Part shown: positions 1-42,050 of the stretch, one piece after another
How positions within the stretch are numbered: the first letter of the stretch is position 1
Layout of the letters: the number at the start of each line of letters is the position of its first letter
DNA from: a virus
Taxonomy: Duplodnaviria > Heunggongvirae > Uroviricota > Caudoviricetes
IMG/VR virus record: IMGVR_UViG_2609459854_000002
Direction: 5' to 3' (one strand)
DNA: 42,050 nt
Notes under the pieces: generated by a model
What the model saw: only the letters and a program-made list of their open reading frames with translations
Told to the model about the DNA's origin: nothing
Databases searched by the model: none
Position numbers and translations under genes: made by a program

Positions 1-477
1 ATGAAACTCATCAGTAATGATCTGCGCGATGGCGATAAGTTGCCGCATCGTCATGTCTTTAACGGCATGGGTTACGATGGCGATAATATTTCACCGCATC
101 TGGCGTGGGATGATGTTCCTGCGGGAACGAAAAGTTTTGTCGTCACCTGCTATGACCCGGATGCGCCAACCGGCTCCGGCTGGTGGCACTGGGTAGTTGT
201 TAACTTACCCGCTGATACCCGCGTATTACCGCAAGGGTTTGGCTCTGGTCTGGTAGCAATGCCAGACGGCGTTTTGCAGACGCGTACCGACTTTGGTAAA
301 ACCGGGTACGATGGCGCAGCACCGCCGAAAGGCGAAACTCATCGCTACATTTTTACCGTTCACGCGCTGGATATAGAACGTATTGATGTCGATGAAGGTG
401 CCAGCGGCGCGATGGTCGGGTTTAACGTTCATTTCCACTCTCTGGCAAGCGCCTCGATTACTGCGATGTTTAGTTAA
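1..477 (+). CDS. ybhB: YbhB-like PEBP-family protein (host gene flanking the prophage)
   Basis: Complete 158-codon ORF from the supplied track; translation recognised from memory as E. coli YbhB; ends about 90 bp before the att core. Confidence 0.85.
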   Translation: MKLISNDLRDGDKLPHRHVFNGMGYDGDNISPHLAWDDVPAGTKSFVVTCYDPDAPTGSGWWHWVVVNLPADTRVLPQGFGSGLVAMPDGVLQTRTDFGKTGYDGAAPPKGETHRYIFTVHALDIERIDVDEGASGAMVGFNVHFHSLASASITAMFS

Positions 478-567
478 TCACTCTGCCAGATGGCGCAATG
501 CCATCTGGTATCACTTAAAGGTATTAAAAACAACTTTTTGTCTTTTTACCTTCCCGTTTCGCTCAAG

Positions 568-582
568 TTAGTATAAAAAAGC
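568..582. repeat. attR core (P-O-B' junction); 15-bp lambda-type core
   Basis: Sequence TTAGTATAAAAAAGC on + strand (reverse complement GCTTTTTTATACTAA); flanked on host side by CTTGAGCG (lambda B' arm-like) and on phage side by sequence resembling the lambda P arm. Confidence 0.85.
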
Positions 583-728
583 TGTACGTGAAACATCAAA
601 AACCATTAATATCAATATGTTACAATATCTTTGGTCTAAAAAATAGACTGCAAAATGCGACAAAACACAACATACCCAGTCACTATGAATCAACTACTTA
701 GATAGTATTAGTGACCTGTAACAGAGCA

Positions 729-770
729 TTAGCGCAAGGCGATTTTTTGTCCTCTTGCGCTAATTTTTTG
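729..770 (+). terminator. Hairpin plus T-run, positionally equivalent to lambda tI / sib retroregulator
   Basis: 10-bp stem TTAGCGCAAG / CTTGCGCTAA (729..738 and 754..763) followed by TTTTTTG; lies about 150 nt beyond the att core on the strand that an int-sense transcript would read in the circular phage. Assignment as sib/tI is inference from position. Confidence 0.5.
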
Positions 771-855
771 TCAACACACTGGGTTAGCTGAATTTACAAC
801 CATGCTCAGTATCTCGATAAGCGCAGAGAAATGATGCAATGGTGGGCGGACTGGC

Positions 856-891
856 TTGATGAAAAGGTGGAGTGATCCACCTTTTCATCAA
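856..891. repeat. Perfect 16-bp inverted repeat with 4-nt loop
   Basis: TTGATGAAAAGGTGGA gtga TCCACCTTTTCATCAA read directly; sits between the tI-like hairpin and the 3' end of the acyltransferase gene; no clean U-run on either strand. Confidence 0.6.
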
Positions 892-938
892 TTAAATATA
901 TTTGCAATAAAATAACCAAGAGGCACTATAAAATAACT

Positions 939-2048
939 CTAACTACACTTCGCAGTTAATTTATCACCTCTAAACTTTCTCCAATAACCTCTTATTATTT
1001 TATTTGAAGGCACTTCTATAACCTTGAATGAGATTATTGATACAATAATAGAAACCAATAAAGAAAATGCTATATACATTAACATCTCACACAAATTATC
1101 AGTGTCAGGGTTTAATATCTTAGTTATTACCTGTATTATCATCCAATGGAAAATGTAAAATGAGAAAGAGGCTTCACCAAGCAAAACCATAAATCTATTT
1201 TTAAGTATCTTAGATAAGACGCCACCATTAAAAGCAAATGCAATAACTATAAACGCCATGCAAGGGATATATAGAACATCATATTTTATGTTCATATATG
1301 TGATATAGTTTGTTGCTACATATATTGTCAAAAACAATGACAACACCGATGCGATCTCAAGTATACTGCAAACAGTATAGTTGATTTTTACATCACTATT
1401 AATAAACACCCTACAGATCAGCATTCCTATAATGAAATCGCCAATTCTAAATGATGGATTTATATAAAACAACCAATGCTGTGATATAGCTGATGGTGGA
1501 TTAATTAAATAATAAAAATTAATCGCAAGCACAAATAATAGCACACAAGTTAAATGCTTTGTCTTTAGCCTTGTTAATAAGCAAAATGCAACGTAGAAAA
1601 ACATCTCACATGAGATGCTCCATGAAACGGAATTAAAGGAAAAGTAATAATCCTGTAATGGAATAAATGATTGTAGTAATAATATATTTGAAATAAGCAT
1701 TCCATTATTAATACCATCAATACCCTTACCATGCATAAATATTAAAATAAAACAAATAAGCGCCACTATATGCACAGGGAATATTCTTGCAATCCTGTAT
1801 ACAATAAAATCTTTATTGCTAAATCTCTCTTTTTTTATATGATTTGTGAAGCTATAGTTTATAATGAAACCTGAAAGAATGTAGAAAAACGTTACACCTA
1901 TGTAACCGTTAAAAAAATACTTTGCCGCAGTATTAAACATACCAATAGATGATTGAGATAATAACCCAAGGTGACTAACGAAAACACCAAGGGCTGCAAA
2001 CATTCTCAACGATGTAAGACTTTGAATTATATTGCCTTTATTATTCAT
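939..2048 (-). CDS. Acyltransferase family 3 integral membrane protein (O-antigen acetylase-like lysogenic conversion candidate)
   Basis: 369-aa ORF, visibly AT-rich relative to neighbours; many hydrophobic segments; N-terminal region LTSLRMFAALGVFVSHL resembles the conserved start of acyltransferase-3 (Oac-like) proteins. Family call from memory. Confidence 0.7.
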   Translation of the reverse strand: MNNKGNIIQSLTSLRMFAALGVFVSHLGLLSQSSIGMFNTAAKYFFNGYIGVTFFYILSGFIINYSFTNHIKKERFSNKDFIVYRIARIFPVHIVALICFILIFMHGKGIDGINNGMLISNILLLQSFIPLQDYYFSFNSVSWSISCEMFFYVAFCLLTRLKTKHLTCVLLFVLAINFYYLINPPSAISQHWLFYINPSFRIGDFIIGMLICRVFINSDVKINYTVCSILEIASVLSLFLTIYVATNYITYMNIKYDVLYIPCMAFIVIAFAFNGGVLSKILKNRFMVLLGEASFSFYIFHWMIIQVITKILNPDTDNLCEMLMYIAFSLLVSIIVSIISFKVIEVPSNKIIRGYWRKFRGDKLTAKCS

Positions 2049-2118
2049 AACTCTGCCGGAATGGTTGAATTTCCCGGCAGGTTAGATTAACACATTAGCT
2101 ATGTCAATGTTTCTATTG

Positions 2119-3915
2119 TTAGAACTCCTTCACATCTGCGCCAGAAGACACGCTCCAGATCGAAACAGGCGACCCGTTTACACCTATTAACCTTGCTTTC
2201 AACCCATTTCCGCTTGCTCTTGGTACGGTTAAATTTGCAACAGATGGATTTATAGCCCAATCTCCACCATTTAATATGACACTCATTTCAACTACGCCAC
2301 CATTATCAATATCTATTATAGGTGTTTGCACTACCGGGCTTTGTTGATCAATTGGCAGAAAGCCATTGACAATAATAGATGGTCTGAATGATGGGTTTCC
2401 CTGAACGCTAACACGAAGTTGCCCACCCTTAACAAATTCTGTTGCACAAGTATTCATGACAATGCAATACGGATTTACAAAATCAAATGCATAGCAAATT
2501 GACTCCCCATCCATTGGCGTGCAGTTTTCAGCAGTACAATTGGTCATGGTAGTATATTGCATTCCTGACATTCTAAATGACAACTGGTAACCGTTAACCT
2601 GAACAAGGCGCATATCCATAGAAGTGCCTATTACTTTTATTTGACCATCCCTAAAATCTTCAAATAAAACTCCAGCATATCCTTTCCCTGGATATTGTGG
2701 GAAACCGACCATTTCCATTACGCCAGAGAACGGCACATAAGAGAAGCATCCGATATAAGCACATTCAAAAATTGACTGTCTGATAACTGGTGCTGCTGAT
2801 TTTCCTAAAAACAGTCCGTAATAATTTCTATAAGAATCTACGTTTTCTTGTGTTAAGCCAAGCCTTCTAAACATGCAGTTTTCAACTCTACCGTTAACAC
2901 AAAATGAACTCATTGAGTTATCTGTTAGATCCCATTGCTTTGGTATAAAAGCACATAATGCATCCACCTGAAGAATTACTTCTCCATTTTTTGTGAGATC
3001 TATTTTGTCATTTGTTGTTTTATAAAAAACTGTCGCTTCAGCCTTTCCCTGTCCTCTAATTCCCATATTGTCATAAATTGGGATTGTTTTTGATGTATTT
3101 ATGTTTCCAGCAGGAGCCTCTAGAATGCATTTGTTTGAGCGGGCAAAGTTAGTTGCAAGAGTTATAGCTGTTGCGTTATCTGTGACTCCGTCAGGTTTCA
3201 CCCCCCAAAATTGCATGTCGTAAGTGGTAAAATTAATTCGTCTCCATACCATCGTTCCAGTTTCTGGCTTGATTACAATTCCACCATCATCAGCCCACGC
3301 CTGAATGTTATCAACAGACTCGAAAAAGCCGCCACCAAGGTGGTTTTCAGCATGTGTAGTGCTAGCTGCTGATGCTACGTATACAATCTGCCCCGCCTCC
3401 TCTGGAACACAGGAGCGAAGCTCTGAAAGATTGAGAAAGCGGCCAATAGCGTTAAATCCTGTTTTATCAATTAATGAATCATGTGTAGCTTTCAAGATCT
3501 CCAGCTCAATCTTTACGGTTGTGCCTCCATAACCAACCAGAGATGCGCCATCAGGGCCAGAAAGCTCAGCCCTTAACTGGTCTGGAGAATATTTCAGTAG
3601 ATCAGGATAATAGAATTGTTGTGCGCCATACGCATCATATACAGCCATGGAGTGATTCTGTACAGTTACGAACTTGGCAATCTGTCCGTTATATACCGGA
3701 TATCCAGCAGCGTTAATGATGATTGGTTGAGAAACAGGAACGTGCGAGCCGTCTTCGTTCTCTACATAAACCTGAATCTGGTTTTCTGGATTTACCGGGT
3801 CAGTGTCAACCTGACCGATATAAATTTTGCCATTGGCTACGGCTTTAAAAGAACGCGCCATAGTGAAGAGTTGCGAAGGCATCGATACGATCACATTGGC
3901 TGTAATGTCTGTCAT
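2119..3915 (-). CDS. Tailspike protein (P22 gp9-like head-binding domain, distinct receptor-binding body)
   Basis: 598-aa ORF; first ~110 residues ([59 protein letters not shown]...) closely match the P22 tailspike N-terminus as I recall it; the remainder does not match the P22 endorhamnosidase domain. Confidence 0.85.
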
Positions 3916-4015
3916 TTAATTTGCTCCAGATACAAGGAATCGCCGCAGCATGGCTACGGTGAATTTTGGGCATAAAAAAACCCAGCCGAAGCTGGGTCGT
4001 TGCGTTGGTTATCTG

Positions 4016-4507
4016 TCAGTAGTTATGTACTGAAGGAGGTAATTCTTTATTCTTAAGTCTCATCCATGCGGAAAGATTCGTTGGTCCGTCTGGCTCATTA
4101 ATATCAACATCTCGTGTGTGGTTTATTAAAACGTCTCTCGCCATTCCGATAACATACGAGAATTCATGACCGTAGTCGTAGCATCTGCCGGAATAGTTCG
4201 ATTGAATTTGTTTTAATGCCGGATACAGTTCGCGGAATAATGCCTGTGAACGGTTAGCATAATCCCATAGCCATACAAGGCTGTTTGCTTCTTTTGCAGA
4301 AAGCTCGTTGGTTTTCTTCTCTTGTTTGCCGATGAACTCACCTTCAAGCACTACCCTGTGGATGTACTCTACGGCCAGCGGGATTTGTTCAATTGAAAGT
4401 TCATCAATGCTGTCAATACCAAAACGCTGATGAACCATATTGTATGCATCGTCATAGCGAAGTCCTTTCTTTCCTAAACAAAAAACCCACCTGACGGTGG
4501 GTTTCAT
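4016..4507 (-). CDS. Hypothetical protein (start uncertain; possible internal start near 4438)
   Basis: 163-codon ORF; its first ~10 codons are the terminator hairpin at 4475..4504, so the true start may be the in-frame ATG at 4438, which lacks a clear SD. No family recognised. Confidence 0.45.
4475..4504 (-). terminator. Rho-independent terminator-like hairpin after the 322-aa gene
   Basis: On the minus strand AACCCACC gtca GGTGGGTT followed by TTTTTTGTTT, immediately downstream of the stop codon at 4510..4512. Confidence 0.55.
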
Positions 4508-4509
4508 AA

Positions 4510-5478
4510 TTAGATTTCTGGTTTCATTCTTCCGAAAACCTTTTCTATTCCTTTTTCGTATTCTTCTCTTGTCTCACTCATCGCTGCGACACCAAGAAGC
4601 TTACCGATATGCTGACGCAAAGCCTTGACACCAATTTCAGAAAGGAACAGATGCAACTTATCAGATTGTTTTCCGTTCTCGTCTCGGCTGGCTCGAATCT
4701 GTTCAAGGATTTTACCTTTACTCTTTGCTAGCGGGGTGTATATCTGCATGTTGGTTAGCTGCCCAAAACGAATAGGCCGTCCTTTCTCTGGCCTATTCAG
4801 GCCGTACAGTCGATACCACTCCTCGTATAGCTCATCTGGAAATTCCTTTTCATATTGACGAGCCTCTTCACGAACAAACGCTTTGAACTCGTCAATGACA
4901 GCCTGAACTTCTGGACGATAACCAGCAAGCGCATACGCAACCCCCTTAATTCCCGCCTTAGCGGAGGCATTAATAAGTCTCTGTGCTGCGGCGGCTGCCT
5001 TTAACCGTGATTGTGGTAGATCGTCATTATCTTTGGCTTCTATTAGTGCCCTACCAATATCAACAATTGCTGTAATGTCATAACCTAACGCTTGATGAAC
5101 GGTTTTAGACTTCGAAGTAAGTTGAAATTTATAGGGATTTTCCATTTTTCGCTGCAATTCTAGATCTCGGTATTTGCTCATATACTGAGCGCCAAGCAGT
5201 TGATCTAAATCCCTGGCATGTTCACCAATCCCTAGCAACTGAGATAATCCAGTTTTCGTAACAACGACAGTTTTCGACTCGTCATCCAGTACATAACATT
5301 CAGCATCAATGCCAAAATCATCTAAAAAGTTACCACGATGAGTTGCCCTGAGAATCTTACTTTTCCATCTTGCAGCAGCTGCTTTCTTTGCTATTTCAGA
5401 ACGCTGCTCTTTAGTCAGCGACTTTGCGCGAGCGATCCCGCCCTTAGCTTTCCCTTCGCCACTTTTCTTTTCAGTCAT
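4510..5478 (-). CDS. Hypothetical protein with lysine/alanine-rich N-terminal region (possibly P63C-domain-like; unverified)
   Basis: ORF in track 4510..5541; first ATG in frame at 5478 ([38 protein letters not shown]...). Occupies the position of the arc-ant genes of P22 immI between gene 16 and tailspike. Confidence 0.5.
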
Positions 5479-5634
5479 AATGCAAGCACCTTTGTTGTGA
5501 TGTATGCTTGCATTATATACACTGTACACACATACAAGCAAGCATAAAACTAAAACAAAATGCTTGCATTACAACCGCGCTACTCCAACTACACATTATC
5601 ATCTGGTATCCTGCTCAAAACTAAGGAGGTTGGT
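5479..5634. promoter_or_regulatory. Divergent control region with repeated palindromic operator-like motifs
   Basis: GCTTGCATTA-type motif read three times (5481..5490 minus-strand sense, 5505..5515, 5561..5570) plus a related CAAGCAAGCAT at 5535..5545; lies between the divergently oriented genes 4510..5478 and 5635..5964. Confidence 0.5.
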
Positions 5635-5964
5635 GTGCTTGAATGGTTTCTGTTGGCTGCATTAGTCGTTTCTGGTTTGGTGTATGAGTATCGAATGCAC
5701 TCTCTAACAAAAAAAATAGGAATTCTAGAAAACGAATATTGTGCTCTCAAATCCTCACTGGAACGTGAGCAAGGGGACTTAAAAATCTCTCTGTCTAGCA
5801 TTGAGCGTTCTATAGAGAGCTTAGAGGATAAGGTTGATCGTATAAAGAATGAGGATATTCATGATATTAAGGACGACATATCCTTCTTAAAATCTTGGTT
5901 GAAAAATGTTGGGAAAATTGCCACATCAACACGAGATAAGCTCAATCCATCCATGGATGACTAA
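5635..5964 (+). CDS. Hypothetical small membrane-anchored coiled-coil protein
   Basis: GTG at 5635 preceded by AAGGAGG (SD); an alternative ATG at 5560 lacks an SD. Predicted N-terminal hydrophobic helix (LEWFLLAALVVSGLVY) followed by charged heptad-like sequence; AT-rich; converges tail-to-tail on the gp16-like gene. Confidence 0.4.
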   Translation: MLEWFLLAALVVSGLVYEYRMHSLTKKIGILENEYCALKSSLEREQGDLKISLSSIERSIESLEDKVDRIKNEDIHDIKDDISFLKSWLKNVGKIATSTRDKLNPSMDD

Positions 5965-8124
5965 TTACTCCTGTGCCATTCCGCTTAGCGATGCCACAAT
6001 TCCAGCTCTTGCTAAACGCTGGAACCCTTCGTTTCCTAGTGCCTCGCGTATTGCTTTTACGGCGGCCTTATTTGCCATAAATCTGCGTTCCGCCGCCGCT
6101 AATGCTTCTTTACTTCCGCCTGCTCTTACTGCTTTGGTGGCTTCCTGAACAGCTTTCTCTATCGCATATCGGCCACTACGTGTGGTGGCAATTTTAGATA
6201 CAGCGCCTTTTAACCCAGCGCCAACTAAAGCACCCGCGGCAGCGCCTGCAATACCCCCTCCAGCGCCACCAACAATGGCACCTGATGTTGAGTTGGCAAT
6301 TGCATTTAACACTGTTGATGTGACGTTGGATAAACCAGCATCCAGATCGCGTAGTACATTGGCAGTTCTCCCTGTTCTTTCAATATACTGCTGAGGTTTC
6401 ACTGCTGCTCTTGCAAGAGTGCCATATGCATCAGCAATTCTTCCGAGTTCTGAGGAATATCTGCTAATGGCTTTTACATTTTGTGGGGTAAGTATCCTTG
6501 CGATATGGTTAATTCCTGCTGCATCAGCTTTGCCACCACGTACACCATGCGAGATAGCGTCTTGCAACATTGATGATATAGCAGGAACACGCTCTGATTC
6601 TGGCAGCGCGCGGATCATAGAATGGAATCCAGCAGGACCATTAAGACCTTTAGCTGACGATGATTGAAGGGATTTTACTCCATTCGTAATCAGTGCATCT
6701 GTTGCCAAATCACGCCCGAAAACAGACTCTGCACTCTCTTGTGCTGATAACCTCGCTTTAGACAGATCATTAGCTTTCTGCCAGTCATCAAGAAATCCGC
6801 CGTTTTCCGCCATTGTGCGCATATCATCAGTAATTGCCCGGCGTATTTCCCCTGCTCTCCTTGCCGCATTTGCCTCTCCGCTACGCTTATATTTTTGCTC
6901 CGCATCAGCAAATTTCGCTCTCCATGCTTTCATGCCATCAAATGTTACTCCACCTTGATTGTTTGCCTGAACAAACTGTTTCATTTCAGGAGTAAGCGGT
7001 ATGCCAGCAGATCGCTCTGCCTGAATAACGGCATTACCATTTAGCATTCTTGCTTTTTGATTTGGCATTGTTGACCGCACGTCATCCCATGCCGCGCGCT
7101 CGGCATCCTTCATCTGATCAAGATTTTGAAGAATCCTTTGTTTTATAGCCGCACTTTTTTCTGATGCCGTTCCAGATGCGGCCCCAAATTCATCAAGGTT
7201 TCGACTTAACTTTGATGATATTTCGTTAAATGCTGCCTGATGGGCGTCCTGAACAATTCCTGGTGTTGATGCCAATGCGCCTTCGGCTTGTGCAATTCCA
7301 CGACTTCCAGATCGCATTCCTGGTGTTAATGCGTTTATATCAATTCCAGCAGACTCAGCCGCTTTTGCTACATCTTCGGACACATTAGCAGCCTGACTGG
7401 CAATTGACTGACGCCCAGCACCTGACTTTGCCATCCTGGAAACATCATTAGCAGAATTCAGTGCTGTACCACCAAGAGCCTGTGAAACCCTTGGCGCAAT
7501 AACGCGCCCGACACCTGAAAGAACGCCTTGAGCACCAATATTGATACCACCGTTAATGGCAGCATTTTGTGCAAAATCGCCCTCCTGATTTGCAGCATCA
7601 GCAAGAGAACCTGCAATCATGTTTCCTGCGGAACCGATGTCTCCTGCGAGCTTTGCTGGCGCTCCAGCAGCTTTTGCCGCTGTGCCAATTGGCAGGAGAT
7701 ACCCACCAATTGTTTCACCGGCTTGCGCGTAAGGGTCTGTCGGTCGATCGACTGGACGATAGACATCATCCAATACTTTTGGCCCACCAAGCCCCTGACT
7801 GATTGCATTAATCAGACTTGCGCCACCCTGCAATACGTCAAATGGTATGTTTACCAGACCACGACCAGCCTGTTCTGCAATTTGCCCTGCACTTTGACCA
7901 CCAGTGAGCCAATCGCCAGCTTGTTGCATCAATGATGGTTCTTCTTTCTGCTGCTGAGGCGGAGGGTATGCTGCATAAAACTGATCTCTTGCTTCAGCCC
8001 ATTTGTCACCAGCCTTAGGGGCAACAACCTCATCAAAATATTGCGCTTGAGCCTGTGCTTTCTGTTCTTCAGTTAACGCCTGATACTGTGGAGAGGCGAT
8101 AACATCTTTCCATGCTTTAGCCAT
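5965..8124 (-). CDS. Ejection (DNA transfer) protein, P22 gp16-like
   Basis: 719-aa Ala/Gly/Gln-rich ORF at the end of the gp7-gp20-gp16 series; assignment by synteny and composition. Confidence 0.7.
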
Positions 8125-9512
8125 TAATCACCCCATAGTGAAGAAAAGTTACTGCTGGCTGCTGGCTGTGATACCTGTGCAGGTTGAGATTGCTGCCGCT
8201 GAGATTTACCAACATTAACGTTATATTGTTGGTTGTAATTGTTGGTGTATTCCTGAATCTCACGAATCGACTGCTGCATAGCCTCCGGGCTTGAATAGTC
8301 AACCTGCGGCATCCCCTGAAAATACATCTTCGCTTCTGCAACGGTGTTAATACCACTGGCACCCATGTCCCTTGCTGCCGCCACACCCTGATTCTGCATT
8401 CTGCCCTGAATACGTTGTGCTGAGTTATATAACTGGCGCTGCTCTTTTCCCGTTAATCGGCTGCGAACATCAGCACCAATTGCTGGATTACCTGCACCAC
8501 CTGTCATTCCTGTCATGAAATCGAGAGCAGAAGCGTCTGCATTTGCGATCGCGTCGATATCCTTCTTCATGGCATAGTTTTGTGCTGATGCAGACGATGT
8601 TGCAGGCGCAGCGATTGAACTGGCAGGGACGCGAACCATATTCCCATCGTTGTCGATGCCTTCGTAGAACGCATTAGCCCCAGCGCCATGAAGCTTCCCG
8701 CCTACCGTTACAGTTCTGCCATCTGATAACTGAACTGTACGCTCATCATTCCCAGCGATTCCTCTTGTTGACGCTCGCTGCATTGCCAAATCCTGACCTC
8801 GTCGCGCAGTAGAAGCAGATAAGTCCTGACCGCGCATCGTGATGTTCTGGCCTCGTGCTGTTAGCGCCTCGCCAGCCTGATTGCTGCGGATTGTCTCTGC
8901 AAGTTTCCCGCGATCAATCTCACGACCAGCCATCTTGTCCTGAACATTGAAGTAATCAATTGGACCAAGAGCAGCCATTCCAAGGTGATCAACAAACTCA
9001 CCAAATCCTGAAGGGTTCTGCTGATACATCTGAGCAACGCTGTTAGGGTCAACACCGACGCGAGTCAGTTCCTTGGCGTTGTTTTGCAGCCATGATTGCA
9101 TTGCTTCTGGAGACGATGACGCAAGGCGTGCGCCAGCCGCTAAGGTGCCGATAGAATTACGCTGGTCTTCATCAATGAATCCCATGCCTTTACGAACGGA
9201 TTCAATCTGTTCTGGATATTGAGTAGCCAACTGACGCAAAGCACCGCGATCACCAGACGCATAAGCATTAGCGTATGCCTGCTGAAATTCTTTCTGCCGC
9301 TGAGCCTGCTTTTCCTGCTGAAACACCCCCGCAATACCTGAAAGGCCTTGCAAAGCAGTCAGCCCAACATTGTTAGCGCCTGAACGCTCAATATCATTGT
9401 TCTGCCTGATAAGCTGAAGCGTATTGCCGATGTCATTTACGCTCGGAGCGTTTGAGTTGACGCCGCCGATACCAGCCAACAATCCGCCGTTTGTTCCTTG
9501 CCAAGTAGCCAT
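8124..9512 (-). CDS. Ejection protein, P22 gp20-like
   Basis: 462-aa ORF (P22 gp20 is about 471 aa) in conserved order between gp7-like and gp16-like genes. Confidence 0.7.
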
Positions 9513-9521
9513 GATTACCCC

Positions 9522-10214
9522 TTAAAACAACGAGCCAAGCAATCCGATACCAGCACCAATGCCAGCGCCCCAAGGCGTTGATGTTCCCAAAAGGCTGGCA
9601 AGACCTGCACCGGCAATCGCACCAGACGTGCCACCGCTAATTGCAGTCTGAAGACTTGATGGTTTATTGGCATTAGCAGCGGCAAGTGCTGCGCTTTGCT
9701 GTGCAATGCTGCTCATGTTGTTGGCGTACGTCTGCCCGGCGTTTGCCTGACCTTGCAGCGCACCAAGCCCAACGTTTGCCAGATTGTTGTAATTGCTCAT
9801 CTGGTTTGATAACCAAGACTGACCGAGTGTCGGCGCGATCGTAGCCAGTTGATTGCTTGTGGCTGTCGAACCAAGTCCACCCGTCGCCTCCGCAGCAGCA
9901 AGACTCTGGTAACGCGCCTGACCTGCAAGGTCTTTATACTGCTGAGAGTTGTAATACTGATTAAGTGCCTGCCCCTGACCTTCTAAACTGGAAAGATTCT
10001 GCAACTGGTTAACATACTGCTCCGCAAGAGGCGTGAACGGAGCAAGGTTTTTCATGATCGTCTGCCACTGCTGATTTTGCAGGTCTGCTGCATACTTCTG
10101 AGCTTCTGCGGCATACTTTGCGCTTTTATCAGAACTGCCACCTTTTCCACCCTTTTCAGGGCAATAAGGTTCCTCGCCGCGCAGTTTTCTGCCCAGCTTA
10201 AATGCATATAACAT
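9522..10214 (-). CDS. Ejection protein, P22 gp7-like
   Basis: 230-aa ORF starting MLYAFKLGRKLRGEEPYCPEKGGKGG, matching size and position of P22 gp7. Confidence 0.7.
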   Translation of the reverse strand: MLYAFKLGRKLRGEEPYCPEKGGKGGSSDKSAKYAAEAQKYAADLQNQQWQTIMKNLAPFTPLAEQYVNQLQNLSSLEGQGQALNQYYNSQQYKDLAGQARYQSLAAAEATGGLGSTATSNQLATIAPTLGQSWLSNQMSNYNNLANVGLGALQGQANAGQTYANNMSSIAQQSAALAAANANKPSSLQTAISGGTSGAIAGAGLASLLGTSTPWGAGIGAGIGLLGSLF

Positions 10215-10216
10215 GG

Positions 10217-10675
10217 CTATCTCCCGTGATTCAGGAAGTCGATTAGTTCTTCGCGTGTGGCGCTGTAAAAAGTCACGTCATCCACACCTTTAAAGTATTT
10301 CTTGATGGTTCCTACACGCTTAAGGCCAATCATTGCGCAGTAAATCTGCCCGTGGCGGAATTTGCGTGCGGCGAACGATGTGACGCACTGAACGGTGGTG
10401 TTAGTCAGAATGTATCGCCAGAACGCCAGCCCGATTTCCTTGCTGAAGCCGCGAATCTCTGGCAGGTACATGGCGTGGCAATCGAATGTCAGCGGCTGAA
10501 TCTCCTGATAGTAAACAATGCCGCCGAACTGCCCGTGCACGTTCACCTCAAAGTAACGGCAATCAGGTTTGTAGTCGTATCCATCACCGTTGTTGCTCCC
10601 GGCGATAATGTCAGGGTGATTTCCTACCGCTTCGATCAGGTCGATGTTTCGCGTTGGTTTGAACTGAATCATCAC
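10217..10675 (-). CDS. Head completion / ejection-associated protein, P22 gp14-like
   Basis: 152-aa ORF in the gp14 position between tail needle and gp7-like gene. Confidence 0.65.
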
Positions 10676-11520
10676 TGCTCCGCAATGATTTTGATGGTTG
10701 TGGCAGTAAACGCCGCCCCATTTGACTGAATGGTTAACGTACTGCCATTTGTGGCAAGAAAGCCGTCTTTATCCACGCTGAAGAACGTAGCTAACAGGAT
10801 GTTGTCGGTTGTTGTCGCCGAGTTGCGACTGCTTACCAGTGTGTCAGGAACAGAACCGGAAAATGTTAGCTGCATTGACCTGTTTGCGGTTCCGCTGGGC
10901 CACGTCCCGACGATCGACAGCTTGAAGAACAAGGTTTTGTTCTCGTTGAACACAACCATCTTGTTGTTAACGGTGTCGAAGAATGGTGCCAACGTGCCGG
11001 ATGACGGCGTGAGCGTTTTCAGCAGGCTAACAAGGTTGGTCGGCGCTGTCGGAATGGTTACAGATACGCCAGAGTAAACAACCTCTGACTTTTTGCGAGT
11101 AGTGGCATACTCCAGAGCATCAATGCGCGTTTCATGGTCTGAAAGCGTGTTTTGAATGGCGACAACTTCATCAGTCAGATAATCAATATCGTTTTCTGCT
11201 GTCGTTAATCGCGAATCAAGGCCGACTATCGCCGCTTCTGCGTTAGTGATCCTTGTTTCGTGGTCCTGTATCTTCGCTTCAGCTGATGCCAGTCGAATTT
11301 CGTGATCGACCAGAATCACATCCTGCTCATCGTTCCTGACTTGTGCGTCATAAGCGCCCTGTCCGGCCTCGTTGGCCTTGTTCGCCACGTTACCAACATC
11401 AGTACCCTGTGCGATAACGTACAGCAGATATGACTGCGAGAAGATATTGCGTGGAAGGACTGATGTGTCGAGCCGCGTAGCCTGGATGATTACCGGCACA
11501 TTGAGATTCGAATCCGCCAT
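10672..11520 (-). CDS. Tail needle protein (P22 gp26-like N-terminus with extended C-terminal knob domain)
   Basis: N-terminus [43 protein letters not shown] matches the P22 gp26 start as recalled; 282 aa versus 233 aa in P22, implying an added C-terminal domain as in Sf6/HK620-type needles. Confidence 0.8.
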
Positions 11521-12938
11521 TACTCAATCCTTATCTGGCAGCCAGACAGAGTGACAGGTGACTTCGTGATAACGCGCAATTTGAAACCAATGTTTTTCCT
11601 GATGCGCCCTACTCGTTTCCACAAAACGCGTTTGTCGTAAACGAACGGTTCATTCTGCTCAATCATCTGCTCACGCCCATAATTTATGCCGTCAGTGGTT
11701 GCAGAGAGGAACAGGCGGTCGGCGTACTGCGCAACTCCAGTTGACGATTCAACTTCAAGGTCGAAAACTCTGGCGTTATCCGCTTTGAACAACGGAGTAA
11801 ACAGCAGGTGTTCCTGTTGCTTGTCGTACTGGCTGCTGATATCGAACTGCAATTTTCCTGTCATCGATTCAAGCTTATCGCCGCACGTTATCTGATTGCC
11901 TTCGTAAATGAAGTCGATAGCGCGGTACACATCGTCATACAGGCCTGTTTTCAGTACACACCATTGCGGACCATTGGCGCTTGAAGATGCGTCGTACACG
12001 AGGACGTGACGCGGAAGATGGATAATCAGCAACTCATGAGCATCAAACCGCAACGATTCCATCACGCCATCAGCCAGTTCATCAGCAGTGTAGGAGCGGA
12101 GGATTTTCTCAATGCTCGCGCTGGCGATTGGTGACACCTGACCGGAGCCGATGATGTACACAGACGGCGCACCCGTTGCCGGGTTGCTGATGAACGCATA
12201 GGAATCAGCAAACGGCGTTTTGCAGTAAGTCCCGGCAATGCCTTTCTGCACCATCAGTGATGGCTGTGCGACATACAAAGCAGCACCAACGGTGGTTGCG
12301 CCAGTCAGGGAGAAATATTCAATAGTCGATGAACCAAAGCAGACGATGAAGTCTCGCCATGTCCCGATACCGATGATGCCGTCCGGCTGAGACTCGGCAC
12401 GATATTGTGCGCTGTAACGGTCAGGATGCGATTCGTCTTCAAGGTCAGTGATAAACCATGAATCAGTGCCGTCTTTTGACCACGCATAACGCCCACGTAA
12501 GCGAGTAATGTCGCGAACAGAACCTAACTCATACTGAGTGAATCCACTGTCTGTAGGCCAGTTTGAGACGGTTTTAACCGTACCATCATAGCGATACTCG
12601 AACAGTTGACCATTAACGCCTACAGCCTGAGATGTTCGACCATGCGCCATTGATACGCGCCCACTTCCGGCAACATCACCGACTTCACTTTCGCCTTTGT
12701 ACAGCTTGCCACCACACACACGATAAACAGCATTTTGCGCCATGTTGTACTCGACTCCGCGAGATACACCGTTCACATCAGAACGTTTGGCAATGCCCGG
12801 GAATGAGCGAAGATATCCGCTGCTGTTCAGGATTTCTTTGGGTGTAGCCAGCATATTCACTGGCAGATAGTCGATATAGTCGGCATTTCTGAAGTCTTTG
12901 CCGACACCTTTCATGAGCGGAAGTTGCTGAATCGGCAT
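11520..12938 (-). CDS. Tail hub protein, P22 gp10-like
   Basis: 472-aa ORF, same length as P22 gp10, in conserved position. Confidence 0.75.
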
Positions 12939-13439
12939 TTATTCGCTCCCGTTATCGCAAGGTTCCTTCCGGTGGAAGTAATTCCAACCGTTCCACTTCG
13001 CCAACTGATTACCGCTACCAACAGGCATACGGTTTGGATAACCGGACTTACATTTAGCGGCTTTTGCTCTGTCCATTGCAGACAGTTTGACGAGTCGCTC
13101 TTTCCCGTATCTGGCAGTGGTTATAAGTTTTGCTGACGCTTCCAGCGCATAATCCGGAGCAATGCGGCAGGCAAGGTTGAAAATGACGGCATTGATAGCG
13201 TTATTTGATAAACCGTGCTCATCGCCAGGATCCGGAGCGACATCTGCATCAGCGAAAATGTAGCCAACGTTGATACCAGGTGACGCATCACCTCCAAGCC
13301 ATTCAGCCATCATCATTTCAAGGTCGTTGACGCCGTCTTCCATAGACTGCGGTTCGACATCGGTTAACGTGGCATTTGATGCCACACCGAGCTTACGTAA
13401 TGCCGCAAGGACTAAATCACCCTTCGTTGTCAGGTTCAT
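12939..13439 (-). CDS. Tail adaptor protein, P22 gp4-like
   Basis: Internal start [33 protein letters not shown] matches the P22 gp4 N-terminus as recalled; track ORF extends upstream to 13514. Confidence 0.8.
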
Positions 13440-13653
13440 CTGCTGCCGCCTTAGGTTTTCGACCAGGCTTTTTACGCTGTTTTTCTTCTGGCTCTGGCTC
13501 TGGCTCTGCAACATCCTTCAAAAGGTCATCAGGATGTGAAAACCAGCCAGCATCCAGATATTCCTGAAGCTCTTCGGCTTTCACGATTTCAAAGTCGTAG
13601 CCAACGCCTTTCCATTTCTTCATGTCGCCATGACGAAAGATCATGTGTGTCAT
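13417..13653 (-). CDS. Small hypothetical protein with (Glu-Pro) repeat and basic tail
   Basis: ORF between coat and gp4-like genes; probable start [10 protein letters not shown] at 13653; contains [20 protein letters not shown] encoded by a GGCTCT repeat. Confidence 0.4.
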
Positions 13654-13697
13654 GCTTGTCTCCAGATAAAAACGGGAGCCGAAGCTCCCTCTGGTTA

Positions 13698-14993
13698 TCA
13701 CGCGGTCTGGTTAGGCAGACCAACACCAATTGCCTCTGGCCGTACAGCACATGCTGAATACCACACAGCAATACGGCACTTGCCAGACAGAGTGTTGATA
13801 TCACCCTGCGTTGCGAAGATGCCGTTAACACCAATGCCAGGAATGCTGAAGGAAGAAGTTTTCATGCCAGCAAACAGTTCATGGGTTACCGGGATCGGCT
13901 GAGACAGCAGGCGGATTGAGTCATCAGCCCAGAACACGTTAGCGGTGGTTGTTGCCACGTTCAGAACGTTTACCGGAGTGGTATCAGCAAGAGAGGTGTT
14001 TACGTTAGCGTAAGCCTTCTCTTCTTTTGTCAGTGACGCGTCATCCAGTGCAATCGGCTTCGGCGTGATTTCGATGTGAGTACTATCGATCACACGGGTG
14101 ATTGAGAAAGTCGCATCATCAGTTAGCACGTTCTTCGCCATCTGAGACAGGAATTTCACACCAGTGAAGCTGATTTTGTCTCCGCGCTTAAATCCGGTGG
14201 TGGAGGATACGGTCACCGTTGCAACACGGTTATCGACGTTCTCTTTGTTACCATCGGTATCAAGGGTGTATGCCTGCGGCTTAAACTTCTGCGCACCAGA
14301 AACAGTTACACCAGTAGCGGTTGACTTGGTAACTGCCGGAAGTTTCGGTGAGCGAAGAATTTCATCAAAGCCAGCAATCTGACGCTGAATAGTACCGTTG
14401 CGATACGCGTCTTCAGGAACGCGCCCAAAGATGTCACCATCTACCAGGTTGCGGCCTGCTTTGCGGTAATCGTCAGGGTTCAGGAAGTAACTGATGCCCA
14501 TATCGCGGTTTAGCTCACGGGAGAACATCAGGCGCTCTGCATCAGACACAAAATCCCAGCCAGACAGGCCAGTAGATGGACCAATTGCGCGGGTATCGTG
14601 AACAACAAGTGAGCCCATTTCGGTTGCCTGTTTGGCAATTGCTGACTCAATGTTATTCGCCAGTTTTTTGGCGGATGCCTGGATGCGGCGACGGTAAGAA
14701 CGCTCATCACGCAGGTCATCTGCACGAAGCTCGAAGAAATCGTTATCCGGATCGCCCATGTTGCATTTCACGGAGAGTTCCAGAATCCCTGTTGCGTTGC
14801 CAGTTAAATCCCAGCCAGTCTGGGTTGGCGATTCCTGCTCAACAGGCATCCACACGGTGTTGCTTGAACGCTGCATGGATTCTGCCGGAGGGGTGTATTT
14901 TGTCACTTTGGACGCCATTGGCGTCAGGTTCTGGACGGTTTCGATGATTTCATCGATAGCGTAAGTAACTAACTGCCCTTCTTTGAGAGTCAT
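13698..14993 (-). CDS. Major capsid (coat) protein, P22 gp5-like
   Basis: 431-aa ORF; long near-identical stretches to the P22 coat protein as recalled (e.g. [34 protein letters not shown]). Confidence 0.9.
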
Positions 14994-15060
14994 ATATTGA
15001 ATACCTTACTTTCTTTATGTGCTATACTATTGTTATATCAACATATAGCGCATTAGGGTT

Positions 15061-15582
15061 ATGAGCATGGAACTGAATGAATACTTCGAATACCGCGATG
15101 GTTCTTTGGTTTGGAAAGCCAGAAGCTCTGAATTTTTCAACAACAAAAAGAATCGCAACTATCACAACGTTTGGAATGCAAAACACGCTGGGAAAGTTGC
15201 TGGTCTTTTAGAAAGCAATGGATATATCCGCATAAGAATTAACGGCATTAAGTGGCTAGCACACCGCATCGTATGGGTAATGTTTAACGGAGATATTCCA
15301 GAAGGCATGGAAATTGACCATATAAATGGGATTCGCCACGACAACAGAATTGAAAATCTTCGTCTTGTGAAAAAATCAGCAAACCAAAGGAATAGAATCA
15401 AACTATCTAAAAATAACTCCAGCGGAATATCTGGAGTTTACTTTTGCAACACGCGGAAAAGATGGATCGCTCATAAGCGACTGCTTAATGCAAGAGTGCA
15501 AAAAGTATGTTCTTCATTCGAAGAGGCGAAAGAAGTAATCAGAAAGTTTGACGAGGAAAACAACATCACGATATCGAAATAA
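15061..15582 (+). CDS. HNH homing-endonuclease-like protein with AP2-type domain
   Basis: 173-aa AT-rich ORF antisense to the late operon, between coat and scaffold genes; HNH motif region EIDHINGIRHDNRIENLRLV...NQRN and downstream SGISGVYF...RWIA (AP2-like). Confidence 0.75.
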   Translation: MSMELNEYFEYRDGSLVWKARSSEFFNNKKNRNYHNVWNAKHAGKVAGLLESNGYIRIRINGIKWLAHRIVWVMFNGDIPEGMEIDHINGIRHDNRIENLRLVKKSANQRNRIKLSKNNSSGISGVYFCNTRKRWIAHKRLLNARVQKVCSSFEEAKEVIRKFDEENNITISK

Positions 15583-16494
15583 TTATCGAATTCCTTTATT
15601 CAGTTGCGCCTTAAGCTTGCGGTACGTCTCTACATCCCCTTTGTTTGCTGCCGCTTCCATCTGCTTTTCAATCGCAGAGATATTTGCAGCAACAGCGTGT
15701 CCCTGAATGGGTTCATCAGGTAACGGGGCTTCTGAAACAGGCTTGGCTCGAGGCTTGAGAGTTAAACGTTCTGACAGTCGAGTTAGTTCAATCAGCGCGG
15801 ATTGCCCGTCCATCGCCAGTAACTGGCGTGTCTTCTCAGGATTAGCACCAAGGTGATACATGAGAGCAGCGGATTTCTCCGGGAAGAGGCGCATGATGTT
15901 GGCACCGACTGCTGGCGGCACCAGTTGCATGAATGCATCCTCTTTCTCCTGATAGTCATGGATATTGAGCTTTTCCGCTGCGTCGTAGTGCTTACGGGCT
16001 GCCTCGACGTATTGCGCTGATTGCTGGGTGAACTCCTGAGTTTTGCGACCCTGCTCGGCGACAGCCTGGCTTCGTGCGTCCATAGCCTTGATCTGCCATT
16101 CACTGTTTGCCTGCTGGAAGGCAGCCAGTGCGCGACTCTGGTCATAGTCGTACTTAGCCAGTGCATCTTCGGAAAGATAATCGTTAGGGTCTGGTTGTTT
16201 TGGTAACTCAGGGTTCACCCGCAGGTGCTCCGGCAACTCTCCACGCTTAACCGCTTCCATCTGCTGCTCAAGCTCACGCTGGCGTTTGCGTTCAATGCGG
16301 CGACGGGCAAATTCAGCATTAGTTGCCGGGTCTTGTTTTGGTTTCTCATCGTCTTTCAGGACAATCTCGAAGCCTTCTTCCTGACCTGCGTTGTCGTTGG
16401 CATTATCGACAACTAAGCCATCAGCAGATGCCGCTGCATGATTGCCGGGCAGGGTTAATTCTTCAGAAGCCTGAATGTCGGTGGTTTGGTTCAT
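15583..16494 (-). CDS. Scaffolding protein, P22 gp8-like
   Basis: 303-aa ORF, same length as P22 gp8; C-terminus ...[17 protein letters not shown] matches the coat-binding helix-turn-helix end of gp8 as recalled. Confidence 0.85.
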
Positions 16495-16507
16495 GATTAA
16501 CTCTCTC

Positions 16508-18676
16508 TTATTGAGGTGTCTCGGCTACTCCGCCGGAGGGGATTTGAACTTGACGCATAAGATTCGCGAAATCCATGCGTTGTGAATGAGTCTGGTCTGC
16601 ATCTTTAAGAAGCAGCTCAGCGTTAGCACGAGCATCTTTGCTGCGCTGTTGCTGGAATTGACCTACGAGCTTGAGGTACTCACGCAGTTCTGCCTGCTTG
16701 TCGAGGTCCATATTGTTGAAGATTTCTGCAATCTTCGCGGCGTTGAGTTGGTTTTGGGCTTCAACCTTGGCAGCTTCAACCTGAATCTGCGCCTGTTGGT
16801 TCTCTGCCTTGAGCAATTCAGCCTGACCTTGCAGAAGGATACCCTGCGCCTGAATTTGCTCTGCTGATGGCTGCTGCGGCTGCTGTTGCGCCTGTTGTAC
16901 CATCTCCATCTCTTCAGGTGTTTCTGGTTTCTTCAGCCCCATCATCACCAGTTGCTTGTTCGCGTACTCTCGCATCATCTCGACGCCTTTACCGTCAAGC
17001 AGCGTGAAGTATTGCAGCATCAGCATCTGGAACTCTGGAGTACCTTGCGGAACCTTTGTTAGCAACTCCTGAATCTCTGCGCGATTCTGTTCCTTCATGC
17101 TCTGGAAGGATGGTCCAACGTCTGTATAGCACTCATAGCGACCGCGAATGTCGTTGAGTGTGACCACATTGCCGGACTGGTAATCGACAACTTGCGCATA
17201 GAGTTGAACGTCTTTCTCGCTTCCATCTTCAAGTGTCAGCGTTACATGACGAGGAACGTCATAAATATCATTGACCATTGAGGCATAAATCTCGCCATCA
17301 CGTCGCATTGCGGTAGCCAGGTTATCCTGAAACACGTATGTCTCAAGGTCTGCCCGCATGTTCAGTTGATTGACGGTATCGAAAGCGACCTGAGAGTTTG
17401 CTGCCTGCGCATCCACACCAAGACTAGCCACCTCTTTCACTGCGTTGGTGGCAGCCTCAAGCATGTAAGCGTTGGCTTGCGGCACTTCAGGGTTTTCCAT
17501 GTAGGAGATTGGACCAATCGGCAGGTCGTTACCGTTTTCATCGGTCCTGTTCTGCAGATAGTACGGATAGTCATCATTTCCACCGTACATGTATTCGTAG
17601 CCTTCGATTTGCTCAGGGAAGAAGGTCGGTTTCTTCTTCGGTGAACGAGCAACAATATCGGCGTTGAACGACATGATCATGTTACGAAGGCGTTGACCGT
17701 CTTTCGTCAGCCTTACCACTCCTTCGTAGCACTCCTTGTCACCAGCGAATGACCATTCGCCATACACTGGAACGATTGGAATATGCTCTCCGGCTATCTT
17801 CTCGCGGTCTTTCAGTATCTGCGTGCAGGTGATAATCGACTTATACACACGCCGACGCTTCACCTTACGCTCTGCTACCTTAATGAATCCACGATTAGCC
17901 AGGTCGTCGATGACGTCTTTGATATCCTGCTGGTAATAGCTGACTGGCTCACCTGTCAGTGGGTCGCGGTAGATGAAGACTTTCTCTTTCTTCTCTTCGA
18001 CCTCGTAATACTCAGCGACGTAGACGACATCATTCGATACCCACGGAAACAGCCATGTATCGTTCGGATTCTGGAAAGATGGCAAGGTGTCCGGATCAAT
18101 ACCGTAATCCTCTGCGAACTCTTTCCAGCCATTGCGCGACAAGGCGTTAATCACCGTGCAGTGCTTAGCGTCGCTCTTATCCATCTGCTTGCTGTTGGCG
18201 TCCCATATGACGTGTGAGCAGGCTTCATGAATTGGCAGGCGTCGAATTACCTGATTGTTGCTTGTTGGATCGTTGTCTTCGTACTGCGTGACCAGACGCC
18301 ATGCACCAACGCCGGACTCTATCTGCTCACGAACGCCAACGTTAACGGCAATTTTTGCCGTGTTATGGCGCATATCAGTACGATACATCCCCATCAGCAC
18401 ATCGGCAGCATCAGGATTAGCGCCGTCTTTGGGTCGGAAGAGAACGTCGATAGGGTTCCGGCGCATCTCTGCGACCAGTTTCCTGACCACCGGGCGAACA
18501 ACATCGAATTGTCCACGATATTGCAGGGTGGTGTAGTTTGATAGCCAGTCATCCCATTGGCTTATGCGACTGAAGTATAAATCGTTAGAAGCTTCTGTTC
18601 TCGCCTCGTCGGAAGACATCCAATCAACATCGAATGCTTGCAGTATCTTATTTAATCGCTCTGCGTTGTCAGTCAT
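16508..18676 (-). CDS. Portal protein, P22 gp1-like
   Basis: 722-aa ORF (P22 gp1 about 725 aa) upstream of scaffold; Gln-rich C-terminal region typical of the P22 portal barrel. Confidence 0.85.
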
Positions 18677-18726
18677 AACTTTACCGTGATAAAATCAATG
18701 GGACAACTTCAACAGGAGATTCTATT

Positions 18727-19227
18727 GTGAGCCATCCATCTATAGAAGATATAAGGAAAAATTTCACATACGATGCTGAAACCGGAATTTTGTACGCGGC
18801 TAATCGCACAAGGAGGACAGACCTTAACGGCAAGCCCGTTGGGTGCCAGCATGGAAACGGATACCTTGATGTAAGGCTTGGTAAAAAACTGTACTACGTG
18901 CACAGAATTTGTTTTGCGCACTACTATGGTTACTGGCCCGAAGCAGTAGATCACATAAACGGAAACCGTGCTGATAACCGCATCTGTAATCTTAGAGATG
19001 CCAATAAGCAGTTGAACGGACTAAACCGTGGCATGGATTGCGACAATTCAACTGGATACAAAGGAGTTTCCTATCGCAAGGACACAAATAACTACATGTG
19101 GCAATTTGTGGTAGAAGGCAAGAAATACACAAAAAGCGGATTCGCTACAGCATTAGATGCATACAAGCATAAGGTAGCATTTATTAACGCTCTGAATTCC
19201 GCTGCCTCTGAATTTCTCAAGCCGTAA
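18727..19227 (+). CDS. HNH homing-endonuclease-like protein with AP2-type domain (paralogue of 15061..15582)
   Basis: 166-aa ORF starting at GTG with AGGAG 8 nt upstream; antisense between portal and terminase large subunit; motifs VDHINGNRADNRICNLR and TGYKGVSY shared with the other HNH gene. Confidence 0.75.
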   Translation: MSHPSIEDIRKNFTYDAETGILYAANRTRRTDLNGKPVGCQHGNGYLDVRLGKKLYYVHRICFAHYYGYWPEAVDHINGNRADNRICNLRDANKQLNGLNRGMDCDNSTGYKGVSYRKDTNNYMWQFVVEGKKYTKSGFATALDAYKHKVAFINALNSAASEFLKP

Positions 19228-19236
19228 CAACAGTAT

Positions 19237-20739
19237 CTATCTTGTTGACCGTGCGATGGGCCTGATTGGGGCTGGTATCTTTTTCTCTTTTGGTTTTTTG
19301 ATGTCGCGCATCATTTTTGCGAAGCGGCGCATCATGTATGCATAGCGAACGGCGGAGAGAACGTCATCGTTAAGCTTGACGATTTTCCCGTTTTCATCAC
19401 GGTGATAGAGGCGGAACTCCTCAAAGAATGGCTCACAGGTGTTGAATACTTTGAAGCGGCCATCAAGCATCATGTCGCGCAATTCAGTGATTCCAGGCTC
19501 CACAGCATTACCGCCATCAGGCCATGTCGCATGCTCCTGCAACATCATAAAACCAGCGTCTGCATACTGCCCTTTGAGCTGCTCACCTCCGCCCTTCTCA
19601 TGCTGGTTTCCGTCATGAGGCCATGCGGTTGGCACTTTATGCGCCCATGATTTAACAGCTCCCCATGCCTGAACAGCTGTTTTTTCTTTCGCCTTCCACA
19701 CGCGTGAAACGTAGATTGTGTCTGCGTCCTTATCCCACCAAAGCTGAACCTGCGCCTGTGGGTGATCCCATCCGAAATCCATCCCGCCAATTACGTAGAA
19801 GTGATCAGGACACTCGAACGGCTGACACTTAATCGTCTCTTCCGGTATCTGGAAGATTCGACCACTACCCATCGTAGGAATACCGCGAGCACGCGCTTCT
19901 CTCTCATGCTCAGGATAGGATGCGATGATTTGCTCTTTCTGCTCGTCGGTGTAGTGCTCAGCGTCATAGATGGTCATGTTGACCACTTTCTGCGACTTGC
20001 TGGGATTCTTCAGGAACTTGGTAACAACGTCAGACATCCCCATCAGCGGGGTAAACGTCAGAATTGAGAATTGACCGTATTTGTTGGTACGGGTAAGACC
20101 TTCGCCATAAATGCTGTATGGTGGTTCTTCGTCAAACCACACGCCGTGGATTGTGTCACCCTGCCAGCGAGCACGGCCTTGCGAGTATGGTTTGAAGTAG
20201 CAGATTGAAATGCCATCTTCAACGCCATCAGCCGTGTGATGCTTAACCAGAAGATGATCAACAAGGTTCGGAAAGAAAGGAGACTTCTTCCAGCTAATGA
20301 TGTCCTCTTTCGGTATGGAACCGTAGCCTGGCTCATCATTCTCTTCGATACGACCGCACAGGATGCGTTGAGTCGTTTTGGTTACCGTCTCGTTTGTCTC
20401 GCCGCCAATCCAGAAGACAACAGGCTCATAGAAACGCTTACCTTTCCACTCCCCGCCATATTTACCATCAGCAGGATAGCCTTTTGTGCCCGGATAACGC
20501 CCGGTAAGGTGAAACGCGACTTCAGCAGCACCAGTAAATGACTTACCAAGCTGGTTACCAGCCATAAAACAGCGCTCTGGATAGTCATGCCCGGCGTCGA
20601 TGAACTCACGCTGTTTGCTGTATGGCGTAAATTCATATAGCAGGTGTGTGTTCCGGTAGTTCTCTTCTTCTTCGAGTAGCTCGAGCAATTCGATTTGCTC
20701 TTCGTCGCTCAGGTTATCAAGAATCGCGTCCAGTTCCAC
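19237..20739 (-). CDS. Terminase large subunit, P22 gp2-like
   Basis: 500-aa ORF immediately downstream of, and overlapping, the small subunit gene; size matches P22 gp2. Confidence 0.85.
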
Positions 20740-21205
20740 GGTTGAATAGCTCCTTGATACGAGAGCGTCGCTTATCGCGATCTCCCTTATCAGGTGTCAC
20801 GTCTTCAACTTGCGACTGCTCTTTGAGGCCCAAATCACGGGCGATGATGTTAGCGTTGAGAAGGTCAGCGGCTGCGCCAGAGAATTTCTGGTCGTAGATG
20901 ATGTCTTCCGCTCGTGATGTGACGTCAGAAAAACCTTCCATTGACCGGAAGGTTCCCCATGTTTGCCTGGTGATATCAAGGAAGGTACACAATCCTGAAA
21001 TAGTCATGGCTCGCATCTTAGGGACATTAGCCTTAATTATTTCTCCCTGATATGAAAATACCTTACCCTCCCATAGCGGGTTATCATCAGCCCACTCGAA
21101 GTATTCACAACAAGCAGCCCACAGCGCCTCAGGCGATTCGAATTTAGGGTTTCGCCCATGACTACTGCGGGCCTCCCAAAATCGGTTGCCCTTTGGTGCT
21201 GCCAT
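20717..21205 (-). CDS. Terminase small subunit, P22 gp3-like
   Basis: Sequence [38 protein letters not shown]... and C-terminus ...[24 protein letters not shown] match P22 gp3 as recalled. Confidence 0.85.
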
Positions 21206-21240
21206 ATTCATCTCACTTAATTGTTATTTCAGGTTGAGCA

Positions 21241-21483
21241 TCATGCTCCGGTAGTGAACAGGTCTAACGCTTCCTTAGATTTACGCACCGCTTCGAATGT
21301 GCGGATCGTGATATCCGAATTAGCGCCGCCTGACTGGAAGTGAATTTTGAATAGCTCAAGCTTCAGTTCGTCAGTGCCAATGAACTGAAATGCTTCTTCT
21401 GCGGCTGCGTTCTGGTTCATGACCAGTTTGTAAATCTCTAACTGGAATTTCTGTTCTTCAGTCATGGGAATAATCTCTGCCAT
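21241..21483 (-). CDS. Hypothetical small protein upstream of terminase
   Basis: 80-codon ORF, co-oriented with late genes; no family recognised. Confidence 0.45.
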   Translation of the reverse strand: MAEIIPMTEEQKFQLEIYKLVMNQNAAAEEAFQFIGTDELKLELFKIHFQSGGANSDITIRTFEAVRKSKEALDLFTTGA

Positions 21484-21629
21484 TGTTGGCTCCGTTTATC
21501 CGTTAAAAGGGATATCAGTTAAGTTATCCCGTGTAGGGTATAAGCCATTATCAAAGCCACTCTGTAGGGAATGGCTTTTGTGATGGCAATAAAAAAGGCC
21601 GACTTAGCGACCAATTTAATAATTAATTA

Positions 21630-21872
21630 TCAATAATGTGGGAATTGGTTACTATTTTGCAAGATAACCCAAGATGGGCGAAACAAGTCAAAAACATTGA
21701 TGCTTAACAGGGCTTCATTTATTGATTTTTTTTCATCCGCAGAAACTCCGCGTCCTGCATTTGACATTACAAGCTGACCATTAACTATTTCACTACATTG
21801 TTTTACATAACTACCTGGCGGCATTGATTGAAAGTTACATGTACCATTTATTATTTTATCAATTTCACTCAT
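21630..21872 (-). CDS. Hypothetical protein (AT-rich moron)
   Basis: 80-codon ORF in a visibly AT-rich block; GAGG 6 nt upstream of ATG; no family recognised. Confidence 0.4.
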   Translation of the reverse strand: MSEIDKIINGTCNFQSMPPGSYVKQCSEIVNGQLVMSNAGRGVSADEKKSINEALLSINVFDLFRPSWVILQNSNQFPHY

Positions 21873-22120
21873 ATCAACCTCGTCTAGTTGTTCGTCATAG
21901 ATTCAGTGGCTGGCGGTGACGATTCCGCTTTTCGGGAGCTACCCTAGCCACTGTTTTATTCTATCCGATGTCTTTCCATCAGTCCGCCACCACAAAGAAT
22001 CTTTTTTGCCATAAGGCAGGAGGTTCATCTTTCAGTGGCTGCCAGTGTTATTTCCCCACTTACTGGCTTGGGTTGTTTCGCGGTACTGCCGTAATGCAAG
22101 AACTGGATTAACCTGCGAAA

Positions 22121-22651
22121 TCACACCATTCCGGGCAAATACATTTGCACTTCATTTGCCGCTCTCTCACGTGCAACATGAAGCAATCTTTTTCGCCCAC
22201 CAACGCCCCACTTAGCCATTTGGCTTGCGCACTGGCTTATCGCTTTGGTTTCAGTATTGATGATGTGATCGATTCTATTCAGACGGGACATTGCGCCAAC
22301 GCCGAGACGGACAACCGTTTTGAAAACTTCATAAACTTCGATTTCAAATTCCGGCTTAATCCATGCTGCATATCTGATTGCCAGAAGTTCAACACCCCAC
22401 ACACCTGGTTCTGCACCACCTTTGATTATTTTAAGTGGTTGAATTTGTTCCAAAGTGCTTTTTTGCACTTTGGCCTCCAGTGCTTTTATGAAGCGTTTTA
22501 TCTGCGCGCTACGCAAAAACTGGCTTGGGCGCTGTTGCTCTGTAGCCTCTCCATTTGCAACTGCTGCTGCATGGAGATCGTTTAAGTTGTAGCGTCCATC
22601 CTCATCAACACGAACGGACACACCATTGACAATAACTGTTGGGTACTTCAT
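22121..22651 (-). CDS. KilA-N domain protein
   Basis: N-terminus MKYPTVIVNGVSVRVDEDGRYNLNDLHAAA resembles KilA-N DNA-binding domains; 176 aa. Confidence 0.55.
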   Translation of the reverse strand: MKYPTVIVNGVSVRVDEDGRYNLNDLHAAAVANGEATEQQRPSQFLRSAQIKRFIKALEAKVQKSTLEQIQPLKIIKGGAEPGVWGVELLAIRYAAWIKPEFEIEVYEVFKTVVRLGVGAMSRLNRIDHIINTETKAISQCASQMAKWGVGGRKRLLHVARERAANEVQMYLPGMV

Positions 22652-22796
22652 CAGTGATTACCTTTTAGTGATGAACCTTGTCACACAGGATTCCGGCCCA
22701 CAGAAAGGCACCGATCACCAAACCGGCATCCTCAAGGGTCATCCTGAAAGGTTCTGTGTTCAGAAGTCGCGCGTGTGAAGCGCGTTTGTTGCAGAT

Positions 22797-22822
22797 ATAA
22801 AAAAGCCCCGCGAATGCGAGGC
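22797..22822 (-). terminator. Rho-independent terminator downstream of the lysis cassette
   Basis: Minus-strand hairpin GCCTCGC attc GCGGGGC (7-bp stem, one G-U pair) followed by UUUUUU. Confidence 0.55.
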
Positions 22823-22996
22823 TAAATCCTGGTGTTTGTGATGACTGGCTCTTATCTCAACGCAGCCCCTTACCGCGCGCCATATGCTCAATATCAAGCA
22901 TCAGCAATGAGATGTTTAATCTGGATTCACTCCAGAAGTGATCATCACCCTGTCTACAGAGCCAGATGTGAATGATGATGAGTAAAATTATCGCTA

Positions 22997-23455
22997 TCAT
23001 CGAAGGCATTGCGTCCTGATGTATTCCTGCAGGTAGTTAACCTGCGCGGTTATCCTGTCGATTCCACTTCGGAGACGGTAATAATTGAGTTCAGCATCTG
23101 CTGTAAGTCTTGGGCTTTCTCCATCGCCCATGCTGCTGGCTCCGGTCGTTGACTTTGCACAGGTGGCGGCGACTTGCAGGCGCTTACGACCAGCAGAAAC
23201 ATCAGCACGGAGACTTTCGATAGTCGCATTAGCATCAGCAAGCTCCTTTGTGTATCTGGCGTCAAGTTCTGCAACATCACGCTGACGCTGCTGCATGTCA
23301 GCGATGGTGGCGGTCGCCTGCTTCAGCTCACTGACTTTTTTATCACGCTGTTCTTTGTAGGCGATGGCGTTATCACGGTAATGATTAACACCCCATGACA
23401 GGCAGACGACGATGCAGATAACCAGAGCGGAGATAATCGCGGTTACTCTGTTCAT
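22997..23455 (-). CDS. Rz: Rz i-spanin
   Basis: [34 protein letters not shown]... closely matches lambda Rz as recalled; start placed at ATG adjacent to endolysin stop. Confidence 0.85.
23050..23229 (-). CDS. Rz1: Rz1 o-spanin lipoprotein (embedded in Rz, +1 frame)
   Basis: Embedded ORF with signal/lipobox-like [10 protein letters not shown] followed by Pro-rich segment [13 protein letters not shown]; start approximate. Confidence 0.7.
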
Positions 23456-23955
23456 TGCTGACCCCACAAACAGATTTCACGCTCAATCTCACGACGAGTC
23501 ATGAGACCTTTCCATTGCTTACCGCCAGCATATGTCCAGCGACGTAGCTGATCACATGCGCCTTTGATATCGCCCTGGTTTATTTTGCGAAGAAGCGTCG
23601 ATGTTCTGAAATTGCCAGCACCCACGTTGTAAACGAATGAGTAAAGAGCGCCGCGCATTGTTTCCGGTATATCGACTTTGATGTACGGGTTAATTTGTCT
23701 GGCGACCGTGGCAAGGTCTTTATTCAGGAGAGCTTTGCATTCTGCTTCGGTATACGTTTTACCGAGCATGATGTCTTTTCCTGTATGCCCGTAACATACA
23801 GTCCATACACCAACTATGTCTTTGTAAGGATTATGTCTCACACCTTCCAGACCATCGTTACCACTTGGGCCAGTGATTAACACAGATGCTATAGCAATAG
23901 CCCCGCCACTTATCGCCGCTATTACGCTATTTCGTAGTGCCGGTGACATTGCCAT
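23452..23955 (-). CDS. SAR endolysin (lysozyme, phage 21 R-like)
   Basis: N-terminal signal-anchor-release segment [19 protein letters not shown] and body ...[29 protein letters not shown]... match P21-type lysozyme as recalled. Confidence 0.85.
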
Positions 23956-24130
23956 TCAATCTGTCCTCGCGCTCTTTGCGCTTGTAGTACCAGTTGATGC
24001 CAAATGTGCCGACAGTACAAAGAATACCAATGATGACAGCCCAGTCATTCAGGGAGAGAATGCCACCCATCGCAGTCAGTCCTCCGAAGCTGTAACTGAA
24101 CCATTCTCTGATTTTGTCCATACGGTACAT
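23927..24130 (-). CDS. Holin (class II / pinholin-like) with possible dual start
   Basis: 67-aa ORF with two hydrophobic segments and a basic C-terminus; N-terminal MYRMDK offers two Met starts typical of holin/antiholin pairs; overlaps endolysin start. Confidence 0.75.
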
Positions 24131-24374
24131 GCTCTACCCCTTCATTGAGGGGATTTGCTCTATTTAATTAGGAATAAGGTCGATTACTGATAGAACAAAT
24201 CCAGGCTACTGTGTTTAGTAATCAGATTTGTTCGTGACCGATATGCACGGGCAAAACGGCATGAGGTTGTTAGCGCAACCTCCTGCCACCCGCTTTCACG
24301 AAGGTCATGTGTAGAAGGCCGCAGCATAACTATCACTGATGAATTCAGGATAGCCAGTGGCTACGGCTCAGTTA

Positions 24375-24450
24375 TGGTGCTGGTTAACGGACTTGAACCG
24401 CTACCCATTCGCTTACAAGGCGACTGCTCTACCATTGGAGCTAAACCAGC
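24375..24450 (-). tRNA. tRNA, anticodon UGU (Thr) by manual fold
   Basis: Minus-strand sequence GCTGGTTTAGCTCCAATGGTAGAGCAGTCGCCTTGTAAGCGAATGGGTAGCGGTTCAAGTCCGTTAACCAGCACCA folds as a cloverleaf with 7-bp acceptor stem, canonical D and T arms, encoded CCA. Anticodon call made by hand. Confidence 0.6.
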
Positions 24451-24455
24451 ATATT

Positions 24456-24530
24456 TGGCGGGACAGCGTGGACTCGAACCACGATAAGAAGGTTAACAGC
24501 CTTCCGTAATGACCTTTATACGACTGACCC
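24456..24530 (-). tRNA. tRNA, anticodon GUU (Asn) by manual fold
   Basis: Minus-strand sequence ending ...CGTGGTTCGAGTCCACGCTGTCCCGCCA with perfect anticodon stem GAAGG/CCTTC and loop CUGUUAA; one mismatch in acceptor stem and an imperfect D stem. Confidence 0.5.
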
Positions 24531-24534
24531 AAAT

Positions 24535-24575
24535 AAAAAAAGCCACCGTTGCAACTTAAGAGTCACTAACGGCAG
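24535..24575 (-). terminator. Candidate tR'-like terminator between the Q-like gene and the tRNAs
   Basis: Minus-strand hairpin (CCGTT ... AACGG with GC clamp, long loop) followed by TTTTTTTATTT; position is right for the late-leader terminator acted on by Q. Loop is unusually long. Confidence 0.35.
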
Positions 24576-24593
24576 CTTACCCTCTAATTATGG

Positions 24594-25112
24594 CTAAATG
24601 GCTAATTGCATGTCAAGGCTTTTAACAGCAACATGCTTAACTTTCTCAACACGTTTACGCATTTTAAAAGCATTTTGCATTGGTTGGTACAAAACAAATA
24701 ATGACGCTTTCAGGATATCGTCAATTTCGTTTCTACAGGTTGCCAGTGAAGGTTTTCTCCATCCCTCGCCACCGCGTCCACACATCTTGCGTGGCTTTGC
24801 AGTCGCGTGATAGTAGGATGCAATTGCTCTCTTAGATGAACCATGAGCGTAGTAGCTGAGGAGGATGCCAAAGGCTTTCTTGTCAATGTACATGACGGAA
24901 TCGACGACCTGAGAAATCAACATTCCATCATCATCATTGCACATTGGCCTTGTCATAACTCTTCCCGGCTCTACGCTCTCCATGAACTTCGCTATTACGC
25001 TGCTCATGCGCTTTTCAAGACGACCTGAATAAACCCATGCGCCCCACAGTTCAAGCCAGCCATTCAGCCACTCGTGCTGTTCTTTGGTGAGGTTTAGCTC
25101 TCTTATGCTCAT
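24594..25112 (-). CDS. Late-gene antiterminator, Q-like (phage 21/82-type family; tentative)
   Basis: 172-aa ORF directly upstream of the tRNA/lysis block and downstream of ninH, the position of Q; sequence not lambda-Q-like. Family call is mainly positional. Confidence 0.5.
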   Translation of the reverse strand: MSIRELNLTKEQHEWLNGWLELWGAWVYSGRLEKRMSSVIAKFMESVEPGRVMTRPMCNDDDGMLISQVVDSVMYIDKKAFGILLSYYAHGSSKRAIASYYHATAKPRKMCGRGGEGWRKPSLATCRNEIDDILKASLFVLYQPMQNAFKMRKRVEKVKHVAVKSLDMQLAI

Positions 25113-25297
25113 CGTCTTCCCTTTTTGCCTGGCGTGACCATCAGGACGCCGTTAACTATTACGTGACGCTCGCCTTTGCTGTCTCGGTTGTACTTGAGCA
25201 CTGTTCCTCTTGCGCAGGAAAGCATCCTTGCCACTTCGGTCTGATTGCCTCGTGTCTGGATAAGAAGCTCTGGTATCGTTTGAATTGTGGCGTTCAT
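25109..25297 (-). CDS. ninH: NinH-like protein
   Basis: MNATIQTIPELLIQTRGNQTEVARMLSCARGTVLKY... resembles lambda NinH as recalled. Confidence 0.7.
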   Translation of the reverse strand: MNATIQTIPELLIQTRGNQTEVARMLSCARGTVLKYNRDSKGERHVIVNGVLMVTPGKKGRR

Positions 25298-25656
25298 ACG
25301 TTCTCCAGTTCGGTGATTTTTATTCCAAGCCTTCCGCCTGGTACTTTCACACCACGAATTACGCGAATGTCATCGAATTGCTCGTCGTCTTCCGCAAATC
25401 CGGCGTGGATAAGGGAGTCGAGTAAACCTTTCAGGATGTTATCGAGGTCGCGGCGGCGGGAGTCTGGAACGTCTGCGATGACTTTGATACGGAGTCGTGA
25501 TTTGGTGAAAATGTCTAACTTGAGTTGGCGGATGATTTGCTGAACGTCTTTTCGGTATTTCTGGCCTTTATCGCTGATGTAGTATTGGCTTCCCCGTCTT
25601 CGCCAGTAGGAATTCACCGATGGCGGGTATGGAAGCACAAACTGATATTCGTTCAT
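25294..25656 (-). CDS. rusA: RusA-family Holliday junction resolvase
   Basis: 120 aa; motifs ...PPSVNSYW... and ...DSRRRDLDNILKGLLDSL... match RusA as recalled. Confidence 0.85.
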   Translation of the reverse strand: MNEYQFVLPYPPSVNSYWRRRGSQYYISDKGQKYRKDVQQIIRQLKLDIFTKSRLRIKVIADVPDSRRRDLDNILKGLLDSLIHAGFAEDDEQFDDIRVIRGVKVPGGRLGIKITELENV

Positions 25657-25943
25657 GGTTTAATCTTCCCCTCCTTCAGCAGTATCGCCTGCGTCCTGAT
25701 CACGCCTTCGAGGTGGTAAAGTCTGGCGTCTTTGTTGTCGAGATTATGGGTGCGTCGGTCGATCTCCGCGTGGCAGTCACTACAAGCCCATGCACCGATC
25801 AGGTCGTCAGGCTTCATCCCCGTTCCGCAAATTCCAGCCATCCGGTAATGTGCCAGAACTGTAGTTTCAGGATTGCCATTGCATACGCCGTAAATACGTA
25901 CCTGACATTCTCTTCCGCGTGCTTCTTTGCGTAGGTTAGCCAT
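25653..25943 (-). CDS. DUF1364-like Cys-rich nin-region protein
   Basis: 96 aa with C...C and CSDCH motifs; resembles a conserved lambdoid nin-region family from memory. Confidence 0.5.
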   Translation of the reverse strand: MANLRKEARGRECQVRIYGVCNGNPETTVLAHYRMAGICGTGMKPDDLIGAWACSDCHAEIDRRTHNLDNKDARLYHLEGVIRTQAILLKEGKIKP

Positions 25944-26212
25944 TATGGTTCGCTCCAGTAATTCTCAATTGCAGCAGCCATTCTCTGCATCCACTCTGCC
26001 AGCTTTAACGCGGCTTCTCTTTCAGAACCACATTTAGGGAAATCCTTCATTTCCATGCTGGCCTTATATGTTCTGAATGCCAGGTCTCCGGTAATAACCA
26101 GCTCCTGATCAAGCACAGAGCGTTTATTCCGGTGCTGAACGTAATAGACAGATTCAGTCCGCATTTCTTCTCTGTCTTTTTTGAATGAAATAAGCTCAGA
26201 GAAATCACTCAT
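25943..26212 (-). CDS. Hypothetical nin-region protein
   Basis: 89-codon ORF in operon orientation; no family recognised. Confidence 0.45.
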   Translation of the reverse strand: MSDFSELISFKKDREEMRTESVYYVQHRNKRSVLDQELVITGDLAFRTYKASMEMKDFPKCGSEREAALKLAEWMQRMAAAIENYWSEP

Positions 26213-26387
26213 CGTCTTCTTCCTCGTACATTGAGCTATTCGGATCGCTCATCAGTTCTGCACAGCAATCGGAGCACACATGAACTTCCAGCACATGCAG
26301 CTTCTGACCGCAGTTAGCGCACGTTAAAGCCCGCTCGACGCTTTCTTTCTGGTATTGAAGGGATTGGGATGGGCTAAGCATTAACAA
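26205..26387 (-). CDS. Small zinc-ribbon-like protein
   Basis: 60 aa with two CxxC pairs (CANCGQ ... CSDCC) and acidic tail. Confidence 0.4.
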   Translation of the reverse strand: MLMLSPSQSLQYQKESVERALTCANCGQKLHVLEVHVCSDCCAELMSDPNSSMYEEEDDE

Positions 26388-27324
26388 CCTCCATACAAAC
26401 TTTCACGAATGCCGTTGCTACTTCTGCATTGATTGCGTTTCCATATCCAATAATTCGCTGATCTTGATTGCGCTTTGCCATTCTTCCCAGTGTGGACTTG
26501 CCTCGTCCCAAGCTTTTGGCAATGCCATTAACCATCGGGAATGAGCCGGGTCTAACTGGACGATATTTTTCATCTCTACAGTAAAGCCAGTCTGCATCTC
26601 TCCAGAAGCCGTTAACCGGTAATGGGTACATAGCTTCACCGTCCCGGGAAGTTTCAAGCAGATTCTTGGGGTTCCGCTCTTGTCTTTTCCGCTGTAGCAA
26701 TGCGTTGAACCTGTTGCATCGTTCGCTAAAGGAGTTTGCCATCCAGCTAGTCTCACGCATCCAGATAGGTTCTGAATTCCCCTGCGTGTCTCTGGCTGAA
26801 AGTTGATATTTGTCGTTGGAGTAGGCCACCCAATACAATCGCTGCCTGATGTGCGGAGAACCGAAGCCCGCAGCGCAAATATCGGTACCTGCAGAGGTGT
26901 AGTTCGCACCTTCCAAGTCAGTTTGTACAAGGTCGAGCCAAGCGAGGCCGTCTGCGCTTGCAACCTGTTCGCCAATAACGATGCCAGGATTGCATTTTTC
27001 AATAAGCCAGAAGAATGCCGGCCATAAGTGCCGCTCGTCATCAACCCCTTTTCCTTTGCCTGCCGAGCTGAAAGGTTGGCATGGGCAACTTCCTGTCCAG
27101 ATACTCTTGTTGTCTGGCCATCCTGCTTTTCTAAGTGCATAGCTCCAAACTCCGATTCCTGCAAAAAAGTGGTGCTGGGTAAATCCTCGCAAATCACCTG
27201 GTGTGACATCTTCAATACTCCTTTCATCTACATAACCGGGGGCAATTTCTCCAGCTTCAATTAAGTTACGCAGCCATTGCGCTGCATACGGATCTATTTC
27301 GTTGTAATACGCAGTCATCGTCAT
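26374..27324 (-). CDS. DNA (cytosine-5)-methyltransferase (orphan, no adjacent restriction gene seen)
   Basis: Contains FAGIGV (AdoMet-binding motif I-like) and PCQPFS (catalytic motif IV PC dipeptide); start placed at ATG adjacent to ninE stop. Confidence 0.8.
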
Positions 27325-27497
27325 TTCCTCGCACGATGTCTTAGCCACCGGATATCCCACAGGTGAGCCGTGTAGTTGAAGGTTTTTACGTCAGATTCTT
27401 TTGGGATTGGCTTGCGTTTATTTCTGGAGCGTTTCGTTGGAAGGTATTTGCAGTTTTCGCAGATGATATCGGTGAAACTTCGTCGCTGTCGCCTCAT
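27321..27497 (-). CDS. ninE: NinE-like protein
   Basis: [58 protein letters not shown] matches lambda NinE as recalled. Confidence 0.7.
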
Positions 27498-27937
27498 GCC
27501 GCCCTGTCTCCCCATCTCGCTTTCCACTCCAGAGCCAGTCGCGCTTCGTCTGACCACTTAACGCCACGTTCTGTACCGAATGCCTGTATAAGCTCTAATA
27601 GCTCCGCAAATTCGCTTACACGCATCCTGCTGGTTGACTGGCCTATTACCACAAAGCCATTCCCGGCAAGGTTAGGAACAACATCCTGCTGCTTTAATGC
27701 TGCGGTAAACACACACTTCCAGCTTTCTGCATCCAGCCAGCGACCATGCCATTCAACCTGACGAGAGACGTCACCAAGGCAAGCCCAAAGCTTTCGATTC
27801 TGGTCTAAGCTGCGGTTGCGTTCCTGAATGGTTACTACGATTGGTTTGGTTGGGTCTGGAAGAATTTGCTGTACCGCGTGAATAGCGTTCTGCTGATGGA
27901 TGGGGCTTCTTAGTTCAAACGTTAGTTTCCTCACCAT
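27494..27937 (-). CDS. ninB: NinB (Orf) recombination mediator
   Basis: 147 aa; near-identical to lambda NinB as recalled (…[56 protein letters not shown]…). Confidence 0.85.
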
Positions 27938-28081
27938 TTACGCTCCTGTAATCGTCAAGTGCAGCTGCAATAGTCCCTATCGGGTCATGGTCTTGTCCGA
28001 TAATCTCATTTACGTTTTCATCTTCTTCCACACCGAAAAAGAATCGCAGGGCTAACATGATTTCTTCGTATGCGCTCATAC

Positions 28082-28333
28082 TCACTCCTTCACTTTGATT
28101 CCAGCGGCGCGGATGGCGTCAGCGCAATAATCGATAGCGCAGTTGTGTCCTTTGTCGAAATCATCCTCAGCCATCACTTTGTCATCGAGTTTTATCTCGA
28201 TAGCTGCGCGAGACTTAACCCATGACTGCCAGGCAATCATCTTGATGGCCTGAACGTGAAGTTCTTCGCTGTTGTTAATAGACTCGAACTCTTCACCAAA
28301 CCACTCCAAAAACTGCTTTCTTGATTCGTCCAT
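28082..28333 (-). CDS. Hypothetical acidic protein
   Basis: ORF 28082..28345 in track; likely start at second ATG (MDESRKQF) which has GGAG upstream. Confidence 0.4.
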   Translation of the reverse strand: MDESRKQFLEWFGEEFESINNSEELHVQAIKMIAWQSWVKSRAAIEIKLDDKVMAEDDFDKGHNCAIDYCADAIRAAGIKVKE

Positions 28334-28360
28334 ATCACTCTCCATCGATGATTTTTTGGG

Positions 28361-28543
28361 TTACCAATAATATTTGATAGTCGCCATAATTATCGGTAGC
28401 AACGCGCAGACGACTGAAAACCGTAAAACAAAACCTACCCCCAATATGCGATATGCATTATTCCAGAGAACAAAACTCATCATCAGAAGGAATCCATGAA
28501 AAATCGCGACAAGAAATAAACTACAAATAAACGCATTTACCAT
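28361..28543 (-). CDS. Small two-helix membrane protein
   Basis: 60 aa almost entirely hydrophobic (…FICSLFLVAIFHGFLLMMSFVLW… …VVCALLPIIMATIKYYW); GAGG upstream of ATG. Confidence 0.4.
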   Translation of the reverse strand: MVNAFICSLFLVAIFHGFLLMMSFVLWNNAYRILGVGFVLRFSVVCALLPIIMATIKYYW

Positions 28544-28629
28544 CGGTACTTACCCCTCGCTCTTAATCCAATAAAAAAGGGCTACTGTGTAAATAGCCCC
28601 TGTTATTAGCTCAGTGATGTAGATGGTCA

Positions 28630-30066
28630 TCAGAATCCTCCTTTCTTCTTGGACTGCGGTTCCTCGCGTTCACGGCGGCGCATTTCAGCAGACTGTTGGT
28701 CTGTGTCATAAATAGCGCCATTTGCCTGAATGCAATACACCGTGCCGGTATTGCCATGACGATTGAGACGAAGGATTAGTTCGGTTTCACCAGGTGGAAC
28801 ACTGTCATCAAAAGCGCCTTCACGATGGATCCCAACCCAATAATCGCAATCCTGTTCAATCTGCCCTGTATCTCGTGAGTCACTTGGTAATGGGCGTTTA
28901 TTGGTTCGGCTTTCCAGTGCGCGGTTAAGCTGTGTCAGAAGCACAACAACGCAATCAAGCTCTTTGGCAAGGTTCTTCAGTCCTTTGGTGATCATGCCGT
29001 AAGCAAGGTCGTTGCGATCGGCCTTCTCAGCAGTCATTAGTGTCAGGTAATCGACCAGAATCATGCCAACACATCCTTTTTCTCGCTTGATTCGACGGCT
29101 TTCGCTGACGATTTGAGCCAGAGATAATCCCGGCGTGTCGTCGATGTAAAGCATGTCGATTTCACTCAAGCGATTGGCTGTTTCGATCGCCCTGTTGAAG
29201 TCACCATCGTAATCACCCTGATAGCCGTCATCGGCGTCATTTGTCGCCGGAAGGTAAAAAATATTCGGGTTAACACCAGACTTCTGCCCTACCAGTTTTT
29301 CCAGTATCTGATCACCTGGCATTTCAAGGCTGAACATCAGAGCGGGCTTTTTCTCATGCACTGCGCAGTTGATTGCCATCTGGCTGTATAGCGTCGTTTT
29401 CCCCATCTTAGGGCGAGCGCCAATGACAAACAGAGAGCCTTTCACCAGACCTTTCGGTGACAGCATCCTGTCCAGCGATGGGATCCCTGTGCTCATTCCT
29501 CGCTGTTCGCCTGACGGGTCAAATCGCTTCTCAAGGTCGCTAACCCAGTCTTCCATGACCTCACCAAATGAGCGAAGGCCGCGACGCGATCCGGTTTTTG
29601 CATGGTCTGTCAGTTGCGTGAAAATCGCCTGAATAGCTTCGTACTTCTGCGTTGCAGTCATTCCGTTGCGGGAATAGAGCAATTCCGTCGCTTCAGTCAT
29701 GCGGTTGATGGCGTAGCGTTCCATTGCGGTTTCACGAACCTGCATTGCATAGGCAACGATGTTTGCTGCGCTTGGCGTGTTCTTTGCGATCTCAGCGATA
29801 TAAGCAAAACCGCCAACAGACGCCGTTAACGATTTACGCTCCAGTTCATCGAAAAGCGTCAGGCCATCTACTGGCTTTTGCTCCCGGTGCATTCTGGTTA
29901 TTTCTTCGAAAAGGATTTTGTGTGGTCGGCTGTAAAATGAATCGGGCTTCAGCATCGCTAGAACTTTCTGGACGCGCTCACTGCTGTCATCATCCAGAAG
30001 CAATCCACCAATCACCGCCTGCTCTGCCTCGATGCTATGGGGCGGAGCATAAAAATTATCGGTCAT
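28630..30066 (-). CDS. Replicative DNA helicase, DnaB-like (P22 gp12-like)
   Basis: Walker A GARPKMGKTT and DnaB-type motifs; start placed at MTDNFYAPPHS. Confidence 0.85.
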   Translation of the reverse strand: MTDNFYAPPHSIEAEQAVIGGLLLDDDSSERVQKVLAMLKPDSFYSRPHKILFEEITRMHREQKPVDGLTLFDELERKSLTASVGGFAYIAEIAKNTPSAANIVAYAMQVRETAMERYAINRMTEATELLYSRNGMTATQKYEAIQAIFTQLTDHAKTGSRRGLRSFGEVMEDWVSDLEKRFDPSGEQRGMSTGIPSLDRMLSPKGLVKGSLFVIGARPKMGKTTLYSQMAINCAVHEKKPALMFSLEMPGDQILEKLVGQKSGVNPNIFYLPATNDADDGYQGDYDGDFNRAIETANRLSEIDMLYIDDTPGLSLAQIVSESRRIKREKGCVGMILVDYLTLMTAEKADRNDLAYGMITKGLKNLAKELDCVVVLLTQLNRALESRTNKRPLPSDSRDTGQIEQDCDYWVGIHREGAFDDSVPPGETELILRLNRHGNTGTVYCIQANGAIYDTDQQSAEMRRREREEPQSKKKGGF

Positions 30067-30946
30067 CGTGTTCACCCTCACGAACTTTCAGGTAGGTATT
30101 ATCGTTAAGCAGGAAATCAAATCCCTTTTTGTGCCAGACAGTTCCGCGTTGATGGTTTGGGCGTTCTTCGAACATCCATCGGCAATTTTCGCCTACGTAG
30201 CTCAAATAATTTCTCCAGTCCTGCATCGTGAACCCATGCCCGTCAAGCTGGCGGGTTATCACTCCGGCTTTGCGCCAGAACGTTCGGATCTGGTTTTTAC
30301 GCTTGTCATTCAGTGCGCGGATTTTTGGCGCTTCAGGAAGGATTTCGTGGTAAGCATCGACAACATCCTGACAGCTGACGGAAGGTTTTTTCTTGTCAGA
30401 CTTTTTGTCTGCTGTGGCACTCTCTAATACGTCAGTATTAGAGATATTATTTATATTATTGTTTATGGACAACCGTTGGACAACCGTTGGACAATCTCCG
30501 CTGAGAGCCGCGCCATTACTGGTGTTTGCGTTGGACAACCGTTGGACAACCGTTGGACAATTTTTTGCCTGAAAATCGTCATATTTAACGATTGTAAACA
30601 GGCTAAATTTCTTCCCCATCGAGCAAATATTAAGCATCCCTTTCGACTCAAAAGTCCGTAATAAGCTCCGAACTTTGTTGTCGGGAATGAATGTTTCTCT
30701 GACCAGCGACGGGCGTCCAGTTATCATCTGACCGCGCTCAACAGTTATCGGACCGATATCCGTATTGACGACAGTAGATTCGTGATTAGCCTTGAGGATT
30801 AAGTGAAGCCAAAGATGTACTGCCTGAGAGTCCTTATAGAGCCTGCTGTCCATAAACTGGCGGTGTATAGAGACATACCCCATACTGGATGCCTCCTGAT
30901 GTTGTACAGGGTTATGCCTGTAATCAGCTAACTTAACGACGCCCAT
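30056..30946 (-). CDS. Replication initiator, O-like (P22 gp18-like) containing the origin iterons
   Basis: 296-aa ORF whose coding sequence contains the tandem iterons (encoding repeated PTVVQRLS); synteny with helicase downstream. Confidence 0.8.
   Translation of the reverse strand: MGVVKLADYRHNPVQHQEASSMGYVSIHRQFMDSRLYKDSQAVHLWLHLILKANHESTVVNTDIGPITVERGQMITGRPSLVRETFIPDNKVRSLLRTFESKGMLNICSMGKKFSLFTIVKYDDFQAKNCPTVVQRLSNANTSNGAALSGDCPTVVQRLSINNNINNISNTDVLESATADKKSDKKKPSVSCQDVVDAYHEILPEAPKIRALNDKRKNQIRTFWRKAGVITRQLDGHGFTMQDWRNYLSYVGENCRWMFEERPNHQRGTVWHKKGFDFLLNDNTYLKVREGEHDDR
30467..30565. repeat. Origin iteron array (ori) inside the O-like gene
   Basis: Six 11-bp units GGACAACCGTT (four perfect, two truncated GGACAAT...) in two clusters of three, flanked by an AT-rich stretch at 30430..30466. 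Confidence 0.75.
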
Positions 30947-31128
30947 GTTTCACTCCTGCTTTGGCTAGTCTGTAAACACCAACAAGGCGCTCTGCGAACG
31001 CCCTGTTATTTGCTGCGGCTACCACTAATCCCTCAGGTGAATCAGGGTGTCGAATCTCTTCTTTTTCCTGGTATTTCTTACGACGTTTTGTCATAATTAC
31101 TCCTGTGGATTGATCCAGTCTTTCTACA

Positions 31129-31407
31129 TCAGGCCTCGAAGAATTCGCCGTTCTTCGGGGCTTTTTCTTTTGTCAGCATTCTGGCTACTTTCTTAGCCAG
31201 CTCCGCCAACTCCTCGTCTTCAACACCCCATTCAAGAACAGCCAGAAGCATTCCCATTTTTGGGATGAAGCTGTCTTTCCATCGAGAAATTTGCGATTCA
31301 TTAATCCCTAACGCGTCGGCAACCTTTCGCTGACCACGTACAGCAATTCGATTCAGGATGTTGCTTGTAATTGCATTCGCTTTCTTGCGAGTACTTGTAA
31401 GTTGCAT
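31129..31407 (-). CDS. CII-like transcriptional activator
   Basis: Contains ...SQISRWKDSFIPKMGMLLAVLEWGVEDEELAELAKKVARML... matching the lambda CII helix-turn-helix and C-terminal region as recalled; start at internal ATG. Confidence 0.7.
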   Translation of the reverse strand: MQLTSTRKKANAITSNILNRIAVRGQRKVADALGINESQISRWKDSFIPKMGMLLAVLEWGVEDEELAELAKKVARMLTKEKAPKNGEFFEA

Positions 31408-31515
31408 ATGTAAGTATTTCCTTAACAAATAAGAAGTTATGCGCATCAACTTATGCGCGTTGTATTCCCGCATTTCGGCGGGAATGAGGACCATGACTGT
31501 TAAAGAGCAATTTGC

Positions 31516-31701
31516 TTATGCCGCTTTGCGGTAAGCGCTTTCTTGATACTTCAGGGCGCCAGCTGTAACGACTTCCAGTCGATAGGCGTCTTTCTCTGGG
31601 ATGACTTCCTTCCACTGAGAGACTGCTGCGTCGCTAATGCCTAACGCTTTAGCTACAGCACGCTGGGTTCCGAAGTGGTCGATAACATCTTTCTTGTACA
31701 T
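31516..31701 (-). CDS. cro: Cro repressor (P22 Cro-like)
   Basis: MYKKDVIDHFGTQRAVAKALGISDAAVSQWKEVIPEKDAYRLEVVTAGALKYQESAYRKAA, near-identical to P22 Cro as recalled. Confidence 0.85.
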   Translation of the reverse strand: MYKKDVIDHFGTQRAVAKALGISDAAVSQWKEVIPEKDAYRLEVVTAGALKYQESAYRKAA

Positions 31702-31781
31702 AGACTCGCTCCGAAATTAAAGAACACTTAAATTATCCACTAAAGGAATCTTAAGTCAAGTTTATTTAAGATGTCTTAACT
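31702..31781. promoter_or_regulatory. OR operator / divergent pR-pRM region
   Basis: Intergenic region between divergent cro and c2 with P22-type operator half-sites (ATTTAAG / CTTAA) e.g. ATTTAAGATGTCTTAACT at 31764..31781. Confidence 0.6.
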
Positions 31782-32432
31782 ATGAAAACTCAATTGATGG
31801 GAGAGCGCATTCGCGCTCGGAGAAAAGAACTCAAGATCAGGCAGGCCGCACTTGGAAAGATGGTCGGCGTGTCTAATGTTGCCATATCTCAGTGGGAACG
31901 CTCTGAGACAGAGCCAAATGGAGAGAATCTTCTCGCCCTGGCTAATGCGTTGAAGTGTTCCCCTGACTATCTGATGAAAGGAGAGGAAAGTCTTTCAAAC
32001 ATTGCCTATCACAGTAGGCATGATCCAAGAGGGTCATACCCTCTGATTAGCTGGGTGAGCGCAGGATGCTGGATGGAAGCTGTAGAACCATATCATAAGC
32101 GTGCAATAGATAACTGGTACGATACAACCGTAGACTGTTCAGAAGATTCGTTTTGGTTGGACGTGAAGGGAGACTCAATGACGGCTCCGGCCGGTCTCAG
32201 TATCCCTGAAGGAATGATAATACTCGTCGATCCTGAAGTAGAGCCGCGTAACGGGAAACTGGTAGTTGCAAAGCTCGAAGGAGAAAACGAGGCAACTTTC
32301 AAGAAGTTAGTTATTGATGCAGGCAGGAAGTTTCTAAAACCACTTAACCCACAATATCCGATGATCGAGATCAACGGAAACTGCAAAATCATCGGCGTAG
32401 TTGTCGATGCAAAACTAGCAAACCTTCCATAA
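31782..32432 (+). CDS. c2: Prophage repressor (P22 C2-like, LexA-type autocleaving)
   Basis: 216 aa; N-terminal HTH and C-terminal ...GDSMTAPAGLSIPEGMIILVDPEVEPRNGKLVVAKLEGENEATFKKL... closely match P22 C2 as recalled. Confidence 0.9.
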   Translation: MKTQLMGERIRARRKELKIRQAALGKMVGVSNVAISQWERSETEPNGENLLALANALKCSPDYLMKGEESLSNIAYHSRHDPRGSYPLISWVSAGCWMEAVEPYHKRAIDNWYDTTVDCSEDSFWLDVKGDSMTAPAGLSIPEGMIILVDPEVEPRNGKLVVAKLEGENEATFKKLVIDAGRKFLKPLNPQYPMIEINGNCKIIGVVVDAKLANLP

Positions 32433-32456
32433 GGGGGCATTCGCCCCTTTTTTTTA
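32433..32456 (+). terminator. Rho-independent terminator after c2
   Basis: GGGGGC attc GCCCC followed by TTTTTTTT immediately after the c2 stop. Confidence 0.6.
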
Positions 32457-32479
32457 TTTCCTTTAAAAATCAAAGCCAA

Positions 32480-32560
32480 ACTTAAGTTACGAAAGAAAAT
32501 TTAAGTTTTCTTCAAAAATACTCTTGACCATTAATTAAAGAGATCTTAAATTTAAGCCAT
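32480..32560 (+). promoter_or_regulatory. Candidate OL / pL region
   Basis: TTGACC (32524..32529), 17-bp spacer, TAAATT (32547..32552) overlapped by operator half-sites (ATTTAAG, CTTAAAT). Confidence 0.4.
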
Positions 32561-32597
32561 CAGCAGGACGCTGGTAGCCAAACGGAACAGATTGGCA

Positions 32598-32639
32598 GGC
32601 TCTTTAACATTGATGGGATTGTCCCGCCGAAATGCGGGA
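32598..32639 (+). promoter_or_regulatory. Candidate nutL (boxA-like plus boxB-like hairpin)
   Basis: GGCTCTTTAACA resembles boxA (CGCTCTTA-type); followed 12 nt later by hairpin TCCCGC cgaaat GCGGGA. Confidence 0.4.
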
Positions 32640-32953
32640 ACCAAAGAGTAGTTGGCTTTGGGGTGACGTGAAGTGCAGCTGCACGACGGCAACCGGAAGA
32701 TAAGCACCCGGCGCGTCACCTACAAAGTCAATTCCATAGGCGTTATGCAGCCGCCACCATATTCAAGAAAGCTGCACAAGAGGTAGGAGGATTTATGTGA
32801 ATACTTACATTCAGTTGAGAGATTAATTAAATAGAACTGATCGAGCAGAGCCCGTGAAGGCTCATAAATGCTCTTCCATCCCCGTCTAATTGGCGGGGAA
32901 GGAAACCACTTTGTAATAAAAAAAATTCCAAAGTTGTTTCATCGGAGGTCAAC

Positions 32954-33259
32954 ATGACAGTAGTCATTACATATCTGGCTGACGATAACGCCAGAAATCG
33001 CCGCAGAGCACGCAGACAGGCTCAACGTGAACAGGCAATGCAAGAGCAGCGACTGGCGCGAAAAATTGCGCTAAAGCTCTCTGGTTGCGTCAGAGCAGAT
33101 AAAGCAGCATCACTCGGAAGCCTTCGCTGCAAGAAGGCAGAAGAAGTCGAGCGTAAACAGAACCGTATTTACTACCGCAAGCCACGCAGTGAAATGGGGG
33201 TGACTTGTGTTGGCCGCCAGAAGCAACGCGGAAAATCAATTCCAGCTTATTACGATTGA
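32954..33259 (+). CDS. N-like transcription antiterminator
   Basis: 101 aa with arginine-rich N-terminal motif (NARNRRRARRQAQREQ); C-terminal half resembles phage 21 N as recalled; first gene downstream of candidate pL/nutL. Confidence 0.65.
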   Translation: MTVVITYLADDNARNRRRARRQAQREQAMQEQRLARKIALKLSGCVRADKAASLGSLRCKKAEEVERKQNRIYYRKPRSEMGVTCVGRQKQRGKSIPAYYD

Positions 33260-33267
33260 GGTGAGAT

Positions 33268-33519
33268 ATGGAATTTCATGAAAGTGCGATTTGTGATTTT
33301 CGCGCTAACGCAAATTCAGTAAAACCACAGCCAATTGCAGTTCTTTTTAAAACAATGGGTGCGTGGGCTGTTTTATGCTTCGCCGCTGATGACACTGACG
33401 CAAGAATGGCAATAGGCCAAGAGATGGAGATGGACCCGACAAACGATGAATTCATAATTTATGGCGCTCCATCTAATTACTTACTTGATACCTGCAACAT
33501 TTACAACAAGGCTGCCTGA
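33268..33519 (+). CDS. Hypothetical protein in ral position (possible Ral-like)
   Basis: 83-aa ORF immediately after N; C-terminus ...NKAA is the same as lambda Ral as recalled, otherwise not recognisable. Confidence 0.35.
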   Translation: MEFHESAICDFRANANSVKPQPIAVLFKTMGAWAVLCFAADDTDARMAIGQEMEMDPTNDEFIIYGAPSNYLLDTCNIYNKAA

Positions 33520-33655
33520 TGGTGGCCTTTATTTTTGGCATAAACAACAGAATAAATACTGCACTGTGTATTCATTCCAACGAGTGAATACACGGAGCAA
33601 TGTCGCTCGTAACTAAACAGGAGCCGACTTGTTCTGATTATTTGAAATCTTCTTT

Positions 33656-33685
33656 GCCCTCCAGTGTGAGGGCCTTTTTATATGC
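33656..33685 (+). terminator. Terminator-like hairpin (tL-type)
   Basis: GCCCTC cagtgt GAGGGC followed by CTTTTTAT, upstream of cIII. Confidence 0.45.
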
Positions 33686-33742
33686 ATACCAATAACGCTT
33701 CACTCGAGGCGTTTTTAGTTATGCATAAATAAGGATCACACC

Positions 33743-33868
33743 ATGCAATATGCCATTGCAGGGTGGCCTGTTGCTGGCTGCCCTTCCGAATCTTTACTTG
33801 AACGAATCACCCGTAAATTACGTGACGGATGGAAAAGAGTTGAGGTCTTATTATGCGCAATGAAATAG
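33743..33868 (+). CDS. cIII: CIII-like protein (FtsH inhibitor), C-terminally divergent
   Basis: MQYAIAGWPVAGCPSESLLERITRKLRDGWKR matches the lambda CIII N-terminus as recalled; 41 codons, not in track because under 60 aa. Confidence 0.7.
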   Translation: MQYAIAGWPVAGCPSESLLERITRKLRDGWKRVEVLLCAMK

Positions 33869-34005
33869 CCATTAATCACCAGATGCTTCGTGCGGCACAA
33901 AACAAAGCAGTAATAGCCAGATTTATTGGTGATTCAAAAATGTGGCTTGAAGCAAATAAAGCGATGAAATCAGCTATCAACCTTCCGTGGTATCGCAGGA
34001 AATGA
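33853..34005 (+). CDS. Kil-like small protein (tentative)
   Basis: 49-codon ORF overlapping the cIII end; ...AVIARFIGDSKMWLEANKAM... loosely resembles lambda Kil as recalled; position matches. Confidence 0.4.
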   Translation: MRNEIAINHQMLRAAQNKAVIARFIGDSKMWLEANKAMKSAINLPWYRRK

Positions 34006-34259
34006 GTTTTACAGATAACTGGTCAGACGAAGAATTCATTCGTCAGATGAAAGAATTAATCGGTAACGAAGGAGATATTCATGTCACTTGCAACCACAGT
34101 GAAGGAGAGCAAGTTACAGAGACGCATGTACACGCAGAAAGCTCTCTGGTATCGCCATCATGGTGACCGCGAAGGAATGCGGGTATGCCTTAATTTGTCC
34201 CGAGTCGAAGTATTAAATCAGCGTTATTTCCTTGGGCCGCGTCCATTCTGAGGTGAATT

Positions 34260-34967
34260 ATGGATTTGAATAAATTCGATGAGCCATTCAGCCCTGAAGA
34301 TATCGAATGGCGAATACAGCAAAGCGGTAAAACACGCGATAGCAAGGTGTGGGCTATGGTGCTGGCTTATGTCACGAACCGGGCAATCATGAAGCGCCTG
34401 GACGATGTTTGCGGCAAAGCAGGATGGCGCAATGAATACCGCGATATTCCCAACAACGGCGGAGTTGAATGCGGCATATCAATCAAGATTGATTCCGAAT
34501 GGGTAACCAAATGGGATGCTGCTGAAAACACGCAGGTAGAAGCCGTCAAAGGCGGTCGTTCCGGTGCAATGAAGCGCGCTGCCGTTCAGTGGGGAATCGG
34601 TCGGTATCTGTATAACCTTGAGGAAGGTTTTGCACAAACATCTCTCGATAAAAAGCAGGGATGGCACAGGGCAAAACTGAAGGATGGAACAGGATTTTAC
34701 TGGCTCCCTCCATCGCTGCCGGGATGGGCAATCCCAGCATCAGATAACAAACCATCACCAGAAAATACCAACCAGAAATCTCCATCGGTTGACTGCGAAC
34801 AAATCCTGAAAGACTTCAGCGATTATGCGTCAACAGAAACTGACAAGAAAAAACTCATCGAGCGTTATCAGCGTGACTGGCAATTAATGGCTGGCAACGA
34901 GGAAGCGCAGGCTAAATGCGTTCAGGTAATGAACATCAGAGTTAACGAACTAAAACAGGCGGCATAA
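34260..34967 (+). CDS. Rad52-family single-strand annealing protein
   Basis: 235 aa; motif ...KRAAVQWGIGRYLYNLE... is characteristic of Rad52/Sak-type phage recombinases (from memory). Confidence 0.65.
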   Translation: MDLNKFDEPFSPEDIEWRIQQSGKTRDSKVWAMVLAYVTNRAIMKRLDDVCGKAGWRNEYRDIPNNGGVECGISIKIDSEWVTKWDAAENTQVEAVKGGRSGAMKRAAVQWGIGRYLYNLEEGFAQTSLDKKQGWHRAKLKDGTGFYWLPPSLPGWAIPASDNKPSPENTNQKSPSVDCEQILKDFSDYASTETDKKKLIERYQRDWQLMAGNEEAQAKCVQVMNIRVNELKQAA

Positions 34968-35441
34968 ATGGGAAGTAGAGGCGTAAATAAGGTGATCATT
35001 ATTGGTCGCCTTGGGCATGATCCAGAAATCAGATATTCACCATCAGGAACGGCATTTGCAAACCTTACAGTTGCTACGTCAGAACAATGGCGTGATAAGC
35101 AAACTGGAGAGCAAAAGGAGCAGACGGAGTGGCACCGTGTGGTAATGAGCGGGAAACTGGCAGAAATTGCCAGCGAATATCTGCGAAAAGGCTCTGAGGT
35201 TTATCTTGAAGGCAAATTGCGGACAAGAAAATGGCAGGATCAAAGCGGACAGGATAGGTTCACTACCGAAGTCATCGTGGGCGTTGGTGGAACCATGCAA
35301 ATGCTTGGTGGCAAGCAAGGAGGCAATGAACAGTCTTCACCTCAGCGAAATAACGGTCATCAACAAAGACAGCAACCTCAGCAGCATGGAAATCACAGCG
35401 AACCACCTATGAACTTCGACGATTCGGATATTCCGTTCTAG
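34968..35441 (+). CDS. ssb: Single-stranded DNA-binding protein
   Basis: OB-fold region near-identical to E. coli SSB as recalled and acidic tail ...[11 protein letters not shown]. Confidence 0.85.
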
Positions 35442-35450
35442 GAGCTGAAT

Positions 35451-35930
35451 ATGAAAATCTGCTCAAGATGCCATCAACAGAAGGAAGAAAGGGACTTTCA
35501 AATCAGAAGAGCATCCAGAGATGGATTAACTGCCGCTTGCCGGGCTTGCCTGGCTGAATATGACAAAGAGCGCGCGGGATTGCCACATCGAGTATCAGCA
35601 AGGAGAGAATATCAATCATCGGAACGCGGCAGAGAACGGTGTAACGCAGCCAAAAAGCGGTTCATTCAGAGCAACCCATGGAAAAGAAAAGCCCACATCA
35701 TCGTGGGTAATTTTTTGCGCGACGGTAAGCTAATCCGACCACCACAATGTGAGTGCTGCGGATCAGAATGTAAACCACAGGCGCACCACTGCGACTACAG
35801 CAAACCAACCGATGTGATGTGGCTCTGCAAGTCATGTCATGTCGAGTGGCACAAACATAACAAACCTATCTACCCAGACGAGGAGCCAGTAACTCTCCCC
35901 TTCCCTCGTCACGCTATTCACGCAATTTAA
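35451..35930 (+). CDS. Cys-rich protein with HNH-like C-terminal motif
   Basis: N-terminal CSRC...CRAC zinc-ribbon-like pairs; C-terminal CECCGSECKPQAHHCDYSKPTDVMWLCKSCHVEWH resembles an HNH nuclease core. Confidence 0.45.
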   Translation: MKICSRCHQQKEERDFQIRRASRDGLTAACRACLAEYDKERAGLPHRVSARREYQSSERGRERCNAAKKRFIQSNPWKRKAHIIVGNFLRDGKLIRPPQCECCGSECKPQAHHCDYSKPTDVMWLCKSCHVEWHKHNKPIYPDEEPVTLPFPRHAIHAI

Positions 35931-35938
35931 GGACTTAC

Positions 35939-36487
35939 ATGAATCACTTAATGGTTGACCTTGAAACAATGGGCAACGGGCCATACGCGCCAGTTATTTC
36001 TATTGGGGCGGTATTCTTTGACCCGAATACCGGAGAAACAGGAGAAGAGTTCTCGGTAAATATCTCGCTTGAGTCATCAATGCGATATCGGGCGCGTCCT
36101 GACGCTTCAACGATTTTATGGTGGATGGAACAGAGTGAAGAAGCCAGAAAATCGCTAACCAGCAACACTCAAGAGCTTTCAACGGCTCTTTCATGGTTAT
36201 CTGAATTCATCATAAAGAACGCTAACCACAAATTCGTTCAGGTTTGGGGGAATGGAGCATCATTTGACTGCGTTATTCTCCGAAACAGTTATTCGCTGAC
36301 AGGGCAGCCAGTTCCGTGGCAGTGGTGGAATGAACGAGACGTAAGAACAATCGTCGAGCTTGGAAAGGTAATAGGATTCGACCCTAAGCGAGATATGCCA
36401 TTCAAAGGAACTCGCCACAACGCGCTTGATGATGCCATCCACCAAACCAAATACGTTTCAGCGATCTGGAAAAAGTTAGCTAAATAA
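35939..36487 (+). CDS. DEDDh-type 3'-5' exonuclease
   Basis: MVDLETMG (Exo I-like D-x-E), WGNGASFD, and HNALDDA motifs. Confidence 0.6.
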   Translation: MNHLMVDLETMGNGPYAPVISIGAVFFDPNTGETGEEFSVNISLESSMRYRARPDASTILWWMEQSEEARKSLTSNTQELSTALSWLSEFIIKNANHKFVQVWGNGASFDCVILRNSYSLTGQPVPWQWWNERDVRTIVELGKVIGFDPKRDMPFKGTRHNALDDAIHQTKYVSAIWKKLAK

Positions 36488-36503
36488 TCAACAGGAGAAA
36501 AAC

Positions 36504-36800
36504 ATGCCAGCGCCTTTGTATGGTGAGGATGACGCGCGCCGCTGTTCCGGCAATTCCGTATCGGAGGTGCTGGATAAATTCAGAAAAAACTACGATCGGA
36601 TAATGTCGCTACCGCAGGAAACGAAAGAGGAAAAGGAATTTCGCCACTGTATATGGCTTGCAGAGAAAGAAGAACGCGAGCGAATTTACCAGACATCAAT
36701 CCGACCATTCCGCAAAGCCACATATACCCACTTCCCTGAATATATCGACCCGCGCCTGCGTAATTACCGCTCACGCTATGGCGCTATCAGTAATGACTGA
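36504..36800 (+). CDS. Hypothetical protein
   Basis: 98-codon ORF in early-left operon orientation. Confidence 0.4.
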
Positions 36801-36974
36801 GGAATTTACCATGAGAGGACTTGCATACAATCCCGGCATTCTTCCGGCAGAAATGATTATTCGCCAACGCGTAAAGCCAATGCCATCGAGAGAGGAATTG
36901 CTTAAGAGAAATTCTTTTCCATCAGTGAATCAAAACAAATATCTGAATGCGATGTGGCGCAAAGGAGGCAACCA

Positions 36975-37229
36975 GTGAGTAATTCAGCACGACTACAGCT
37001 TGGTTTTTCACCGCTATCAAAAACTATCATGCTGGCAAAAATGCGCGATGTTGAAGGTGGACGTATGCGCGTTGGCAATGATCCAGGTCGTGATGTTACC
37101 AATGAGGCTGCTCAATTGGTGTGGCAACTGGTCATGGCTGAAGGTGGTGAGATAGTGTGGGAGCTGGATGATGGTTCTCGCATGGTGTTGAAGGCAGAAA
37201 AGCAGGAGGCAACCAGTGAGCAAGATTGA
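36975..37229 (+). CDS. Hypothetical protein (GTG start after AGGAGG)
   Basis: ORF 36954..37229 in track; start placed at GTG 36975 preceded by AAAGGAGG. Confidence 0.35.
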
Positions 37230-37935
37230 TTATCAGGCACTGCGTGAAAAGGCAGAGAAAGCAACGTGTGGTGTATGGTCGATCGAATATGGAGAGAGTC
37301 GATTTGATGGTGATGATGCGTTAATTCATCGTGAAGTTGCTGGATATATTCCCATTTGCAGAATTGAAGGAGCGCATCCAGAAAGCGGTTTCGATGAAGA
37401 TTTCCAAATGGAACAGCAGGCCAATGCTGAATTCATCGCCGCAGCCAATCCGGCTACCGTGCTGACTCTGCTGGACGATCTGGAAGCAGCAAAAAAGCGC
37501 ATTGCAGAACTGGAAGACGAACCTGTAAGCCAAACTTACAAGTTGCCAGTTAATACACCTTGCCAAGATGCGCCAGCCCATATCTGGCTGCAAACAGCTG
37601 GAGTATGGCCAGAAGATGGCGAGTTAAGCGAATTAACGTGGTGCAGCCACAATCAGCACCATGATGACACACTATATGTTCGAGCTGACCTTGTGAATGG
37701 CAACTATCCGGTAACTCCGGATGGTTGGATAAGCTGTAGTGATCGAATGCCGGAAGACACCAAAATGTTACTGGCATTTAGTCAAGGTGAAATCGTGGCC
37801 GCATATTGGAACTGGGTTGTAAATCCAATTGATTACAAAAAATATAGAGCTTTCACGTATTTATCAGGAAATATCTTGGATGACGTAACTCACTGGATGC
37901 CGCTACCAGAACCGCCTCAGGAGGTTAAGCCGTGA
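37216..37935 (+). CDS. Hypothetical protein (Ea22-like N-terminus / DUF551-like C-terminus, tentative)
   Basis: 239 aa; GTG start in repeated junction cassette; C-terminal ...THWMPLPEPP resembles DUF551 proteins (from memory). Confidence 0.45.
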   Translation: MSKIDYQALREKAEKATCGVWSIEYGESRFDGDDALIHREVAGYIPICRIEGAHPESGFDEDFQMEQQANAEFIAAANPATVLTLLDDLEAAKKRIAELEDEPVSQTYKLPVNTPCQDAPAHIWLQTAGVWPEDGELSELTWCSHNQHHDDTLYVRADLVNGNYPVTPDGWISCSDRMPEDTKMLLAFSQGEIVAAYWNWVVNPIDYKKYRAFTYLSGNILDDVTHWMPLPEPPQEVKP

Positions 37936-38052
37936 TTACAGCACTAGCATGGCATTTCAGTGAAAGCATTTATGGCTGGATGCTGGCAATTACAGCAATT
38001 CAGGATTTGGCAATCACATCGTTTATTTTCAGCCTGTGCAGGAGGTGAAGCC

Positions 38053-38310
38053 GTGAAACACTTACGCTATGACTGTATGGGTGCTGCTTATTCAGGAGAA
38101 AGCAGGCACCCGCAAGAAGTAATTCGCGAGCTTGGTATCACGTATGAGCGCGCTATTCCTCAAAGCATGGGTGACCAGTGGTGGCTATTCAATTGTCAGC
38201 ACGGTGAACTGCCAAAATACATTACTGAAATGAAGTGTGATAACTGGATGGCTAAGCAGTATCTGCTTCCTGATGCATACGTTAACGATAATCAGCCAGC
38301 ATCACAGTAG
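38053..38310 (+). CDS. Hypothetical protein
   Basis: GTG at 38053 preceded by GCAGGAGGTGAAG; track ORF extends upstream to 37960 without an SD. Confidence 0.4.
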   Translation: MKHLRYDCMGAAYSGESRHPQEVIRELGITYERAIPQSMGDQWWLFNCQHGELPKYITEMKCDNWMAKQYLLPDAYVNDNQPASQ

Positions 38311-38321
38311 CAGGAGGTGAA

Positions 38322-38513
38322 GTGAGTATGAGTGCATCACTAATAACCGCCTTCAATCAAAGCGCAAATCCAAGCAATGAGCAGGTTGTTGTGTTCGGCT
38401 GGATTGCTGAGTATTTCGAAAGCATTTTCGACGATGAATCCGCTAGGTATTGCAGGAATATTTCTGAATCACTCAAAAATCAGGTTTCTGCTCAACAGGA
38501 GGTGAAGTCGTGA
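38322..38513 (+). CDS. Hypothetical protein
   Basis: GTG start preceded by CAGGAGGTGAAG; C-terminus QQEVKS encodes the next junction cassette. Confidence 0.4.
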   Translation: MSMSASLITAFNQSANPSNEQVVVFGWIAEYFESIFDDESARYCRNISESLKNQVSAQQEVKS

Positions 38514-38722
38514 GCAAGCACATCATCAAATATGACTATCGAGAGGGAGTTAAACTCCCTAAGCACGAGATTGAGACATGGTGCGGTCATCGGCCTGGTT
38601 CATTCGAATATCTTTTTCAGGATGCTCAGCATGCGCTATTGAGCATTGAGCAGGAAACGCTGCTTGTTCCTTGCAAGAATTGTCTGGCAGCAATCATCAA
38701 AACGGCGCAGGAGGTGAAGTGA
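38510..38722 (+). CDS. Hypothetical protein
   Basis: GTG start overlapping upstream stop (GTGA); C-terminus AQEVK encodes the next junction cassette. Confidence 0.4.
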   Translation: MSKHIIKYDYREGVKLPKHEIETWCGHRPGSFEYLFQDAQHALLSIEQETLLVPCKNCLAAIIKTAQEVK

Positions 38723-39000
38723 TGGACTCCTTCGCGAAATATACGATTATTGACTGGATAGCCTTCCTTCAGGTTTTGCTCATCTGGTTTTATATGGCTT
38801 ACAGGAGTGGACAGTGGATTGTCAGTGTAGCATGTAGCAGGGGATGGCGTTGGTGGAACCAAAAGAATAAAAAAGCACTGGCATTGGATTCGTTTTACGA
38901 AGCATTCAATCTTAACAGCCTTCAGCCTGGTTCTGTCATTGTAGTCACCACTCAAAGCGGCATGACCATTCAGATTCATAAACCAAAAGAGGAAAAATGA
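38722..39000 (+). CDS. Hypothetical protein with one predicted hydrophobic helix
   Basis: ATG at 38722 (or GTG 38719) after CAGGAGGTGAAG; segment IIDWIAFLQVLLIWFYMAY is hydrophobic. Confidence 0.4.
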   Translation: MDSFAKYTIIDWIAFLQVLLIWFYMAYRSGQWIVSVACSRGWRWWNQKNKKALALDSFYEAFNLNSLQPGSVIVVTTQSGMTIQIHKPKEEK

Positions 39001-39158
39001 TGTGGCCTATATGTGTTAATTGCGGACGGATGTGCCTATCTGGATGGTGCCGAAAGTGCGACAAATGCACAAAGCAAAGACAATAACAATCCTCGCACTC
39101 GCGGGGATTTCTTTTATCTGAACTCGCTACAGCGAGTTTTGTTTTATGGAGATGATAA

Positions 39159-39326
39159 ATGCACTTCCGAGTCACAGGTGAATGGAATGGAGAACCATTC
39201 AACAGAGTTATCGAAGCAGAGGACATCAACGACTGCTATGACCACTGGATGATATGGGCGCAGATAGCACATGCAGACGTAACCAACATTCGAATTGAAG
39301 AACTGAAAGAACACCAATCCGCCTGA
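39159..39326 (+). CDS. Small protein in the position of lambda orf55 (tentative)
   Basis: 55-codon ORF just upstream of xis followed by hairpin CCGCC tgat GGCGG + TTTTTTATT (39313..39340); homology not verified. Confidence 0.4.
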   Translation: MHFRVTGEWNGEPFNRVIEAEDINDCYDHWMIWAQIAHADVTNIRIEELKEHQSA

Positions 39327-39365
39327 TGGCGGTTTTTTATTGCGTGTAATTGCGGAGACTTTGCG

Positions 39366-39584
39366 ATGTACTTGACACTTCAGGAGTGGAACGCACGCCA
39401 GCGACGTCCAAGAAGCCTTGAAACAGTTCGTCGATGGGTACGCGAGTGCAAGATATTCCCTCCTCCGGTTAAGGATGGAAGAGAGTATCTGTTCCACGAA
39501 TCAGCGGTAAAGGTTGACTTAAATCGACCAGTAACAGGTAGCCTTTTGAAGAGGATCAGAAATGGGAAGAAGGCGAAGTCATGA
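39366..39584 (+). CDS. xis: Excisionase
   Basis: MYLTLQEWNARQRRPRSLETVRRWVRECKIFPPPVKDGREYLFHESAVKVDLNRPVTGSLLKRIRNGKKAKS, essentially lambda Xis as recalled. Confidence 0.9.
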   Translation: MYLTLQEWNARQRRPRSLETVRRWVRECKIFPPPVKDGREYLFHESAVKVDLNRPVTGSLLKRIRNGKKAKS

Positions 39585-40632
39585 GCGCCGGGATTTACCC
39601 CCTAACCTTTATATAAGAAACAATGGATATTACTGCTACAGGGACCCAAGGACGGGTAAAGAGTTCGGATTAGGCAGAGACAGGAGGATAGCAATTACTG
39701 AAGCAATACAGGCAAACATTGAGTTATTTTCAGGACACAAACACAAGCCTCTGACAGCAAGAATCAACAGTGATAATTCTGTTACGCTACATTCATGGCT
39801 TGATCGCTACGAAAAAATACTCGCCAGCAGAGGAATCAAGCAGAAGACACTCATAAATTACATGAGCAAAATTAAAGCAATAAGGAGGGGTCTGCCTGAT
39901 GCTCCACTTGAAGACATCACCACAAAAGAAATTGCGGCAATGCTTAATGGATACATAGACGAGGGCAAGGCGGCATCAGCCAAGTTAATCAGATCAACAC
40001 TGAGCGATGCATTCCGAGAGGCAATAGCTGAAGGCCATATAACAACAAACCCGGTCGCTGCCACTCGCGCAGCAAAATCAGAGGTAAGGAGATCAAGGCT
40101 TACGGCTGACGAATACCTGAAAATTTATCAAGCAGCAGAATCATCACCATGTTGGCTAAGACTTGCAATGGAACTGGCTGTTGTTACCGGGCAGAGAGTT
40201 GGTGATTTATGCGAAATGAAGTGGTCTGATATCGTAGATGGATATCTTTATGTCGAGCAAAGCAAAACAGGCGTAAAAATTGCCATCCCAACAGCATTGC
40301 ATGTTGATGCTCTCGGAATATCAATGAAGGAAACACTTGATAAATGCAAAGAGATTCTTGGCGGAGAAACCATAATTGCATCTACTCGTCGCGAACCGCT
40401 TTCATCCGGCACAGTATCAAGGTATTTTATGCGCGCACGAAAAGCATCAGGTCTTTCCTTCGAAGGGGATCCGCCTACCTTTCACGAGTTGCGCAGTTTG
40501 TCTGCAAGACTCTATGAGAAGCAGATAAGCGATAAGTTTGCTCAACATCTTCTCGGGCATAAGTCGGACACCATGGCATCACAGTATCGTGATGACAGAG
40601 GCAGGGAGTGGGACAAAATTGAAATCAAATAA
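39562..40632 (+). CDS. int: Tyrosine integrase (lambda Int-like)
   Basis: 356 aa, same length as lambda Int; N-terminus MGRRRSHERRDLPPNLYIRNNGYYCYRDPRTGKEFGLGRDRRIAITEAIQAN matches as recalled; overlaps xis as in lambda. Confidence 0.95.
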   Translation: MGRRRSHERRDLPPNLYIRNNGYYCYRDPRTGKEFGLGRDRRIAITEAIQANIELFSGHKHKPLTARINSDNSVTLHSWLDRYEKILASRGIKQKTLINYMSKIKAIRRGLPDAPLEDITTKEIAAMLNGYIDEGKAASAKLIRSTLSDAFREAIAEGHITTNPVAATRAAKSEVRRSRLTADEYLKIYQAAESSPCWLRLAMELAVVTGQRVGDLCEMKWSDIVDGYLYVEQSKTGVKIAIPTALHVDALGISMKETLDKCKEILGGETIIASTRREPLSSGTVSRYFMRARKASGLSFEGDPPTFHELRSLSARLYEKQISDKFAQHLLGHKSDTMASQYRDDRGREWDKIEIK

Positions 40633-40705
40633 TGATTTTATTTTGACTGATAGTGACCTGTTCGTTGCAACAAATTGATAAGCAATGCTTTTTTATAATA
40701 CCAAC

Positions 40706-40720
40706 TTAGTATAAAAAAGC
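40706..40720. repeat. attL core (B-O-P' junction); 15-bp lambda-type core
   Basis: TTAGTATAAAAAAGC on + strand, identical to the copy at 568..582; phage side (40633..40705) resembles the lambda P' arm, host side continues AGGCTTCA (lambda B arm-like). Confidence 0.85.
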
Positions 40721-40766
40721 AGGCTTCAACGGATTCATTTTTCTATTTCATAGCCCGGAGCAACCT

Positions 40767-42050
40767 GTGAACACATTTTCAGTTTCCCGTCTGGCGCTGG
40801 CATTGGCTTTTGGCGTGACGCTGACCGCCTGTAGCTCAACCCCGCCCGATCAACGTCCTTCTGATCAAACCGCGCCTGGTACCTCTTCTCGCCCGATTCT
40901 GTCGGCAAAAGAAGCGCAGAATTTCGATGCTCAACACTATTTTGCATCCCTGACACCAGGTGCTGCAGCGTGGAATCCTTCCCCGATTACCCTGCCTGCG
41001 CAACCTGACTTTGTTGTCGGCCCGGCGGGCACTCAAGGTGTAACGCATACCACGATTCAGGCGGCGGTAGATGCGGCAATTATCAAGCGTACCAACAAGC
41101 GCCAGTATATTGCCGTGATGCCTGGTGAGTATCAGGGAACGGTATATGTCCCTGCCGCTCCGGGTGGAATTACTCTGTACGGTACAGGTGAAAAACCGAT
41201 TGATGTGAAGATTGGGCTTTCCCTTGATGGTGGCATGAGCCCTGCCGACTGGCGTCACGACGTCAACCCGCGCGGCAAATATATGCCAGGTAAACCAGCG
41301 TGGTATATGTACGATAGCTGCCAGAGCAAACGCAGCGACAGTATCGGTGTTCTCTGCTCTGCGGTCTTCTGGTCACAAAACAATGGCCTGCAACTGCAAA
41401 ATCTGACCATCGAAAACACGCTGGGCGATAGCGTAGATGCAGGTAACCATCCGGCGGTGGCACTGCGTACTGATGGTGACCAGGTACAGATTAACAACGT
41501 TAACATTCTCGGTCGTCAGAACACCTTCTTTGTCACCAACAGCGGTGTGCAGAACCGTCTGGAAACCAACCGTCAGCCGCGTACGCTGGTGACCAACAGC
41601 TACATTGAAGGGGATGTGGATATCGTTTCTGGTCGCGGCGCAGTGGTGTTCGATAACACCGAATTCCGCGTGGTGAACTCACGTACTCAGCAAGAAGCGT
41701 ATGTGTTTGCACCGGCTACGCTGTCCAACATTTACTACGGTTTCCTCGCCGTAAACAGCCGTTTCAATGCTTTCGGTGATGGTGTGGCGCAACTGGGCCG
41801 CTCGCTGGATGTTGATGCCAATACCAACGGTCAGGTGGTGATCCGTGATAGCGCCATCAACGAAGGTTTTAACACGGCTAAACCGTGGGCCGATGCGGTG
41901 ATCTCTAATCGTCCGTTTGCGGGTAATACCGGCAGCGTAGATGATAACGACGAAATACAGCGCAATCTGAATGACACTAACTACAACCGCATGTGGGAAT
42001 ACAATAACCGCGGCGTGGGTAGTAAAGTGGTTGCAGAGGCGAAGAAGTAA
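40767..42050 (+). CDS. ybhC: YbhC-like pectinesterase-family lipoprotein (host gene flanking the prophage)
   Basis: 427-codon ORF beginning at GTG with lipoprotein signal (…LALAFGVTLTACSS…); recognised from memory as E. coli YbhC; complete, ends at window end. Confidence 0.85.
   Translation: MNTFSVSRLALALAFGVTLTACSSTPPDQRPSDQTAPGTSSRPILSAKEAQNFDAQHYFASLTPGAAAWNPSPITLPAQPDFVVGPAGTQGVTHTTIQAAVDAAIIKRTNKRQYIAVMPGEYQGTVYVPAAPGGITLYGTGEKPIDVKIGLSLDGGMSPADWRHDVNPRGKYMPGKPAWYMYDSCQSKRSDSIGVLCSAVFWSQNNGLQLQNLTIENTLGDSVDAGNHPAVALRTDGDQVQINNVNILGRQNTFFVTNSGVQNRLETNRQPRTLVTNSYIEGDVDIVSGRGAVVFDNTEFRVVNSRTQQEAYVFAPATLSNIYYGFLAVNSRFNAFGDGVAQLGRSLDVDANTNGQVVIRDSAINEGFNTAKPWADAVISNRPFAGNTGSVDDNDEIQRNLNDTNYNRMWEYNNRGVGSKVVAEAKK

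Follow-up and report, generated by a model that had tools for sequence, protein, structure and literature searches.

The stretch of DNA analysed here (42,050 bases, referred to as the window) carries two tRNA genes and no others according to ARAGORN, and both of them are located on the minus strand, which is the strand of the late operon. One is a tRNA-Asn gene with the anticodon GUU (24456..24530) and the other is a tRNA-Thr gene with the anticodon UGU (24375..24450). When compared with the Rfam model RF00005, whose gathering score is 29 bits, tRNA-Thr reached 61.5 bits (E 4.6e-11) and tRNA-Asn 55.3 bits (E 2.2e-09), and thus both genes are recognized as bacterial-type elongator tRNAs by a score threshold as well as by an independent finder. 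The initial annotation, which was based on manual folds, had proposed two cloverleaf-forming sequences with an encoded CCA on the late-operon strand and had assigned the anticodons UGU and GUU to them. ARAGORN returned the genes at exactly the same coordinates, accepted both and left the anticodons unchanged. The encoded CCA is seen as tgg on the plus strand, at positions 24375-24377 for tRNA-Thr and 24456-24458 for tRNA-Asn. In the direction of transcription the order is tRNA-Asn, a 5-nt spacer and tRNA-Thr, and it needs to be mentioned that the gene previously called the "second" is tRNA-Asn, which is second by plus-strand coordinates and first in transcription.

The two cloverleaves are not perfect. 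tRNA-Asn has two mismatches, U4-U69 in the acceptor stem and U13-U22, which closes the D stem at its inner end; these correspond to the mismatched acceptor base pair and the imperfect D stem noticed earlier. Its anticodon loop, T loop, G18G19, the discriminator G73 and CCA are all intact, and what we take to be the identity set of AsnRS (G34 U35 U36 and G73) is present. In tRNA-Thr the anticodon stem has a mismatch at its top, G27-A43, followed by a U28-A42 pair, and the elements presumably recognized by the Thr synthetase (G1-C72, C2-G71, G35 U36) are present as well. The G27-A43 mismatch was absent from the initial annotation.

The genes lie in a late leader, between a Q-like gene and the lysis cassette, as had been proposed. 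On the upstream side (all elements of the leader are on the minus strand) there is a gene of 172 aa at 24594..25112 coding for a late antiterminator of the Q family (Pfam PF06530 Phage_antitermQ, E 1.1e-25; PHROG 943), whose product shows 85% amino-acid identity to the Q protein of phage 21. The 3′ end of this gene is overlapped by a pR′-type late promoter (24587..24616), found by a consensus scan with 11/12 matches and composed of TTGACA, an 18-nt spacer and CATAAT, which aligns with the annotated late promoter of Sf6 and phage 21. Between the −35 and −10 hexamers we read a direct repeat of an 8-mer, ATTAGCCA/TTTAGCCA (24591..24606). At the aligned position of phage 21 there is ATTGAGCA/AATGAGCA, to which the annotation assigns the role of Q-binding element (QBE), and the repeat in the window is thus a putative Q21-type binding element. 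Further downstream comes the intrinsic terminator tR′ (24535..24578), formed by a hairpin at 24578-24542 and seven U at 24541-24535. This element was missed by a simple terminator scan and was recognized by folding (−21.1 kcal/mol, z = −4.5, with 0/200 shuffles as good) and by homology, as it is identical to the terminator annotated in phage 21, where the annotation cites PMID 1704887. Its end lies 4 nt upstream of tRNA-Asn, so the earlier claim that the tRNA genes directly follow a candidate tR′ terminator proved right. The consensus scan found no promoter-like site between tR′ and the tRNA genes, and therefore, judging from lambda biology, transcription of the tRNAs should need read-through of the terminator.

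A long and stable hairpin (24318..24367; −27.7 kcal/mol, z −5.2, 0/200 shuffles as good) directly follows the 3′ end of tRNA-Thr. It constitutes the last part of a block that the window has in common with phage 21, and in the latter phage the same hairpin is followed by the terminator-like CTTCTTTTTTT, the T-run of which is replaced in the window; the hairpin might be a putative terminator or processing site. A second hairpin followed by GUUUUG (24247..24293; −27.2 kcal/mol, z −2.8) is present in the spacer of 245 nt that precedes the holin gene, at a place corresponding to a terminator annotated in phage L. The lysis cassette begins with the holin gene (23927..24130; Pfam Phage_holin_2_3, E 4.4e-21), which is followed by the genes for an endolysin of the phage lysozyme type (23452..23955; Pfam PF00959, E 5.8e-48) and for the Rz spanin (22997..23467; Pfam PF03245, E 8.4e-41). 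Taken as a whole, the window is of mosaic composition and represents a P22-like phage or prophage of E. coli, with phages Dewey, Louie, Bas106 and IME10 as its nearest relatives. Its plus strand carries an N-like gene, Erf, SSB, a cIII thermoregulator and Abc2 (36504..36800), a protein directed against RecBCD.

This tRNA pair is the already known late-leader cassette of the phage 21/Sf6 type, and there is nothing new at the locus itself. Like that cassette, it lies on the late strand between a Q21-family gene with pR′ and tR′ on one side and lysis genes on the other, with Asn preceding Thr. In a three-way alignment of the window with Sf6 and phage 21, the two tRNA genes show 100% identity among all three, and the only difference within the 156-nt pair is one base of the 5-nt spacer (24453). 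Phage 21 (OL657228), Sf6 (AF547987), SfI, BTP1 and HK446 all have both tRNAs 100% identical to those of the window together with the same terminator, and the order in these phages is the same too: Q gene, pR′, tR′, Asn, 5-nt spacer, Thr and lysis genes. Much of this is already annotated. The Sf6 record lists the late promoter, qut, tR′, tRNA-Asn and tRNA-Thr (with the remark "similar to phage 21"), and the phage 21 record lists pR′, the Q-binding element, the start site, the terminator (PMID 1704887) and both tRNAs. The authors of the SfI genome paper described tandem Asn(GUU)/Thr(UGU) genes downstream of Q in SfI, Sf6, ST64T, PS3 and p21 (PMC3636060). Matches to a 321-nt segment are present in 100 phage records, and 997 of 5426 complete E. 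coli genomes (~18%) have it as well, the usual annotation being "tRNA-Thr | tRNA-Asn | antiterminator Q".

The surroundings of the cassette are more variable than the cassette. The 268-nt block 24578-24311, made up of tR′, the two tRNAs and the 3′ hairpin, shares 98.1% identity with phage 21 and Sf6, whereas relative to phage 21 the 82 nt upstream of it are 66% identical and the sequence downstream is unrelated (19%). The cassette thus travels as a mosaic unit. Other differences from phage 21 are the Q protein, which is only 85% identical to Q21, the different repeat in the Q-binding position, and the distance from tRNA-Thr to the holin gene, which is ~150 nt longer in the window.

Two other phages offer useful comparisons. 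In phage 933W the corresponding slot, preceded by Q, pR′ and terminators and followed by late and toxin genes, holds ileZ-argN-argO, and this group is likewise bracketed by terminator-like hairpins. The isoacceptors (Ile-AUA and Arg) differ from those of the window, which bears out the contrast with the Ile/Arg tRNAs of some lambdoid phages that had been drawn in the initial annotation; moreover, 933W has a separate annotated tRNA promoter (pT), while none was seen in the window by the consensus scan. Phage P1, on the other hand, carries a tRNA-Asn(GUU) gene in tandem with a tRNA-Thr(UGU) gene, that is, the same isoacceptors in the same order, 2 nt apart, yet the sequence identity to the window is 59% for Asn and 83% for Thr, and the genomic context differs. 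In addition, P1 Thr retains a paired CNG motif (CUG/CAG) and P1 Asn retains UAAUCA, whereas the window copies have neither.

We consider it probable that the two genes encode functional phage tRNAs, belonging to the known Asn/Thr cassette of phages 21, Sf6, SfI and BTP1 and gated by Q on the late transcript, with the Thr species resisting the Old nuclease, the Asn species likely acting in a similar way, and both serving the codon usage of the phage. In this scenario, RNA polymerase would start at pR′ and normally stop at tR′, 4 nt before tRNA-Asn. Read-through would presumably be possible only for a polymerase modified by Q, or for one that comes from pR and has been modified by N, and the resulting transcript would contain Asn, the 5-nt spacer and Thr, followed by the holin, endolysin, Rz and structural genes. 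The tRNAs would then presumably be released by host RNase P and 3′ processing enzymes. tRNA-Thr(UGU) would decode ACA and, due to an anticodon arm altered in comparison to host tRNA-ThrU, it would resist P2 Old and replace the destroyed host tRNA. tRNA-Asn(GUU) might act likewise as a nuclease-insensitive spare, and both tRNAs would also support the codon usage of the phage, in which ACA is frequent and Asn codons are somewhat elevated.

One objection is that nothing beyond codon supplementation is needed, i.e. that the pair has no role in evading host nucleases. We regard this as a possible but rather doubtful explanation. Codon counts were obtained from 37 ORFs taken as phage genes, and the host comparison was a 49-kb sample of K-12. 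ACA occurs 15.8 times per 1000 codons in the window genes and makes up 31% of their Thr codons. In the 49-kb K-12 sample its frequency is 3.8 per 1000 for the ribosomal and EF genes and 9.4 for the rest, which gives an approximately 2-4-fold enrichment relative to that sample. The frequency of Asn codons per 1000 is 49.5 for all the phage genes together and 53 for the late ones, and the two classes of the host sample have 33 and 42, respectively. In the comparison of anticodons with codon usage that had been suggested initially, ACA is clearly raised and Asn codons are raised only modestly, as judged against a host sample of 49 kb. The same ACA bias was reported for SfI, whose authors noted none for Asn and called the significance of the Asn gene "not clear" (PMC3636060).

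Co-transcription of the tRNAs with the late genes is also in line with codon supply. The supply of tRNA-Asn is a different matter. E. coli has several tRNA-Asn genes. With so many copies in the host, tRNA-Asn is unlikely to be limiting, and the modest excess of Asn codons does not help this explanation either. Furthermore, codon supply leaves unexplained the invariant G27-A43 and the U28-A42 of Thr, which are features of Old resistance, and it does not account for the rescue from P2-OLD by the tRNA-Thr of phage 21, the annotated gene of which is identical to that of the window (PMC12445682). It should be stressed that codon supply and nuclease evasion are not mutually exclusive. They are in fact compatible, as a phage rich in ACA would be especially exposed to the loss of the single host tRNA reading this codon.

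The argument for nuclease evasion by tRNA-Thr is based on the work on P2. According to that study (Govande et al. 2025, PMC12445682), the Old protein of the P2 prophage kills by cutting host tRNA-ThrU(UGU), in which the paired CNG motifs of the anticodon stem (positions 28-30 and 40-42) are cut behind their C. Cells are rescued from P2-OLD by phage tRNA-Thr(UGU) genes, and the gene of phage 21 (tRNA-Thr21) protects too; according to the same authors, resistance needs an altered CNG motif (C28U/G42A in Thr21) together with a shortened anticodon stem. The rescue by Thr21 was obtained from a plasmid with an E. coli promoter and was partial only, with small colonies. Finally, the same study shows with lambda Gam that Old is set off by inactivation of RecBCD (PMC12445682).

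In the tRNA-Thr of the window, positions 28-30 are UCG and positions 40-42 are CGA, while host thrU has CUG/CAG with five pairs in the stem. The sequence features of a nuclease-resistant anti-P2-OLD tRNA-Thr are thus all found here, namely the UGU anticodon, a broken CNG motif and the unpaired G27-A43. Since the annotated gene of phage 21 is identical to that of the window, tRNA-Thr21 has the same anticodon, the same C28U/G42A changes and the same stem shortened by G27-A43. The Thr gene of the window appears, from this identity, to be one with an experimentally demonstrated activity, although the demonstration was made from a plasmid and the rescue was partial. The published test relied on a plasmid with an E. 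coli promoter, whereas the gene in the window lies behind tR′ in a P22-like genome. There, the tRNAs may be made only after antitermination, and their timing may be late relative to the activation of Old. The presence of Abc2 in the window phage is in favor of counter-defence, as this anti-RecBCD protein might set off Old.

For tRNA-Asn the reasoning has to be more indirect. Two nucleases are relevant here. In the OLD kinetics experiments of PMC12445682, tRNA-Asn(GUU) served as one of the substrates for comparison with ThrU. According to Belukhina et al. 2025 (PMC12409363), the PARIS nuclease AriB cleaves at the 40|41 junction; it recognizes U36-A-A-U-C and prefers Lys(UUU), then Thr(UGU), then Asn(GUU) as targets, and the Lys, Thr and Asn tRNAs of T5 together neutralize PARIS, a resistant tRNA-Lys(UUU) being required (PMC12409363). 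Host asnT has paired CGG/CCG together with UAAUCC, while the Asn tRNA of the window has AAG/CUU and UAACCU, so both motifs are missing. At positions 36-41 the window Thr reads UAAGCG (UAAUCA in the host) and the window Asn UAACCU (UAAUCC in the host). Both window tRNAs lack U39 of UAAUC and also U16 in the D loop. On the basis of these substitutions, tRNA-Asn is likely a second nuclease-insensitive spare, replacing a secondary target of the Toprim tRNases P2 Old and AriB. Our literature search found no paper linking a lambdoid tRNA-Asn to a nuclease and no test of window-type tRNAs with AriB.

We also considered motif avoidance as statistical evidence for counter-defence and rejected it as weak. 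The phage tRNAs differ from those of the host throughout, overall identity to the host isoacceptors being 72% for Thr and 63% for Asn, and the motifs persist in several relatives. A paired CNG (CAG/CUG) is present in the Klebsiella-type Asn, one relative has the host anticodon arm, and P1 Thr and P1 Asn keep the motifs given above.

It might be assumed that the pair is specifically an anti-PARIS device, replacing the AriB targets Thr(UGU) and Asn(GUU) in the way the T5 tRNAs do (PMC11464382, PMC12409363). The order of AriB targets and the joint action of the three T5 tRNAs are consistent with this idea. Moreover, T5 Thr and Asn replace U39, as the window Thr and Asn do, and the substitutions expected around the 40|41 cut site of a T5-type set are seen in both window copies. 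We nevertheless consider such a specific role improbable. The T5 and window tRNAs have unrelated sequences (62-66% identity), and T5 carries a large tRNA array which includes Lys(UUU), while the window phage has two tRNAs, with ARAGORN finding no Lys tRNA in the window. Nor did ARAGORN find any tRNA-Lys in 137 related cassettes among the matches listed. As the resistant Lys(UUU) tRNA is missing, the pair alone should not defeat PARIS.

The mismatches in the Asn gene had led to the initial suggestion that it may be weakly functional or degenerate, and one could suppose that it is a decaying pseudo-tRNA carried along with a functional Thr. To examine this we used a set of relatives gathered by a D-arm pattern in species-representative genomes and viral contigs and then processed with ARAGORN. 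The scan of genome contigs gave 19 loci, 8 of which were chance matches without a tRNA, and all family counts describe a sample rather than a census, the viral scan being represented by the matches listed. As the search pattern fixed the D arm, invariance of the D stem in this set, including U13-U22, is not interpretable. Among the matches listed there were 137 loci, with the arrangements Asn-Thr (88), Asn alone (13), Asn-Phe-Thr-Arg (6) and Asn-Gly (6).

Decay would be in agreement with U4-U69 and U13-U22, with the Rfam score lower than that of Thr, with the G1-A72 found in SPN9CC-type copies, and with the opinion of the SfI authors on the significance of the gene quoted above. One E. coli genome has U54C in the Asn gene and another has a +G insertion, and in both cases this single extra change is accompanied by loss of the PGAP call. 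The remaining observations point in the opposite direction. The exact Asn sequence of the window, which is unchanged in phages 21 and Sf6, is the commonest one and is shared by most relatives (72 loci among the matches listed). Across 38 distinct Asn sequences among the matches listed, 92% of the cells of the cloverleaf are paired and 15 of 21 pairs have changed on both sides in a compensatory manner, while slid controls, in which partners were shifted by one to three columns, gave pairing of 34-50%. Position 4:69 is unpaired throughout the enterobacterial clade (23 of 38 distinct Asn sequences among the matches listed), and U4-U69 is retained even in Klebsiella-type and Mixta-type lineages, where the neighboring pairs 5:68, 6:67 and 7:66 have been changed by compensatory substitutions; in distant relatives this position is U-A, U-G or C-G. 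With the whole clade unpaired at 4:69 and the adjoining pairs compensated, U4-U69 is an old retained feature and not a sign of recent decay. In addition, the anticodon loop, T loop, G18G19, G73 and CCA remain intact, and the 13 loci (among the matches listed) with Asn and no Thr are the opposite of what hitch-hiking predicts. The earlier suggestion of degeneracy is therefore not supported, in view of the unchanged sequence in many phages, the covariation and the retained U4-U69, and we find decay very unlikely. From this conservation we infer that the tRNA-Asn of the window is functional. The Thr cloverleaf, assessed in 21 distinct sequences among the matches listed, is 94.6% paired with 4 compensatory pairs, and G27-A43 is invariant in all 21 of these distinct relatives.

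A last alternative, that the tRNAs are mainly RNA-processing or stability signals of the late transcript, or mark a recombination-prone module boundary, rather than acting as decoders, would suit the mosaic nature of the 24578-24311 block and the new 5′ end that RNase P cleavage would presumably give to the lysis mRNA, but it is hardly credible, as processing signals would not need conserved anticodons, identity elements and CCA, and Thr21 has to decode in order to function, protection being lost when the anticodon of a related rescue tRNA is mutated.

On the assumption of two functional tRNAs, one may go further and hypothesize that the Asn-Thr pair is a dedicated counter-defence module of temperate lambdoid and P22-like phages directed against Toprim anticodon-stem nucleases. 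Thr would replace the primary target and Asn a secondary one whose loss limits recovery. The peculiarities of Asn (U4-U69, U13-U22, the altered D loop and a stem without CNG or UAAU) would then be adaptations for evasion instead of decay, and tR′ with the downstream hairpin would gate the supply of the tRNAs to the Q-dependent late phase. We put this forward tentatively, as an idea that is less likely to be right than wrong.

The cassette has been annotated since the sequences of phage 21 and Sf6 appeared, and a function of the phage 21 tRNA-Thr was shown in 2025 (PMC12445682). Its partner tRNA-Asn is conserved and covarying, it is devoid of the P2 Old and AriB motifs of host tRNA-Asn, and the segment carrying it occurs in nearly a fifth of complete E. 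coli genomes, as given above. If Asn is a second resistant spare, this would mean that small temperate phages, and not only large lytic ones with tRNA arrays, counter tRNA-cutting defences. The defences countered would in that case be those carried by rival prophages and satellites.

Several minor observations were made among the relatives. A generic tandem pattern (Asn loop, T loop and Thr loop) gave at least 120 matches in viral contigs, mostly unrelated or P1-like pairs, with no close relative among the matches listed; these were left out of the family analysis and do not constitute a fair test of enrichment of Asn-Thr pairing. A Morganella Asn copy was at first a candidate for a compensatory change at 3:70 and was rejected, as pair counting gives G2-U and an A3-C mismatch. 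In the ST64T/L lineage, the Thr slot is occupied by a tRNA-like sequence which is annotated as Leu-TAA and left uncalled by ARAGORN.

As judged from sequence comparison with phage 21, the tRNA cassette is flanked by sharp mosaic boundaries. The block at 24311-24578, which comprises tR', tRNA-Asn, tRNA-Thr and a hairpin, is 98.1% identical to the corresponding region of that phage, identity is 66% in the 82 nt upstream of the block, and the sequence downstream of it is unrelated to phage 21. The hairpin in question (24318-24367, minus strand) lies directly 3' of tRNA-Thr and is very stable (z -5.2). Phage 21 has this same hairpin, there with a T7 run after it, and thus it could form a second, terminator-like element that brackets the tRNAs. 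The window and Sf6, in contrast, carry about 150 nt of extra sequence in place of the phage 21 T-run, and another hairpin followed by GUUUUG is located inside it (24247-24293 of the window, minus strand).

A difference from phage 21 is also seen at the late promoter. Between its -35 and -10 elements we found the tandem 8-mers ATTAGCCA and TTTAGCCA (24591-24606, minus strand), at the position matching the Q-binding element (QBE) of phage 21, which reads ATTGAGCA/AATGAGCA; Sf6 has the same version of the 8-mers as the window. Since the 8-mers at the QBE position differ and the window Q protein is 85% identical to Q21, the two together suggest a Q/QBE pair of changed specificity.

Position 14 of a tRNA is nearly always A. 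In the tRNA-Thr of the window (24375-24450, minus strand) it is C, and in 21 relatives the base is likewise not A but C, U or G; every one of them has the G27-A43 mismatch of this tRNA. Variants of the tRNA-Asn gene that differ by a single mutation were also found, namely U54C and an inserted G (+G) on the 3' side of the acceptor stem in E. coli FHI_NMBU_03 (locus L272) and Z1323CEC0019 (locus L273), respectively, and C72A in SPN9CC (locus L130). The PGAP annotation omits the U54C and +G variants, so that some genomes carry the cassette with incomplete annotation.

Related cassettes occur in other phages. Salmonella phage L (locus L126), ST64T and ST160 have a tRNA-Asn identical to that of the window, while the 72-nt sequence in their Thr slot (781-852 of L126), annotated as tRNA-Leu(TAA), has the same acceptor ends and a different core; ARAGORN made no call on this phage L-lineage sequence. 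Phage P1 (locus L128, 625-778) also bears a tandem tRNA-Asn(GUU)/tRNA-Thr(UGU), though the sequences differ from those of the window, and in Klebsiella lambdoid phages such as Mulock (locus L127, 701-1020) the cassette is enlarged to Asn-Phe-Thr-Arg(UCU). In viral contigs, at least 120 candidate loci matched a generic pattern for adjacent Asn and Thr tRNAs, a hint that such pairs may recur widely.

The early-left operon encodes an Erf-like annealing protein and SSB (34260-34967 and 34968-35441, plus strand) and the anti-RecBCD protein Abc2 (36504-36800, plus strand; Pfam PF11043, E 2.9e-60). Because P2 Old is triggered by RecBCD inactivation (there by lambda Gam; PMC12445682), Abc2 could bear on why the phage has an Old-resistant tRNA. 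The lambda cIII thermoregulator element (RF01804) is matched over its full length at 33730-33788 on the plus strand (80 bits), which orients this operon on that strand. An int-alpA RNA match (21892-21954, minus strand; Rfam RF02996, score 42 bits, threshold 35.8) has the lysis region, which includes a KilA-N ORF, on one side and the terminase genes on the other.

Follow-up and report, generated by a model that had tools for sequence, protein, structure and literature searches.

Two conserved reading frames in one stretch of a phage nin operon probably encode an orphan C5-cytosine methyltransferase in two chains

The monomeric bacterial C5-cytosine DNA methyltransferases (MTases) of the PF00145 family, such as M.HhaI, M.HaeIII and Dcm, are built as one chain, with motif I N-terminal and with the target-recognition domain (TRD) and motif IX in frame with the rest. 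Two natural two-subunit enzymes are the exceptions of interest here. [quoted passage not shown] Both chains are needed, and silent removal of the beta start codons abolishes methylation (PMC2836561, PMC3404938); the literature places the TRD in alpha, not in beta. [quoted passage not shown]

In this report, we examine an MTase gene in a 42,050-nucleotide stretch of Caudoviricetes DNA (IMG/VR record IMGVR_UViG_2609459854_000002), referred to below as the window. Our main finding is that this gene contains a second conserved reading frame, and that each frame codes for protein, with purifying selection acting on the two as a mosaic along the DNA. We think it likely that this single dual-coding stretch of a delayed-early nin operon specifies a two-polypeptide orphan C5 MTase, whose chains, here called alpha and beta, would assemble and shield phage DNA. 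By analogy with M.EcoHK31I, beta probably supplies the DNA-recognition part that alpha lacks.

The catalytic chain and its operon

The alpha ORF (frame A) lies at 26374-27324 on the minus strand and encodes 316 aa, from an ATG at 27324 to a TAG stop at 26374-26376; PGAP starts it two codons downstream, at 27318. An earlier reading, made from the sequence alone, had seen a C5 MTase here without giving a strand. That it is a C5 MTase homologue is borne out by several lines of evidence. The Pfam model PF00145 ('C-5 cytosine-specific DNA methylase') matches with E 4.3e-14 and 53.1 bits against a cut-off of 22 bits, the match being confined to profile positions 64-211 of 324, that is, to motifs IV-VIII. 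phrog_363 ('DNA methyltransferase') matches over the full length (E 1.6e-91), and the NCBIfam model TIGR00675 (dcm) gives 42.7 bits, under its cut-off of 100.65. The AF2 model is confident at residues 1-172 and 300-315 but not in the stretch between them (173-295); with the first of the confident segments, Foldseek retrieved M.HhaI (E 1.5e-8) and M.HaeIII (E about 1e-8).

An alignment of 121 sequences shows that the motifs carrying the catalytic Cys, Glu and Arg residues are intact. Motif I, the AdoMet-binding loop recognized from sequence and the AF2 model, is FFAGIG (residues 53-58; 27151-27168), of which FAGIG 54-58 is invariant. Motif IV is PCQ (81-83; 27076-27084), with the catalytic cysteine C82, and P81, C82 and Q83 are all invariant. 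Motif VI, GEQV (26962-26973), aligns its EQV (119-121) with the canonical ENV of M.HhaI; E119, Q120 and V121 are invariant, so that the N to Q change is family-wide. In motif VIII, HIRQR (158-162), the RQR at 160-162 (26839-26847; canonical QxRxR) aligns with QKRER of M.HhaI, and R160 and R162 are invariant. Motif X comprises GNAI (295-298; 26431-26442), with G295, N296, A297 and I298 invariant, and a C-terminal helix (300-315) of AF2 pLDDT 86. Catalytic activity of alpha is nevertheless not guaranteed, given EQV in place of ENV and the score below the NCBIfam dcm cut-off.

Two features set alpha apart from a canonical MTase. The first is at its N terminus, where motif I falls on the third beta-strand instead of the first, behind a motif II/III-like unit (AYYNEID..., 27292-27312). 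This apparent permutation rests on the offset in the TIGR00675 alignment (alpha residue 6 to model position 25), on a weak profile alignment of alpha 41-68 to M.HhaI 5-32, which covers motif I, and on the predicted AF2 topology; in a pairwise comparison with a Bacillus homologue, motif I reached z = 2.9 and the II/III unit a non-significant z = 0.1. The second is that no conserved TRD or motif IX is present between motifs VIII and X of alpha, and profile matches stop at motif VIII. Within this interval, residues 166-236 and 263-285 have dN/dS values of 1.4-1.9, low pLDDT and variable length.

The gene sits in the nin region of a P22-like E. coli prophage, between ninE and ninF, as the earlier reading had recognized; its neighbors are all on the minus strand and tightly packed. 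ninB (27494-27937) and ninE (27321-27557; Pfam NinE, E 1e-42) are upstream, and the TGA stop of ninE overlaps the alpha ATG as ATGA. Downstream, the ATG of ninF (26205-26381; Pfam NinF, E 9e-14) is at 26381, 8 nt ahead of the alpha stop, and is followed by YbcO/DUF1364 (25653-25943) and rusA (25294-25656). The orphan status proposed earlier also holds: no restriction endonuclease was found among the ORFs of the 23-42 kb part of the window, in the PGAP annotation of E. coli MB1159 around its copy of the gene (99.8% identity), or beside related copies in the phage and plasmid contexts inspected. A plasmid copy linked to a restriction-modification system was sought, and all plasmid contexts proved phage-like.

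Two functions had been suggested for the enzyme, protection of phage DNA and modification of host DNA in the lysogen. A tR2-like terminator lies upstream of alpha (28601-28577, minus strand), and no good promoter of its own was found for alpha; alpha would therefore be expressed from pR during lytic growth and be silent in the repressed prophage. For the same reason, the role in the lysogen is the weaker of the two proposals.

A second conserved reading frame within the gene

The second ORF, beta (frame B), occupies 26418-27209 on the minus strand, encodes 263 aa in the +1 frame relative to alpha, and lies wholly within it. It is not called by PGAP, and it has neither a Pfam model nor an NCBIfam match; its matches are to phrog_1008 (E 3e-23) and phrog_31772 (E 2e-18). 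The AF2 model of beta alone has a pLDDT of 47. Thus, the gene seen earlier at 26374-27324 stands as an ORF and in its motifs, while its description as a single polypeptide is incomplete, since the conserved beta was missed.

All 167 related loci examined carry homologues of both ORFs, with the two frames open and beta invariably in the +1 register (81/81 viral loci, 6/6 distant phages and 80/80 loci of bacterial genomes), and beta-frame stops occur only at the extreme ends. Synonymous resampling indicates how improbable this would be under constraint on one protein only. When alpha codons were shuffled synonymously, the +1 ORFs averaged 85-150 codons, compared to the 265-323 observed, with 7-13 +1-frame stops on average, and the observed length was attained in 0-2 of 1000 shuffles. 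Conversely, beta-synonymous shuffles placed 6-10 stops in frame A, where none is observed. The similarity of the +1 frames to the beta of the window, 526-773 in the real sequences, fell to 163-248 (sd about 35) after shuffling.

Selection along the DNA was assessed by per-frame NG86 estimates and codon-phase entropy, together with these resampling controls; an OLGenie-type test was passed over, because a +1 overlap leaves almost no sites that are synonymous in both frames. Frame A is constrained at alpha codons 1-165, 240-262 and 286-316. At codons 166-236 and 263-285 it is free, and frame B is conserved (dN/dS 0.15-0.25). Taking the segments in order, dN/dS in frames A and B is, respectively, 0.06 and 6.1 for alpha codons 1-38, 0.27 and 0.77 for codons 76-165, 1.87 and 0.15 for codons 166-236, 0.38 and 0.38 for codons 240-262 (where pS is only 0.085), 1.39 and 0.25 for codons 263-285, and 0.18 and 1.9 for codons 303-316, which lie past the end of beta. 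Codon-phase entropy switches from the A phase to the B phase at alpha codons 166-240 and 256-285.

The longest stretch free in A (codons 166-236; 26617-26829) is a 'passenger' linker as far as alpha is concerned: its entropy is highest at the first codon position of A, the third of B, and the alpha model has a pLDDT of 26-33 there. It overlies the GWxTP repeats of beta, GWPTP at 26817-26831 and GWQTP at 26730-26744 (minus strand). Other segments are constrained in both frames. Alpha 240-251 (26572-26607) has many invariant residues, and the beta segment that it overlaps, residues 198-208 (26586-26618), is conserved with z = 3.7. The DNA of the PCQ region (27021-27080) also encodes a conserved beta segment, with an identity of 0.74 compared to the 0.39 expected from alpha constraint alone (z = 4). 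Beta residues 1-37, at the other extreme, are unconstrained.

Beta also has a conserved independent start. Its ATG (27209-27207) is preceded at 8 nt by a Shine-Dalgarno sequence, AAGGAG (27218-27223), and frame B is free of stops further upstream as far as an ATG at 27227. The start region coincides with alpha codons 34-40, and the Shine-Dalgarno sequence is made of the codons of E34, R35 (AGG) and S36 (AGT). In all 47 enterobacterial relatives, R35 is AGG or CGG, S36 is AGY and D39 is GAT, which gives the beta ATG, whereas at the control codon D33 GAT and GAC interchange freely. The GGAG and ATG of beta are therefore kept through the choice among synonymous alpha codons. In more distant genomes the start signal at this position varies more, with GAT for D39 in 46 of 57 and AGG or CGG for R35 in 35 of 57.

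The embedded chain and its place in a two-chain enzyme

Beta belongs to a large family. We found 2,784 homologues, and the family comprises 14,591 representative clusters at 50% identity; it is present in 243 phage records, from phages of Escherichia, Klebsiella, Salmonella, Rhodobacter, Burkholderia, Xanthomonas, Pseudomonas and Vibrio, and a cyanophage. The pairing with alpha is invariant from Proteobacteria to Bacillus, where the gene of a plasmid 'dcm' of 254 aa without TRD or motif IX has a beta homologue embedded in its +1 frame (hhalign probability 85%, E 6e-6). In GenBank, the beta ORF of phage K1G is labeled 'Mte8-like protein'; a protein search with it showed this name only on entries of K1 phages, and a literature search yielded only a passing mention.

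Near its C terminus, beta carries a segment (26505-26558) in which H223, W226, L227, P231 and W234 are invariant, with the consensus L-N/D-P-x4-W-L-M-G/A-L-P-x2-W (also written L-N-P-x-x-x-x-W-L-M-G-x-P-x-x-W). To the eye, it resembles canonical motif IX. It is conserved from E. coli to Rhodobacter, Burkholderia and the cyanophage, and reads NPVFWEEMMGFPTGWT in Bacillus; the overlying alpha codons 263-285 (26470-26538) are unconstrained in A. A beta profile retrieved nothing at E <= 10 from PDB sequences, and a Pfam scan of 121 beta members returned scattered chance matches only, none of them to PF00145.

In the arrangement that we favor, frame A would yield a Rossmann domain for AdoMet binding and catalysis (motifs I, IV, VI and VIII), then the unconstrained linker, a short stretch of conserved sequence and, last, the helix of motif X. 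Frame B, from its own Shine-Dalgarno sequence and ATG, would yield beta, proposed to be a small-domain subunit carrying the TRD and motif IX; its GWxTP repeats and motif-IX-like segment would be the parts missing from alpha. Modeled on M.EcoHK31I, the two would join non-covalently into an active enzyme, which would methylate replicating phage DNA in lytic growth and thereby guard it against restriction by the host. Beta most likely contains the recognition module: the stretch of alpha between motifs VIII and X is largely unconstrained in A, and these free parts are conserved in B, so that seeking the TRD within alpha, as had been advised, would fail. The assignment of TRD and motif IX to beta stands on the match of patterns by eye, on the position in the gene and on analogy, and is to be taken as putative.

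Placed in DNA order, the constrained pieces run A (motifs I-VIII), B (repeats), both frames, B (motif-IX-like segment), A (motif X), just as the motifs follow one another in a C5 MTase made as one chain. This order points to an ancestral gene whose TRD-IX segment lost its frame relative to the remainder. A wider proposition can be put forward tentatively, and we would rate it slightly below even: beta may be the recognition subunit of a very large class of C5 MTases in phages and prophages, heterodimeric and almost wholly unannotated, with at least 14,000 clusters at 50% identity from Proteobacteria to Bacillus, which arose by this loss of frame, whose specificity depends on how many repeats there are and on their sequence, and of which M.EcoHK31I is one characterized member.

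Three other readings were weighed. Beta could be a real protein unrelated to methylation, such as an overprinted anti-defense or regulatory protein, with alpha acting alone or with a host factor. Viruses commonly have overprinted accessory genes, beta detectably resembles no Pfam family or solved structure, and canonical MTases have nothing that corresponds to its conserved N-terminal half (residues 44-120). Yet the TRD and motif IX, needed by every characterized C5 MTase, are missing from alpha, and the constrained pieces of beta fall exactly in their place, between motifs VIII and X, with a C-terminal consensus that by eye looks like motif IX. Moreover, the only characterized gene of the same layout, that of M.EcoHK31I, requires both chains, and alpha and beta remain paired from Proteobacteria to Bacillus. 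We therefore consider this reading unlikely.

It is less probable still that programmed ribosomal frameshifting (from A to B, or from A to B and back to A) makes one chain, and that separate alpha and beta chains are not functional products. The DNA order of the constrained segments, which reproduces a canonical enzyme, would fit such a joined product. Against it, A is open over more than 90 unconstrained codons, and B over its first 37 or so, in essentially all loci, and openness through such stretches would serve no need unless both frames are translated in full. In addition, beta owns a conserved Shine-Dalgarno sequence and ATG, and no ORF joining alpha-like and beta-like parts in one frame was found among 171 ORFs from about 170 loci, or among the top 150 representatives.

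The most improbable reading is that of an ordinary single-polypeptide orphan C5 MTase whose +1 ORF is a by-product or functionally irrelevant: alpha alone does clear the Pfam threshold, carries five of the motifs (I, IV, VI, VIII and X) and is the only ORF called by PGAP, but the 'by-product' part is already contradicted by a +1 frame that is open in every locus, at a length that alpha shuffles reach at most twice in a thousand, that has coding periodicity and a low dN/dS exactly where that of alpha exceeds 1, and whose start signal is held by synonymous choice, and alpha itself has no conserved TRD or motif IX.

The two-chain model has practical consequences. RefSeq/PGAP, Pfam and NCBIfam see alpha only, and the 'DNA cytosine methyltransferase' annotated in a phage or prophage is thus probably, in thousands of cases, half an enzyme. 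If the model is true, predicting specificity from the annotated alpha-type proteins, or expressing them alone, would fail. Orphan phage C5 MTases are anti-restriction candidates, and a second chain with variable GWxTP repeats would offer a handle on their specificity. The overlap of about 790 nt on the same strand, with its clean mosaic of single-frame and double-frame constraint and its very deep conservation, also makes a tractable model of how dual coding originates and persists, in a case where both products are plausibly parts of one enzyme. Should beta prove to be the recognition subunit of a large class, the assignment of the M.EcoHK31I TRD to alpha would need revision, and few same-strand embedded overlaps known in prokaryotic viruses would be as long or as widely conserved.

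Comparison with known systems

With the monomeric enzymes M.HhaI, M.HaeIII and Dcm, alpha shares the fold of the large domain, motifs IV, VI, VIII and X, and the AdoMet loop; unlike them, it has no TRD or motif IX in frame and its motif I is not N-terminal. With M.AquI, the locus would share the distribution of a C5 MTase over two chains; it differs in that the whole of beta lies within the alpha gene in another frame, and that alpha keeps motif X. As for the long same-strand embedded overlaps produced in viruses by overprinting (PMC8227390), they too have two proteins on one DNA, conserved in a complementary way, and a start codon that arose within the host gene. The products described here, in contrast to those, appear to be parts of one enzyme, and the 792-nt overlap is kept across bacterial phyla.

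The closest parallel in architecture is M.EcoHK31I; its name was on no match listed in our protein searches. There are two polypeptides in both cases, and the beta ORF is entirely inside the alpha gene in another frame. [quoted passage not shown] The N-terminal residues of M.EcoHK31I beta, about 40, matter little for catalysis, and it is residues 1-37 that are unconstrained in the beta described here. The alpha chain of M.EcoHK31I, about 309 aa long, is similar in size to ours (316 aa). The differences are that M.EcoHK31I is part of a restriction-modification system, whereas the present gene is an orphan in a phage operon; that its TRD is attributed to alpha, whereas most of the VIII-X interval of our alpha is free of constraint, and it is beta that has the conserved sequence; that the present beta is longer, with GWxTP repeats; and that motif I of the present alpha comes behind an N-terminal II/III-like unit. 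A full-text search of an incomplete literature library found no paper on such an overlap in phage or prophage C5 MTases. We conclude that the locus is a new case of a kind of gene that is known but rarely recognized.

The methyltransferase gene and its operon

The 316-codon ORF alpha, read on the minus strand from an ATG at 27324 to a TAG at 26374-26376, had been taken in the sequence-only reading for an orphan C5-cytosine methyltransferase of the nin region. Its assignment to this class was borne out: phrog_363 ('DNA methyltransferase') matches its full length (E 1.6e-91), Pfam PF00145 is matched at E 4.3e-14 over profile positions 64-211 only, that is, motifs IV-VIII, and Foldseek with the AlphaFold2 model of alpha retrieves M.HhaI, M.HaeIII, DNMT2 and DNMT1 (E 1e-8 to 1e-5). 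The NCBIfam dcm score, 42.7, lies below the cut-off of 100.65. No catalytic motif has been lost, since FFAGIG (residues 53-58), PCQ (81-83), EQV (119-121), HIRQR (158-162) and GNAI (295-298) are all invariant in an alignment of 121 sequences.

The AlphaFold2 model is confident at residues 1-172 and in a C-terminal helix, with pLDDT below 50 at 173-295. Alpha is a catalytic large domain plus motif X, and holds no conserved sequence at the position of the target-recognition domain (TRD) and motif IX of monomeric C5 methyltransferases. To our knowledge, these two elements occupy that interval in every monomeric enzyme. The motif VIII-X interval is about 70-80 residues in short members (phage K1G, 274 aa; SalP219, 283 aa; Bacillus, 254 aa). 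FFAGIG, the AdoMet loop, is found on the third beta-strand, behind an N-terminal AYYNEID...DERSIEDV unit (27151-27312, residues 5-58) that looks like motifs II-III. The offset of the TIGR00675 alignment, the weak alignment with motif I of M.HhaI and the AlphaFold2 topology suggest that the motif order is locally permuted (II/III before I) compared with canonical C5 methyltransferases; pairwise significance for this is weak.

The flanking genes, which include those that had been claimed, are all on the minus strand: ninB (27494-27937), ninE (27321-27557), whose stop overlaps the alpha start as ATGA, ninF, whose ATG at 26381 lies 8 nt before the alpha stop, a phrog_1258 gene, YbcO/DUF1364, rusA, ninH and a Q-like antiterminator. 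A terminator-like hairpin (28577-28601, minus strand) comes right after the dnaB-like helicase gene, in a tR2-like position, and no convincing promoter was found ahead of the methyltransferase gene, which we therefore assign to the pR-driven delayed-early nin operon. Most lambdoid phages and prophages of E. coli have ninX (DUF2591) in the ninE-ninF slot that this gene fills, and the allele occurs in only 11 of 5,426 complete E. coli genomes. The claim that a cognate restriction endonuclease is missing nearby also stands: neither 23-42 kb of the window nor the surroundings of the copy in E. coli MB1159, which is 99.8% identical, yielded one.

The window is a P22-like lambdoid prophage. After the Q-like gene there is a sigma-70-like promoter (11/12; 24587-24616, minus strand) in a pR'-like position, and phage-borne tRNA-Thr(tgt) and tRNA-Asn(gtt) genes (24375-24450 and 24456-24530, minus strand) lie between the Q-like gene and the holin/lysozyme genes. 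A lambda-type integrase gene (39562-40632) precedes a ybhC-like host gene of the pectinesterase family (40767 to the window end), so that 39562-42050 is the prophage-host junction.

Coding in the +1 frame of alpha

Inside alpha, the +1 frame is free of stops for 269 codons (26418-27227, minus strand) and contains a 263-codon ORF, beta (26418-27209). Homologues of both ORFs are present, with beta always in +1, in 81 of 81 viral loci (alpha 51-100% and beta 45-100% identical), and in six distant phages: K1G, Xanthomonas PhiXhv-18, Rhodobacter RcBigEagle, Seunavirus SalP219, Burkholderia vB_RY5 and cyanophage Cy-LDV1. The same holds for 80 of 80 loci in Gamma-, Beta-, Alpha-, Delta- and Epsilon-proteobacterial genomes, where in-frame stops are confined to the ends of the match (its first 7 or last 5 codons). 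A locus from a Pseudodesulfovibrio MAG has two alpha/beta copies.

Synonymous shuffling of alpha gave +1 ORFs of 85-150 codons on average, against 265-323 observed, and the observed length was reached by 0-2 of 1,000 shuffles in each of ten diverse loci. Conversely, shuffling beta brought 6-10 stops into the alpha frame, against none observed. Scored against the window's beta, the +1 translations of diverged loci reach 526-773, compared with 163-248 (sd ~35) once synonymously shuffled.

Beta is also predicted to have its own start. The upstream DNA, GAT GAA AGG AGT ATT GAA GAT GTC, provides AAGGAG, an 8-nt spacer and the ATG at 27209. In all 47 relatives of the enterobacterial clade, Arg is encoded by AGG or CGG and in no case by the common CGT or CGC, Ser by AGY and in no case by TCN, and the Asp whose codon contributes the AT of the start by GAT, while at a control Asp six codons upstream GAT and GAC alternate freely. 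The signal is less uniform in more distant genomes, where the beta start may therefore differ.

Codon-position variability was followed along the gene in 46 representatives below 93% nucleotide identity. The most variable position is the alpha third at alpha codons 1-135, 241-255 and 286-315, and the alpha first, that is, the beta third, at codons 166-240 and 256-285. Per-frame Nei-Gojobori dN/dS over 550 pairs (80-95% identity) is, for alpha and beta frames respectively, 0.06 and 6.1 at alpha codons 1-38, before beta; 0.05 and 2.2 at 40-75; 0.27 and 0.77 at 76-165, where the synonymous divergence of alpha drops from 0.52 to 0.18; 1.87 and 0.15 at 166-236; 0.38 in both at 240-262, where pN and pS are both very low; 1.39 and 0.25 at 263-285; and 0.18 and 1.9 at 303-316, after beta. 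A region-wise synonymous-resampling control agrees with this pattern: beta residues 1-37 are not selected (z ~1), the beta stretch over motif IV is (identity 0.74 versus 0.39 expected, z = 4), as are later beta segments (z ~3-3.7). Frame-specific selection and the resampling control together argue that both frames are translated, and we consider dual coding, as a computational result, close to certain. About 95 alpha codons and 37 beta codons are 'passenger' sequence, stop-free and not conserved as protein.

In DNA order, the constrained pieces are alpha motifs I-VIII, the beta repeats, a part constrained in both frames, the motif-IX-like segment of beta and alpha motif X. This is the canonical motif order of a single-chain enzyme, which suggests an ancestral gene whose TRD-IX part ended up in a different frame from the remainder.

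The beta family and its annotation

Beta matches phrog_1008 (E 3e-23) and phrog_31772 (E 2e-18), and a protein search returned 2,784 homologues, typically ~295 aa long and ~50% identical, without Pfam domain and 'hypothetical' where they bear a name. When 1.84 billion cluster representatives were searched exhaustively with an HMM, 14,591 clusters passed E <= 1e-3, of which 6,830 also passed E <= 1e-30; the best 150 matches all align from their own N-terminus. A core is shared in fixed order by members as far apart as those of E. coli, Rhodobacter and a cyanophage: a 15-residue segment, L.SSL.SRL, GSTLY.LTWK...TP.G....LRAS..RTS, one to five (G/A)W.TP...D repeats, and RLTASGE.LTGS.A.M... with an 18-residue segment. 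By eye, the final segment shows the motif IX pattern L-x-P-x5-(L/V)-M-G-x-P-x2-(W/Y), which we treat as a resemblance rather than demonstrated homology. The beta profile had no match in PDB or Pfam, and an AlphaFold2 model of beta alone was unconvincing.

The overlap extends to Firmicutes elements. A 254-aa 'dcm' gene on Bacillus tropicus plasmid NZ_CP085401.1 (1294-2058 of the extracted locus) has the canonical motif order with no TRD and no motif IX; within it, a +1 ORF of 168 aa (1481-1987) carries LLTWKVSVTP, FPTPTASD and NPVFWEEMMGFPTGWT, and is homologous to beta (hhalign against the beta profile, probability 85%, E 6e-6).

Public annotation of these loci is inconsistent. Both ORFs are annotated in K1G, where beta is 'Mte8-like', and in PhiXhv-18; in vB_RY5 alpha is left unannotated and beta is called a 'putative metabolic enzyme'; Cy-LDV1 has a fragment of beta annotated but no alpha; PGAP gives alpha alone (MB1159 copy); and some GenBank E. 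coli genomes give beta as 'hypothetical protein'. In vB_RY5 (3073-5008 of its locus), a second 'site-specific DNA-methyltransferase' and a PAPS reductase-like gene come after the alpha/beta gene, and together they may form a larger DNA-modification cluster.

A probable two-polypeptide methyltransferase

The earlier interpretation is partly right: it holds as to an orphan C5 methyltransferase and is probably incomplete as to a single chain, as the +1 frame of alpha appears to encode a second subunit. The locus is best read as an orphan C5 methyltransferase of the M.EcoHK31I type, with beta likely to be an obligatory DNA-recognition or motif IX subunit. The enzyme would be made in lytic growth, together with the nin gene products, and probably acts in anti-restriction.

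M.AquI and M.EcoHK31I are the exceptions to monomeric C5 methyltransferases (PMC2836561, PMC3404938). In M.EcoHK31I, alpha holds motifs I-VIII, X and a predicted TRD, and beta holds motif IX; methylation needs both chains, and silent removal of the beta start codons abolishes it in vivo (PMC2836561, PMC3404938). Our literature search found this precedent and no paper on such an overlap in phage methyltransferases. The window locus has the same layout, as judged from the published architecture. Unlike M.EcoHK31I, it is an orphan within a phage operon, its beta is larger and holds the only conserved sequence at the TRD position, and its alpha motif I comes after an N-terminal motif II/III-like unit. 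The two-polypeptide kind is known and rarely recognised, and the window locus probably adds a case to it, of note because the unannotated beta family is so large and the overlap unusually clean and ancient.

Follow-up and report, generated by a model that had tools for sequence, protein, structure and literature searches.

A ninA reading frame laid over a tR2-like terminator, and a conserved gene for a small membrane protein, behind the helicase gene of a lambdoid prophage

In the window, the whole stretch of 42,050 nucleotides analysed here, a chain of minus-strand genes, which would be transcribed from the early rightward promoter, marks what we take to be the point at which the replication genes of a P22-like lambdoid prophage give way to its nin region. 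The features discussed below are the following:

28630..30081, minus strand: DnaB-type replicative helicase gene (annotated DnaB-like helicase in E. coli NCTC8623, where the gene is near-identical)
28637..28644, minus strand: Shine-Dalgarno (SD) sequence of ORF1, AAAGGAGG, within the final helicase codons, six nt before the ATG
28550..28630, minus strand: ORF1, ninA by its match to phrog_5907, 26 codons plus TAA, peptide MTIYITELITGAIYTVALFYWIKSEG
28599..28630, minus strand: ninA leader, 32 nt, ATGACCATCTACATCACTGAGCTAATAACAGG, conserved across upstream contexts
28577..28601, minus strand: candidate terminator hairpin equivalent to tR2, allele B, AGGGGCTATT-TACAC-AGTAGCCCTT (from a terminator scan and fold energy)
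28570..28578, minus strand: U-tract of that terminator, TTTTTTATT, read from the sequence
28553..28558, minus strand: SD of ORF2, GAGGGG, in the last ninA codons, nine nt upstream of the ORF2 ATG
28361..28543, minus strand: ORF2, an unannotated gene for a predicted 60-aa helical-hairpin membrane protein (from homologues, coding constraint and AlphaFold)
28082..28345, minus strand: next gene in the chain, 83-87 aa, phrog_343

The helicase stop codon (TGA, 28632-28630) lends its A to the ATG of ORF1, a 1-base overlap (TGATG, 28632-28628); the ORF1 codons run from 28630 to 28553 and its TAA occupies 28552-28550, and the ORF2 ATG (28543) follows six nt past this TAA. The stop/start overlap, the SD sequences and the two hydrophobic ORFs in series described in the sequence-only reading are thus all present. 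With 78 ORFs of 20 aa or longer overlapping this 5-kb stretch, the presence of an ORF alone proves nothing and conservation is what counts; the check proposed in that reading, conservation in related prophages, found the ORF1 module in 273 related loci (IMG/VR and reference) and ORF2 intact in 41 of the 41 copies found. Further along the chain, the initial 24 nt of the phrog_343 gene move together with the ORF2 module, and PGAP places the start of this gene at 28333 in the near-identical NCTC8623 sequence. We considered whether the window might be the NCTC8623 prophage itself, with which it shares 401 identical nt, but the full comparison showed a different mosaic relative. A search of 27500-29500 against Rfam gave a chance CRISPR-repeat match (E 0.75) as its sole match. 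The arrangement is overall ordinary for a nin region. We are highly confident in the two identities, ORF1 as ninA/tR2 and ORF2 as a real gene, and the whole account, with the mechanisms proposed below, seems to us moderately probable.

Judged by profile and context, ORF1 is ninA, the reading frame laid over the tR2 terminator in lambda- and P22-type phages. It matches phrog_5907 with an E-value of 1.7e-16 across 26 of the 27 profile positions (lambda NinA gives 1.6e-19 against the same profile), and its homologues in phage L and HK630 carry the ninA/NinA annotation; the lambda counterpart lies between ren and ninB, at lambda 40,570-40,647. The 32-nt leader of the window is identical to the copies in phage L (P22-type), HK630 and HK75 and is one synonymous base off lambda's. 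The earlier denial of any likeness to the usual lambda ren / P22 ninA content is therefore wrong for ORF1. The same leader is found unchanged behind three different upstream genes (alignment A1) and, in IMG/VR, is present after seven different gene ends, in all of which the ATG overlaps the upstream stop codon; it sets that stop codon about 28-30 nt from the hairpin. What varies among the 273 loci is the sequence of the stem, together with the central part of the peptide and its C-terminus; the hairpin architecture is constant.

The hairpin within ORF1 consists of ten pairs, of which four are G-C; TTTTTTATT comes next, and the fold has an energy of -17.7 kcal/mol with z = -4.3 (-4.3 to -4.9 across tests). 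This hairpin and its T-run (28601-28570) were absent from the sequence-only reading. The stem-loop of the window is a second allele (GGGGCTATT-TACAC-AGTAGCCC, against the lambda-type GGCCTGC-TGGTAATC-GCAGGCC), and for this reason residues 12-20 of the ninA peptide differ from lambda's. The stems of the two alleles differ throughout, yet they share the hairpin-plus-U design and fold alike, with energies from -15.4 to -17.4 kcal/mol for four variants of the B/C lineage and the lambda allele. In the hairpin lineage of the window one pair has been replaced from U-A through U.G to C-G, with all cells paired; this covariation is too sparse for significance (147 of 500 shuffles did equally well), and the terminator scan by itself is not above chance (1 site against 1.2 expected). 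Terminators are annotated within ninA in phage L, and in five loci a lambda-type hairpin occurs without any ninA leader. The ninA stop codon lies 16-18 nt past the U-tract, and transcripts ending in the U-tract lack it, an arrangement that matches the lambda tR2/ninA geometry described in PMC4824070. Li et al. 2015 (PMC4824070) also reported that a stop codon nearer than about 27-30 nt represses tR2. Without antitermination, RNA polymerase would be expected to halt in the U-tract, at about 28570, and with N-type antitermination it would continue into the nin genes. The window has an N-like ORF at 32954-33259, whose Pfam N_peptide match is weak and below the family cut-off (E 7.7e-4).

Because an SD is found in seven unrelated upstream genes and the lambda start is published as active, ninA is very probably translated. 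The anti-SD duplex of the ORF1 SD has an energy of -11.6 kcal/mol, which ranks it within the top 0.3% of the window's 1663 background ATGs, and at 7 of 7 unrelated upstream gene ends an SD-like motif stands 6-8 nt upstream of the ninA ATG, every one of the seven in the top 7% of background ATGs. The ninA stop falls within about -14 to +14 nt of the start of the following gene despite lengths of 24-32 codons and differing downstream genes. For lambda, Li et al. 2015 (PMC4824070) described the ninA start site as "not weak"; an upstream reporter whose expression had been halved recovered when the ribosome-binding site or AUG of ninA was silenced, and ninA translation cut termination by only about 10%. 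Since the shift in lambda is of that size, any regulatory effect of ninA translation on termination itself would be small.

By its conservation, ORF2 is a genuine gene of a small prophage family. Its homologues, of 60-63 residues and 25-87% identity, come from lambdoid prophages of E. coli, Enterobacter, Atlantibacter and Erwiniaceae, and all those whose genomic context was inspected lie in early operons. The family has the loop motif SFVxWxNA[YF][RK]xLGxG, and S23, F24, W27, N29, L34, G35 and R41 are invariant in ten of its members. AlphaFold predicts a helical hairpin (pLDDT 84.5, helices 2-26 and 36-59); the earlier description of a two-helix membrane protein is supported. In searches of curated families nothing rose above threshold (best Pfam E 0.26, best PHROGs E 0.55, zero matches in NCBIfam and PADLOC); the PDB profile search returned only CcmD, at E 0.11, and the BFVD fold search gave E 9.2. 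Three matches from the exhaustive ORF2 profile search (P0007, P0010 and P0011), all long repetitive proteins, were dropped as compositional.

Our reading is that ninA serves as a ribosome relay across the terminator and not as a functional peptide. An alternative is that NinA works in trans as a small membrane peptide, on a membrane protein of the host for instance, with the terminator only sharing its DNA. The SD conserved in seven contexts and the frame of at least 24 codons in 260 of the 273 copies (95%) would suit such a peptide, as would the hydrophobic core of similar length encoded by both hairpin alleles (GLLVIAGLFIW in one, GAIYTVALFYW in the other); across the ten N-terminal codons, about 7 distinct synonymous changes stand against 9 mostly conservative non-synonymous ones, a pattern that hints at some peptide-level constraint. 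However, the central 11 residues diverge between the alleles precisely where the stems diverge, polar substitutions (L12Q, I13T) enter the supposed membrane segment, the peptide ends anywhere from 24 to 32 residues in step with the start of the next gene, and eight copies carry frameshift or nonsense alleles. The hydrophobicity of ORF1 is also largely forced, because the codons of the GC-rich stem give G, A and L and those of the T-run give L, F, Y and I whatever selection does. We consider a functional peptide unlikely, and the toxin, exclusion or protease-regulator roles suggested earlier for such small membrane peptides are likewise unlikely for ORF1. Still less probable, in our view, is that ORF1 is not meaningfully translated and is a frame present by chance where a terminator and a conserved recombination linker lie. 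The five hairpins without a leader agree with this idea, as do the 32-nt block that is near-invariant as DNA, as expected of a mosaic joint, and the omission of ORF1 by PGAP and most phage annotations; on the other side stand the SD-like motifs at all seven independent gene ends (joint chance at most about 0.07^7), the ninA stop that always adjoins the following start, and the experimentally active ninA start of lambda (PMC4824070).

The corresponding doubt about ORF2, that it is a chance non-coding ORF in a T-rich spacer, can draw on its lack of annotation in RefSeq (NCTC8623) and phage Gally and on a dN/dS of only about 0.5 among close relatives, which differ by few substitutions. This we regard as extremely improbable: homologues at only 25-47% identity retain the length and the loop motif, distant pairs have saturated synonymous sites (pS 0.75-0.86) against pN of 0.37-0.53, one pair (P0005 vs P0013) has a dN/dS of 0.16, all 41 copies are intact, and in other contexts the homology of the ORF2 module begins shortly ahead of the start codon, some 13 nt from the ATG, taking in GGGG and leaving out the first two bases of GAGGGG. 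As to what the gene does, its product is hydrophobic, with 60 aa and two helices, and is encoded in an early phage operon, in a slot that holds other small membrane proteins in related phages; it could be suspected of acting as a small membrane toxin, as a lysis or holin-like factor, or in superinfection exclusion. We find this rather unlikely. PADLOC, Pfam, PHROG and NCBIfam give it no significant match, and Rfam detected no antisense RNA family. ORF2 lies between the helicase gene and ninB, not beside an endolysin, and is outside the lysis cassette; the NCTC8623 prophage, a relative, has its annotated holin, endolysin and lysis genes elsewhere, at locus coordinates 22216-23463. The minus-strand promoter scan found no promoter-like site preceding ORF2 (the plus strand has one, at 28361-28390, against 1.9 expected by chance), and because such a site of its own is lacking, ORF2 is unlikely to be expressed in a lysogen, which exclusion would require.

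Returning to the relay, we propose that ribosomes ending the helicase gene would reinitiate at the ninA ATG that overlaps its stop. If the transcript reads through, they would open the hairpin, terminate six nt short of ORF2 and pass on to it; if the transcript is terminated, a stop codon would be missing, and tmRNA rescue and decay of the mRNA should follow. Selection would then maintain the act of translating ninA, the peptide being mostly a by-product of the terminator. ORF2, in this account, would be a separate delayed-early gene for a 60-residue inner-membrane helical hairpin, whose conserved basic loop (W27, N29, L34, G35, R41) should face the cytoplasm by the positive-inside rule. We infer that this loop may bind a membrane-associated partner, of the host or of the phage, during lytic growth. 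Taken together, these mechanisms for ninA and for the topology, partner and timing of ORF2 are put forward tentatively, as slightly short of an even chance. A bolder version would have ninA kept for ribosome loading, with non-stop tR2 mRNAs and tmRNA rescue turning down the upstream replication genes in the absence of N and a relay into the nin genes in its presence, and would make the ORF2 family a new class of host-membrane effectors acting through the conserved cytoplasmic loop; this we consider doubtful. If it were true, the SD motifs at seven unrelated gene ends would be the evolutionary footprint of a ninA relay and non-stop device.

A hydrophobic mini-ORF right after a lambdoid replication gene is accordingly better read as ninA/tR2 than as a candidate toxin. 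The survey provides comparative evidence for selection on ninA translation, even though the peptide is largely dictated by the terminator, and opens a long-standing question about the lambda nin region to testing. The putative ORF2 protein is worth testing as well; it belongs to a conserved 60-residue membrane family that PGAP overlooked and that has no entry in Pfam, NCBIfam, PHROGs or PADLOC.

T4 Imm, P22 SieB, holins and the type I toxins Hok and TisB are similar to ORF2 in size and hydrophobicity, but no homology between them and ORF2 was detected. A further parallel is the 68-aa protein of phrog_1165 (HK75_43, WP_000229807), also a small two-helix membrane protein encoded directly after ninA/tR2 and coupled to the ninA stop. 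It has no sequence similarity to ORF2 (BLASTP E 2.3), and some prophages carry both genes, which makes the two analogues rather than alleles. For ORF1, the attenuators of trp and pyrBI are alike in that a short translated ORF lies over an intrinsic terminator and the position of the ribosome can influence termination. Unlike these leader peptides, ninA has no identified alternative antiterminator hairpin and no regulatory codons; read-through here is expected to depend on N, and in lambda the effect of translation on tR2 is only about 10%. The closest match is with the ninA/tR2 modules of lambda, phage L and HK630 (phrog_5907), which share the overlap of the ATG with the upstream stop codon and the 26-codon ORF. 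In these modules the hairpin and U-tract likewise begin about 30 nt after the ATG, and the stop, about 16 nt past the U-tract, adjoins the following start, but the downstream partner is ninB, whereas here it is ORF2. The arrangement of lambda ninR has been called a "chain of interlinked genes," and a hand-over of ribosomes from ninA to ORF2 would be alike.

As a P22-like lambdoid prophage, the window carries on its minus strand, in order, cII-like, O-like and helicase ORFs, ORF1, ORF2, an 87-aa ORF, a 56-aa ORF and NinB. The features discussed here are:

28630-30081, minus strand: DnaB-type helicase ORF, with its TGA stop at 28632-28630
28644-28637, minus strand: Shine-Dalgarno (SD) sequence of ORF1, AAAGGAGG, 6 nt 5' of its ATG
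28630 (ATG) to 28552-28550 (TAA), minus strand: ORF1, 26 codons, MTIYITELITGAIYTVALFYWIKSEG, read from the sequence
28543 (ATG) to 28361 (end), minus strand: ORF2, 60 codons, its ATG 6 nt beyond the ORF1 TAA
32954-33259, plus strand: arginine-rich 101-aa N-like ORF resembling an N-type antiterminator (Pfam N_peptide match weak, E 7.7e-4, under the family cut-off)

The ATG of ORF1 shares its first base with the last base of the helicase TGA, and GAGGGG lies 9 nt 5' of the ORF2 ATG. The sequence-only reading had described both small ORFs, the overlap and the SD, and this anatomy is correct, each element lying where it had been placed. The surrounding 5-kb stretch is overlapped by 78 ORFs with 20 or more codons, so the mere presence of ORF1 and ORF2 is unremarkable, and the case depends on comparative data. 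The gene after ORF2 has two candidate starts on the minus strand, ATG 28345 (87 aa) and ATG 28333 (83 aa); the latter is the PGAP choice in E. coli NCTC8623 and has GGAGAG directly 5' of it. The N-terminus MDESRKQF of this gene is backed by homology in other contexts.

The 401 nt around ORF1 and ORF2 are identical in the window and NCTC8623, and window 27507-31245 matches that strain with 98.4% identity. Outside this segment the window (1-42050) is a patchwork relative of the NCTC8623 prophage (NZ_LR134234.1 1611745-1653794), and by full-length comparison it is a different mosaic relative of it. Downstream, the NCTC8623 prophage has more nin genes and then a Q-type antiterminator. At the place of window 26374-27360 it carries an MT-A70 methyltransferase and ninD/E/X; the window has there a 328-aa minus-strand ORF whose motifs resemble those of a C5 cytosine DNA methyltransferase, overlapped in a different frame by a 269-aa ORF (26418-27227). 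The PGAP annotation of NCTC8623 leaves the interval from the helicase to the 84-aa gene empty. Over this gap, which holds ninA and ORF2 (3071-3368 of the fetched NCTC8623 locus, L001), the RefSeq tags skip from EL131_RS08010 to EL131_RS08020; an earlier gene call, later dropped, may be the source of the skip.

The sequence-only reading had held that nothing here resembles ninA, and this proved wrong. ORF1 matches the phrog_5907 profile (E 1.7e-16; lambda version, E 1.6e-19), and its 32-nt leader, ATGACCATCTACATCACTGAGCTAATAACAGG, is shared without change by phages L, HK75 and HK630 and by prophages with ren or another helicase upstream (alignment A1, of the leader region after several upstream genes). 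In lambda the same element, with 1 synonymous difference, sits between ren and ninB. The annotations of phage L and HK630 call the homologous ORF ninA/NinA, those of phage L and HK75 mark a terminator at the corresponding place, and the literature counts ninA among the standard genes of the lambda and P22 nin regions. By leader, profile and annotation, we assign ORF1 to the known module of ninA and the terminator that it overlaps, tR2, here with a second hairpin allele.

A terminator scan found a 10-pair hairpin inside ORF1 (28601-28577, minus strand) followed by TTTTTTATT, with a fold energy of -17.7 kcal/mol (z = -4.3). Its geometry within ORF1 is that reported for lambda, where tR2 begins 30 bp past the NinA AUG and finishes 16 bp before the ORF stop (Li et al. 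2015, PMC4824070). We collected 273 ninA copies from IMG/VR and reference phages, searching by the leader and by each hairpin type, and found two main hairpin alleles: that of lambda, GGCCTGC-TGGTAATC-GCAGGCC, and that of the window, GGGGCTATT-TACAC-AGTAGCCC, present in 115 fetched loci. Their stems are unlike almost throughout. Fold energies of the five hairpin variants tested range from -15.4 to -17.4 kcal/mol, and each variant has a U-tract behind it. In the window lineage one stem pair goes U-A, U.G, C-G with pairing kept in every cell; the sample is so uniform that this covariation is not significant, being equalled in 147 of 500 shuffles. The lambda-type hairpin GGCCTGCTGGTAATCGCAGGCC with its T-run also occurs without the ninA leader or ATG at five IMG/VR loci, including L256, and the terminator can therefore stand alone elsewhere.

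The ninA peptide has 24-32 residues, and its core differs between the two hairpin alleles (GLLVIAGLFIW against GAIYTVALFYW). Polar replacements are seen (L12Q, I13T), and one variant is fused in frame with the next gene. The hydrophobicity is a consequence of the genetic code, F, L, I and Y being encoded by the T-run and G, A and L by the GC-rich stem. In the ten leader codons, about 7 distinct synonymous changes stand against 9 mostly conservative non-synonymous ones, which may hint at some peptide-level constraint. At all seven unrelated upstream gene ends (those of ren, of three types of helicase or primase and of three other genes), an SD-like motif precedes the ninA ATG by 6-8 nt. The anti-SD duplex energies, from -5.9 to -11.6 kcal/mol, all rank within the top 7% of 1663 background ATGs. 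The upstream stop overlaps the ninA ATG in all contexts, and the ninA stop lies about -14 to +14 nt from the next start, irrespective of the downstream gene. The reading frames are kept in related prophages, a check that the sequence-only reading had itself suggested: 260 of the 273 ninA copies reach 24 codons or more, and ORF2 is intact in 41 of 41 copies in the fetched loci. Eight ninA copies are truncated, through loss of one base, a nonsense codon or a different change. Natural broken alleles (five copies at L165-type loci, and L174, L153 and L052) include a one-base deletion leaving 7 codons, a GAG-to-TAG nonsense change and a U-tract with an additional T, and could be used as natural tests of the importance of ninA translation.

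By comparison with its relatives ORF2 is a real gene, and its family is one of uncharacterised small phage membrane proteins. A word-based search returned only 60-aa relatives (78-100% identity), with dN/dS of about 0.5 (11-20 substitutions, 0 indels). These occupy different nin-region contexts, behind a 68-aa or a 106-aa gene, and share a DNA block that opens about 13 nt before the ORF2 ATG, within the SD, and extends 24 nt into the next gene. An exhaustive profile search and a second one added homologues of 61-65 aa (25-47% identity), the named records belonging to Enterobacter cloacae, Atlantibacter hermannii and an Erwiniaceae bacterium. S23, F24, W27, N29, L34, G35 and R41 are invariant in 10 members, and the motif is SFVxWxNA[YF][RK]xLGxG[YF][VI]xR. 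For distant members, pS is 0.75-0.86 (saturated) against pN of 0.37-0.53; for the homologues P0005 and P0013, dN/dS is 0.16. All genomic contexts examined are early operons of lambdoid prophages. Most copies lie directly behind a helicase or MarR-like gene, and those of one lineage are found behind Dam in the leftward operon. At the borders with neighbouring genes, start and stop codons usually overlap or adjoin.

AlphaFold predicts for ORF2 a helical hairpin (helices 2-26, 30-34 and 36-59, with a break at P50; mean pLDDT 84.5). Family members have 2-4 basic residues in the loop and 0-1 at the termini, from which the positive-inside rule predicts a cytoplasmic loop. ORF2 has no match in Pfam, NCBIfam, PHROGs, PADLOC, PDB or BFVD, and public records label it only "hypothetical protein." No promoter-like site was seen 5' of it on the minus strand; ORF2 is probably a delayed-early gene needing terminator read-through. 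The earlier ideas of a toxin, exclusion factor or protease regulator may apply to ORF2 only.

In other lambdoid phages, the slot right after ninA/tR2 often has other small membrane proteins (L005:947-1153, L007:1278-1484, and L043 of IMG/VR). Among them are a 68-aa two-helix protein (phrog_1165, HK75_43), with a GTG start that shares 8 nt with the ninA stop region, and a 108-aa protein with a single N-terminal membrane helix; both are functionally analogous to ORF2 and unrelated to it in sequence. The arrangement is ordinary for a lambdoid nin region. What may be of interest is the comparative evidence for selection on ninA translation and the unannotated ORF2 family.

We suggest a plausible role for ninA translation. 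In lambda, the start site of ninA is described as "not weak," and when active it halved upstream reporter expression, which RBS or AUG mutation restored; the authors ascribe this to non-stop mRNAs from transcripts ending at tR2 (PMC4824070). Translation of ninA cut termination by only about 10%, and tR2 was repressed if the upstream stop codon was nearer than about 27-30 nt (PMC4824070). In the window, the leader sets a distance of about 28 nt between helicase stop and hairpin, and terminated transcripts would end about 16-18 nt short of the ninA stop. Since the lambda results fit both spacings, ninA can be read as a translated relay frame: on read-through transcripts it would hand ribosomes over the terminator to the next gene, and on terminated ones its translation would yield non-stop messages. 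We infer this dual role for the present prophage. The relay reading agrees with the "chain of interlinked genes" described for the lambda ninR region (Kroger and Hobom 1982, as cited elsewhere).

Follow-up and report, generated by a model that had tools for sequence, protein, structure and literature searches.

The shape expected of an RNase III substrate is a duplex two helical turns long that has a conserved bulge, and in bacteriophage lambda the processed N mRNA carries a short 5′ UTR. The lambda N leader appears among the RNase III targets listed in PMC5371410, which credits Steege 1987 for it, and the rnc70 mutant acts on lambda N mRNA (PMC8708148). N together with the Nus factors at NutL represses N translation, and the RNA in between is highly structured (PMC5725501); the same paper cites work whose title states that RNase III modulates this NutL-mediated repression of N (Wilson 1997, 2002). 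For the boxA part of such sites, two consensus sequences are distinguished, UGCUCUUUA for the rrn operons and CGCUCUUA for lambda (PMC2724277).

Here we describe the corresponding leader in a 42,050-nucleotide stretch of phage DNA (IMG/VR record IMGVR_UViG_2609459854_000002), which we call the window. The phage is P22-like or lambdoid and a close relative of CUS-3, with 97.9 % identity in the cI–N interval. On the evidence given below, we consider it likely that its CUS-3/HK620-like pL leader is composed of nutL, a small hairpin, a long helix that is homologous to the lambda helix and serves RNase III, and an insert upstream of N. The element is an unstudied member of the well-known lambdoid class of nutL plus N-leader hairpin. 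Its novelty is modest and lies in the insert, in a conserved loop and in a competing hairpin. The leads arising from it concern how a classic circuit is finely regulated and not a novel kind of system.

Promoter, leader length and the nutL site

The gene order cI, terminator, pL, leader and N is the same in CUS-3, HK620 and phage 21. On the plus strand of the window, cI (31782–32432, from the ORF list) runs into a terminator at 32431–32450, followed by a sigma-70 pL promoter at 32524–32552 (−35 TTGACC, 17-nt spacer, −10 TAAATT), both of which were obtained from promoter and terminator scans. The N gene (32954–33259, ATG at 32954, 101 aa, from the ORF list) is adjoined upstream by its ribosome-binding site GGAGG at 32944–32948, while cro, cII and the replication genes are encoded leftward on the minus strand. 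To place the pL start, the window was aligned to the annotated phage 21, HK620, HK140 and CUS-3 records. According to this alignment, the transcript probably starts with ATCAGCAGGACGC at A32559, the counterpart of the base that carries the label ‘transcription start pL’ in phage 21 (OL657228). The identical 13 nt are found 3′ of the lambda OL1 operator. The lambda pL start is presumably 35582, where ATCAGCAGGACGC stands in lambda. Because the start was aligned to A32559, the leader comes to 395 nt, compared with 223 nt in lambda and approximately 190 nt in HK620 when counted alike.

In the promoter and terminator scan, 32451–33508 was devoid of terminator-like sites, and neither strand of the leader, insert included, contained a promoter or terminator. 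The scan thus lends no support to an antisense sRNA gene, an attenuator-terminator or an internal promoter there. A search of 32559–32953 with the Rfam 15 covariance models at E values up to 10 returned no match in the leader, and the only significant Rfam match within 31000–34000 was Lambda_thermo at 33730–33788. None of the published prophage sRNAs considered (AgvB/AsxR and the Pas sRNAs) is placed in the pL–N leader.

The initial annotation had proposed a boxA/boxB-like nut candidate downstream of pL, and both of its parts were found as described, the boxA-like sequence GGCTCTTTAACA at 32598–32609 and the boxB-like hairpin TCCCGC-CGAAAT-GCGGGA at 32622–32639. The boxA itself, GCTCTTTAACA at 32599–32609 on the plus strand, is of the rrn type and fits the rrn consensus at 8/9 positions with the core GCUCUUUA. 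The boxB is predicted to fold into a 6-bp stem, TCCCGC/GCGGGA, carrying the loop CGAAAT with its GAAA core. In the 42 kb of the window, GCTCTTTAACA and the 18-nt boxB hairpin each occur exactly twice without mismatch, one copy standing after pL and one after cro, and both pairs are oriented as expected for nutL and nutR, a duplication that exceeds what chance would give. The nutR copy lies on the minus strand at 31466–31508 (boxA 31498–31508, boxB 31466–31483), 3′ of cro in the pR transcript. The distance between boxA and boxB amounts to 12 nt in nutL and 14 nt in nutR, and the hairpins 3′ of boxB are different at the two sites. The nutL copy is located 40 nt 3′ of the putative pL start and upstream of N. 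Its boxA sequence is unchanged among CUS-3, HK620, HK140 and phage 21, and in the HK620 record the identical 42 nt are annotated as ‘nutL; putative’. When folded alone, the stretch from boxA to boxB behaves like shuffled sequence (z = −0.63).

The N protein of the window shares 66 % identity with N of phage 21, the differences being concentrated in residues 1–32, the region of the arginine-rich motif, and its match to the Pfam family N_peptide is weak, the score of 20.4 bits falling short of the 27.9 set as cut-off. For comparison, about 200 lambdoid pL leaders were collected. Every leader whose N carries DNARNRRRARRQAQRE, around 95 in number, has a hairpin with a CGAAAU loop 14 nt 3′ of boxA, and two near variants of this motif are accompanied by boxB stems with compensated changes. 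The same scan paired the P22-type motif with GCGCU-GACAA-AGCGC and the phage 21 motif with UCUCAAC-CUAACC-GUUGAGA, hairpins that we take to be the published boxBs of those phages. The HK620 annotation, the nutR twin after cro and the way in which boxB tracks the arginine-rich motif of N all identify the candidate as nutL, and we assign 32599–32639 as nutL with high confidence. On the RNA transcribed from it, boxA GCUCUUUAACA would be the expected NusB/NusE site and boxB UCCCGC-CGAAAU-GCGGGA the expected target of the arginine-rich N-terminus of N. Given such binding, which we infer, the N–Nus complex at nutL would render the polymerase resistant to downstream terminators. Dyads are also known from the spacer of the H-19B NUT sites. 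A role of hairpin 32622–32639 as a spacer ‘reducer’ was rejected, because the hairpin recurs identically in nutR and tracks the arginine-rich motif of N.

The long N-leader helix and the hairpins in and around it

Further downstream, an outer inverted repeat had been noted, and GGTGACG (32662–32668) and CGTCACC (32714–32720) are indeed present, but the extent of the structure had been understated. The repeat represents the upper part of a predicted plus-strand helix of about 20 bp at 32651–32732 (5′ arm 32651–32670, 3′ arm 32712–32732), which has one bulge, comprises about two helical turns and closes a three-way junction. Perfect 7-nt inverted repeats spaced by 30–60 nt occur 117 times in the window, and by itself the GGTGACG/CGTCACC repeat is not beyond chance. 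RNA folding, as proposed initially, gave a free energy of −37.6 kcal/mol for 32651–32732 (z = −4.6), with 0/200 shuffles being as stable. The likening of this larger element to the lambda N leader held as well, as both stand at the same position and have a common helix base sequence. The base GGCUUUGGGGUG.../...CAAAG is homologous to that of the lambda N-leader hairpin. On the 5′ arm, which reads GGCUUUGGGGUGUGUG in lambda and GGCUUUGGGGUGACGUG in the window, the two have GGCTTTGGGGTG in common (12/12 nt), identically placed with respect to boxB; on the 3′ arm, CACACACC-A-CCAAAGCU in lambda and CGCGUCACC-UA-CAAAGUC in the window, the common part is CACC.(C/A)CAAAG.

The fold was evaluated in an alignment (A2) of 30 distinct type-I cassettes taken from at least six N types, including the lambda, P22 and phage 21 types. 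In the outer helix of 19 pairs, 96.4 % of the cells were paired, and both sides had changed in 9/19 pairs. Over the whole type-I structure of the 30 cassettes, 94.8 % of the cells were paired compared with 88.1 % in shuffles, and double changes were seen in 13 pairs compared with 7.3±1.4 in shuffles and 1–4 in slid controls. The base helix GGCUUUGG/CCAAAG, a one-base bulge and about nine further pairs were recovered in nearly all of the roughly 200 lambdoid leaders. This same base helix holds unrelated interiors, so that the span of the element ranges from about 35 to 234 nt, some leaders having just a bare hairpin of about 35–45 nt (L095), and unrelated upper arms are still complementary (GAUUGGAUG/CAUCCAAUC and GACUGGCAG/GCCAGU). 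A helix base conserved over many N types, with an interior that is swapped as a cassette, constitutes a testable lead. Private to the window is a GC to TA change on the 3′ arm, which reads CCTACAAAG instead of CCGCCAAAG; in place of the usual 1-nt bulge there are then a G.U pair and a bulge at a shifted position, at a cost of about 3 kcal/mol relative to CUS-3.

Inside the helix, the perfect 12-bp palindrome GTGCAGCTGCAC emphasized in the initial annotation is present on the plus strand at 32673–32684, but it does not represent a conserved structure and remains at chance level. The window contains 8 perfect 12-bp palindromes, compared with 10.6±3.5 in shuffles. As RNA, the palindrome could form a hairpin of no more than 4 bp around the loop AGCU, for which 82.6 % of the cells were paired, the outer pair being unpaired in 14/30 sequences. 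RNAalifold favoured another helix of 3 bp at this position, GCU/RGC, with two compensatory changes in one lineage, and the palindrome is imperfect in most homologues. Its chance frequency and poor conservation led us to reject it as a significant DNA element. The comparison points to a second predicted hairpin, hairpin 2 at 32693–32711 on the plus strand, as the conserved interior element in place of the palindrome. It consists of CCGG, the loop AAGATAAGCAC and again CCGG, and had 98.4 % of its cells paired and compensatory changes in 3/5 pairs. Among leaders of six or more N types, the 11-nt loop AAGAUAAGCAC hardly varies. A search of the window for the complement of AAGATAAGCAC gave chance-level matches alone, which leaves a near-invariant loop without a known partner as another testable lead.

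A small alternative hairpin of −8.4 kcal/mol is predicted to start directly after boxB (32641–32661, plus strand), in which CCAAAG at 32641–32646 is paired with CTTTGG at 32656–32661, the latter being the 5′ core of the long helix. An equivalent hairpin was predicted in nearly all lambdoid N leaders examined. Its sides covary, as seen in CCGAAG/CUUCGG, CCAGAGU/GCUCUGG, CCGGAGC/GCUCUGG, CCAGAAC/GUUUUGG and CCAAAC/GUUUGG, and in some of the covarying lineages the distal 3′ arm did not change along. At least six contiguous pairs could be formed in 45/46 distinct leaders (98 %) compared with 40 % of shuffles, which makes for a moderately discriminating control, and it is mainly the covariation that argues for this hairpin. 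As its predicted stability is only −8.4 kcal/mol, the small hairpin cannot, according to the folding model, compete with the long helix at equilibrium. During transcription, CCAAAG would pair with CUUUGG first; with the 3′ arm synthesized, this small hairpin may give way to the long helix. We suggest that the small hairpin is either a co-transcriptional intermediate or the 3′-terminal hairpin of an NUTL fragment released by RNase III. Its conservation across many N types makes it a testable lead, too.

The 208-nt insert, RNase III and alternative readings

The leader had initially been described as long, with N still about 230 nt away. The N ATG at 32954 in fact follows position 32720 by 234 nt, because a structured insert of 208 nt, termed module D (32733–32940, plus strand), is located between the long helix and the N ribosome-binding site. 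In insert-free leaders, which include those of lambda, phage 21, HK620 and most others, the end of the 3′ arm is 10–22 nt from the N ATG, whereas it is about 222 nt away here and the arm does not abut the N Shine-Dalgarno sequence. The insert is missing from HK620 and phage 21, in which the N Shine-Dalgarno follows directly after the 3′ arm. Among 50,697 phage records it was found in CUS-3 and HK140 only, and it is present in 158/5,426 complete E. coli genomes. It always stands upstream of the N type of the window, in 34 of the approximately 95 such leaders sampled. Two alleles, about 71 % identical, were found along with a recombinant that has its crossover in a conserved block.

The insert is strongly structured (z = −5.5), and its compensatory pairs number only three in what are effectively two independent sequences. 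Three of its blocks are conserved. The first, AGGAGGATTTATGTGAAT, is a strong Shine-Dalgarno followed by AUG-UGA, seen in the window as AGGAGG-N5-ATGTGA on the plus strand at 32786–32800. The second is the boxA-like ATGCTCTT at 32868–32875 on the same strand, which is accompanied by a hairpin, has 7–8/9 matches to the rrn boxA and is partly buried in a stem. The third is a terminal hairpin, the 3′ strand of which, AUUCCAAAGUUGUUUC, abuts the N Shine-Dalgarno; a further hairpin, CCCCG..CGGGG, lies within the insert as well. Neither promoter, terminator, Rfam match nor conserved ORF was detected in it, and BLAST against other leaders returned short matches only. Its 5′ end resembles a type-I interior (GCGAAATGCAGCCGCC), and the sequence GGAGGATTTATG agrees with the ribosome-binding site plus ATG of a different N-like gene, which tentatively suggests that the insert was left behind by recombination with some other leader or gene start. 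In related phages, other inserts were observed at the helix–N junction and just after boxB (a module of about 250 nt; a 39-aa hydrophobic ORF). Because the same junction and the post-boxB site carry these other inserts, the leader is a mosaic hotspot. In the phages carrying it, module D should alter the control of N translation, which can be tested.

That RNase III acts on the long helix is a well supported reading, because the helix is homologous to that of lambda and conserved by compensatory changes, and cleavage in the window phage would follow by analogy. RNase III would be expected to cut the lower stem near the bulge, at about 32661/32662 and about 32723/32724, positions chosen by analogy with what we take to be the lambda cleavage sites. 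NUTL would thereby be separated from the N coding RNA. Owing to the insert between the helix and the N Shine-Dalgarno, the processed N mRNA would retain a structured 5′ UTR of about 230 nt. Since the insert separates the two, whatever influence cleavage has on ribosome-binding-site access in lambda may not apply to this phage, and any effect on N translation is presumed.

The long helix could also be thought of as a means of compaction, a scaffold that holds the NUTL complex near the N ribosome-binding site or keeps Rho loading sites out of a long untranslated leader, and not as a nuclease site, so that its being double-stranded would count and its cleavage would not. Structured RNA from NutL to the N Shine-Dalgarno may affect the compactness of the RNA loop in translational repression (PMC5725501), and an interior that is freely exchangeable above a retained base helix, down to the bare hairpins of some leaders, would suit this purpose. 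The shape of the helix, two turns and a conserved bulge, is however what one expects of an RNase III substrate, and with the 208-nt insert in place the helix no longer brings NUTL beside the ribosome-binding site. As the homologous lambda leader is moreover listed as an RNase III target (PMC5371410, PMC8708148), we regard compaction in place of cleavage as unlikely; the compaction and RNase III accounts are compatible with each other. Less probable still, to the point of being quite improbable, is that ATCAGCAGGACGC, GGCTTTGGGG and CCAAAG were conserved mainly as DNA ‘boundary sequences’, i.e. recombination linkers, with the RNA structure being incidental. The cI–N intergenic region of the CUS-3 record is labelled ‘bsq5; boundary sequence’, interiors and inserts are exchanged exactly at the conserved blocks, and the crossover of the recombinant insert allele falls inside one of them, all of which would agree with linkers. 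Linker DNA, on the other hand, needs no changes that preserve pairing, yet nine helix pairs changed on both sides and the unrelated upper arms stay complementary. We attach hardly any credence to the palindrome or inverted repeat being a DNA site for protein binding, or to a small protein encoded by the 37-aa ORF at 32673–32786 with its GTG start. The palindrome is perfect over 12 bp and contains CAGCTG, but such palindromes are as frequent as expected by chance and most homologues lack a perfect one. The HK140 record has a 41-aa hypothetical protein (HK140_048-like) annotated at the position equivalent to the ORF, but one-base indels in homologues break the frame, for which the ORF was rejected, and no Shine-Dalgarno precedes the GTG at 32673. 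The near-invariant stretch of the interior is, furthermore, the unpaired loop of hairpin 2, whose stem changes by compensation. The 37–41-aa ‘hypothetical protein’ of HK140 is most likely not a gene.

Beyond the RNase III account, the lambdoid N leader might work as an RNA switch built from modules, and not just as a site of processing, an idea that we put forward as speculative and hold to be rather unlikely. The upstream CCAAAG, CUUUGG and the downstream CCAAAG are mutually complementary, so that one or the other structure, small hairpin or long helix, could form. Among the conceivable functions of the small hairpin are capping of the NUTL fragment at its 3′ end after release and control over when the long helix folds. 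In the exchangeable interior, the near-invariant loop AAGAUAAGCAC might be a protein or tertiary contact. The insert, with its Shine-Dalgarno and AUG-UGA start–stop, the boxA-like AUGCUCUU and the hairpin abutting the N Shine-Dalgarno, may uncouple N translation from NUTL/RNase III control, or retune it, in cis.

Comparison with lambda, related phages and the rrn leader

The window shares with lambda the order of pL start, boxA, boxB, small CAAAG/CUUUG hairpin, long helix and N ribosome-binding site, the helix base GGCUUUGGGGUG / CC.AAAG and the first 13 nt of the transcript. The two differ in boxA, which is CGCUCUUA in lambda and the rrn-type GCUCUUUA here, and in boxB, where the lambda loop is GAAGA and that of the window CGAAAU, with a different stem and a different arginine-rich motif in N. 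The interior of the helix is an unrelated cassette, so that the element measures about 123 nt in lambda and 76 nt here, and only the window has the 208-nt insert between helix and N Shine-Dalgarno. The N-leader hairpin of lambda is a reported RNase III target, its counterpart in the window a predicted one.

HK620 (AF335538), CUS-3 (CP000711) and HK140 (JQ086370) are far closer, with pL start, boxA, boxB and long helix being identical or nearly so. CUS-3 and HK140 carry the 208-nt insert, whereas HK620 is devoid of it and has N directly after the helix. The long helix, the small hairpin and the insert are not annotated as features in these three records. In terms of annotation, the comparison fixes pL, both nut sites (nutL and nutR), the leader helix and the start of N for a CUS-3-like phage. 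Phage 21 resembles the window in the C-terminal two-thirds of N, which are nearly identical, and in having the same type-I cassette, with both helices altered in a compensatory manner and the loop AAGAUAAGCAC unchanged. It differs in boxB (CUCAAC-CUAACC-GUUGAG), in the arginine-rich motif (GTAKSRYKARRAELIAERR) and in having no insert before N; the phi21 N–boxB complex is known.

The E. coli rrn leader, arranged as boxB-boxA-boxC, has the boxA core consensus GCUCUUUA in common with the window. In both, a G/U-rich segment 3′ of the Nus-loading site provides the 5′ strand of an RNase III-type duplex, the 16S RNase III stem of rrn being formed partly by boxC. In contrast to the window, the rrn leader operates without an N protein, and its duplex partner is found past the 16S gene, at a distance of about 1.7 kb, whereas in the window the partner stands 60 nt away and boxB comes after boxA.

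Hairpins of the N leader

Directly 3' of boxB, the sequence CCAAAG pairs with CTTTGG, the 5' core of the long helix homologous to the lambda N-leader hairpin (32651−32732), to form a small hairpin at 32641−32661. Of the lambdoid N leaders examined, nearly all have an equivalent hairpin with covarying sequences. On the 3' side of the long helix, the window carries TA at 32721−32723, whereas GC is found in CUS-3, HK620 and every other leader sampled that shares this helix-interior cassette (type I), so that the helix sequence reads CCTACAAAG in the window and CCGCCAAAG in those leaders. As a result of this exchange, the bulge is displaced and the helix is less stable by about 3 kcal/mol. The loop of the interior hairpin, AAGATAAGCAC (32697−32707), is nearly invariant among leaders that represent six or more N types, while the stem of the same hairpin covaries; a search for a complementary target of the loop within the window found none.

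Inserts between the nut site and N

The leader helix is separated from the ribosome-binding site of N by a structured insert of 208 nt (32733−32940), which occurs as two alleles and one recombinant. Of 5,426 E. coli genomes only 158 contain it, and among named phages it was found in only two. It contains a conserved strong Shine-Dalgarno sequence with an AUG-UGA start-stop at 32786−32800, as well as a boxA-like ATGCTCTT at 32868−32875.

Leaders of some related phages in IMG/VR carry different sequences. In L028, L030 and L047 the 208-nt insert is replaced by an ORF between helix and N that encodes a hydrophobic peptide of 39 aa, MLDIMTNPILGGLVTTFAICFGFTIWSEVDDWMWERKNK, and has its own ribosome-binding site. 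In L036, L050 and L057 another type of insert, about 250 nt long and with the 5' end CTGAGTTTAACCAAACAGGAGGTGCC, is located between boxB and the CAAAG element, directly after boxB, and these leaders span 447−653 nt when measured inclusively from 45 nt upstream of boxA to the N ATG.

The pL promoter region and flanking genes

The −10 element of pL is overlapped by a perfect 12-bp palindrome, CTTAAATTTAAG (32545−32556), that matches the half-sites of phage 21-type OL operators as annotated in OL657228. Directly 3' of N, an 83-aa ORF (33268−33519) without any Pfam match occupies the place of ral in CUS-3 and phage 21, its 3' end being overlapped by a terminator-like hairpin at 33508−33529. Further downstream, the segment 33730−33788 strongly matches the Rfam family Lambda_thermo (80.3 bits, E=4e−19), the thermoregulator of cIII translation, and thereby indicates where cIII begins within the pL operon.

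On the minus strand, the longest cII reading frame (31129−31494) encodes 121 aa and runs through nutR (31466−31508), the boxA/boxB twin of nutL; CUS-3 cII is annotated with 126 aa. This long call is probably over-extended, since the cII annotated in phage 21 is shorter, comprising 99 aa and starting only after nutR/tR1.

Follow-up and report, generated by a model that had tools for sequence, protein, structure and literature searches.

A P22/Sf6-type recombination module with a constant core and two optional nuclease cassettes in the early-left operon of a P22-like prophage

The recombination genes at positions 34260-36487 of the window (the whole 42,050-nucleotide stretch that was analysed, IMG/VR record IMGVR_UViG_2609459854_000002) belong to an already known module, the P22/Sf6-type prophage recombination module. 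In our preferred reading, to which we assign a probability of about 0.7, they form a Rec module of the Sf6/epsilon34/ES18 type, located in an early-left operon that is antiterminated by N and belongs to a P22-like prophage, and built from a core and two separate cassettes. Annealase, SSB and Abc2 make up the constant core of the module; its two nuclease genes, one HNH-like and one encoding a DexA-like exonuclease, are optional single-gene inserts between ssb and abc2, and neither is an obligate partner.

Locus and operon setting

The ORF list places four ORFs with ATG starts in series on the + strand, exactly where the sequence-only reading had put them, encoding an annealase of 235 residues (34260..34967), an SSB of 157 residues (34968..35441), a zinc-ribbon and HNH-like protein of 159 residues (cassette 1, 35451..35930) and a DexA-like DEDDh exonuclease of 182 residues (cassette 2, 35939..36487). 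They are separated by gaps of 0, 9 and 8 nt, the last three are each preceded by a Shine-Dalgarno-like sequence, and their order is real, far beyond chance. The boundaries 34260-36487 are nevertheless too narrow, as the module extends into abc2 (36504..36800, + strand), 16 nt beyond the exonuclease gene, and probably starts with two small + strand ORFs at 33987-34251. These candidate genes, of 59 residues (33987..34166, phrog_2123) and 56 residues (34081..34251, phrog_1723), both carry the label 'recombinase' and overlap in different frames, the second ending 8 nt short of the annealase gene. The 59-residue ORF occupies the P22 arf position and precedes the annealase in the majority of related loci, and the equivalent of the 56-residue ORF in Escherichia phage CurroJimenez_Bas106 is annotated 'recombinase protein'. 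An identification of these ORFs with P22 Arf was rejected: the 59-residue product has no significant similarity to Arf, and a 7-residue match ('SDEEFI') was all that the comparison returned.

The host element is a P22-like prophage at lambda attB, and the module lies in its pL operon. A pL-like promoter candidate at 32524..32552 (+ strand), identified by consensus scan only, follows the cI terminator (32431-32450) as on the P22 map and would drive the whole operon, comprising N (32954-33259), cIII, kil and the Rec module. The same scan, directed at sigma-70-like sites and thus one that weak promoters could escape, found no promoter-like site within 34260-36800, and over 7.2 kb it returned 3 sites against 11.8 expected from shuffles. 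The tL-like terminators were located only upstream of cIII, the sole Rfam match at 32400-38000 in permissive mode was the lambda cIII thermoregulator, and the prophage contains no Chi site, as is also the case for P22 and Sf6. All + strand ORFs of at least 110 residues at 32.4-39.5 kb were profiled and none encodes an Exo/RecE-type nuclease (YqaJ/Exo, RecE) or Gam.

The constant core: annealase, SSB and Abc2

The sequence-only reading had proposed profile searches of each protein; the annealase, SSB and exonuclease all found matches, and the HNH-like protein found none in Pfam or NCBIfam. The N-terminal domain of the annealase (residues 4-136, nt 34269-34667, + strand) matches PF04098 Rad52_Rad22 (E=5.4e-26, 91.8 bits, cut-off 20.3), as do all 120 listed homologs of the 4005 found. 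In addition, a Foldseek search with its AF2 model (pLDDT 87) gave yeast Mgm101 or human RAD52 as each of the best 16 PDB matches (probability 0.98-1.00, E-values of 1e-4 to 7e-3, modest TM-scores of 0.25-0.5), which together with the Pfam match confirms the naming of this protein as a Rad52-like annealase. RAD52 was not reached among PDB sequences by phmmer or by a narrow family profile, and the relationship is visible only through Pfam and fold search. The C-terminal 79 residues (157-235, nt 34728-34964, + strand) are 63% identical to residues 134-205 of P22 Erf, and the protein is thus chimeric, a Rad52-fold domain at its N-terminus being joined to a C-terminal one of P22 Erf type. The Erf-type N-terminal annealing domain is absent (no Pfam ERF match, and BLAST and tblastn align Erf residues 134-205 only); the 'Erf-like' label given by PHROG and GenBank traces to the common C-terminal domain. 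Based on the Rad52 fold, the N-terminal domain would be expected to form rings and to anneal ssDNA.

The SSB, which is phage-encoded but of bacterial type, was likewise correctly called, scoring above the cut-offs of both PF00436 (E=1.1e-38, 131.9 bits, cut-off 26) and TIGR00621 (181 bits, cut-off 53.95), with a layout of a single OB fold, a Gln/Gly-rich linker and an acidic C-terminal tip. Beyond the exonuclease gene, the product of 36504-36800 matches PF11043 (E=2.9e-60) and phrog_656 and is 91% identical to P22 Abc2 over 98 residues; this identity and a conserved IRP68F motif, with P68, mark it as an ortholog of the Abc2 whose N-terminal helices bind RecC. We found no tblastn match to abc1 or arf better than E=0.7 in the window, and unrelated small ORFs fill the arf position. 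The claim that the operon replaces P22 erf/abc therefore fails, given the strength of the Abc2 match and the Erf-type C-terminus of the annealase; what is missing from the P22 set is the Erf N-terminal domain, abc1 and arf. Modules with Abc2 are believed to rely on host RecBCD as their resection nuclease (PMC9836394), and since Abc2 is present, resection here would, by analogy, probably be carried out by Abc2-co-opted host RecBCD.

To define which genes are constant we used 76 complete IMG/VR loci with an annealase at least 99% identical to that of the window; most are near-identical E. coli prophages, so that the counts that follow sample relatives and not independent events. All 76 contain abc2. 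The arrangement SAP-SSB-ABC2, where SAP is the annealase, was found in 36 loci, with the exonuclease (EXO) added in 23, the HNH-like gene (HNH) in 14 and both in 3, i.e., the exonuclease is present in 26/76 and the HNH-like gene in 17/76. The 3 loci with both compare with ~5.8 expected under independence, and the exonuclease assorts independently of the HNH-like gene. Among 5426 complete E. coli genomes the annealase was found in 397, the exonuclease in 173 and the HNH-like gene in 99.

The two nuclease cassettes

The exonuclease matches PF16473 (E=1.8e-72, 243 bits, cut-off 27) and PDB entries 8KEL/8KEN (E=5e-14), of which 8KEL is the structure of T4 DexA, and is 33% identical to T4 DexA and 37% identical to a prophage exonuclease resembling EcD. 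DNA is the substrate of DexA and EcD; the 'exoribonuclease' name of PF16473 comes from Rv2179c. The predicted catalytic residues D7, E9, D110, H160 and D165 do not vary across an alignment of 7 sequences, where they align with DexA D7/E9/D119/H186/D191 (a legend in PMC12153337 prints 'E12' for DexA E9, but in the DexA sequence the E of the D-x-E motif is residue 9). These residues and the PF16473 match uphold the earlier family call, a DEDDh (DnaQ-fold) 3'-5' exonuclease, and it is from the family that polarity and substrate are predicted. T82 aligns with the tetramer contact D90 of DexA and with EcD A78, and W130 aligns with DexA W152; DexA D169 sits in an insertion that has no counterpart in the window protein. 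The insert has clean edges, starting directly after a TAA stop and ending before the abc2 RBS.

The sequence-only reading paired this exonuclease with the annealase, and the idea, spelled out, is that it serves as the annealase's dedicated resection partner in a reversed-polarity 'SynExo' pair, in which the 3' ends of dsDNA would be chewed to give 5' ssDNA tails that are coated by SSB and annealed, the recessed 3'-OH then priming fill-in. Chew-back in the 3'-5' direction followed by annealing works for DNA assembly both in vitro and in vivo, so reversed polarity is mechanistically feasible; the genes are tightly packed in one operon, the catalytic residues are all intact, and 80 loci carrying the close exonuclease lineage (≥89% identity) have it embedded, essentially without exception, in SAP-SSB-(HNH)-EXO-ABC2. 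Moreover, a survey of lambdoid Rec modules deems such DnaQ-like genes likely members of the module and the epsilon34 gene 'very likely' a legitimate one (PMC12315714). On the other hand, the exonuclease is missing from 50/76 loci that share the (≥99% identical) annealase together with SSB and Abc2, and also from Sf6, HK75, IME10 and ECP1; the Abc2 that is present is thought to bring RecBCD as the nuclease; the same survey states that DnaQ-family 3'-5' exonucleases 'usually inhibit homologous recombination' (PMC12315714); and linkage to annealases is lost in more distant homologs. Homologs of the exonuclease occur in 1893 phage records and in such unrelated contexts as T4 dexA, P2-like prophages, replication modules and positions next to int. 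A functional pair, as the original wording implies, is not supported by this pattern of a gene present in 26/76 loci with homologs in unrelated settings, and we regard the dedicated-partner reading as improbable. A different role, also improbable in our view, is that of a dimeric weapon of the HREX/EcD type, sparing unmodified DNA and degrading the cytosine-modified (e.g., 5hmC) DNA of T-even-like superinfectors, with the position in the Rec module being incidental. The precedent is the E. coli DexA homolog EcD, which degrades T4 DNA, spares unmodified dsDNA and protects against T4 (PMC12153337); the EcD-like P2-prophage protein is 37% identical to the window exonuclease, the catalytic residues and W130 are kept, the DexA D90 position holds T82 and not Asp, and, much like a moron, the gene is an optional cassette. 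However, it lies deep in the repressor-controlled pL operon without a promoter-like site of its own and should be silent in a lysogen (we considered an internal promoter for expression in lysogens and rejected it, finding no consensus-like site within the module). Further counts against it are that DexA D169 has no clear equivalent, that PADLOC gives only a weak generic DEDDh match (E=4e-4), that EcD belongs to a different, P2-prophage-borne lineage, and that the HREX evidence comes from one study with plasmid-borne expression. That the window protein is EcD itself was rejected: the EcD primers give MIDTET... and ...TIPETY, and the nearest protein recovered, an EcD-like one from P2-like prophage contigs that fits the published primer and carries A78, is only 37% identical. 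The DexA-like cassette may still be an anti-modified-DNA weapon used in lytic growth.

For the HNH-like protein, which matches nothing in Pfam or NCBIfam, only 2 of 34 family members searched against Pfam touched PF01844 (E=0.68), and a family profile run against PDB sequences found nothing. A sequence-profile proof of HNH membership thus failed, leaving evidence from motif, a weak fold match and homology, on which the earlier description as an HNH-like Cys-rich protein can be retained. The protein matches phrog_2340 'endonuclease' and has a conserved CxxC...HH...CxxCHxxxH motif, with an N-terminal CxxC...CxxC (nt 35460-35549, + strand) and a C100xxC103...H112H113...C126xxC129H130xxxH134 core (nt 35748-35852, + strand). 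H112, H113, H130 and H134 are invariant in the 34 sequences, and the expected Asn is replaced by D121, some members having E there (roles assigned by pattern only). Fold searches gave weak but consistent matches to the beta-beta-alpha-Me (His-Me finger) fold. A full-length homolog is I-KsaII (35% identity, E=2e-29), encoded by an intron that splits polA in Staphylococcus phage A5W, a relative of phage K; the family, I-KsaII included, is spread sporadically over 559 phage records (Vibrio, Staphylococcus, Bacillus, Erwinia and others). Since I-KsaII is encoded by an intron and the gene shares a 15-codon tail with the ssb of relatives that lack it, we considered a group I intron in ssb, and rejected this as there is no Rfam intron and the whole insertion is taken up by the ORF and the 9 nt in front of it.

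The HNH insertion invariably begins at the stop codon of ssb and ends 15 codons short of the HNH stop, and fixed differences crowd into the last ~64 nt of ssb. This decay of linkage fits co-conversion but is not diagnostic of it, as any recombining insertion polymorphism could produce the same. Disrupted distinct alleles numbered 3/30 for HNH, 3/63 for EXO and 0/117 for SAP, numbers too small to tell HNH from EXO; by locus, a cruder count, HNH is disrupted in 8/31. The likeliest identity of the gene is that of a free-standing mobile element of the homing-endonuclease type, from the I-KsaII family, lodged exactly at the 3' end of ssb. It would be quite another matter if the protein were a true Rec-module nuclease that cuts or nicks phage or host DNA to make ends for RecBCD-Abc2 and the annealase, or that resolves branched intermediates, a role for which one could cite the neat fit of the gene within the module, the 27/30 intact alleles, weak PHROG matches to endonuclease VII-like families and the opinion that the HNH gene of ES18 is a likely Rec-module member (PMC12315714). 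We consider this unlikely, given that 59/76 loci with the same core do without the gene, that its relatives are intron-encoded or scattered in unrelated phage contexts, and that exact insertion at the ssb stop with linked flanking substitutions is the trace expected of a homing-type insertion.

The presence or absence of the HNH cassette also decides whether the C-terminal tip of SSB is free or masked. In the window the insertion puts a stop codon exactly after the IPF of SSB, which ends ...NFDDSDIPF with a free canonical tip (nt 35412-35438); in relatives without the cassette the tip, there DDDIPF, runs on into 15 extra residues, and the last 15 codons of the HNH gene (35886-35930) are common to that SSB tail. 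Bacterial SSBs recruit partner proteins through their C-terminal Phe carboxylate, which the 15-residue extension should mask. The HNH gene could conceivably, and we advance this as a speculation with the odds against it, be an active homing endonuclease that targets the 3' end of phage ssb and switches SSB between a masked form and a canonical hub. If true, an HNH element could rewire the partners of a phage SSB (the annealase C-domain, ExoI, RecQ, PriA and others).

Proposed working and comparison with known systems

Starting from gene identities, domain chimerism, conserved catalytic motifs and patterns of presence and absence, and drawing on P22 by analogy, we infer the following working for the module. 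Abc2 would bind RecC and convert host RecBCD, otherwise destructive to linear phage DNA, into the helicase and 5'-strand nuclease of the module, and the RecBCD-Abc2 complex would make 3' ssDNA that is possibly passed to the phage annealase instead of RecA. SSB would coat the ssDNA and help the annealase, which would pair complementary strands; this pairing would serve circularisation by terminal redundancy, recombination-dependent replication and mosaic exchange. The nucleases would be separately acquired single-gene cassettes between ssb and abc2 and not required partners. The DexA-like exonuclease is most likely an accessory that processes the 3' ends of phage DNA intermediates, or those of competitor or host DNA, and would modulate the core pathway, not define it; yet it may contribute materially to recombination, because its close lineage is always found in the module and because of the published view of the epsilon34 gene (PMC12315714).

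As found, the module matters little. GenBank has contained modules of this type since Sf6 (2004) and epsilon34 (2008), and a 2025 survey covering 325 lambdoid phages assigned them a class; a cultured phage and hundreds of E. coli genomes carry the module at ~98% identity. In practice it is useful as a natural experiment, with the same annealase/SSB/Abc2 core accompanied by neither, either or both nucleases. This variation bears on the effect of DnaQ-like 3'-5' exonucleases, be it positive, negative or nil, on recombination by an annealase, on whether RecBCD modified by Abc2 really works for a Rad52-fold annealase, and on the need of a phage SSB for an exposed C-terminal tip. The module is also a candidate for recombineering in RecBCD-proficient cells.

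The closest known counterpart is that of Bas106 (PQ850599), which has the same five-gene order including abc2 at 98% nucleotide identity over 2.7 kb and, upstream, likewise has cIII, kil and the small 'recombinase' ORF; apart from Bas106 having been isolated as a free phage and the window being a prophage at lambda attB, there is no substantive difference. Shigella phage Sf6 genes 28-25, reportedly described by Casjens et al. 2004, encode annealase (gp28), SSB (gp27), gp26 and Abc2 (gp25) at 98% nucleotide identity. Sf6 gp26 is 100% identical to the HNH-like protein of the window, but Sf6 lacks the exonuclease cassette and its Abc2 gene directly follows that of gp26. Conversely, Salmonella phage epsilon34 genes 36-33 (~89% nucleotide identity) encode an annealase with an Erf-type C-terminus, SSB, a DnaQ-like 3'-5' nuclease and Abc2, and unlike the window epsilon34 has no HNH-like gene. 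The adjacency of annealase and exonuclease was already remarked as unusual in epsilon34 (PMC2629481) and appears in the catalogue of lambdoid Rec modules, which combine SSB, nuclease (DnaQ-like and HNH nucleases included), SAP and anti-RecBCD functions (PMC12315714), the two accounts dating from 2008 and 2025. The 'ES18 class' of these modules (anti-RecBCD, SSB, nuclease and SAP) accounts for 25/325 panel phages, and the survey lists only three phages with two same-function genes per module, an HNH and DnaQ-like pair not being among them (PMC12315714). The double-nuclease arrangement of the window is therefore a rare combination (3/76 annealase-anchored and 16/80 exonuclease-anchored loci).

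The individual nucleases have counterparts further afield. T4 DexA and E. coli EcD (PMC12153337) share the PF16473/DEDDh fold and catalytic pentad of the window exonuclease, a smaller protein than DexA without its insertions (the D169 segment among them); the window gene lies in a lambdoid pL Rec module, dexA in the T4 early region and the EcD-like gene in the early operon of a P2-like prophage. I-KsaII of Staphylococcus phage K/A5W has the zinc-ribbon CxxC pairs and HH...CxxCH...H core that are also found in the window protein, but its gene lies in a group I intron interrupting the polymerase gene polA, whereas that of the window is free-standing and adjoins ssb, with no Rfam intron or other RNA family over it. 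At the level of the whole module, P22 erf-abc1-abc2 (arf) occupies the same operon position after kil/cIII and shares Abc2 (91%) and Erf residues 134-205 (63%) with the window, which differs in having a Rad52/Sak-type and not an Erf N-terminal annealing domain and in lacking abc1 and arf; SSB, with or without the nucleases, sits at the place of P22 abc1. Lambda Red (Exo-Beta-Gam) and RecET have the same overall role and operon position, and their annealases belong to the same Rad52 structural superfamily. Unlike these systems, the window module has no 5'-3' Exo/RecE-type nuclease and no Gam, RecBCD would be modified by Abc2 and not blocked, and the sole exonuclease that the module encodes is an optional one of a 3'-5' family.

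Prophage setting and the core of the module

The prophage in the window is P22-like and roughly 40 kb long, with a tailspike gene encoding a head-binding domain (2119-3915, - strand) and a lambda-type integrase gene (39562-40632). Exact copies of the lambda att core, 15 bp of sequence TTAGTATAAAAAAGC (reverse complement, GCTTTTTTATACTAA), stand at 568-582 and 40706-40720, and in the host flanks on either side of the prophage (1-477 and 40767-42050) are genes resembling ybhB, for a PEBP, and ybhC, for a pectinesterase; the prophage therefore sits at the lambda attachment site, and this P22-like phage uses lambda attB with a lambda-type integrase. Adjoining the tailspike gene is an acyltransferase-3 family gene of low GC (0.30; 939-2048, - strand) that resembles the oac-type moron of Sf6 and would modify the O antigen. 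The early-left operon begins with a cI-like repressor gene (31782-32432, +) and a terminator, followed by a pL-like site (32524-32552, +; a consensus match only), an N-like antiterminator gene (32954-33259, +), tL-like terminators, cIII (33743-33868, +) and kil (33853-34005, +). An Rfam thermoregulator RNA (RF01804, lambda cIII thermoregulator, 33730-33788, +; 80.3 bits against a gathering threshold of 50, E = 7e-19) overlaps the cIII start. After kil come two small overlapping ORFs, the four genes of the sequence-only reading, abc2, a DUF7446 gene and an Ead/Ea22-DUF551 gene, running towards int. Our ORF calls matched the four claimed genes exactly: annealase (34260-34967), SSB (34968-35441), HNH-like protein (35451-35930) and exonuclease (35939-36487), all on the + strand, with spacers of 0, 9 and 8 nt and ribosome-binding sites ahead of the last three.

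The 235-residue annealase was correctly called Rad52-like (PF04098, 91.8 bits against a threshold of 20.3), and the 16 best PDB matches to its AlphaFold2 model (pLDDT 87) were to Mgm101 and human RAD52 only. Its residues 157-235 share 63% identity with the C-terminus of P22 Erf (its residues 134-205), and sequence comparison found no match in it to the Erf N-terminal domain. Judged by these alignments the protein is a chimera of a Rad52-type part and an Erf-type C-terminal part, a domain swap that accounts for its "Erf-like" database label and was described for epsilon34 gene 36 (PMC2629481). In the linker joining these two parts (34644-34751, residues 129-164), for which AlphaFold2 predicted three short strands, GWHRAKLKDGTGFYWLPPSLPGWAIP weakly resembles the yeast PRP40 WW domain (E about 0.07-0.1), a likeness that may be due to chance.

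Sixteen nucleotides past the exonuclease gene starts abc2 (36504-36800, +), whose product matches PF11043 (E = 2.9e-60) and is 91% identical to P22 Abc2, with Pro68 kept. The sequence-only reading had placed this module in the operon instead of P22 erf/abc, which is contradicted both by this protein and by the Erf-type C-terminus of the annealase; as Abc2 is present downstream, the module is a variant of the P22 erf/abc system rather than an alternative to it. It differs from P22 in that the annealing domain is swapped for a Rad52-type one and in that ssb, with or without nuclease genes, stands at the abc1 position; searches of the window with the P22 proteins found neither abc1 nor arf. P22 Abc2 binds RecC and, reading each mechanistic step across by homology, the window protein would hijack RecBCD as proposed for P22, so that the host enzyme would make ssDNA and load the phage annealase. 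On neither strand of the prophage (568-40720) does a Chi site (GCTGGTGG) occur, the single one in the window being at position 179 in the host flank. P22 and Sf6 likewise have no Chi site, and the class of Abc2-encoding phages, which the window prophage fits, has few (PMC12315714).

The nuclease genes among related loci

For comparison we fetched from IMG/VR the best 80 of 137 exonuclease-anchored loci and the best 80 of 440 annealase-anchored loci, these being closely related E. coli prophages rather than independent samples. In the former set the close exonuclease lineage (at least 89% identity) essentially always had the order annealase-SSB-(HNH)-exonuclease-abc2. The latter set gave 76 complete loci with an annealase at least 99% identical to that of the window, and all 76 had SSB and Abc2, whereas neither nuclease was present in 36, the exonuclease only in 23, the HNH-like gene only in 14 and both in 3. 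As about 5.8 loci with both would be expected, the two cassettes assort roughly independently. Across 5426 complete E. coli genomes, annealase DNA was found in 397, the exonuclease in 173 and the HNH-like gene in 99. The same variation is seen among cultured phages: Sf6 has only the HNH-like gene, epsilon34, g341c, mEp235 and mEpX2 have only the exonuclease, HK75, IME10 and ECP1 have neither, and both genes are present in Bas106, which is 98% identical to the window here. The edges of the exonuclease cassette are sharp, the gene with its own ribosome-binding site being inserted directly after a TAA stop and ahead of the abc2 ribosome-binding site.

The pairing of exonuclease with annealase on which the sequence-only reading had dwelt is thus no obligate tie, many loci with an annealase at least 99% identical lacking the exonuclease. 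Beyond the close lineage we found DexA-like exonucleases in 1893 phage records, in contexts unrelated to annealases: as T4 dexA, in early operons of P2-like prophages, between helicase and primase or adjoining DNA polymerase, adjoining int, and as the C-terminal domain of an 823-residue protein beside xis/int. Based on these contexts, and on the absence of the nucleases from many loci with the same core, we regard the nucleases as accessories; the constant machine of annealase, SSB and Abc2, together with host RecBCD, is presumably sufficient, and an exonuclease-annealase pair of reversed polarity is possible as an auxiliary route rather than as the defining mechanism. This last protein, an "exonuclease" of phage HannyBb (L195, 584-3055), holds in its C-terminal domain the nearest relative of the exonuclease beyond the lineage, at 57% identity, and in PHROGs 2082, 20376 and 255 the domain is likewise fused to larger proteins.

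The HNH-like gene and the SSB C-terminus

The Cys-rich 159-residue protein matched no Pfam or NCBIfam model. An alignment of 34 relatives showed C100, H112, H113, D115, H130 and H134 to be invariant and C4, C7, C30, C33, C103, C126 and C129 nearly so, and in its predicted structure (pLDDT 92.9) a beta-strand ends with H112-H113 and is followed by a second strand and a helix bearing C129-H130...H134. The most telling result on this protein is that it is homologous over its full length (35% identity, E = 2e-29) to the endonuclease I-KsaII, which is encoded by a group I intron in polA of Staphylococcus phage K-like viruses (PMC5618024). With this homology and the conserved Cys/His residues the HNH-like label is reasonable, but tests of family membership were mixed, the domain databases giving no match and the fold evidence being weak. 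Homologs are sporadic in 559 phage records (Vibrio, Staphylococcus, Bacillus, Erwinia and others); among relatives the gene is present or absent with exact boundaries, nearly fixed substitutions in the flanking ssb are confined to its last ~64 nt, and decayed copies make up 3 of 30 distinct alleles (8 of 31 loci were disrupted by a simple ORF-length test), e.g., some carry a premature TAG at codon 10 (CAA CAG to CAA TAG; about 5195-5200 in the related locus L085). Based on the intron-encoded relative, sporadic spread, exact boundaries, linked ssb substitutions and decayed copies, the gene bears the hallmarks of a homing-type mobile gene; the authors of a 2025 survey were equally cautious on HNH genes in Rec modules (PMC12315714). 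The window ORF is intact, with a ribosome-binding site. Sf6 and Bas106 carry an annotation for it; RefSeq E. coli genomes do not ("None" for the 5 listed of 102 matching records), and strain EC9 has an annotation gap where it stands. Rare fusion proteins made by in-frame deletions in E. coli and metagenome records (P0011, P0014, P0053 and P0024) show ongoing cassette decay in prophages: either SSB runs into the C-terminal half of the HNH-like protein, or the N-terminus of the latter runs into the C-terminal half of the exonuclease. In P0014 the junction is a shared "IVG".

The call of the 157-residue protein as an SSB stood, of bacterial type (PF00436 and TIGR00621), and in the window it ends with the canonical tip NFDDSDIPF (35412-35441). 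Among 124 non-redundant related loci, the C-terminus of SSB depends on the presence of the HNH cassette. Where the cassette is present the ssb stop directly follows ...DDSDIPF (31/31 loci); where it is absent the ORF reads ...DDDIPF-APVTLPFPRHAIHAI-stop (92/93), its 3' region containing ...GACGACGATATACCCTTTGCACCAGTAAC.... The 15 codons beyond IPF are those that end the HNH ORF when the cassette is present (35886-35930 in the window). As this tail is identical among divergent HNH alleles only about 51% identical overall, its behavior is that of a piece of the insertion site, not of the endonuclease; in the HNH-like protein it is of low confidence (pLDDT <50, residues 152-159). In E. coli SSB, the free C-terminal Phe is what partner proteins recognize, so in the phage SSB the 15 added residues would presumably mask the canonical interaction tip, and the HNH cassette would decide which form of the tip, masked or canonical, the protein carries.

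The DexA-like exonuclease and known modules

The 182-residue protein is, as claimed, a DEDDh exonuclease, of the DexA / Rv2179c-like family (PF16473, E = 1.8e-72). It is 33% identical to T4 DexA (solved structure 8KEL), and its invariant residues D7, E9, D110, H160 and D165 line up with the DexA catalytic residues. We favor a possible role in trimming the 3' ends or flaps of intermediates that arise in phage recombination and replication, since its gene has stayed inside the module in this lineage. Alternatively, it may act like the E. coli DexA homolog EcD, which is reported to destroy 5hmC-containing T4 DNA and spare unmodified DNA (PMC12153337). An EcD-like protein is 37% identical to the window exonuclease, which keeps the Trp equivalent to DexA W152 and has Thr at the position of the DexA tetramer-contact Asp90 and EcD Ala78; however, it lacks the DexA D169 segment, and a consensus scan gave no separate promoter-like site for its gene, which lies inside the repressed pL operon. 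A protein matching the published EcD primer (MIDTET..., Ala78) is encoded in P2-like prophage contigs (L188, 6401-6991, - strand, and L167, L172, L182, L183 and L185), where its neighbors are a Dam-like methylase and a large protein of replication; the "bacterial" HREX gene that PMC12153337 describes therefore seems to reside in a prophage.

Modules of this kind were annotated in Sf6 in 2004, and the epsilon34 nuclease gene was termed "unusual in this context" in 2008 (PMC2629481). In the 2025 survey of 325 lambdoid phages, a Rec module is defined by which of four functions it combines (SSB, nuclease, annealase (SAP) and anti-RecBCD), and 25 phages fall in the class that has all four (PMC12315714). 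Given these records and that of Bas106, the finding is already known. The two nuclease cassettes together are the one slightly unusual feature of the window module: the survey names just three phages with two same-function genes per module, the HNH and DnaQ-like pair not being among them (PMC12315714), and the double-nuclease arrangement is also found in Bas106 and a minority of prophages.

Follow-up and report, generated by a model that had tools for sequence, protein, structure and literature searches.

The window analysed here (42,050 nucleotides; virus record IMGVR_UViG_2609459854_000002) contains a 40-kb P22-like prophage inserted at att-lambda. In its exo-xis ("ea") accessory block (36811-39000, plus strand), among the early-left genes, eight consecutive genes are separated by seven boundaries that all bear recurring ribosome-site motifs. 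The question raised by this locus is whether such joints reflect nothing more than the translation of one gene after another, or whether they also mark the places at which phages exchange single genes. From the comparison of related sequences, we consider it probable that they are boundary, or linker, sequences serving as short homology blocks for single-cassette exchange.

The accessory block and its seven joints

All eight genes lie on the plus strand. The ORF list and family searches identify a DUF2737 gene (36811-36978), a DUF7446 gene (36975-37229), an Ead/Ea22+DUF551 gene, called Ea22-like below (37216-37935), and, at the far end, a DUF4752 gene (38722-39000). Between the last two, the ORF list gives ORFs of 38 aa (37932-38048), 85 aa (38053-38310), 61 or 63 aa (38328 or 38322 to 38513; PHROG phrog_23654) and 70 aa (38510-38722). 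In E. coli ET826, PGAP calls a single 116-aa ORF (37960-38310), which we rejected in favour of the 38-aa and 85-aa cassettes. Each of these turns up separately in other loci, beside other genes and bounded by a motif on either side. No significant pairwise similarity was found among the eight proteins (best E = 0.028 over 36 residues). Promoter-like sites are absent from 36400-39400 (0 versus 4.9 expected), as are plus-strand terminator-like sites before 39088; the block is one polycistronic unit. Directly upstream lies the phage recombination module, identified by Pfam matches: a Rad52/Rad22-family single-strand annealing protein (34260-34967, plus strand), SSB (34968-35441), a 3'-5' exonuclease (35939-36487) and the anti-RecBCD protein Abc2 (36504-36800). 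This neighbourhood had led the earlier note to propose anti-restriction or anti-defence functions for several of the small genes, for which we found no support: the cassettes belong solely to DUF or PHROG families of unknown function, none has a PADLOC match, and the three that were searched have no sequence relatives in the PDB. The only studied family in the block is Ea22, which has been tied to the lysis-lysogeny decision (PMC10834534).

Each of the seven consecutive boundaries (36963-38724) has a near-perfect Shine-Dalgarno (SD) site and, behind it, a start codon that shares bases with the stop of the preceding gene or lies next to it, and the recurrence is far beyond chance. The pattern AGGAGG-N3-8-GTGA has 8 matches in the window (0.34 expected), 7 of them within 36963-38722. 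Of the 16 AGGAGG sites on the plus strand of the whole 42 kb, 7 fall in this 1.75 kb. The joint is not, as first described, a single motif. There are two classes, A at junctions 1-2 (AGGAGGCAACCAGTGAG, 2 copies) and B at junctions 3-7 (CAGGAGGT(G/T)AAG(YC)GTGA, 5 copies). Class B copies of CAGGAGGTGAAG stand without a mismatch at 38039, 38311, 38496 and 38708 and with a single one at 37918, a count equalled in none of 100 shuffles. The sequence AGGAGGTGA is complementary to the 16S rRNA 3' end at every base, and 9 of the 12 bases of CAGGAGGTGAAG pair perfectly with that end, so part of the class B identity could be convergent. A direct-repeat search recovered the junction copies as co-oriented, irregularly spaced families (241 nt in one family; 121, 272, 185 and 212 nt in the others). 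The spacing equals the gene lengths, and the repeated part is confined to the 12-20-nt junctions. Beyond the motif proper, an upstream tail of about 15 nt is also common to many unrelated genes.

All seven copies lie on the plus strand and span a stop/start junction, in varying geometry. At junction 1 (class A, AGGAGGCAACCAGTGAG, 36963-36979; direct-repeat family D5), which reads AAAGGAGG and not the CAGGAGG of the first description, the DUF2737 gene ends in a TGA (36976-36978) that is overlapped by the next start, GTG 36975. Junction 2 (class A, 37204-37220) is its direct repeat 241 nt downstream. Here the Ea22-like gene starts at GTG 37216, and the upstream ORF crosses the motif in another frame (..KQEATSEQD*) to its stop at 37227-37229, giving an overlap of 14 nt rather than a GTGA overlap. 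Junction 3 (class B, CAGGAGGTTAAGCCGTGA, 37918-37935; family D2) gives the Ea22/DUF551 protein its PQEVKP* tail, and the TGA there is overlapped by GTG 37932 of the 38-aa ORF. Junction 4 (class B, CAGGAGGTGAAGCCGTGA, 38039-38056) has an exact CAGGAGGTGAAG copy, and the upstream stop is the TGA within the SD site (38046-38048), with the GTG of the 85-aa ORF at 38053. At junction 5 (short form of class B, CAGGAGGTGAAGTGA, 38311-38330; family D1) the motif directly follows the upstream TAG stop (38308-38310). Junction 6 (class B, CAGGAGGTGAAGTCGTGA, 38496-38513), again an exact CAGGAGGTGAAG copy, encodes a QQEVKS* tail whose TGA is overlapped by GTG 38510 of the 70-aa ORF, and junction 7 (short form of class B, CAGGAGGTGAAGTGATG, 38708-38724; family D1) encodes an AQEVK* tail with a TGA (38720-38722) overlapping ATG 38722. 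The stop/start distances are -4 nt at junctions 1, 3 and 6, -14 nt at junction 2, -1 nt at junction 7, +4 nt at junction 4 and +11 or +17 nt at junction 5. The combined ribosome site and stop/start junction described at the outset does recur throughout, but its geometry differs at junctions 2, 4 and 5.

The seven GTG codons described as starts are all present (36975, 37216, 37932, 38053, 38322, 38510 and 38719), but two of the genes probably begin at adjacent ATGs instead. At junction 5, an ATG lies two codons downstream of GTG 38322, at 38328. The RefSeq annotation of phage mEp043 uses this downstream ATG, and the profile of phrog_23654 begins there, which makes it the more likely start. For the DUF4752 gene, ATG 38722, one codon downstream of the in-frame GTG 38719, is the likely one. 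ATG and GTG also swap at the same position in homologues (..cccaATGagcaac for P22 eaD/eaF versus ..accaGTGagcaag in E. coli phages), and the 'MANLQL' gene occurs with ..TTAACCGTG (15 times) or ..TTAACCATG (4 times).

The SD:anti-SD duplex energies range from -10.3 to -11.6 kcal/mol at the seven junctions; among 12 neighbouring genes they are -5.8 to -7.4 in 10, and all 12 start with ATG. With the start overlapping or near the upstream stop and the SD site within the upstream ORF or at its end, the architecture fits translational coupling, and the joints would couple the translation of neighbouring genes. Local folding gave mean unpaired probabilities of AGGAGG from 0.17 to 0.68 across the junctions, with no consistent sequestration of the SD site and no common structure. 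There is no Rfam match at the junctions, and no inverted repeat of at least 10 nt within 60 nt. The sole Rfam match, Leu_leader (39083-39141, minus strand), is sub-threshold (21 bits versus a gathering score of 50) and lies outside the junctions. A structured RNA or riboswitch was accordingly rejected, for want of an Rfam match, inverted repeats and a common fold.

Cassettes and breakpoints in related phages

No record among 50,697 phage records or 5,426 complete E. coli genomes covers 80% or more of 36700-39100, although partial matches occur in 450 phage records and 2,769 E. coli genomes, and the window is the locus with the most motif copies (seven) of all those examined. Across about 300 related loci, the same 16-18-mers link dozens of different upstream and downstream genes. 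The exact class A 16-mer was found in 154 distinct contexts, in which 31 upstream and 15 downstream flank clusters occur in 56 combinations. For class B, counting only loci with protein similarity to this prophage, 31 upstream and 18 downstream clusters occur in 50 combinations. The raw IMG/VR counts for class B (61 x 48 clusters) were set aside as too high, since they include loci without detectable relationship to the phage; such loci account for 47 of the 120 IMG/VR matches of the class B 18-mer. For both classes, then, a short sequence is conserved where the flanking genes are unrelated, and in diverged relatives the motif is exact while the flanks are 74-81% identical at the protein level.

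Individual junctions tell the same story. The 3' end of DUF2737 with the junction 1 motif is followed by at least seven different downstream sequences in related loci; the commonest alternative joint after DUF2737, GAGTGGGAAGAAATGA (hkaH type), has no motif. DUF551 C-termini are joined through the junction 3 motif to at least three different downstream genes. At junction 4, diverged homologues of the 85-aa ORF in three loci (L091, L109 and L198) start at the same GTG after unrelated upstream genes.

As the earlier note had anticipated, alignment with related prophages shows the motif conserved and cassettes exchanged, inserted and deleted exactly at the junctions. We identified ten precise events in which two direct motif copies enclose a cassette in some loci, while other loci lack the cassette and keep one copy (cassette lengths of 241, 212, 272 and 1237 nt, and a 185-nt case found by eye). 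Single-copy empty sites of junction 2 occur in locus L010 and in phage mEp043. The 185-nt cassette of junctions 5-6 is missing in E. coli ET826 (locus L007), which has a single motif there, and the 212-nt cassette of junctions 6-7 at single-motif sites in phage Gally. Cassettes of the block are also found whole in other contexts. Filled and empty structures would arise equally if each cassette merely carried its own 5' ribosome site.

In 88 related loci, homology begins or ends at motif edges, at 36959 (52 patterns), 36982 (15) and 37204 (47 distinct patterns, which start exactly there), with further clusters of ends at 37916-37934, of starts at 38296-38311 and 38700-38707, and of edges at 38494-38496. 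The motif thus marks the places where similarity between phages drops. Many other breakpoints, for example within the Ea22-like gene (37485, 37545-37554, 37692-37699 and 37751-37755), are not at motifs. Breakpoint density is 117 per kb at motif junctions, 39 per kb at other gene ends and 21 per kb elsewhere, and a breakpoint lies within 20 nt of 95% of motif junctions versus 58% of other junctions, a control that is based on crude ORF calls and on related, non-independent loci. Gene ends and motifs coincide in position, and selection for intact genes would by itself concentrate the surviving breakpoints at motif junctions.

Exchange at the joints and its alternatives

Each boundary of the block is a compact joint for expression: the upstream gene has a near-perfect SD site within its 3' end or close behind it, a GTG or ATG start comes 6-10 nt later, and ribosomes finishing one small gene could start on the next. 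The arbitrary spacer and the tail of about 15 nt are common to many unrelated genes across the pool of E. coli lambdoid and P22-like phages. Because the same 16-30 nt flank different genes, the joints may act as short homology blocks, and recombination inside them would insert, delete or replace whole cassettes while leaving reading frames and ribosome sites intact. The likely enzymes are annealing proteins of the phage Rad52-like, Erf or Red type, acting between co-resident phages and prophages. In this prophage, the Rad52-family protein encoded at 34260-34967 is a candidate catalyst of such short-homology exchange, a role extrapolated from PMC3945230 and PMC2327257. One might further speculate that the joints are selected for evolvability. 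A joint offers a short stretch of exact homology, 12-20 nt, which grows to some 30 nt if the partly conserved tail is counted. This is at or below the minimum of about 30 bp given for Red-beta recombination (PMC3945230), which counts against a recombination reading.

It might be argued that no exchange is needed, and that each gene independently evolved a maximal SD site with a stop/start overlap. The exact complementarity to the 16S rRNA 3' end, the near-maximal duplex energies, the many class B matches in loci with no detectable relationship to the phage, and the DUF551 tail variants, which hold GGAGG while altering the encoded residues, all agree with such convergent optimisation. We nevertheless judge it quite unlikely, since it leaves unaccounted for the identical arbitrary spacers (CAACCA; AAGYC), the existence of two discrete classes, the use of GTG over the commoner ATG and the shared tail, and since neighbours in the same operon manage with ordinary SD sites and ATG. 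In addition, the class A 19-mer hardly occurs beyond Escherichia in one-genome-per-species data (8 matches among 185,579 species genomes, about 4 being expected by chance, and 2 in Escherichia), which suggests that unrelated species have this motif about as rarely as their composition predicts. A similarly unlikely explanation, to which we allow slightly more weight, is illegitimate recombination at random positions followed by selection, with joints surviving at gene ends and the motif being a passenger rather than a crossover site. This is the view of the Hendrix school, cited as the alternative in PMC3029335 and PMC3945230. The many breakpoints off the motifs and the motif-free joint that is commonest after DUF2737 speak for it, and filled and empty sites are compatible with it. 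It does not explain why a junction should be identical to the base across 15 (class A) or at least 18 (class B) unrelated downstream sequences and some 31 unrelated upstream sequences for each class, nor why motif junctions have three times the breakpoint density of other gene ends.

The identity of the motif might also be maintained by what it does as RNA or as peptide. T4 RegA binds several early mRNAs, and an identical ribosome site and spacer on several co-transcribed early genes, kept exact in diverged relatives, would suit a common translational operator through which one phage or host RNA-binding protein, or a small RNA, represses the accessory genes coordinately. The junctions yielded no candidate regulator, Rfam match, local inverted repeat or consistent sequestering structure, and the comparative data are fully accounted for without such an operator, which is in our estimation very improbable. 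The three QEVK C-termini that the motif was said to encode are real (PQEVKP, ending at 37935; QQEVKS, 38513; AQEVK, 38722), and ..APQQEVK(P/S) could be taken for a functional C-terminal tag (a degron, or a targeting or interaction motif), as class B is read in the QEVK frame in 57 of 61 upstream flank clusters (full upstream ORFs) and at 3 of its 5 junctions in the window. Yet junctions 4 and 5 keep the nucleotides while reading ..CRR* or following the stop, class A copies are translated in two frames or more, and the DUF551 tails form graded variants (V to A or M, K to N, Q to L) in which GGAGG is kept. We therefore give the tag almost no credence; the tails ..APQQEVKP/S, ..RKGGNQ and ..EATSEQD are a by-product, the motif read in the frame of the upstream gene. 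Finally, co-oriented repeats at roughly similar spacings might recall a repeat array or the tandem duplication of one ancestral small gene. This has practically no chance of being right, a paralogous array being refuted by the lack of significant similarity among the eight proteins, their different Pfam and PHROG families and the irregular spacing.

Known systems and meaning

The linker idea brought forward for this locus is an established one. Boundary or linker sequences go back to Susskind & Botstein 1978, the modular theory of Botstein 1980 and, for HK620, Clark et al. 2001, and are described, in the passages of PMC3029335, PMC2839356 and PMC3945230 that treat them, as short conserved borders of unrelated modules in lambdoid phages and as proposed sites of homologous exchange. 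Phage group and genomic region are the same for the joints described here, and hkaG of HK620 is preceded by aaaggaggcagccaGTGagcaag, the class A motif with one mismatch. Unlike lambdoid linkers in general, these joints combine a ribosome site with a start/stop overlap, and they border single small genes (units of 121-272 nt), not functional modules. The exact motif strings had no match in a literature search that covered sources other than Clark et al. 2001. The joints are a very clear example of the long-proposed lambdoid boundary sequences, and not a new kind of element.

A parallel outside this group is with the PeSL cassettes of T4-type phages (Arbiol et al. 2010). There, in hyperplastic regions, copies of an expression signal stand on either side of small non-essential early ORFs, and close relatives show insertion, deletion or replacement of ORFs between neighbouring copies; homologous recombination at the repeated signal was proposed, and mini-circles were shown experimentally (PMC2839356). 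Small early ORFs are likewise gained and lost between repeat copies here, as known from sequence comparison. A PeSL is, however, an intergenic promoter with a stem-loop that makes its cassette transcriptionally autonomous, whereas here a translational signal is embedded in coding sequence within one polycistronic transcript. Lacking a promoter-like site, a terminator and an inverted repeat, the junctions are not PeSL-type cassettes.

Integron cassettes offer another comparison, being small, promoterless, co-oriented, unrelated, bounded by a recurring site and individually gained and lost, as here. Integrons have attC sites, which are imperfect inverted repeats, and IntI; the prophage has neither, only a lambda-type Int (with an arm-binding domain) acting at att. 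An integron array was rejected on these grounds (no inverted repeats of at least 10 nt within 60 nt; a lambda-type integrase), and any cassette exchange would use general or phage homologous recombination. It is conceivable, though we hold it only tentatively, that the joints are more than passive footprints and provide lambdoid phages with a recombinase-independent cassette system akin to an integron. The 16-30-nt linker would then be kept in part for the excision (deletions or mini-circles), capture and reshuffling of cassettes, with the Rad52/Erf/Red-type annealing protein of the phage acting at measurable frequency in every mixed infection or induction, and the block would be the translational counterpart of the T4 PeSL system.

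Stop/start overlaps (ATGA or GTGA) with the SD site inside the upstream ORF are found, for instance, in the lambdoid nin region and in many bacterial operons. The joints resemble such coupled gene pairs in their GTGA overlaps (junctions 1, 3 and 6), their TGATG overlap (junction 7) and gaps of at most 17 nt. Ordinary coupled junctions differ individually in sequence, whereas here the same junction, spacer and tail included, is found at many unrelated pairs.

The origin of phage mosaicism is debated between recombination at short patches of homology and random illegitimate joining followed by selection (PMC3945230, PMC3029335). Our analysis brings to this debate no new mechanism and no new class of elements. 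It offers an unusually clean natural example for the short-homology view, with seven joints in 1.75 kb, single-gene cassettes and both filled and empty sites, and the locus is a convenient system for experiments on linker recombination. The motifs also bring errors of annotation to light, among them fused ORFs and overlooked GTG starts, and they provide anchors with which to delimit and catalogue the exo-xis accessory genes, a set that changes fast among E. coli prophages, Stx phages included.

The junction block and its setting

The 40-kb P22-like prophage is bounded by two exact copies of the lambda att core GCTTTTTTATACTAA (568-582 and 40706-40720), with a ybhB-like PEBP gene (1-477) and a ybhC-like pectinesterase gene (40767-42050) as flanks. 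It carries a P22-type portal, a large terminase and a tailspike with the P22 head-binding domain, together with a cI-type repressor and lambda-type Xis and Int, and thus combines P22-type virion genes with lambda-type int/xis at att-lambda. The early-left genes run on the plus strand from a candidate N (32954; a weak match to the antiterminator peptide, below threshold), through a recombination module encoding a Rad52-family annealing protein (34260-34967), SSB, a 3'-5' exonuclease and the anti-RecBCD protein Abc2 (36504-36800), to the motif region. The latter, located between abc2 and xis, corresponds to what is called 'ea' in P22 and 'exo-xis' in lambda. Two other genes deserve mention. A 159-aa Cys-rich ORF between ssb and the exonuclease gene (35451-35930, plus strand; containing ..AHHCDYSKPTDVMWLCKSCHVEWH..) had no Pfam match at 1e-3 and looks like a free-standing HNH endonuclease, such as is annotated in the ea region of HK629. 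On the attL side, beside the tailspike gene (2119-3915, minus strand), an Acyl_transf_3 family gene (939-2048, minus strand) is probably an O-antigen acetyltransferase moron of lysogenic conversion.

The block comprises eight plus-strand genes, among which no paralogy was found. Family searches identified DUF2737 (36811-36978), DUF7446 (36975-37229), Ead/Ea22 + DUF551 (37216-37935) and DUF4752 (38722-39000) genes; the others are a 38-aa hydrophobic ORF (37932-38048; MITALAWHFSESIYGWMLAITAIQDLAITSFIFSLCRR), which had no Pfam or PHROG match and may be a small membrane peptide, an 85-aa ORF (38053-38310), a 61/63-aa ORF (ending at 38513; phrog_23654) and a 70-aa ORF (38510-38722; phrog_4090). Ea22, the only studied family among them, has been linked to the choice between lysis and lysogeny, and ea22 genes are known to be mosaic, with variants in Stx phages (PMC10834534). 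A PADLOC search of the block genes gave no matches, and the three searched against the PDB had no sequence relatives there. Promoter-like sites were absent from 36400-39400 (0 versus 4.9 expected), no plus-strand terminator-like site preceded 39088, and neither local inverted repeats nor an Rfam match was found; this points to a single polycistronic unit in which the repeated signals are all translational. On the plus strand, terminator-like hairpins first occur after the DUF4752 gene (39088-39139) and after the phrog_676 gene (39319-39332), and homology breakpoints beyond the block cluster at 39082, 39105 and 39279, so that module borders downstream of the block lie at terminators instead.

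An earlier note on this DNA had described one Shine-Dalgarno/GTG junction repeated at seven successive gene boundaries, and had suggested that several of the small genes may act against restriction or other defences. All seven were confirmed in place, as a recurring ribosome-site junction of two motif classes rather than one. Class A, AGGAGGCAACCAGTGAG, occupies junctions 1 and 2 (36963 and 37204, 241 nt apart); class B, CAGGAGGT(G/T)AAG followed by YCGTGA or TGA, occupies junctions 3 to 7 (37918, 38039, 38311, 38496 and 38708, plus strand). The feature is real and statistically robust: the 12-mer CAGGAGGTGAAG has four exact copies, a count reached in none of 100 shuffles, and AGGAGG-N3-8-GTGA occurs 8 times in the window (0.34 expected), 7 of them in the junction region. 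This 1.75 kb also holds 7 of the window's 16 plus-strand AGGAGG sites. In a repeat search of the window, the motif copies form direct-repeat families, irregularly spaced at distances equal to the gene lengths; seven copies is the highest number per locus-strand among the loci examined. The Shine-Dalgarno:anti-Shine-Dalgarno duplex has an energy between -10.3 and -11.6 kcal/mol at the seven junctions, whereas 10 of 12 neighbouring genes have -5.8 to -7.4 kcal/mol and all 12 start with ATG. The block therefore stands out by the strength of its Shine-Dalgarno sites as well as by its start codons. The junctions are strong ribosome sites fused to stop/start overlaps inside a single transcription unit.

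Five of the seven proposed GTG starts are well supported; at junctions 5 and 7 the adjacent ATG codons (38328 and 38722), used by RefSeq in mEp043, are more likely, and the phrog_23654 profile also begins at ATG 38328. RefSeq annotates GTGA-overlapping starts in mEp043, HK106 and E. coli ET826 (class A junction, 70-aa ORF). ATG and GTG exchange at one position in homologues (P22 eaD/eaF ..cccaATGagcaac versus E. coli phages ..accaGTGagcaag), and the 'MANLQL' gene is found with ..AACCGTG as well as with ..AACCATG. A PGAP-annotated 116-aa ORF of E. coli ET826 (NZ_CP100901; 5134-5484 of its locus, L007), equivalent to 37960-38310 here, crosses junction 4. It is disfavoured because three diverged loci with unrelated upstream genes (L091, L109, L198) have the start of the 85-aa ORF at the GTG that immediately follows the motif, and the 38-aa ORF turns up elsewhere at 74% protein identity, in phage contigs where its neighbours differ on either side (L120, L180, L178). 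Homologue comparison thus favours the 38-aa and 85-aa ORFs, and the annotation of a 116-aa ORF is probably an error that recurs among E. coli prophages.

Breakpoints and cassettes at the motifs

The motif region is highly mosaic: 36700-39100 is matched in part by 450 phage records and by 2,769 of 5,426 complete E. coli genomes, none of which reaches 80% coverage. We compared 8 annotated phages or prophages and 80 IMG/VR loci, the latter anchored by an almost identical abc2 gene and hence chosen blind to the motif. The earlier note had proposed an alignment with related prophages as a check; in these loci the motif is kept, and homology breaks and cassette differences recur at it. Homology ends at motif edges at 36959 (52 distinct patterns), 36982 (15) and 37916-37934, and starts at 37204 (47 patterns), 38296-38311, 38494-38496 and 38700-38707. 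One DUF2737 3' end with class A is followed by at least 7 different downstream sequences. In the anchored sample, 30 combinations of flank clusters meet at class A, drawn from 16 clusters upstream and 9 downstream; when loci from exact-motif scans are added, class A is found in at least 154 distinct contexts (at least 31 x 15 clusters, at least 56 combinations). The corresponding figures for class B, counting only loci with protein similarity to the prophage, are at least 31 x 18 clusters and at least 50 combinations. Many unrelated genes in the lambdoid gene pool of E. coli share these junction sequences at their borders.

Differences of cassette size between genomes start and stop inside the junctions. 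We identified 10 events, with unambiguous alignments of filled and empty sites, in which the segment between two direct motif copies in one genome is absent from another, leaving a single motif copy and matching flanks. The DUF7446 cassette (241 nt, junctions 1-2) is absent from locus L010 and mEp043, where the order is DUF2737-motif-ead; that of the 61-aa ORF (185 nt, junctions 5-6) from E. coli ET826; and that of the 70-aa ORF (212 nt, junctions 6-7) from sites with a single motif, for example in phage Gally. Via class B, C-termini of DUF551 type (..HWMPLPEPPQEVK) connect to at least 3 different downstream genes (window, ST104/HK106, IME10).

When 76 distinct ea regions were compared all against all, breakpoints had a density of 117/kb within 20 nt of a motif, 39/kb at other predicted gene ends and 21/kb elsewhere, and 95% of motif junction contexts had a breakpoint within 20 nt, versus 58% of other junctions; this control is imperfect, relying on crude ORF calls and on related, non-independent sequences. 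The higher density supports a role for the motif beyond that of any gene end. Breakpoints also recur inside the Ead/Ea22 + DUF551 gene (37485, 37545-37554, 37692-37699 and 37751-37755), a domain-level mosaicism without any motif that fits the known mosaicism of ea22 genes (PMC10834534).

Nucleotides, peptide tail or ribosome site

When one representative per neighbour combination is aligned, about 15 nt upstream of both motifs are also conserved (class B, ccaGCaGCaCCGCAG|CAGGAGGTGAAGYCGTGA; class A, ..cAGcTtCGCAA|AGGAGGCAACCAGTGA), and conservation is lost within a few bases 3' of the start. The three QEVK(P/S) C-termini described in the earlier note are correct, and among the matches listed class B is translated as ..QEVK(P/S)* in 57 of 61 upstream flank clusters. 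Constraint on this peptide tail is nevertheless ruled against. Class A is translated in two frames, giving ..KGGNQ* in 19 clusters and ..EATSE(QD)* in 9, again among the matches listed; at junctions 4 and 5 the nucleotide motif is kept though translated as ..CRR* or placed after the stop; and natural DUF551 tails change V to A or M, K to N and Q to L with GGAGG kept. As frames and residues vary and the motif stays, the constraint is on the nucleotide sequence, as ribosome site and homology.

Such conservation might also arise by independent convergence on an optimal ribosome site. For class A this is unlikely: the 19-mer AAAGGAGGCAACCAGTGAG has only 8 exact matches, 2 of them in Escherichia, against about 4 estimated by chance (185,579 species, one genome each), whereas the class A 16-mer has at least 120 matches in IMG/VR. 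Convergence may contribute to class B, as 9 of the 12 bases of its core are the exact complement of the 16S rRNA 3' end, and 47 of the 120 IMG/VR matches listed lack a detectable relationship to this phage. The class A 19-mer is also carried by a very short contig (L333; CAJKAP010000027.1, 1.4 kb) of an 'uncultured Sutterella' MAG, which may be a mis-binned E. coli-phage fragment.

A probable linker for the exchange of accessory genes

Taken together, the sequence comparisons support the view that the ribosome site with its start/stop overlap is a shared linker, where small accessory genes would be shuffled. Terminating ribosomes would reinitiate at the overlapping GTG or ATG, resulting in translational coupling, and the common 16-30 nt could be where crossovers take place when phages and prophages residing together recombine by homology or by annealing. 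The Rad52-family annealing protein is encoded adjacent to the block, and such phage annealing proteins recombine short and diverged homologies far better than RecA (PMC2327257, PMC3945230). Exact identity at the junctions is only 12-20 nt, below the approximately 30 bp quoted for efficient Red-beta recombination (PMC3945230); exchanges at the motif would be rare per infection, yet adequate on an evolutionary time scale.

The linker idea is old. Botstein's modular theory, with conserved 'linker' sequences flanking exchangeable modules, and the short conserved boundary sequences of phage HK620 (Clark et al., 2001) are cited in later papers as a homology-based alternative to illegitimate recombination (PMC3029335, PMC2839356, PMC3945230). 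In HK620, hkaG is preceded by a class A motif with one mismatch, and in P22 degenerate versions with ATG precede eaD, eaF and orf45; the exact motif strings were absent from the literature searched, which did not take in Clark et al. (2001). Among analogues, the PeSL cassettes of T4-type phages have the best experimental support; they repeat a promoter and a stem-loop (PMC2839356), both absent from the junctions here. Integron attC sites are excluded, there being no local inverted repeat. The locus is thus an especially clear case of a known phenomenon and no new kind of element. Its junction motifs aid annotation, and the locus is a clean system in which to weigh short-homology against illegitimate recombination, a matter of debate.
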